A stretch of 36,317 bases of DNA from a virus (Duplodnaviria > Heunggongvirae > Uroviricota > Caudoviricetes): IMG/VR virus record IMGVR_UViG_2617270990_000004; one strand, given 5' to 3'. Of this stretch, positions 1-36,317 are shown one piece after another. The notes beneath the pieces are model-generated. The model saw only the letters and a list, made by a program, of their open reading frames with translations, was not told the DNA's origin and did no database searches. A program made the position numbers and the translations under genes. Within the stretch, counting starts at the first letter, position 1, and every line of letters begins with the position of its first letter.

Positions 1-8068: not shown

Positions 8069-8434
8069 ATGGCTGAGCTTCGTACACTCCAGAGCAGAAT
8101 CAAAACACTGAATACCCGACGGGTGAATATTCTGAAGGGGGAGCAGCGTCGTGTCAGTGGCAGTGCACGTGTTTCCCTCAAGCGTCATATCTGGCTGAGG
8201 GACGCCGGGCAGTGCTGTATCTGTGGTCGTGTGGTTGACCTCTGTGACAGTGAACTCGATCACCGAATTGCACTTCAGTTCGGTGGTGGTAATGAGGAGA
8301 CGAATCTTTGGACGCTCTGTGCCGAATGCCATCGACAAAAGTCTGCTCGTGAAGCGGCGAGTGGTATGCCGGACCCGACGCTGCCGGAGGTGTCCGGAGG
8401 TAGTGGCAGAGAGGACGACATCATCGGACTGTAA
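8069..8434 (+). CDS. HNH endonuclease associated with the packaging module
   Basis: 121 aa with the Cys/His motif CCICGRVVDLCDSELDHRIALQFGG...NLWTLCAECHRQKS. HNH genes next to cos and terminase are typical of HK97-like packaging. Confidence 0.8.
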   Translation: MAELRTLQSRIKTLNTRRVNILKGEQRRVSGSARVSLKRHIWLRDAGQCCICGRVVDLCDSELDHRIALQFGGGNEETNLWTLCAECHRQKSAREAASGMPDPTLPEVSGGSGREDDIIGL

Positions 8435-8519
8435 CCCAACCCGGGGGGGTATCATCCGGCGTAAAAAACGATCGCTTTGGACACCGCGCCCCCTCTCACG
8501 CAGAGAAAAAATTCCCGTT

Positions 8520-8680
8520 TCAGGCCAGTTAACATGTTAACTGGCTGCCCAGGCATTTTTGCGGTTTTTATCTTTATTATTCAGTTTGTTGTGCGAAAAA
8601 AATGTTAACTGGCTTTTTCAGAAAATGTTAACCAGGCAGCAGTTAACATTTGCGGCATGAGACGCCGGGAAAAATGGGCT
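8520..8680 (+). promoter_or_regulatory. cos/terminase-recognition region with repeated GTTAAC-centred inverted repeats
   Basis: GCCAGTTAAC-ATG-TTAACTGGC palindrome, then ATGTTAACTGGC and AAATGTTAACCAGGCAGCAGTTAACATTT, all in the non-coding gap between HNH and terminase small subunit. Confidence 0.4.
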
Positions 8681-8723
8681 GAACCATACCCGGCTGAGTG
8701 CGTTCTGGACCCGGGAGGAGGCT

Positions 8724-9287
8724 GTGCTGACAACGCAAAAACGAAAATTTGCGCTGGCGCTCATGTCCGGGAAAAACAAAACAGCGTCAGCCATTGCCGC
8801 CGGTTATTCGGCGAAGACCGCCAGGGTTAAAGGCTCGCAGCTGGCAAAAGATCCGGAGGTGCTCGCGTTTATAGCCCGTAAACAGTGCGAAACGGTGGAG
8901 GTGGATGAGGTTCCTGTTTACCGGCAGAAAAAATCAGAGCAGGAGGATAAACCCCGTCGCCGTGAGGCGGCTGCAATACCACAGCCGGACGAAAACAATC
9001 CGGAGATGCCACCGCCTGCGGTGATGTCTCATGGTATTGAATATATGGAGGATGGTCTTCCCGATCCGGTGAAAGCTATGGGGCAGATCCTGGTGGAAAA
9101 CCTCAGCATTGATCCGAAACTGGCACTGGATGCGGCCTGGCGACTGGCGCAGTTCACACACCATAAAAAAGGCGATGCCGGTAAAAAATCGGCAAAAGGT
9201 GATGCCGCGAAAAAAGCGGCTAACCGTTTTGCGGTACCACCACCACCACGACTGGTGGTGAATAACGATAATGAGGGCAACGGATGA
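8724..9287 (+). CDS. terminase small subunit
   Basis: 187 aa with GTG start and GGGAGGAGG SD. N-terminal HTH-like KFALALMSGKNKTASAIAAGYSAKTARVKGSQL. Stop overlaps the terminase large start. Confidence 0.8.
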   Translation: MLTTQKRKFALALMSGKNKTASAIAAGYSAKTARVKGSQLAKDPEVLAFIARKQCETVEVDEVPVYRQKKSEQEDKPRRREAAAIPQPDENNPEMPPPAVMSHGIEYMEDGLPDPVKAMGQILVENLSIDPKLALDAAWRLAQFTHHKKGDAGKKSAKGDAAKKAANRFAVPPPPRLVVNNDNEGNG

Positions 9288-10945
9288 TACCTGTATGGAG
9301 CACGGCCTGCCCGGACTGGGCAGAGCGCCTGAAAAAGGGGCTGTCGATTATTCCGGCTCCGATTTATCCGGACCAGGCCGCACATGCCCTGGCGATTTTT
9401 AAACAACTGCGGATTGTGGATGCACCGGGTAGCCCGACGTTCGGGGAGTCCTGTGCACAGTGGGTGTTTGACCTGGTGGCGGCTCTGTTTGGCTCCTACG
9501 ATGCGCAGACCGGTGTCCGCCATATCAAGGAAGTGTTCATTCTGATACCCAAAAAAAACAGCAAGTCCACACTGGCCGCCGGGATCATGATGACGGCGCT
9601 GTTACTGAACTGGCGGCAGGCGGCGGGTTACACGATTCTGGCCCCGACTGTGGAGGTGGCAGCCAACGCCTTCAATCCTGCCAGGGATATGGTACGACGG
9701 GACGATGATCTGGATGACCTCTGTCAGGTGCAGACACATATCCGGACCATCACCCACCGGGTGACGGACACCACCCTGAAGGTGGTGGCAGCCGATCCGA
9801 ATACGGTGTCCGGTATCAAGTCCGTGGGGACGCTGATTGATGAGTTGTGGCTGTTTGGCAAGCAGTACAAGGCGGAGGACATGTTACGTGAAGCCATCGG
9901 CGGGCTTGCCTCCCGCCCGGAAGGGTTTGTGGTGTATACGACCACCCAGTCGAATGAACCGCCAGCCGGGGTGTTCAGACAGAAACTGCAGTATGCCCGG
10001 GATGTGCGCGACGGCAAAATTCATGATCCGCACTTTCTGCCGGTGATATTTGAACACCCTCCTGAAATGGTGGAAAGCGGGGCTCACCTGCTGATGGAAA
10101 ACCTCGCCATGGTCAATCCGAATCTCGGCTATTCAGTGGATGAGGCCTTTCTGTACCGGGAGTACCGTAAAGCCCGGGAGGCTGGTGAGGAAGCATTTCG
10201 TGGCTTCATGTCAAAACATGCCAATGTGGAAATTGGTCTTGCCCTGCGTTCTGACCGCTGGGCGGGTGCGGATTTCTGGGAGCAGCAGGGCAGGCGCGTC
10301 AGCCTGGACGATATCCTGCAGCGCGCTGATGTGGTGACGGTGGGGATTGACGGCGGGGGCCTGGATGATCTGCTGGGAATGTACGTGATTGGCCGTGACA
10401 GGGAAACCCGCGAATGGCTGGGCTGGGGCCATGCCTGGGCGCATGAAACCGCGGTGGTCAGACGGAAGAGTGAGGCATCCCGTTTTCAGGATTTTGTGGC
10501 CTGTGGAGACATGACGATTGTCCGTCGGGTCGGGGATGACACGGCGGAAGTGGCGGAGTATGTGCGTCGTATTCATGAGGCTGAGTTACTGGAGCATATC
10601 GGTATTGACCCGTCAGGTGTGGGGCAGATTCTGGATTCACTGGCGGAAGCCGGGATCCCCGACGGAATTGTGGTGGGGATAAGCCAGGGCTGGAAACTGG
10701 GCGGGGCCATTAAAACCACCGAGCGCAAACTGGCTGAAGGGGTGCTGGTGCATGGTGACCAGCCCCTGATGGCCTGGTGTGTCGGCAATGCCCGGGTGGA
10801 GCCTAAAGGTAACGCCATTCTTATCACCAAACAGGCCAGTGGACGGGGAAAAATTGACCCGCTGATGGCGCTGTTCAATGCGGTCTCCCTGATGTCCCTT
10901 AACCCGGAACCGAAAAAGAAAGAATATGCGGTTTTTTTCATATAA
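9284..10945 (+). CDS. terminase large subunit
   Basis: 553 aa with a Walker-A-like LIPKKNSKST. Position and size are right for a large terminase. Confidence 0.9.
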   Translation: MIPVWSTACPDWAERLKKGLSIIPAPIYPDQAAHALAIFKQLRIVDAPGSPTFGESCAQWVFDLVAALFGSYDAQTGVRHIKEVFILIPKKNSKSTLAAGIMMTALLLNWRQAAGYTILAPTVEVAANAFNPARDMVRRDDDLDDLCQVQTHIRTITHRVTDTTLKVVAADPNTVSGIKSVGTLIDELWLFGKQYKAEDMLREAIGGLASRPEGFVVYTTTQSNEPPAGVFRQKLQYARDVRDGKIHDPHFLPVIFEHPPEMVESGAHLLMENLAMVNPNLGYSVDEAFLYREYRKAREAGEEAFRGFMSKHANVEIGLALRSDRWAGADFWEQQGRRVSLDDILQRADVVTVGIDGGGLDDLLGMYVIGRDRETREWLGWGHAWAHETAVVRRKSEASRFQDFVACGDMTIVRRVGDDTAEVAEYVRRIHEAELLEHIGIDPSGVGQILDSLAEAGIPDGIVVGISQGWKLGGAIKTTERKLAEGVLVHGDQPLMAWCVGNARVEPKGNAILITKQASGRGKIDPLMALFNAVSLMSLNPEPKKKEYAVFFI

Positions 10946-10970
10946 CCCTGTTCACACTGTAACCATCACG

Positions 10971-10996
10971 AACCGCTCCGGCGGTTTTTTTATTTT
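10971..10996 (+). terminator. candidate rho-independent terminator
   Basis: AACCGC-TCCG-GCGGTT hairpin followed by TTTTTATTTT. Confidence 0.4.
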
Positions 10997-11008
10997 CAGG
11001 AGGCTGAT

Positions 11009-12946
11009 GTGACTCTTAAACGGGCCTGTTCCCTGCTGACGGTGAAATCCTTCAGTGAGGATGAACGGGTGATCACCGGGATTGCGTCAACGCCTTCTCC
11101 GGATCGGGATGGTGACATCCTGGAGCCGGAGGGCGCGGAGTTTGGCAGTGCGATCCCGTTTCTCTGGCAGCATGACCATTCCCGCCCGGTGGGGCAGTGT
11201 ACGGTGCGTCGGGTCAGCGAAGGGCTGGAAATCACGGCAACACTGGTGAAGCCCGTACCGGATATGCCGTCGCAACTGGCTGCCCGGCTGGATGAGGTCT
11301 GGGCGGCCATTAAGACCGGGCTGGTCAGGGGGCTGTCCGTGGGCTTCCGTCCCCATGAATACACCTTTCTGGACGGAGGCGGACTGCATTTTCTGCGCTG
11401 GGAACTGATGGAGGTGTCTGCCGTCACCGTGCCCGCGAATGCGGAATGCACCATCCGGACCATTAAATCTTACGACCGCCCGTTTTCTGCCGCGTCCGGC
11501 AACCGGAAACCGGTGGTGAAAATCGCATCTTCTGCCGGCGCTGCGGCACAGTCAACAACCGTTTTTCATAAGGAAAAGACCATAATGAATATTGGCGAAC
11601 AGATTAAAAGTTTTGAAAACAAGCGTGCAGCGCTGGCAGCCTCCCTTGAGGAGGTCATGACCAAAGCCGCAGAGGAAGGGCGCACGCTGGATGTGGAGGA
11701 GGAAGAGCATTACGACAACACCGCAGCGGAAATCCGTCAGGTGGATGCGCACCTGAAGCGCCTGCGTGAACTGGAAGCCGGTAAGGCCGCCACGGCGCAG
11801 CCGGTGAAACAGGCCGGTAACGGGAATGTGGCCGCGGTGGCTTCTGCGCCGGTGATCCGTGTGGAGCAGAAACTGGATAAGGGGATTGGCTTCGCCCGCT
11901 TTGCCAAATCGCTGGCTGCGGCTAAAGGCGTCCGATCTGAAGCCCTGGAAGTGGCCCGTCGTCAGTATCCGGATGACAGTCGTCTGCATCATGTCCTGAA
12001 ATCGGCAGTGGGCGCGGGGACCACCACGGATCCGCAGTGGGCAGGCAGCCTGTCTGAATATCAGGAATACGCACAGGACTTTATTGATTACCTGCGTCCG
12101 CAGACCATTATCGGGCGATTTGGTCAGGGCGGGATCCCTGCACTTCGTCAGGTGCCATTCAATATCCGTGTGCACGCCCAGGTGTCCGGCGGTGCTGCCG
12201 GCTGGGTGGGTGAGGGTAAGGCAAAACCCCTGACGAAGTTTGATTTTGAATCCATCACCTTCAGTCATGCGAAGGTGTCGGCCATTGCGGTACTGACGGA
12301 AGAATTGATCCGTTTTTCCAGTCCGGCTGCTGATGCACTGGTCCGTAATGCGCTGGCGGAAGCGGTGGTGGCGCGTCTGGATACAGACTTTGTGGACCCG
12401 AAAAAAGCCGCAGTGGCAGATGTCTCCCCGGCGTCCATCACCCATGATGTGAAGGGCACGGCATCAACCGGTAACCCGGATGCGGATGCAGAGGCTGCGT
12501 TTGGACAGTTTGTGGCAGCAAACCTGCAGCCCACCGGTGCGGTCTGGCTGATGTCCAGCACCAATGCCCTGGCACTGTCCATGCGTAAAAATGCGCTGGG
12601 TCAGAAGGAATACCCGGACATGACCCTGCTGGGTGGCTCCTTCCAGGGGCTGCCGGTGATTGTCTCCCAGTACGTGGGTGACCAGCTGGTGCTGGTGAAT
12701 GCCCCGGATATTTATCTGGCGGATGACGGCGGCGTGGCAGTGGATATGTCCCGCGAGGCATCACTGGAAATGCAGTCTGAGCCGGGCGGCGACAGTACCA
12801 CGCCGTCCCCGGTGGAGCTGGTTTCCATGTTCCAGACAGGCAGCGTGGCCATCCGTGCGGAGCGCTGGATCAACTGGCGTCGTCGCCGTACCGCGGCGGT
12901 GGCGGTGATCACCGGAGTGAACTACGGCAGTGCGTCCGGCGGCTGA
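11009..12946 (+). CDS. fused prohead protease (HK97/S78-type) and HK97-fold major capsid protein
   Basis: 645 aa. N-terminus ITGIASTPSPDRDGDILEPEGAEF...PFLWQHDHSRPVGQ resembles the prohead protease; the middle is a coiled-coil-like, E/A/K-rich segment; the C-terminal part is capsid-like. GTG start with CAGGAGG SD. Confidence 0.85.
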   Translation: MTLKRACSLLTVKSFSEDERVITGIASTPSPDRDGDILEPEGAEFGSAIPFLWQHDHSRPVGQCTVRRVSEGLEITATLVKPVPDMPSQLAARLDEVWAAIKTGLVRGLSVGFRPHEYTFLDGGGLHFLRWELMEVSAVTVPANAECTIRTIKSYDRPFSAASGNRKPVVKIASSAGAAAQSTTVFHKEKTIMNIGEQIKSFENKRAALAASLEEVMTKAAEEGRTLDVEEEEHYDNTAAEIRQVDAHLKRLRELEAGKAATAQPVKQAGNGNVAAVASAPVIRVEQKLDKGIGFARFAKSLAAAKGVRSEALEVARRQYPDDSRLHHVLKSAVGAGTTTDPQWAGSLSEYQEYAQDFIDYLRPQTIIGRFGQGGIPALRQVPFNIRVHAQVSGGAAGWVGEGKAKPLTKFDFESITFSHAKVSAIAVLTEELIRFSSPAADALVRNALAEAVVARLDTDFVDPKKAAVADVSPASITHDVKGTASTGNPDADAEAAFGQFVAANLQPTGAVWLMSSTNALALSMRKNALGQKEYPDMTLLGGSFQGLPVIVSQYVGDQLVLVNAPDIYLADDGGVAVDMSREASLEMQSEPGGDSTTPSPVELVSMFQTGSVAIRAERWINWRRRRTAAVAVITGVNYGSASGG

Positions 12947-12990
12947 GTCTGATAAGGAGGACGGGAGGCGTGCGCCTCCCGTAACAGGTT

Positions 12991-13212
12991 ATGGCAAAGA
13001 TCCGATATCTGCAGGGCACGCATGATGCCCGGGCCGGGGATATCCGTGATGTGGCACAGCCGTGTGCGGAGGTGCTGGTTCGCCTGGGAAAGGCGGAGTA
13101 CATCACGGTGCGACGTCCGGCAGGTCAGAAAAAGAAACGTGATGCGGAGCATGGCGAATGTGGAACCTTTTACGGCGAACCCGAAAAAACCAGAAATCAG
13201 GACGTGACGTAA
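12991..13212 (+). CDS. hypothetical small protein (73 aa), doubtful
   Basis: ORF between capsid and portal genes, overlapping the portal start by 55 nt. Preceded by the GGGAGGCG-TG-CGCCTCCC hairpin. Confidence 0.2.
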   Translation: MAKIRYLQGTHDARAGDIRDVAQPCAEVLVRLGKAEYITVRRPAGQKKKRDAEHGECGTFYGEPEKTRNQDVT

Positions 13213-15905
13213 GAGAGGCGGGCTGGACCAGCCTGTTTCAGGCGGTGGCTGAGCCCTTTTCCGGCGCCTGGCAGCAGGGCGTGAAAGCCGATCCTGAAGC
13301 CGTCCTCTCCTTTCATGCGGTGTTTGCATGTATTTCGCTGATATCCCAGGATATCGCCAAAATGCGGCTGCGTCTTATGCAGACGGATGCGCATGGGATA
13401 CGCAGGGAAACGCGCCGGGGGGATATTGCCCGCCTCTGTCGTCGTCCCAACGCCCAGCAGAACCGCATCCAGTTTTTTGAACTGTGGCTGAACGCCAAAC
13501 TGCGTCACGGCAATACGGTGGTGCTGAAAATCCGTAATGCCCGGGGGCAGATCAAAGAACTGCGTATTCTGGACTGGAGCCGGGTTGAACCTCTGGTGGC
13601 GGATGACGGCGAGGTGTTCTACCGCATCACGCCGGACCGGAACTGCGGGATCACGGAGGCGGTGACGGTGCCTGCCCGGGAAGTGATCCACGACCGGTTT
13701 AACTGTTTTTTTCATCCGCTTATAGGATTGCCGCCGGTGTATGCCGCCGGGCTGGCGGCCACGCAGGGGCATCATATTCAGGAAAATTCGACGTCTTTTT
13801 TCAGAAATGGTGGCAGGCCGTCCGGGGTGATTGAGATCCCCGGCAGTATTACGGAAGAAAATGCGAAAAAACTGAAGAGCAACTGGGACAGCGGGTATAC
13901 AGGCGAAAATGCGGGGAAAACGGCCATTCTGAGCAACGGGGCAAAATACAACCCCACGACGTTTTCACCTGTGGATGCGCAGACGGTGGAACAACTGAAG
14001 ATGACCGCTGAAATTGTCTGTTCGGTGTTCCGTGTCCCGGCCTACAAGATTGGCGTGGGACAACCGCCTTCCAGTGACAACGTGGAGGCGCTGGAGCAGC
14101 AGTATTATTCCCAGTGCCTGCAGACGCTGATTGAGTCCATTGAACTGTTACTGGATGAGGCGCTGGAAACGGGGGAAAACGAGAGTACAGAATTTGATGT
14201 CACCACGCTGCTGAGAATGGACAGTGAGCGGCGCATGAAAACGCTGGGGGATGCGGTGAAAAATACGCTTCTCACGCCCAATGAGGCCCGTAAACGGGAG
14301 AACCTGCCGCCCCTGGCCGGCGGTGATGCACTGTATCTTCAGCAGCAGAACTACAGTCTGGAGGCGCTGTCCCGTCGTGATGCCCGTGAGGATCCGTTCT
14401 CGTCTGCCGGGAAAACAGTTTCATCACAGCTGCCTGACGGCGCATCTGACGGTAATAAGGCAATCAGTGAAACAGAGCATGATGCGGTGAAAGCGATGTT
14501 CAGGGGGGATACTGAGAAAATGACGGAACGGGAACTGTCCATTATTCGTGCACTGGGAGAAGAATTCTCCACAGTGCTGGCGGATTTACAGCGCACATTT
14601 GAGGGGAAGATGGCCTCGCAGGCACAAGCGTTTGAAGAGAAACTGACTTCCCTGTCGGCGGTATTACAGAAGCATGTGACGGTGGATGAGGTGCGTCCGG
14701 TTCTGCAGGCGATGGTGGATGACGCTGTGGGGGCCATTCCGGTACCGCGTGATGGTCGTGATTATGATCCGGATGTACTGCAGCAGGCGGTGAATGATGC
14801 GGTCGCAAATATTCCGCAGCCGGCGGACGGTAAAAGTCTCACCCCGGATGATGTGCGTCCGATGCTTGAACAGATGGTGAAGGAGGCTGTAAGCCATATC
14901 CCTGTTCTGCGTGATGGTCGTGACTACGATCCGGAAGTACTGCAGAAGGCGGTGAATGATGCGGTCGCAAATATTCCGCAGCCAGCGGACGGTAAAAGTC
15001 TCACCCCGGATGATGTGCGTCCGATGCTTGAACAGATGGTGAAGGAGGCTGTAAGCCATATCCCTGTTCTGCGTGATGGTCGTGACTACGATCCGGAAGT
15101 ACTGCAGAAGGCGGTGAATGATGCGGTCGCAAATATTCCGCAGCCAGCGGACGGTAAAAGTCTCACCCCGGATGATGTGCGTCCGATGCTTGAACAGATG
15201 GTGAAGGAGGCTGTAAGCCATATCCCTGTTCCGCGCGACGGTCGTGACTATGATCCCGATGTTCTGCAGAAGGCGGTGAATGATGCGGTCGCAAATATTC
15301 CGCAGCCGGCAGACGGTAAAAGTCTCACCCCGGATGATGTGCGTCCGATGCTTGAACAGATGGTGAAGGAGGCGGTAAGCCATATTCATGTTCCGCGTGA
15401 TGGTCGTGACTACGATCCGGATGTTCTGCAGAAGGCGGTTCTGGATGCGGTGAGTGCCCTGCCGGCTCCGCAGGACGGGCGTGATGCCACGGCTCTGGAA
15501 ATACTCCCCGCCATTGACGATCAAAAATCCTTTCCCCGGGGCACGTATGCCACACACCAGGGCGGACTCTGGCGGGCGTATGAAAAAACGCACGGGATGC
15601 GGGGATGGGAATGCCTGGTTGACGGGGTGGCGGATATTGACGTCAGCATGACGGGTGAGCGGTTGTTCTCTGTGGTGGTCCGGCAGAGCAGTGGCCAGCG
15701 TACGGAAAAAACATTTTCCCTGCCGGTGATGCTCTACCGCGGTGTGTTCAGAGCCGGTGAAACCTACCACCCCGGCGATACGGTGACGTGGGGGGGCTCG
15801 CTGTGGCACTGCAACAGTATGACCGAAGATAAACCCGGAGAAGCTCATTCATCAGCCTGGACCCTGGCTGCAAAACGTGGGCGGGATGCAGGAGGCGGAA
15901 AATGA
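13158..15905 (+). CDS. portal protein (HK97 family) with a long C-terminal extension containing five 54-aa tandem repeats and a terminal domain
   Basis: 915 aa. Residues 1 to about 400 carry portal hallmarks (SFHAVFACISLISQDIAKMRL; GVIEIPGSITEENAKKLKSNWDSGYTGENAGKTAILSNGAKY; FRVPAYKIGVG). Repeats span about residues 512-781, followed by a roughly 130-aa Trp/Gly-containing tail domain. Confidence 0.85.
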   Translation: MWNLLRRTRKNQKSGRDVREAGWTSLFQAVAEPFSGAWQQGVKADPEAVLSFHAVFACISLISQDIAKMRLRLMQTDAHGIRRETRRGDIARLCRRPNAQQNRIQFFELWLNAKLRHGNTVVLKIRNARGQIKELRILDWSRVEPLVADDGEVFYRITPDRNCGITEAVTVPAREVIHDRFNCFFHPLIGLPPVYAAGLAATQGHHIQENSTSFFRNGGRPSGVIEIPGSITEENAKKLKSNWDSGYTGENAGKTAILSNGAKYNPTTFSPVDAQTVEQLKMTAEIVCSVFRVPAYKIGVGQPPSSDNVEALEQQYYSQCLQTLIESIELLLDEALETGENESTEFDVTTLLRMDSERRMKTLGDAVKNTLLTPNEARKRENLPPLAGGDALYLQQQNYSLEALSRRDAREDPFSSAGKTVSSQLPDGASDGNKAISETEHDAVKAMFRGDTEKMTERELSIIRALGEEFSTVLADLQRTFEGKMASQAQAFEEKLTSLSAVLQKHVTVDEVRPVLQAMVDDAVGAIPVPRDGRDYDPDVLQQAVNDAVANIPQPADGKSLTPDDVRPMLEQMVKEAVSHIPVLRDGRDYDPEVLQKAVNDAVANIPQPADGKSLTPDDVRPMLEQMVKEAVSHIPVLRDGRDYDPEVLQKAVNDAVANIPQPADGKSLTPDDVRPMLEQMVKEAVSHIPVPRDGRDYDPDVLQKAVNDAVANIPQPADGKSLTPDDVRPMLEQMVKEAVSHIHVPRDGRDYDPDVLQKAVLDAVSALPAPQDGRDATALEILPAIDDQKSFPRGTYATHQGGLWRAYEKTHGMRGWECLVDGVADIDVSMTGERLFSVVVRQSSGQRTEKTFSLPVMLYRGVFRAGETYHPGDTVTWGGSLWHCNSMTEDKPGEAHSSAWTLAAKRGRDAGGGK
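14691..15500 (+). repeat. five tandem copies of a 162-bp in-frame coding repeat
   Basis: Unit VRPMLEQMVKEAVSHIPVLRDGRDYDPEVLQKAVNDAVANIPQPADGKSLTPDD. Copies 2 to 4 are nearly identical at DNA level; copies 1 and 5 are diverged. Confidence 0.9.
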
Positions 15906-16228
15906 CGGCATTACTGACACTGGAAGAGATCAAGGCACATCTGCGTGTCGACCATGACGCGGATGATGACATGCTGATGGACAAGGTTCGTCAGGCTACC
16001 GCCGTGCTGCTGGCCTACATTCAGGGCAGCCGGGATAAAGTGATCCGTGAGGACGGTGAACTGATCCCGGGCGAGGCATTAACCCGGATGAAGGGGGCTG
16101 CCATGCGACTGACCGGGATGCTGTACCGGAATCCGGATCTTGCGGAGCGGGAAGAACTGCTTCAGGGGGAGCTGCCGTTTTCTGTTTCCGTGCTGATTTA
16201 CGATTTGCGTTGTCCGACGGTGTTATGA
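15902..16228 (+). CDS. head-tail connector protein (gp6-like)
   Basis: MTALLTLEEIKAHLRVDHDADDDMLMDKVRQATAVLLAYI is the typical N-terminus of this family. ATG overlaps the portal stop. Confidence 0.8.
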   Translation: MTALLTLEEIKAHLRVDHDADDDMLMDKVRQATAVLLAYIQGSRDKVIREDGELIPGEALTRMKGAAMRLTGMLYRNPDLAEREELLQGELPFSVSVLIYDLRCPTVL

Positions 16229-16237
16229 GGAGGGGGA

Positions 16238-16588
16238 ATGGCAATATCTGCAGGTCGTCTGACACAGATGATAAGTGTTCTGAATCCGGTGTTAACCCGT
16301 AACGCTGCCGGAGAAATGACGGAAGAATGGGTGTCATGCGGGAAAATTCATGCGGATATCCGTGGCAGGAGCAGCCGGGAGCGGATGCAGTCCGGTGCGG
16401 AAATGGCGCAGGCGGAAATCCGCATCTGGGTGCGCGGTCAGTCCGGTCGGGAAATCACGGCAGCGTCACGACTTCATGTGCTGAGTGGTCCATGGCGTGA
16501 CCGGATCCTGAACGTTGTCGGGCTGCCCGTGCCGGATGCGACCGGCGGGCGTCTGGAAATTCTCTGTCGGCTGGGAGGGGAAAAATGA
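16238..16588 (+). CDS. head-tail adaptor / head closure protein
   Basis: 116 aa; position and size, with SD GAGGAGGGGG upstream. Confidence 0.7.
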   Translation: MAISAGRLTQMISVLNPVLTRNAAGEMTEEWVSCGKIHADIRGRSSRERMQSGAEMAQAEIRIWVRGQSGREITAASRLHVLSGPWRDRILNVVGLPVPDATGGRLEILCRLGGEK

Positions 16589-17031
16589 TCGAAACCCTGC
16601 TGGATTTTTCGGGGCTGGAGGACATCAGCCGCGATTTGCAGCTTCTGAGTGGTGCGGAAAATAACCGGGTGCTGCGTGAGGCAACCCGTGCGGGTGCGAA
16701 TGTGCTGAAAGAAGAAGTGGTGTCACGGGCACCGGTACGCAGGGGAAAACTGCGCCGCAATGTGGTGATCCTTTCCCGGCGCTCCCGCGATGGCGGGATG
16801 GAATCCGGTGTCCATATCCGTGGTGTTAATCCGGACACCGGTAACAGCGATAACACTATGAAGGCGGATAACCCGCGCAATGCTTTCTACTGGCGGTTTG
16901 TGGAAATGGGGACTGTGAATATGCCACCGCACCCGTTTGTGCGCCCGGCGTTTGATGTGCGCAGTGAACAGGCAGCTCAGGTGGCGATTGCGCGGATGAA
17001 CCGGGCCATTGATGAGGTACTGAGACGATGA
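16585..17031 (+). CDS. HK97 gp10-like neck / tail-attachment protein
   Basis: 148 aa, translationally coupled on both sides (ATGA overlaps). Confidence 0.65.
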   Translation: MIETLLDFSGLEDISRDLQLLSGAENNRVLREATRAGANVLKEEVVSRAPVRRGKLRRNVVILSRRSRDGGMESGVHIRGVNPDTGNSDNTMKADNPRNAFYWRFVEMGTVNMPPHPFVRPAFDVRSEQAAQVAIARMNRAIDEVLRR

Positions 17032-17372
17032 CGGAGGCGGATTTGTATCCTCATCTGGCGCATCTTGCCGGCGGGCAGGTGTACCCGTATGTGGTCCCCC
17101 TGCTGGATGGCAGGCCGTCGGTGGCGCTTCCGTGGGTGGTTTTCAGCCTGATTTCATCGGTGTCAGCGGACGTGATGGGCGGGCAGGCGGAGTCCTCAGT
17201 GTCGGTGCAGATAGACGTTTATGCCGGGACTGTGACGCAGGCGCGTCAGATACGTCAGGACGCCCGTGAAGCCATAATGCTGCTGGCCCCGGGATCCGTC
17301 AGTGAAATGCAGGACTATATTCCGGAAAACCGCTGTTACCGTGCAACCCTGGAGTTTCAGGTCACGGTGTGA
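17028..17372 (+). CDS. tail completion / tail terminator-like protein
   Basis: 114 aa; position between the neck protein and major tail protein. Confidence 0.6.
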   Translation: MTEADLYPHLAHLAGGQVYPYVVPLLDGRPSVALPWVVFSLISSVSADVMGGQAESSVSVQIDVYAGTVTQARQIRQDAREAIMLLAPGSVSEMQDYIPENRCYRATLEFQVTV

Positions 17373-17398
17373 CTTTTTCTTTTTTCTACAAAACCATA

Positions 17399-17422
17399 CC
17401 CCGCCGCGTGCGGGGTTTTTAT
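17399..17422 (+). terminator. candidate rho-independent terminator / attenuator upstream of the major tail gene
   Basis: CCCCGC-CGCGT-GCGGGG hairpin followed by TTTTTATTAT. Confidence 0.45.
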
Positions 17423-17436
17423 TATCAGGAGGCAGA

Positions 17437-18153
17437 ATGTCTGCTTTGTATGAACGCTCACAGCTGACGCAGGTGATGATTTCATCTGCCCCGGCGACTG
17501 CTGAAACTATGGATAAGGCGGAATATCTGCGCCTGGATTGCACCATCAAGGAAGTCCAGTTCACCGCCGGTCAGAAACAGGATATTGATGTGACCACGCT
17601 CTGCTCCACCGAGCAGGAGAACATCAACGGTCTGGGGGCGTCGTCTGAGATTTCCATGTCGGGTAATTTTTATCTGAATCAGGCCCAGAACGCCCTGCGT
17701 GATGCCTATGACAATGACGCGTTGTATGCGTTTAAGGTGCTGTTTCCGTCCGGTAAGGGCTTTAAGTTCCTGGCGGAAGTGCGTCAGCACACCTGGTCAT
17801 CCGGTACCAACGGCGTGGTGGCAGCAACGTTTTCACTGCGTATGAAAGGCAAACCGGTGTCCTTTGTGGTACCGCTGGCGTTTGTGAAAAATCTGGATAA
17901 AACACTTACCGTGAATACAGGTGCGCTGCTGACAATGTCAGTCAGTGCCAACGGGGGAACGCCGCCGTATAAATACGCCTGGAAGAAGGATGGTCAGCCG
18001 GTTGACGGGCAGACGACAGACACCTTCAGTAAGCCAGGTGCGCAGTCCGCTGATGCGGGGAAATATACCTGCGTGGTGACCGATTCGGCAGAGAAAGCAC
18101 AGAGTGTGACGTCTGTTGAATGCACCGTGACAGTGAGCGCAGCCGCCGGATAA
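17437..18153 (+). CDS. major tail protein with C-terminal Ig-like domain
   Basis: 238 aa with AGGAGG SD. C-terminus TLTVNTGALLTMSVSANGGTPPYKYAWKKDGQPVDG...GKYTCVVTD looks Ig-like. Confidence 0.8.
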   Translation: MSALYERSQLTQVMISSAPATAETMDKAEYLRLDCTIKEVQFTAGQKQDIDVTTLCSTEQENINGLGASSEISMSGNFYLNQAQNALRDAYDNDALYAFKVLFPSGKGFKFLAEVRQHTWSSGTNGVVAATFSLRMKGKPVSFVVPLAFVKNLDKTLTVNTGALLTMSVSANGGTPPYKYAWKKDGQPVDGQTTDTFSKPGAQSADAGKYTCVVTDSAEKAQSVTSVECTVTVSAAAG

Positions 18154-18167
18154 GGGGATGGGTCATC

Positions 18168-18542
18168 ATGAAAAAGGATCTGAAAACGCTGGCGCTGGCC
18201 AGACTGTCAGGGTTTCGTCATAAAACGGTGAAGGTGCCGGAATGGGGTAATGTCAGCGTGGTGCTGCGGGAGCCTTCGGCAGAGGCCTGGTATCTGTGGC
18301 AGGAAGTGCTCAATGGTGATGGAGAGGATGACGATACCCTGTCGGTGGTGGCGAAAACCCGCCGTAACCTGGAAGCGGATGTGACGCTGTTCTGCGATGT
18401 CCTGTGTGATACGGATCTGCAGCGGGTGTTCGCTCCGGACGACCGTGAGCAGGTGCTGGCCGTCTATGGTCCGGTACATGCCCGGTTGCTGCGTCAGGCA
18501 CTGGAACTGATCGCTGATGCAGAGTCGGCCAGAAAAAAGTAG
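18168..18542 (+). CDS. tail assembly chaperone (lambda gpG-like)
   Basis: 124 aa, acidic, ending directly at the slippery heptamer. AAGGGGA SD upstream of ATG 18168. Confidence 0.75.
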   Translation: MKKDLKTLALARLSGFRHKTVKVPEWGNVSVVLREPSAEAWYLWQEVLNGDGEDDDTLSVVAKTRRNLEADVTLFCDVLCDTDLQRVFAPDDREQVLAVYGPVHARLLRQALELIADAESARKK

Positions 18543-18847
18543 CCCGCCCGGAAATTCGCTTTCTGATGCGACTTGCGCTCCGTCTGGGGCGCACCTTATC
18601 CGAACTGCGGCACAGCCTGAGTGTGAGCGAGGCGATGATGTGGATGGAGTTCGACAGGGTATCCCCGCTGGGTGATGAGCGCGGGGATATCCGTAATGCA
18701 CAGATCGTGAAAGCGGTTTTTGGGGCACAGGGGATGAATGTTGCACTGAAGGACGCCATGCTCTGCTGGGGCGAGGATGAGGATAAGCCGGAGGTGGATC
18801 CGTTTGCGGCGCTGGAAGACGCGCTGAGCTTTGCAGCACAGTCATGA
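18168..18847 (+). CDS. tail assembly chaperone frameshift product (gpGT-like), made by -1 programmed ribosomal frameshift
   Basis: The G frame ends AGA AAA AAG TAG; a -1 slip on A_AAA_AAG (18533-18539) continues into the 18566..18847 frame (T-like segment). Confidence 0.65.
18533..18539 (+). other. -1 programmed ribosomal frameshift slippery heptamer A_AAA_AAG
   Basis: Reading frames were checked codon by codon across the site. Confidence 0.7.
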
Positions 18848-18855
18848 ATGATGAG

Positions 18856-18878
18856 AACCGCTGAGGCGGTTTTTTTAC
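18856..18878 (+). terminator. candidate rho-independent terminator / attenuator before the tape measure gene
   Basis: AACCGC-TGAGG-GCGGTT hairpin followed by TTTTTT. Confidence 0.4.
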
Positions 18879-18894
18879 GCCCGGAGAAAGGTGA

Positions 18895-21800
18895 ATGGCG
18901 ACGTTACGTGAACTGATTATCAAAATTTCGGCAAATTCGCAGTCATTCCAGTCGGAGATCCAGCGGGCTTCCCGCATGGGCAGTGAATATTACCGGACCC
19001 TGCAGAATGGCGGGCGTCAGGCTGCCGCAGTCGCCCGGGAGCAGCGACGCGCCCTGGCTGAGCTGAACAGCCAGTTGACGGAAATCCGCGCTTCAGCTGC
19101 CGGAACGGCGGGGGCATTTGCAGGTGCCTTTGCCACCGGACACCTGATTTCTCTGGCCGATGAATGGAGTTCCGTGAATGCCCGACTGAAACAGGCGTCG
19201 CAGTCATCCGATGAATTTTCGTCATCACAGAAAGTGCTGATGGATATCAGCCAGCGGACGGGCACGGCATTTTCAGATAATGCGGCCCTGTTTGCCCGCT
19301 CGGCAGCCTCAATGCGTGAATATGGTTACAGTGCTGATGATGTGCTGAAGGTGACGGAGGCCATTTCCACGGGGCTGAAAATCTCCGGTGCCAGTACGGC
19401 AGAGGCGGGCTCGGTGATCACCCAGTTCAGCCAGGCGCTGGCACAGGGTGTGTTACGCGGTGAGGAATTTAATTCGGTCAATGAAAGCGGAGACCGGATC
19501 GTACGTGCACTGGCTGCGGGTATGGGCGTGGCCCGTAAAGACCTTAAGGCGATGGCGGACGACGGCAAACTGACGGCGGATAAAGTCGTTCCTGCGTTAA
19601 TCAGCCAGCTGGGGGTATTGCGTGATGAATATGCCGCCATGCCGGAAACGGTCTCTGACGGGATCACAAAGGTGGAAAACGCCTTTATGGCCTGGGTGGG
19701 TGGCGCGAATGAAGCCAGCGGAGCGACGAAAACGCTCTCCGGCGTGCTGAACGGTGTTGCCGGTAATATTGATAATGTGGCAACAGCCGCGGGGGCGCTG
19801 GTTGCCGTCGGGGTTGCCCGGTACTTTGGCAATATGGCCTCCGGAGCGGTGTCTGCCACGGCAGGACTTGTGACGGCAGCACGTAATGAAGTGGCACTGG
19901 CGGAAGCACAGCTCAGGGGGACGCAGATTGCCACGGCGCGGGCAAGGGCAGCCGTGTACCGTGCACAGCAGGCTGTGGCGGCAGCCCGCGGGACGGAGAT
20001 GCAGATTGCTGCAGAAGCCCGTCTGGCGGCCACACAGGAACGCCTGAACAGAAATATTGCTGCCAGAACCGCAGCCCAGAATGCGCTGAACAGTACAACG
20101 GCGGTGGGCTCACGTCTGATGACTGGTGCGTTGGGACTGGTTGGTGGCGTACCCGGACTGGTGATGCTGGGGGCAGCAGCATGGTATACGCTGTACCAGA
20201 ATCAGGAGCAGGCCAGGGAGTCAGCGCGCCAGTATGCACTGACGATAGATGAAATCGCGCATAAAACGCCGTCAATGTCTTTGCCTGAAGCCTCAGATAA
20301 TGAAGGACGAACACGGGCGGCGCTGGCAGAGCAGAACCGGCTGATTGATGAACAGGCCAGCCGGGTGAAATCCCTGCAGGAAAAAATCGCTGGATATCAG
20401 TATGTTCTGGCTAACCCTGGCTGGACAACCGGTGACGGATTCATGATAAACCATCTGACATCGGTGAAGACCGTGACGGAAGGGCTTTCTCAGGCAACAG
20501 AGCAGCTTGCCGTTGAGCAGTCCCGTCTGGCACAGATGCAGGAAAAAGCGCAGTCCATTCAGGATGTGCTTGCCGGGCTGGAAGACCGTCGTGTGGCGTT
20601 AATTCGTCAGCAGGCGGCAGAGCAGAATAAGGTGTACCAGTCCATGCTGGTTATGAACGGTCAGCATACGGAATTCAACCGTCTGCTGGGGCTGGGTAAT
20701 GAACTGCTTCAGCAGCGGCAGGGACTGGTGAATGTGCCGTTACGGCTGCCACAGGCCACTCTGGATGATAAACAGCAGAGTGCCCTGACAAAAACAGAGC
20801 GTGAGCTGGCCCTGTCCAGACTGAAAGGGGAAGAAAAAGAGCGTGTCCGACTGGGGTATGCGGCGGATGACCTCGGTTTTGTGGGTGAACCGTATCAGGA
20901 GGCGAGACAACGTTATATCAGTAATGCCCTGGAAGCCTGGCGCAATAACGAGGCGAATAAACCCAAATCCCGGGGTGGAAAATCAGAGACGGAAAAAGCG
21001 GAAGACAGTTTTTCCCGGCTGCTGAAGCAGCAGAAAGAGCAATTGGCACTTGCGGGGCAGAATACAGAGCTGGCGAAGCTGAAATACCAGACTGCGCAGG
21101 GCGAACTGAAAACCCTGACGGAGATGCAGAAGCAGGAACTGCTGCGCAATGCGGCCCTGATTGACCAGCAAAAAATCCGGGAGCAGTTGCGGTCCCGGGA
21201 AGAGACCCTGAAGAATGATAATGTGGCTGCGCGTGCATCAAATGAAGCGGAACTGCTGGGGTACGGGCAGGGAGAGCGGCTCCGTGAACGCATGCGGGAG
21301 TTGCAGCAGATCCGCGACAGTTTCCGCCAGAAGGATGCGGACCTTCAGTCTCAGTATCAGACCGGGGATATCAGTGAGGATTTTTACAGACAGGCTCTGG
21401 CACAGAACGCGCAGTATCTGAGTGAACGTCTGAAAGAGCAGGAAGCCTTTTATGCCGAATCGGATGTGCAGCGTGCGGACTGGCAGAAAGGGCTGCAGGA
21501 GGGATTCAGTAACTGGGTGGATAATGCGTCCGATTACGCCTCACAGGCAGCACAGCTGGCGACGGAGGGTATCTCAGGGATGGTGAATAACATCACGGAG
21601 ATGCTGAACGGAAATAAAGTGGAATGGCGCAGCTGGGCCTCATCAGTGCTGCAGGAAATATCAAAAGTTCTTATGAATGCCGCGATTGTCAACGGGATCA
21701 AGACGGCGGCAAACAGTATGTCCGGAGCGGGAGGATTTATCGGCAGTATTGGTAGCTGGCTGGGCGGTGCGGTGGCCAATGCAAAAGGCGGGGTGTATAC

Positions 21801-22137
21801 CTCGGCAAACCTGAGTGCGTACAGCAACAGTATTGTGGATACGCCCACGTACTTTGCCTTTGCAAAAGGGGCGGGACTGATGGGGGAGGCCGGTCCTGAA
21901 GCCATTATGCCCCTGACCCGGGCGGCGGATGGCTCGCTGGGTGTGCGAGCGGTGGGCAGTATGAACGGCAGTGCAGGTCTGGTGTATTCCCCGGTCTACC
22001 ATATCGCCATTCAGAATGACGGGACTAATGGCCAGATAGGGCCGGAAGCTGCGGGCAGCCTTGTGCAACTGATTGACCAGCGGGTGCAGGCGGTGATGCT
22101 GTCCATGCGACGTGACGGAGGAATGCTGAGTGGCTGA
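18895..22137 (+). CDS. tail tape measure protein
   Basis: 1080 aa, largely helical with Ala/Gln/Arg/Leu-rich composition. Located between the chaperones and gpM. Confidence 0.9.
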   Translation: MATLRELIIKISANSQSFQSEIQRASRMGSEYYRTLQNGGRQAAAVAREQRRALAELNSQLTEIRASAAGTAGAFAGAFATGHLISLADEWSSVNARLKQASQSSDEFSSSQKVLMDISQRTGTAFSDNAALFARSAASMREYGYSADDVLKVTEAISTGLKISGASTAEAGSVITQFSQALAQGVLRGEEFNSVNESGDRIVRALAAGMGVARKDLKAMADDGKLTADKVVPALISQLGVLRDEYAAMPETVSDGITKVENAFMAWVGGANEASGATKTLSGVLNGVAGNIDNVATAAGALVAVGVARYFGNMASGAVSATAGLVTAARNEVALAEAQLRGTQIATARARAAVYRAQQAVAAARGTEMQIAAEARLAATQERLNRNIAARTAAQNALNSTTAVGSRLMTGALGLVGGVPGLVMLGAAAWYTLYQNQEQARESARQYALTIDEIAHKTPSMSLPEASDNEGRTRAALAEQNRLIDEQASRVKSLQEKIAGYQYVLANPGWTTGDGFMINHLTSVKTVTEGLSQATEQLAVEQSRLAQMQEKAQSIQDVLAGLEDRRVALIRQQAAEQNKVYQSMLVMNGQHTEFNRLLGLGNELLQQRQGLVNVPLRLPQATLDDKQQSALTKTERELALSRLKGEEKERVRLGYAADDLGFVGEPYQEARQRYISNALEAWRNNEANKPKSRGGKSETEKAEDSFSRLLKQQKEQLALAGQNTELAKLKYQTAQGELKTLTEMQKQELLRNAALIDQQKIREQLRSREETLKNDNVAARASNEAELLGYGQGERLRERMRELQQIRDSFRQKDADLQSQYQTGDISEDFYRQALAQNAQYLSERLKEQEAFYAESDVQRADWQKGLQEGFSNWVDNASDYASQAAQLATEGISGMVNNITEMLNGNKVEWRSWASSVLQEISKVLMNAAIVNGIKTAANSMSGAGGFIGSIGSWLGGAVANAKGGVYTSANLSAYSNSIVDTPTYFAFAKGAGLMGEAGPEAIMPLTRAADGSLGVRAVGSMNGSAGLVYSPVYHIAIQNDGTNGQIGPEAAGSLVQLIDQRVQAVMLSMRRDGGMLSG

Positions 22138-22471
22138 GATAAAAACGCTGCATCTGGTCCCGCGTGAAGGGATGCAGGTGAGTGAGAAACCGTCGGTGGC
22201 GAGGGTACGGTTTGGTGACGGTTATGAACAGCGCCGCCCGACGGGACTTAATGCCCGACTGAAGACGTTTCAGGCGGTGTTCCGGGTGACGGATGAGGCG
22301 ACCCGGCGATGGCTGGAAGAGTTTTTATCGTGGCATGGTGGTTACCGTGCCTTTTTGTGGCGACCGCCGAAACATAACCGGACGGTGAGGGTGGTATGCC
22401 GGGAGTGGAGCGTCACAGATAACGCCAGGTACAGTGATTTCAGTTGTACGATTGAGCAGGTGGTGAACTGA
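22130..22471 (+). CDS. M: minor tail protein M (lambda gpM-like)
   Basis: 113 aa; position and recalled similarity to lambda M. Confidence 0.8.
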   Translation: MAEIKTLHLVPREGMQVSEKPSVARVRFGDGYEQRRPTGLNARLKTFQAVFRVTDEATRRWLEEFLSWHGGYRAFLWRPPKHNRTVRVVCREWSVTDNARYSDFSCTIEQVVN

Positions 22472-23169
22472 TGCAGGATATTCACGAAGAAAGTCTGAAC
22501 GAGTCGGTTAAATCAGAGCAGTCACCGCGGGTGGTACTCTGGGAAATCGACCTGACGGTACAGGGCGGTGAGCGGTATTTTTTCTGTAATGAGCTGAATG
22601 AAAAAGGGGAGCCGGTCACCTGGCAGGGGCGTAAGTATGAGGCGTACCCGATTGATGGCAGCGGCTTTGAAATGAACGGGAAAGGCAGCAGTGCCAGACC
22701 GTCGCTGACGGTGTCCAATCTGTTCGGCCTTGTCACCGGGATGGCGGAAGACCTGCAGAGTCTGGTGGGGGCCACGGTGGTCCGCCGCCGGGTGTATGCC
22801 CGTTTTCTGGATGCGGTGAATTTTGTGGCGGGCAATCCGGAAGCGGACCCGGAGCAGGAGCTGAGCGACCGCTGGGTGGTGGAGCAGATGTCGCAGCTGA
22901 CAGCCATGACGGCCTCGTTTGTGCTGGCCACACCGACCGAGACGGACGGAGCGCAGTTTCCCGGTCGTATCATGCTGGCGAACACCTGTATGTGGACCTA
23001 CCGCTCTGATGAGTGTGGTTACACGGGCGGGGCTGTGGCGGATGAGTTCGATAAACCCACCACGGATATCCGTAAGGACAGATGCAGCAAGTGCATGCGC
23101 GGGTGTGAACTGCGCAGGAATGTCGGCAATTTTGGCGGTTTCCTTTCCATTAATAAACTTTCGCAGTAA
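22471..23169 (+). CDS. L: minor tail protein L (lambda gpL-like)
   Basis: 232 aa with a C-terminal Cys cluster (CSKCMRGCELRRNVGNFGGF). Confidence 0.85.
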   Translation: MQDIHEESLNESVKSEQSPRVVLWEIDLTVQGGERYFFCNELNEKGEPVTWQGRKYEAYPIDGSGFEMNGKGSSARPSLTVSNLFGLVTGMAEDLQSLVGATVVRRRVYARFLDAVNFVAGNPEADPEQELSDRWVVEQMSQLTAMTASFVLATPTETDGAQFPGRIMLANTCMWTYRSDECGYTGGAVADEFDKPTTDIRKDRCSKCMRGCELRRNVGNFGGFLSINKLSQ

Positions 23170-23179
23170 ATCCCGGTTT

Positions 23180-23923
23180 ATGACACAGACTGAATCAGCG
23201 ATTCTGGCGCATGCCCGGCGGTGTGCGCCTGCGGAGTCGTGCGGCTTCGTGATAAGCACGCCGGAGGGGGAGCGGTATATCCCTTGTGTGAATATTTCCG
23301 CAGAGCCGGAGGCGTATTTTCGTATCGCACCGGAAGACTGGCTGCGGGCAGAGATACAGGGGGAGATTGTGGCACTGGTCCACAGTCATCCCGGTGAGCT
23401 GCCCTGGCTGAGCGAGGCTGACCGGCGGCTGCAGATAAAAAGCGCACTGCCCTGGTGGCTGGTCTGCCGGGGGGAAATTCATAAATTCTGCTGTGTGCCA
23501 CATCTGACAGGACGGCGCTTTGAGCACGGGGTGACGGACTGTTACACGCTGTTCCGGGATGCATACCATCTGGCGGGAATTGATATGCCGGATTTTCATC
23601 GCGAGGATGACTGGTGGCGCAACGGCCAGAACCTGTACCTGGACAATATGGCAGTCACCGGCTTTTACCGGGTGCCCCTGTCCTCTGCACAGCCGGGCGA
23701 TATCCTGCTGTGCTGCTTCGGCGCATCGGTGGCTAATCATGCCGCCATTTACTGCGGCAACGGTGAACTGCTTCACCATATTCCTGAACAACTGAGTAAA
23801 CGGGAGAGGTATTCCGAAAAATGGCAACGACGAACGCATTCTGTCTGGCGTCACCGCCACTGGCACACATCTGCCTTCACGGGGATTTACAACGATTTGG
23901 CCGCCGCCTCAGCCTGTATGTGA
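23180..23923 (+). CDS. K: tail assembly protein K (JAB/MPN plus NlpC/P60-like)
   Basis: MTQTESAILAHARRCAPAESCGFVI...HSHPGELPWLSEADRR. The ORF track entry (from 22919) is 5' over-extended. Confidence 0.85.
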   Translation: MTQTESAILAHARRCAPAESCGFVISTPEGERYIPCVNISAEPEAYFRIAPEDWLRAEIQGEIVALVHSHPGELPWLSEADRRLQIKSALPWWLVCRGEIHKFCCVPHLTGRRFEHGVTDCYTLFRDAYHLAGIDMPDFHREDDWWRNGQNLYLDNMAVTGFYRVPLSSAQPGDILLCCFGASVANHAAIYCGNGELLHHIPEQLSKRERYSEKWQRRTHSVWRHRHWHTSAFTGIYNDLAAASACM

Positions 23924-24501
23924 ACACGGCAGCGGAAGCCATTCGCGCCCTGTCGATGCAGATGCCGGGCTTTCGCCTTCAGATGAACGAAGGCTGGTAC
24001 CAGATACGTATTGCCGGTGAAGACACGGCACCGGAGGTGGTGTACGCCCGCCTTCACGAACAGCTGGGTGAGGGAACGGTCATCCACATTGTGCCGCGAC
24101 TGGCCGGGGCCGGAAAGGGTGGACTGCAGATTGTGTTGGGGGCGGCAGCCATCGTGGGCTCTTTCTTCACTGCCGGGGCATCAATGGCGTTATGGGGTTC
24201 AGCCCTGGCAGCCGGTGGTTTTTCTGCCACCACGATGCTGTTTTCACTTGGAGCCAGCATGATTCTGGGCGGTGTGGCCCAGATGCTGGCCCCGAAGGCA
24301 AAAACACCGGATTACCGCGCAACGGATAACGGCAGACAGAACACGTACTTTTCCTCGCTGGATAACATGATTGCCCAGGGGAACTCGATGCCGGTGCCTT
24401 ACGGGGAAATGCTGGTTGGCTCCCGCCGTATATCCCAGGACATCAGCACCCGTGATGAAGGCGGGGGCGGAAAGGTCGTGGTTATCGGGCGACAGGGATA
24501 A
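23821..24501 (+). CDS. I: tail assembly protein I
   Basis: 226 aa overlapping the K 3' end. Gly/Ala-rich hydrophobic middle; C-terminus QNTYFSSLDNMIAQGN. Confidence 0.85.
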   Translation: MATTNAFCLASPPLAHICLHGDLQRFGRRLSLYVNTAAEAIRALSMQMPGFRLQMNEGWYQIRIAGEDTAPEVVYARLHEQLGEGTVIHIVPRLAGAGKGGLQIVLGAAAIVGSFFTAGASMALWGSALAAGGFSATTMLFSLGASMILGGVAQMLAPKAKTPDYRATDNGRQNTYFSSLDNMIAQGNSMPVPYGEMLVGSRRISQDISTRDEGGGGKVVVIGRQG

Positions 24502-24741
24502 AACATAAAAAAATCCCGCAGTGATCGCGGAGCTGCGGGGACAGACAAATGAAGATCAATGTGAAGGAGTTGTTTTTGTTACTCGGGCAAAAAAACACTA
24601 ACGCAGTGAAATTATACGCGCCACAGTCAGTGTGTGAAAATGTGAAGATATTCAGAAATTTTATTCCGTCATGACGCAGGCACCCGGTGAGGTGCCTGTT
24701 GTTTTTGTGAGTGAACAATTATCACGGTAAGAGGTGATGTA

Positions 24742-27700
24742 ATGGGCAAAGGTGGCGGCAAGGCGCACACACCGCGTGAGGCGAAAGACAATCTCAAATC
24801 CACGCAGATGATGAGCGTGATTGATGCGATTGGTGAGGGACCGATAGATGGCCCGGTGAAAGGCCTGCAGAGTATTCTGGTGAACAAAACCCCGCTGACG
24901 GACACGGACGGTAATCCCGTGATACACGGTGTGACCGCGGTCTGGCGTGCCGGGGAGCAGGAGCAGACACCACCGGAAGGCTTTGAGTCCTCCGGCTCTG
25001 AAACTGTACTGGGTGTCGAAGTGACCAGGGCAAAACCGGTAACACGCACCATTACGTCAGCGAACATTGACCGCCTGCGGGTGACCTTCGGGGTGCAGTC
25101 ACTGGTGGAGACCACGTCAAAGGGTGACCGTAATCCGTCCTCTGTCCGTCTGCTGATTCAGTTACAGCGTAACGGTAACTGGGTGACAGAAAAGGATGTC
25201 ACCATTAACGGCAAGACCACCTCACAGTTCCTGGCCTCGGTGATTCTGGATAATCTGCCTCCCCGCCCCTTTAACATCCGGATGGTCAGGGAGACGGCGG
25301 ACAGCACCACGGACCAGCTGCAGAACAGAACGCTGTGGTCGTCATACACCGAAATCATCGATGTGAAACAGTGCTACCCGAACACGGCCATTGTGGGGAT
25401 GCAGGTGGATGCGGAGCAGTTTGGTGGTCAGCAGATGACGGTGAACTACCATATCCGCGGTCGCATCATCCAGGTGCCGTCAAACTATGACCCGGAAAAA
25501 CGCACGTACAGTGGTATCTGGGACGGCAGTCTGAAACCGGCATACAGCAACAATCCGGCCTGGTGTCTGTGGGACATGCTGACTCACCCGCGCTACGGCA
25601 TGGGAAAACGTCTGGGGGCGGCGGATGTGGACAAGTGGGCGCTGTATGCCATCGGGCAGTACTGCGACCAGATGGTGCCGGATGGCTTCGGGGGCACCGA
25701 GCCGCGGATGACCTTCAATGCGTACCTGGCACAACAGCGTAAGGCGTGGGATGTTCTCAGTGATTTCTGCTCGGCGATGCGCTGTATGCCGGTATGGAAC
25801 GGCCAGATGCTGACGTTTGTTCAGGACCGCCTGTCGGATGTGGTGTGGCCGTACACCAACAGCGATGTGGTGGTGGATGATAACGGCGTGGGGTTCCGCT
25901 ACAGCTTCAGTGCCCTGAAGGACCGGCACACGGCGGTGGAGGTGAATTACACCGACCCGCAGAACGGCTGGCAGACCTCCACGGAACTGGTGGAAGACCC
26001 GGAAGCCATACTGCGCTACGGGCGCAATCTGCTGAAGATGGACGCGTTCGGCTGTACCAGCCGCGGTCAGGCCCACCGTGCCGGACTGTGGGTGATAAAG
26101 ACCGAACTGCTGGAAACGCAGACGGTGGATTTCACGCTCGGGTCTCAGGGGCTGCGGCACACACCCGGTGACATTATTGAAATCTGTGATAATGACTATG
26201 CCGGGACCCTGACCGGCGGACGTGTCCTGTCCATTGATGCTGCCACCCGCACCCTGACGCTGGACCGTGAGGTTACCCTGCCGGAGACCGGTGCCGCCAC
26301 GGTGAACCTGATTAACGGCAGCGGTAAGCCGGTGAGTGTGGACATCACCGAACACCCCGCGCCGGACCGGATACAGGTCAGTACCCTGCCTGATGGTGTG
26401 GAGACATACGGGGTGTGGGGACTCTCCCTGCCGTCACTGCGCCGTCGCCTGTTCCGCTGTGTCTCCATCCGGGAAAACACGGACGGCACCTTTGCCATCA
26501 CGGCGGTGCAGCACGTACCGGAAAAAGAAGCCATCGTGGATAACGGTGCCCGCTTTGAGCCGCAGTCAGGTTCCCTGAACAGCGTCATCCCACCGGCAGT
26601 GCAGCACCTGACGGTGGAGGTGAGCGCAGCTGACGGCCAGTATCTGGCGCAGGCGAAATGGGACACGCCGCGGGTGGTGAAGGGTGTGCGCTTCAGTCTG
26701 CGCCTGACCAGTGGTAAGGGAACGGATGCCAGACTGGTGACCACCGCCATCACCGCAGACACGGAGCACCGTTTCAGCGGCCTGCCGCTCGGGGAATACA
26801 CCCTGACGGTGCGGGCGATAAACAGCTATGGCCAGCAGGGTGAACCTGCCACCACCACCTTCCGGATTGCCGCACCGGCAGCACCGTCGCGGATTGAGCT
26901 GACGCCGGGCTATTTTCAGATAACCGCCACGCCGCATCTTGCCGTTTATGACCCGACGGTACAGTTTGAGTTCTGGTTCTCGGAAAAGCGGATTGCGGAT
27001 ATCAGGCAGGTTGAAACCGCAGCCCGCTATCTTGGCTCGGCGCTGTACTGGATAGCTGCCAGTATCAATATCAAACCGGGCCATGATTATTATTTTTATA
27101 TCCGCAGTGTGAATACTGTTGGCAAATCGGCATTTGTGGAGGCTGTTGGCCAGCCGAGTGATGATGCATCCGGCTATCTGGATTTTTTCAAAGGAGAGAT
27201 AGGGAAAACCCATCTGGCTCAGGAGTTGTGGACACAGATTGATAACGGTCAGCTTGCGCCTGATCTGGCTGAAATCAGGACGTCCATTACGAATGTCAGC
27301 AATGAAATCACGCAGACCGTCAATAAAAAACTGGAAAATCAGAGTGCGGCAATCCAGCAGATACAGAAAGTTCAGGTTGATACAAATAATAACCTGAACA
27401 GCATGTGGGCCGTGAAACTGCAGCAGATGAAGGACGGACGCCTTTATATTGCGGGTATCGGAGCCGGTATTGAGAATACGCCAGCAGGTATGCAGAGTCA
27501 GGTGCTTCTGGCTGCTGACCGGATTGCGATGATTAATCCTGCGAATGGCAACACAAAGCCGATGTTTGTTGGTCAGGGCGATCAGATATTCATGAACGAA
27601 GTGTTCCTGAAATACCTGACGGCTCCCACCATTACCAGCGGCGGTAATCCTCCGGCATTTTCCCTGACACCGGACGGGCGGCTGACGGCGAAAAATGCCG

Positions 27701-28215
27701 ATATCAGCGGTAACGTGAATGCGAACTCCGGGACGCTCAACAACGTCACGATTAACGAAAACTGTCGGGTTCTGGGAAAACTGTCCGCCAACCAGATTGA
27801 AGGCGATCTCGTTAAAACAGTGGGCAAAGCTTTCCCCCGGGACTCCCGTGCACCGGAGCGGTGGCCATCAGGGACCATTACCGTCAGGGTTTATGACGAT
27901 CAGCCGTTTGACCGGCAGATTGTTATTCCGGCGGTGGCATTCAGCGGCGCTAAACATGAGAAAGAGCATACTGATATTTACTCCTCATGCCGTCTGATAG
28001 TGCGGAAAAACGGTGCTGAAATTTATAACCGTACCGCGCTGGATAATACGCTGATTTACAGTGGTGTTATTGATATGCCTGCCGGTCACGGTCACATGAC
28101 ACTGGAGTTTTCGGTGTCAGCATGGCTGGTGAATAACTGGTATCCCACAGCAAGTATCAGCGATTTGCTGGTTGTGGTGATGAAGAAAGCCACCGCAGGC
28201 ATCAGTATCAGCTGA
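24742..28215 (+). CDS. J: tail tip / host specificity protein J (central tail fibre)
   Basis: 1157 aa, [38 protein letters not shown]..., recognised as a close lambda J homologue with a diverged C-terminal receptor-binding region. Confidence 0.95.
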
Positions 28216-28282
28216 ATTTTATAACCCATATACGGGCGCCAGAAATGGCGCCTTTTTTATTGCAGAAAAGCGAGAGGTAATT

Positions 28283-36317: not shown

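Follow-up and report, generated by a model that had tools for sequence, protein, structure and literature searches.

How does a tailed phage come to encode a portal protein of 915 residues? In the window, as the whole analysed stretch of 36,317 nucleotides is called here, positions 13158-15905 of the plus strand form a single uninterrupted ORF of this length. A sequence-only reading had interpreted the ORF as a portal protein that had acquired a C-terminal extension of about 500 residues, including tandem repeats. Portals in related phages from Alpha-, Beta-, and Gammaproteobacteria end at about 450 aa and are followed by a separate gene.

Two genes in one reading frame

The first 400 residues or so belong to a portal of the HK97 family, as had been proposed. 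The portal core (aa 1-389, 13158..14324, plus strand) matched PF04860 (Phage_portal) with aa 54-382, reaching 272.5 bits at a cut-off of 39.1 (E 6e-81), and aa 45-388 covered the whole model TIGR01537 (portal_HK97) with 349.8 bits at a cut-off of 112 (E 1.5e-104). In this range, the window protein fits the full family model like other HK97-family portals. The core showed 41-68% identity to the portals encoded at 18 loci, which represent three classes of Proteobacteria. It is followed by an acidic C-terminal tail (aa 390-454, 14325..14519, plus strand, pI 4.7), which constitutes a linker in the fused allele and for which no family match was obtained. Unlike HK97 portals, the window portal thus carries a tail of 65 aa and, joined to it in frame, a foreign protein of 461 aa. 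This second part, aa 455-915, is the product of a separate and conserved downstream gene, and the idea of a portal with a grown extension had to be abandoned. Regarding gene structure, the ORF very probably arose from two usually separate genes that became fused in frame.

The cause of the fusion became apparent from the junction alignment. The window contains a run of six G residues at 14503..14508 (plus strand), while only five are present at three related loci (L002-L004), which specify a 454-aa portal and a 245-aa downstream protein with stop and start codons overlapping as ATGA. The same G run is the Shine-Dalgarno (SD) sequence of the downstream cistron. The portal specified by the split allele ends with AMFRGILRK followed by a stop, similar to the family consensus AMLRGLLTK; the window tail ends with FRGDTEK and then continues into the downstream protein. 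Stand-alone homologues of the latter start with MTERELSII or MNERELSII at the position of M455, and the ATG of M455 (14520..14522, plus strand) is located in frame within the fused ORF. Upstream of this ATG, the predicted pairing energy with the anti-SD sequence is -10.2 kcal/mol in the window. For 44 loci, a mean of -6.1 kcal/mol was calculated compared to a background of -2.9 kcal/mol (p ~1e-15). Outside E. coli, the SD sequence of the partner gene is mostly AGAGGA, AAGGAG, or AAGGG, none of them a homopolymer, and the layout is unchanged. The sequence-only reading had named an erroneous frameshift around 14400-14700 as an example of what would refute it, and the one-base difference at 14503-14508 was found exactly there.

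The two-gene layout with G5 is ancestral. In this arrangement, the SD sequence of the partner, AGGGGG in E. coli phages, is contained within the final portal codons, and since the partner ATG overlaps the portal stop, the two genes are translationally coupled. A change from G5 to G6 takes the portal stop out of frame, and reading continues into the partner. With the SD sequence intact, and likewise the ATG at 14520, free partner of 461 aa is probably also made from the fused allele through internal initiation. With its in-frame internal SD sequence and ATG, the fused allele could give rise to a long and a short product, as is known for lambda C/Nu3 and lambda G/GT. Unlike in these lambda systems, the long and short forms are here mainly fixed alleles, which differ by one base at the junction.

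To assess how regularly the two genes occur together, 80 viral loci selected by their portal alone were inspected, 72 of which offered enough downstream sequence. The partner gene was separate in 64 loci and fused in six, two loci were odd, and eight were too short. The partner is therefore located 3' of the portal in 70 of the 72 loci, and an adaptor gene directly after the portal was found in none of the 80. In relatives, the partner gene encodes 196-808 aa and overlaps the portal stop, mostly as ATGA; among 55 species-level genomic loci, it is nearly always an ORF of its own with this overlap. Fusions to the portal C-terminus arose independently at least four times, in the G6 allele of E. 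coli, in L009/L130, in L134, and in L065. Thousands of relatives of the partner were detected, some of them in Stx phages.

The genes of the module are arranged in the order TerL, protease/capsid, portal, partner, gp6-like adaptor, and head closure. In the window, TerS and TerL genes were found upstream, and genes for gp6-like adaptor, head-closure, gp10-like, and gp17-like proteins downstream of the fused ORF. The gp6-like head-tail adaptor gene (15902..16228, plus strand, PF05135) starts with an ATG overlapping the stop of the fused ORF, again as ATGA, and both its place in the order and the overlap with the preceding stop are retained in nearly all related loci. Klebsiella entries called 'gp6-like connector, partial' were considered as adaptor fusions but proved to be misleadingly named pieces from contig ends. 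In HK97-type modules, too, genes for a gp6-like adaptor, head closure, and a gp10-like protein follow downstream; unlike in these modules, the window portal gene is located 3' rather than 5' of the capsid gene, and protease and capsid protein are fused. The corresponding ORF of 645 aa (11009..12946, plus strand) contains a prohead protease (PF04586, S78 protease, aa 48-152), a coiled coil, and the major capsid protein (PF05065, aa 386-635). It also matched TIGR01554 and the scaffold part of NF045541, the NCBIfam protease/capsid fusion model, with aa 48-287. A scaffolding function had been considered for the extension, as a separate scaffold gene appeared to be missing. This argument is rejected because protease, coiled coil, and capsid protein are all contained in the upstream ORF, from which the scaffold is apparently supplied.

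Domains of the partner protein

The partner starts with a helix (aa 455-507, 14520..14678, plus strand), predicted by AlphaFold as one helix comprising residues 3-50 of the stand-alone protein with low to medium confidence. This part of about 50 aa differs by portal lineage; in partners from Enterobacterales, the motif MNERELS.I.A.GEE is conserved. The helix is followed by a stalk of about 10.5 units of 27 aa (aa 508-786, 14679..15515, plus strand), each consisting of a helix and a loop containing Pro, Asp, and Gly. Two types of the unit alternate, PVPRDGRDYDPDVLQKAVNDAVANIPQ and PADGKSLTPDDVRPMLEQMVKEAVSHI. The stalk is very acidic (pI 4.4, net charge -24), and the AlphaFold model of the full 461-aa partner as a monomer shows helices of 13-17 residues alternating with loops of about 12 residues at a very low pLDDT of 30-46, so that the stalk may form either a trimer or a solenoid. 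A search of the sequences of solved structures with aa 455-915 matched nothing but designed helical repeat proteins, and these weakly.

Within the stalk, four complete tandem copies of 162 bp, corresponding to 54 aa, are present (14739..15386, plus strand; pairwise identity 93-100%), bordered on each side by degenerate half-units. Tandem Repeats Finder reported 14745-15439 with a period of 162, 4.3 copies, 95% matches, and a score of 1257. The 162-bp array described in the sequence-only reading is therefore real, but its count of five was about one too high. The near identity noted for copies 2 to 4 is roughly correct, as copies 2 and 3 have the same DNA sequence (100% identity), and copies 1 and 4 show 95.1% and 93.2% identity to them. 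Variation between strains, also anticipated, is extensive: at E. coli-type loci, the 54-aa unit is present 0, 1, 2, 3, 4, or 6 times, resulting in partners of 245, 299, 353, 407, 461, or 569 aa, and in a spread sample of complete genomes the gene was about 2424, 2586, or 2748 nt long. The array would simply determine the length of the stalk, which changes freely by gain and loss of units. Many database entries are 'partial' proteins from contigs of 1.6-7 kb or from contig ends, and the gene is multi-copy, with a median of five matching places per genome. The partial entries fit breaks in or near a multi-copy repeat gene, in line with the suspected trouble in short-read assemblies. Repeat counts from such assemblies are not to be trusted, since they break at this multi-copy gene with its identical 162-bp copies.

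The stalk is built differently in relatives, where proline-rich units or true collagen GXY repeats replace the 27-aa units. Collagen GXY repeats (PF01391) are absent from the window copy. They were found in the homologues P0117, P0120, P0128, L065, and L122, with a tract of up to about 230 residues in L122 and a long one also in L065.

The last part of the protein is a beta-rich domain (aa 787-915, 15516..15902, plus strand) with two CBM5/12-like motifs, a chitin-binding type, and invariant Cys and His residues. The distinct terminal domain of about 130 aa seen in the sequence-only reading was recovered in both AlphaFold models, with mean pLDDT values per ten residues of about 76-93 and 79-90 through the larger part of its length and disordered last residues. 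Across bacterial classes, the domain is 45-60% identical and is conserved about as well as the portal itself. A match to the Pfam family CBM_5_12 (PF02839) at aa 865-887 reached 18.9 bits, below the gathering cut-off of 26.2. The homologue P0128 attained 28.6 bits for PF02839, and many homologues have a precomputed match to this family. A Foldseek search against the PDB returned nothing at an E value of 0.001 or better; BFVD yielded matches to collagen/ChiC_BD phage proteins. Structural matches of the partner comprised chitin-binding modules and, at a weak level, tail fibres. Since the PF02839 score is below the cut-off and Foldseek gave no PDB match at E 0.001, sugar binding by the end domain is a resemblance rather than a result.

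Possible location of the partner in the particle

The domain arrangement resembles that of a fibre, composed of an N-terminal helix, a stalk of variable length, and a conserved CBM5/12-like end of about 130 aa. Its N-terminus would be anchored to the portal region, it is probably trimeric because homologues bear collagen, and its tip would be of a glycan-binding type. Taking both parts together, a fusion of two genes and an accessory fibre at the portal vertex with a glycan-binding-type tip, this is the reading that we favour, albeit with considerable reserve. The fibre may project from the neck on the outer side of the particle or, within the head, sit on the portal crown, and a role in decoration or ejection is possible. 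A similar build, with an N-terminal anchor, a stalk of variable length, and a small beta domain at the C-terminus, is seen in phage fibres with collagen stalks and CBM5/12 (ChiC_BD) tips and in neck or head fibres such as T4 fibritin and the head fibres of phi29. Unlike the genes for such fibres, the partner gene is part of the head module beside the portal and not among the tail genes. In contrast to typical receptor-binding fibres, the tip is highly conserved and the N-terminus is variable; a tip conserved across classes to about the same extent as the portal is unusual for host recognition. In solved structures, the C-termini of portals face the capsid interior. Together with the repeated fusions to the portal C-terminus, this suggests that the partner starts inside the head, and an interior start fits poorly with an external fibre.

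A tentative alternative, which we regard as rather doubtful, puts the partner in the capsid interior at the portal crown, comparable to the minor head proteins SPP1 gp7 and Mu F or to a barrel or core as in P22. Its function there could be to nucleate the prohead, to spool or retain DNA, or to deliver the genome, and fusion to the portal would turn a normal contact into a covalent one. This possibility gains from the portal fusions themselves, since the fused form is the majority allele in E. coli and is also carried by the plaque-forming phage phi330, and from the occurrence of the partner as a near-universal companion of this portal clade. As in the case of SPP1 gp7 and Mu F, the partner gene is immediately 3' of the portal gene and tightly coupled to it, and its occasional fusion suggests a physical partnership. 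The conservation of the end domain resembles that of a core part, and the strongly acidic stalk is reminiscent of scaffolding proteins, which are strongly acidic as well. The slot right after the portal is occupied elsewhere by head-morphogenesis genes of the Mu F type; in phage AH14a, the Mu F type protein encoded there was detected in heads by mass spectrometry (AH14a paper). However, no match to PF04233 (Phage_Mu_F) or another head-protein family was obtained with Pfam, PHROGs, and NCBIfam, whether the complete ORF or aa 401-915 served as query, and unlike the Mu F fold, the partner consists of a helix, a repeat or collagen stalk, and a CBM-like beta domain. A collagen tract like that of L122 would span the whole width of the capsid, and a CBM5/12-like tip with matches to tail fibres has no known role within the head. 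Moreover, the stalk varies from 0 to 6 units among near-identical phages, and a ruler-like internal role is therefore unlikely. The phi330 paper and its supplement contain no mass-spectrometry data for phi330, with maps only for short-tailed phages.

Searches of the literature on Stx phage portals with frameshifts or repeats, on protease-capsid fusions, on neck fibres, and on virion proteomes yielded no description of the partner protein. The papers on roseophage R4C and Pseudomonas phage AH14a deal with different head modules.

Alleles of the G run and their consequences

Both states of the junction are frequent in nature. Among 1058 complete E. coli records with a match, 752 contain the exact 71-nt junction with G6, which specifies the fusion, and 362 the exact G5 junction of the split form. 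Some genomes carry both, in different prophages. Two loci, one with G5 (L008) and one with G6 (L007), each differ from the window at 16 positions across the gene (about 99.4% identity), so the length of the G run changes between close relatives and shifts the reading frame. The length classes of 353, 407, and 461 aa occur in both states. The fused allele was found in phi330 and in the records of phages 2851, YYZ-2008, and WGPS6, and ORF58/ORF59 of BP-4795 represent the split allele. Particle-forming phages include both alleles: phi330 with the fused allele forms plaques, with about 1e9 PFU/mL (phi330 paper), and induced particles of Lys8385Vzw with the split allele were observed by TEM. For the non-repeat parts of the partner, dN/dS was 0.11-0.32 across fused-fused, fused-split, and split-split pairs. 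The fused ORF showed a value of 0.13 between fused lineages, indicating purifying selection. Portal and partner segments differ in dS, which points to mosaicism.

These data raise the possibility that the G run is a heritable on/off tract, or a site of ribosomal or transcriptional slippage by which free and tethered protein are made in a set ratio, as for lambda G/GT. Each tract length is common, and each is found on near-identical backgrounds as well as in several of the copy-number classes; genomes often have both alleles in separate prophages, and, as read from the sequence, slippage by -1 in G5 or by +1 in G6 would lead to the other product. Nevertheless, we consider such a switch very unlikely. 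A run of five or six G residues is short compared with tracts at which phase variation or transcript slippage is efficient. A canonical X XXY YYZ heptamer in frame was not found despite the G run. Relatives outside E. coli have the identical layout without a homopolymer. Recombination between co-resident prophages could spread the alleles without repeated switching, and the difference in dS suggests this kind of mosaicism.

That the additional G is a sequencing or assembly artefact, and the fusion not real, is next to inconceivable and is rejected on the basis of the allele counts: although a one-base change in homopolymer length is a classic error and the phi330 record has five further indels in the gene, the exact G6 is found in the 752 complete E. 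coli records and in the independent records of phages 2851, YYZ-2008, and WGPS6, RefSeq annotates intact fused proteins, and the fused ORF is under purifying selection. An error at the junction, against which the sequence-only reading had cautioned, is thereby replaced by two common natural alleles.

The fused form appears as intact proteins in RefSeq, while PGAP labels the split G5 form as "frameshifted", and phage records also score it as a pseudogene. About one third of the prophage copies, those with G5, are accordingly mislabelled as portal pseudogenes. Since G5 is the ancestral layout and G5 phages form particles, prophages called defective in their portal on the basis of this frameshift may have been misjudged. 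Sp6 and Sp9, which may carry either allele, are an example worth re-examination: both were scored defective in Table 1 of PMC2669165, although packaging of Sp9 DNA and transfer of Sp6 were observed.

In its broadest form, the proposal would be that a large clade of HK97-like siphophages and prophages of Alpha-, Beta-, and Gammaproteobacteria shares an undescribed portal-anchored fibre with a tandem CBM5/12-like tip, and that in E. coli phages the G run in the SD sequence is a toggle between free fibres and fibres covalently tethered to all twelve portal subunits. As a whole, this is speculative and unlikely to hold. If true, the phages bearing the fibre would include long-tailed Shiga-toxin phages, and a one-base toggle would alter adhesion, stability, or DNA delivery of the particle. 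Irrespective of such a toggle, the partner is a near-universal, uncharacterised companion of the portal in this clade, with some relatives in medically important Stx phages. Because of its position and because it has repeatedly become fused to the portal, it is a candidate, open to testing, for a new component of the portal vertex.

A one-base fusion of the portal gene with its downstream neighbour

A single unbroken ORF of 915 aa is located at 13158-15905 on the plus strand of the window. Its portal part is an ordinary HK97-family member, matching Phage_portal at residues 54-382 (Pfam, E 6e-81) and the HK97 portal equivalog TIGR01537 at residues 45-388 (349.8 bits, cut-off 112). Searches with the end domain of the ORF returned mostly short proteins, many of them 245 aa long and starting with MTERELSII or MNERELSII, which corresponds to residue 455 of the window ORF. 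In E. coli prophages encoding this 245-aa form, the gene order is 454-aa portal, 245-aa protein, gp6-like adaptor, and the start codon of the 245-aa gene shares an ATGA with the stop of the portal gene. Alignment of the junctions revealed GGGGGG (G6) at 14503-14508 in the window versus GGGGG (G5) in the split prophages as the sole cause of the fusion. With G5, the portal ends ...AMFRGILRK-stop and the ATG overlapping this stop opens the next gene; G6 lets the frame continue through ...FRGDTEK-MTERELS... to a total of 915 aa. The ORF is a one-base fusion of the portal gene and a conserved, translationally coupled neighbour gene, the product of which is called the partner here.

Judged from sequence, the G-run serves the downstream gene as ribosome-binding site. 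Among 44 loci, anti-Shine-Dalgarno pairing in the 20 nt before the downstream start averaged -6.1 kcal/mol compared to -2.9 kcal/mol inside portal ORFs, and sites at or below -5 kcal/mol were found in 73% versus 22% (Mann-Whitney p ~1e-15). The value for the window is -10.2 kcal/mol. The element reads AGAGGA, AAGGAG, or AAGGGG, and AGGGGG in E. coli phages, about 11 nt before the ATG. Since this element and the ATG at 14520 are both kept in the fused allele, a free 461-aa partner could still be produced from it by internal initiation.

Distribution of the two alleles and the ancestral arrangement

Of 1058 complete E. coli records with a match, 752 contain the exact 71-nt G6 junction and 362 the exact 70-nt G5 junction, some genomes carrying both in different prophages. 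In the phage collection, G6 was detected in 10 of 83 records, some counted twice as GenBank and RefSeq copies (phi330, 2851, YYZ-2008, WGPS6, and three vB_EcoS records), and G5 in 49, mostly Stx1a and Stx2c prophages. A false fusion introduced by sequencing or assembly error, which the sequence-only reading had considered, was rejected on these counts; G6 is a common natural allele. Only 16 positions of the entire gene separate the window from each of two related loci, one G6 (L007) and one G5 (L008), at ~99.4% identity. Downstream proteins of 353, 407, and 461 aa occur in both G states, indicating that the tract changed more than once or was moved by recombination.

Phages of either allele are able to form particles. 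The G6 phage phi330 forms plaques at ~1e9 PFU/mL, Lys8385Vzw, with a 454-aa portal and the 245-aa gene, was induced and imaged by TEM, and the authors of BP-4795 annotated ORF58 (portal) and ORF59 (461 aa). The phi330 record (PV189401.1, 3875-6623) shows five indels relative to the window within the gene (+CT near 14433, +A near 15414, -G at 15456 and 15497), which split it into three annotated CDS.

When one genome per species was scanned, 55 loci were found in Enterobacterales, Pseudomonas, Marinobacter, several Betaproteobacteria, and many Rhizobiales. They share a cassette of TerL, protease/capsid, portal, partner, gp6-like adaptor, and head closure genes, and in almost all of them the partner is a separate ORF overlapping the portal stop by 1-17 nt. 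To avoid selection on the partner gene, 80 viral contigs were chosen by the portal alone (46-100% identity). A separate partner was found in 64 and a fused one in six, while eight contigs ended too soon to tell and two were odd; no contig showed the adaptor immediately following the portal. Thus, what had been read as a portal with an extension of about 500 aa is a portal joined to a usually separate neighbour by one G. Outside E. coli, fusions are rare and independent, with forms of 1237/1243 aa (L009, L010, L130), 616 aa (L134), and 670 aa with a collagen stalk (L065). Because the partner is mostly separate in related loci and the G5 portal end AMFRGILRK matches the family consensus AMLRGLLTK, which G6 destroys, the split arrangement is the ancestral one, and the fusion seen in the window is derived, albeit common.

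The non-repeat parts of the partner (N-terminal helix and end domain, 198 codons) gave dN/dS values of 0.11-0.32, whether two fused forms, two split forms, or one of each were compared, and the extension is therefore maintained, not decaying, in both states. For the portal, dN/dS was 0.05-0.26. Between the portal and partner segments dS shows no correlation, a sign that the two have recombined.

Stalk and end domain of the partner

Tandem Repeats Finder placed an array with a period of 162 bp at 14745-15439 and scored it 1257, with 4.3 copies and 95% matches. Four complete in-register copies are located at 14739-15386, with degenerate half-units on both flanks; the earlier description of the ORF held overall, except that its five repeats are four and a bit. 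Copies 2 and 3 have the same DNA sequence, with which copy 1 shares 95.1% and copy 4 93.2% identity. The true stalk unit is 27 aa, two types alternating in about 10.5 units across residues 508-786, and with a pI of 4.4 and a net charge of -24 the stalk is highly acidic. Copy number varies from 0 to 6 among E. coli-type loci, relatives have PELPDV-type units or true collagen GXY instead (up to ~230 residues in L122), and total partner length ranges from 196 to 808 aa. The length of the stalk is all that the array determines, and the array itself varies freely. Since collagen needs three chains, the partner is presumably a trimer.

The final 129 residues form a distinct beta-rich domain, near neutral (pI 8.0), with two Cys and one His invariant. 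A CBM-like motif was recognized twice by eye, YPRGTYATHxGGLWRA...GWEC and PGDTVTWGGSLWHC...KPGE...WTLA; Pfam CBM_5_12 scored 18.9 bits on the window ORF, under its cut-off of 26.2. The domain has 5502 representative relatives (E 0.001 or better), and among the matches listed it is almost always at the C-terminus of a stand-alone protein of 200-500 aa. AlphaFold predicted for the natural 245-aa form (26-sequence alignment) a long N-terminal helix at residues 3-50, repeat units as short helices, and a beta-rich end domain (per-10-residue mean pLDDT ~76-93), which is the same in the 461-aa window form. The stalk of the latter, helices of 13-17 residues alternating with Pro/Asp/Gly loops of ~12 residues, has no reliable monomer fold (pLDDT 30-46). 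No named family was found for the partner in Pfam, PHROGs, and NCBIfam as searched; a newer entry, PF28083.1, is listed on the extension in precomputed Pfam tables (e.g. proteins P0385 and P0332). After a related portal, L146 (2836-5220) encodes a 794-aa coiled-coil and repeat protein with the same IPxPxDGKDG-type units and without the CBM-like end domain; exchange or loss of the tip thus seems possible.

Possible location, neighbouring genes and annotation

The partner may be an accessory fibre of the portal vertex with a glycan-binding-type tip. The fused allele would then yield a portal with a fibre on each of its twelve subunits, and perhaps also free fibre from the internal start. An external or neck position is our tentative choice, at somewhat less than even chances, and collagen tracts, the CBM-like tip, tail-fibre-like matches, and free length variation speak for it. 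An internal, portal-bound position is the less likely alternative. It is favoured by the repeated fusions to the C-terminus of the portal, a part that points into the capsid in solved portal structures, by a gene slot shared with SPP1 gp7/Mu F-type head proteins, by the almost universal presence of the partner, and by a tip that is conserved to the same degree as the portal. The Mu F/gp7-type portal partners are the nearest analogues by position and collagen/CBM phage fibres by build, but the partner fails the sequence test of either family. That the G-run is a true switch or has a recoding role is improbable. A scaffolding function, proposed from the sequence, is weakened by the upstream 645-aa ORF (11009-12946, plus strand), which already joins an S78 prohead protease (residues 48-152), a coiled coil, and an HK97-type major capsid protein (residues 386-635).

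The order of capsid gene before portal gene is kept across three proteobacterial classes, with protease and capsid parts as separate ORFs in some Beta- and Alphaproteobacterial loci. Between both genes, a 73-aa ORF (12991-13212, plus strand; phrog_829, function unknown) overlaps the portal start by 55 nt, and a small ORF occupies this position also in E. coli, E. albertii, Salmonella phage FSL SP-016, and metagenomic relatives. The major tail protein (17302-18153, plus strand) bears an Ig-like domain (Ig_3, I-set) at its C-terminus, which gives this virion a second module of the surface-display type.

Contig-end fragments of the partner in Klebsiella, Enterobacter, and Salmonella (P0067, P0074, P0077, and others; L148, 1-591) consist solely of repeat units and the CBM-like end domain but are misnamed 'phage gp6-like head-tail connector protein, partial'; it is the ORF after them that encodes the true gp6-like protein. 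In dozens of complete RefSeq E. coli chromosomes (e.g. NZ_CP026723.1, NZ_CP049118.1, and NZ_CP048934.1; portal 3875-6460), the portal gene starts exactly at 3875. Base 1 would then coincide with the beginning of the large terminase gene of the prophage, as it does in the phi330 record, and the likely reason is an automated re-orientation with the phage terminase taken as start point. The Sakai prophages Sp6, Sp9, and Sp12, with a head region of the same type as the window, are scored portal-defective (PMC2669165, Table 1), yet packaging was observed for Sp9 DNA and transfer for Sp6; the supposed defect may be the G5 two-gene layout. The G5 form is 'frameshifted' in RefSeq's pipeline and a pseudogene in some phage records. 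That split alleles are not pseudogenes is of practical value for annotation, and the partner is a clear experimental target, no paper describing it having been found in our literature search.
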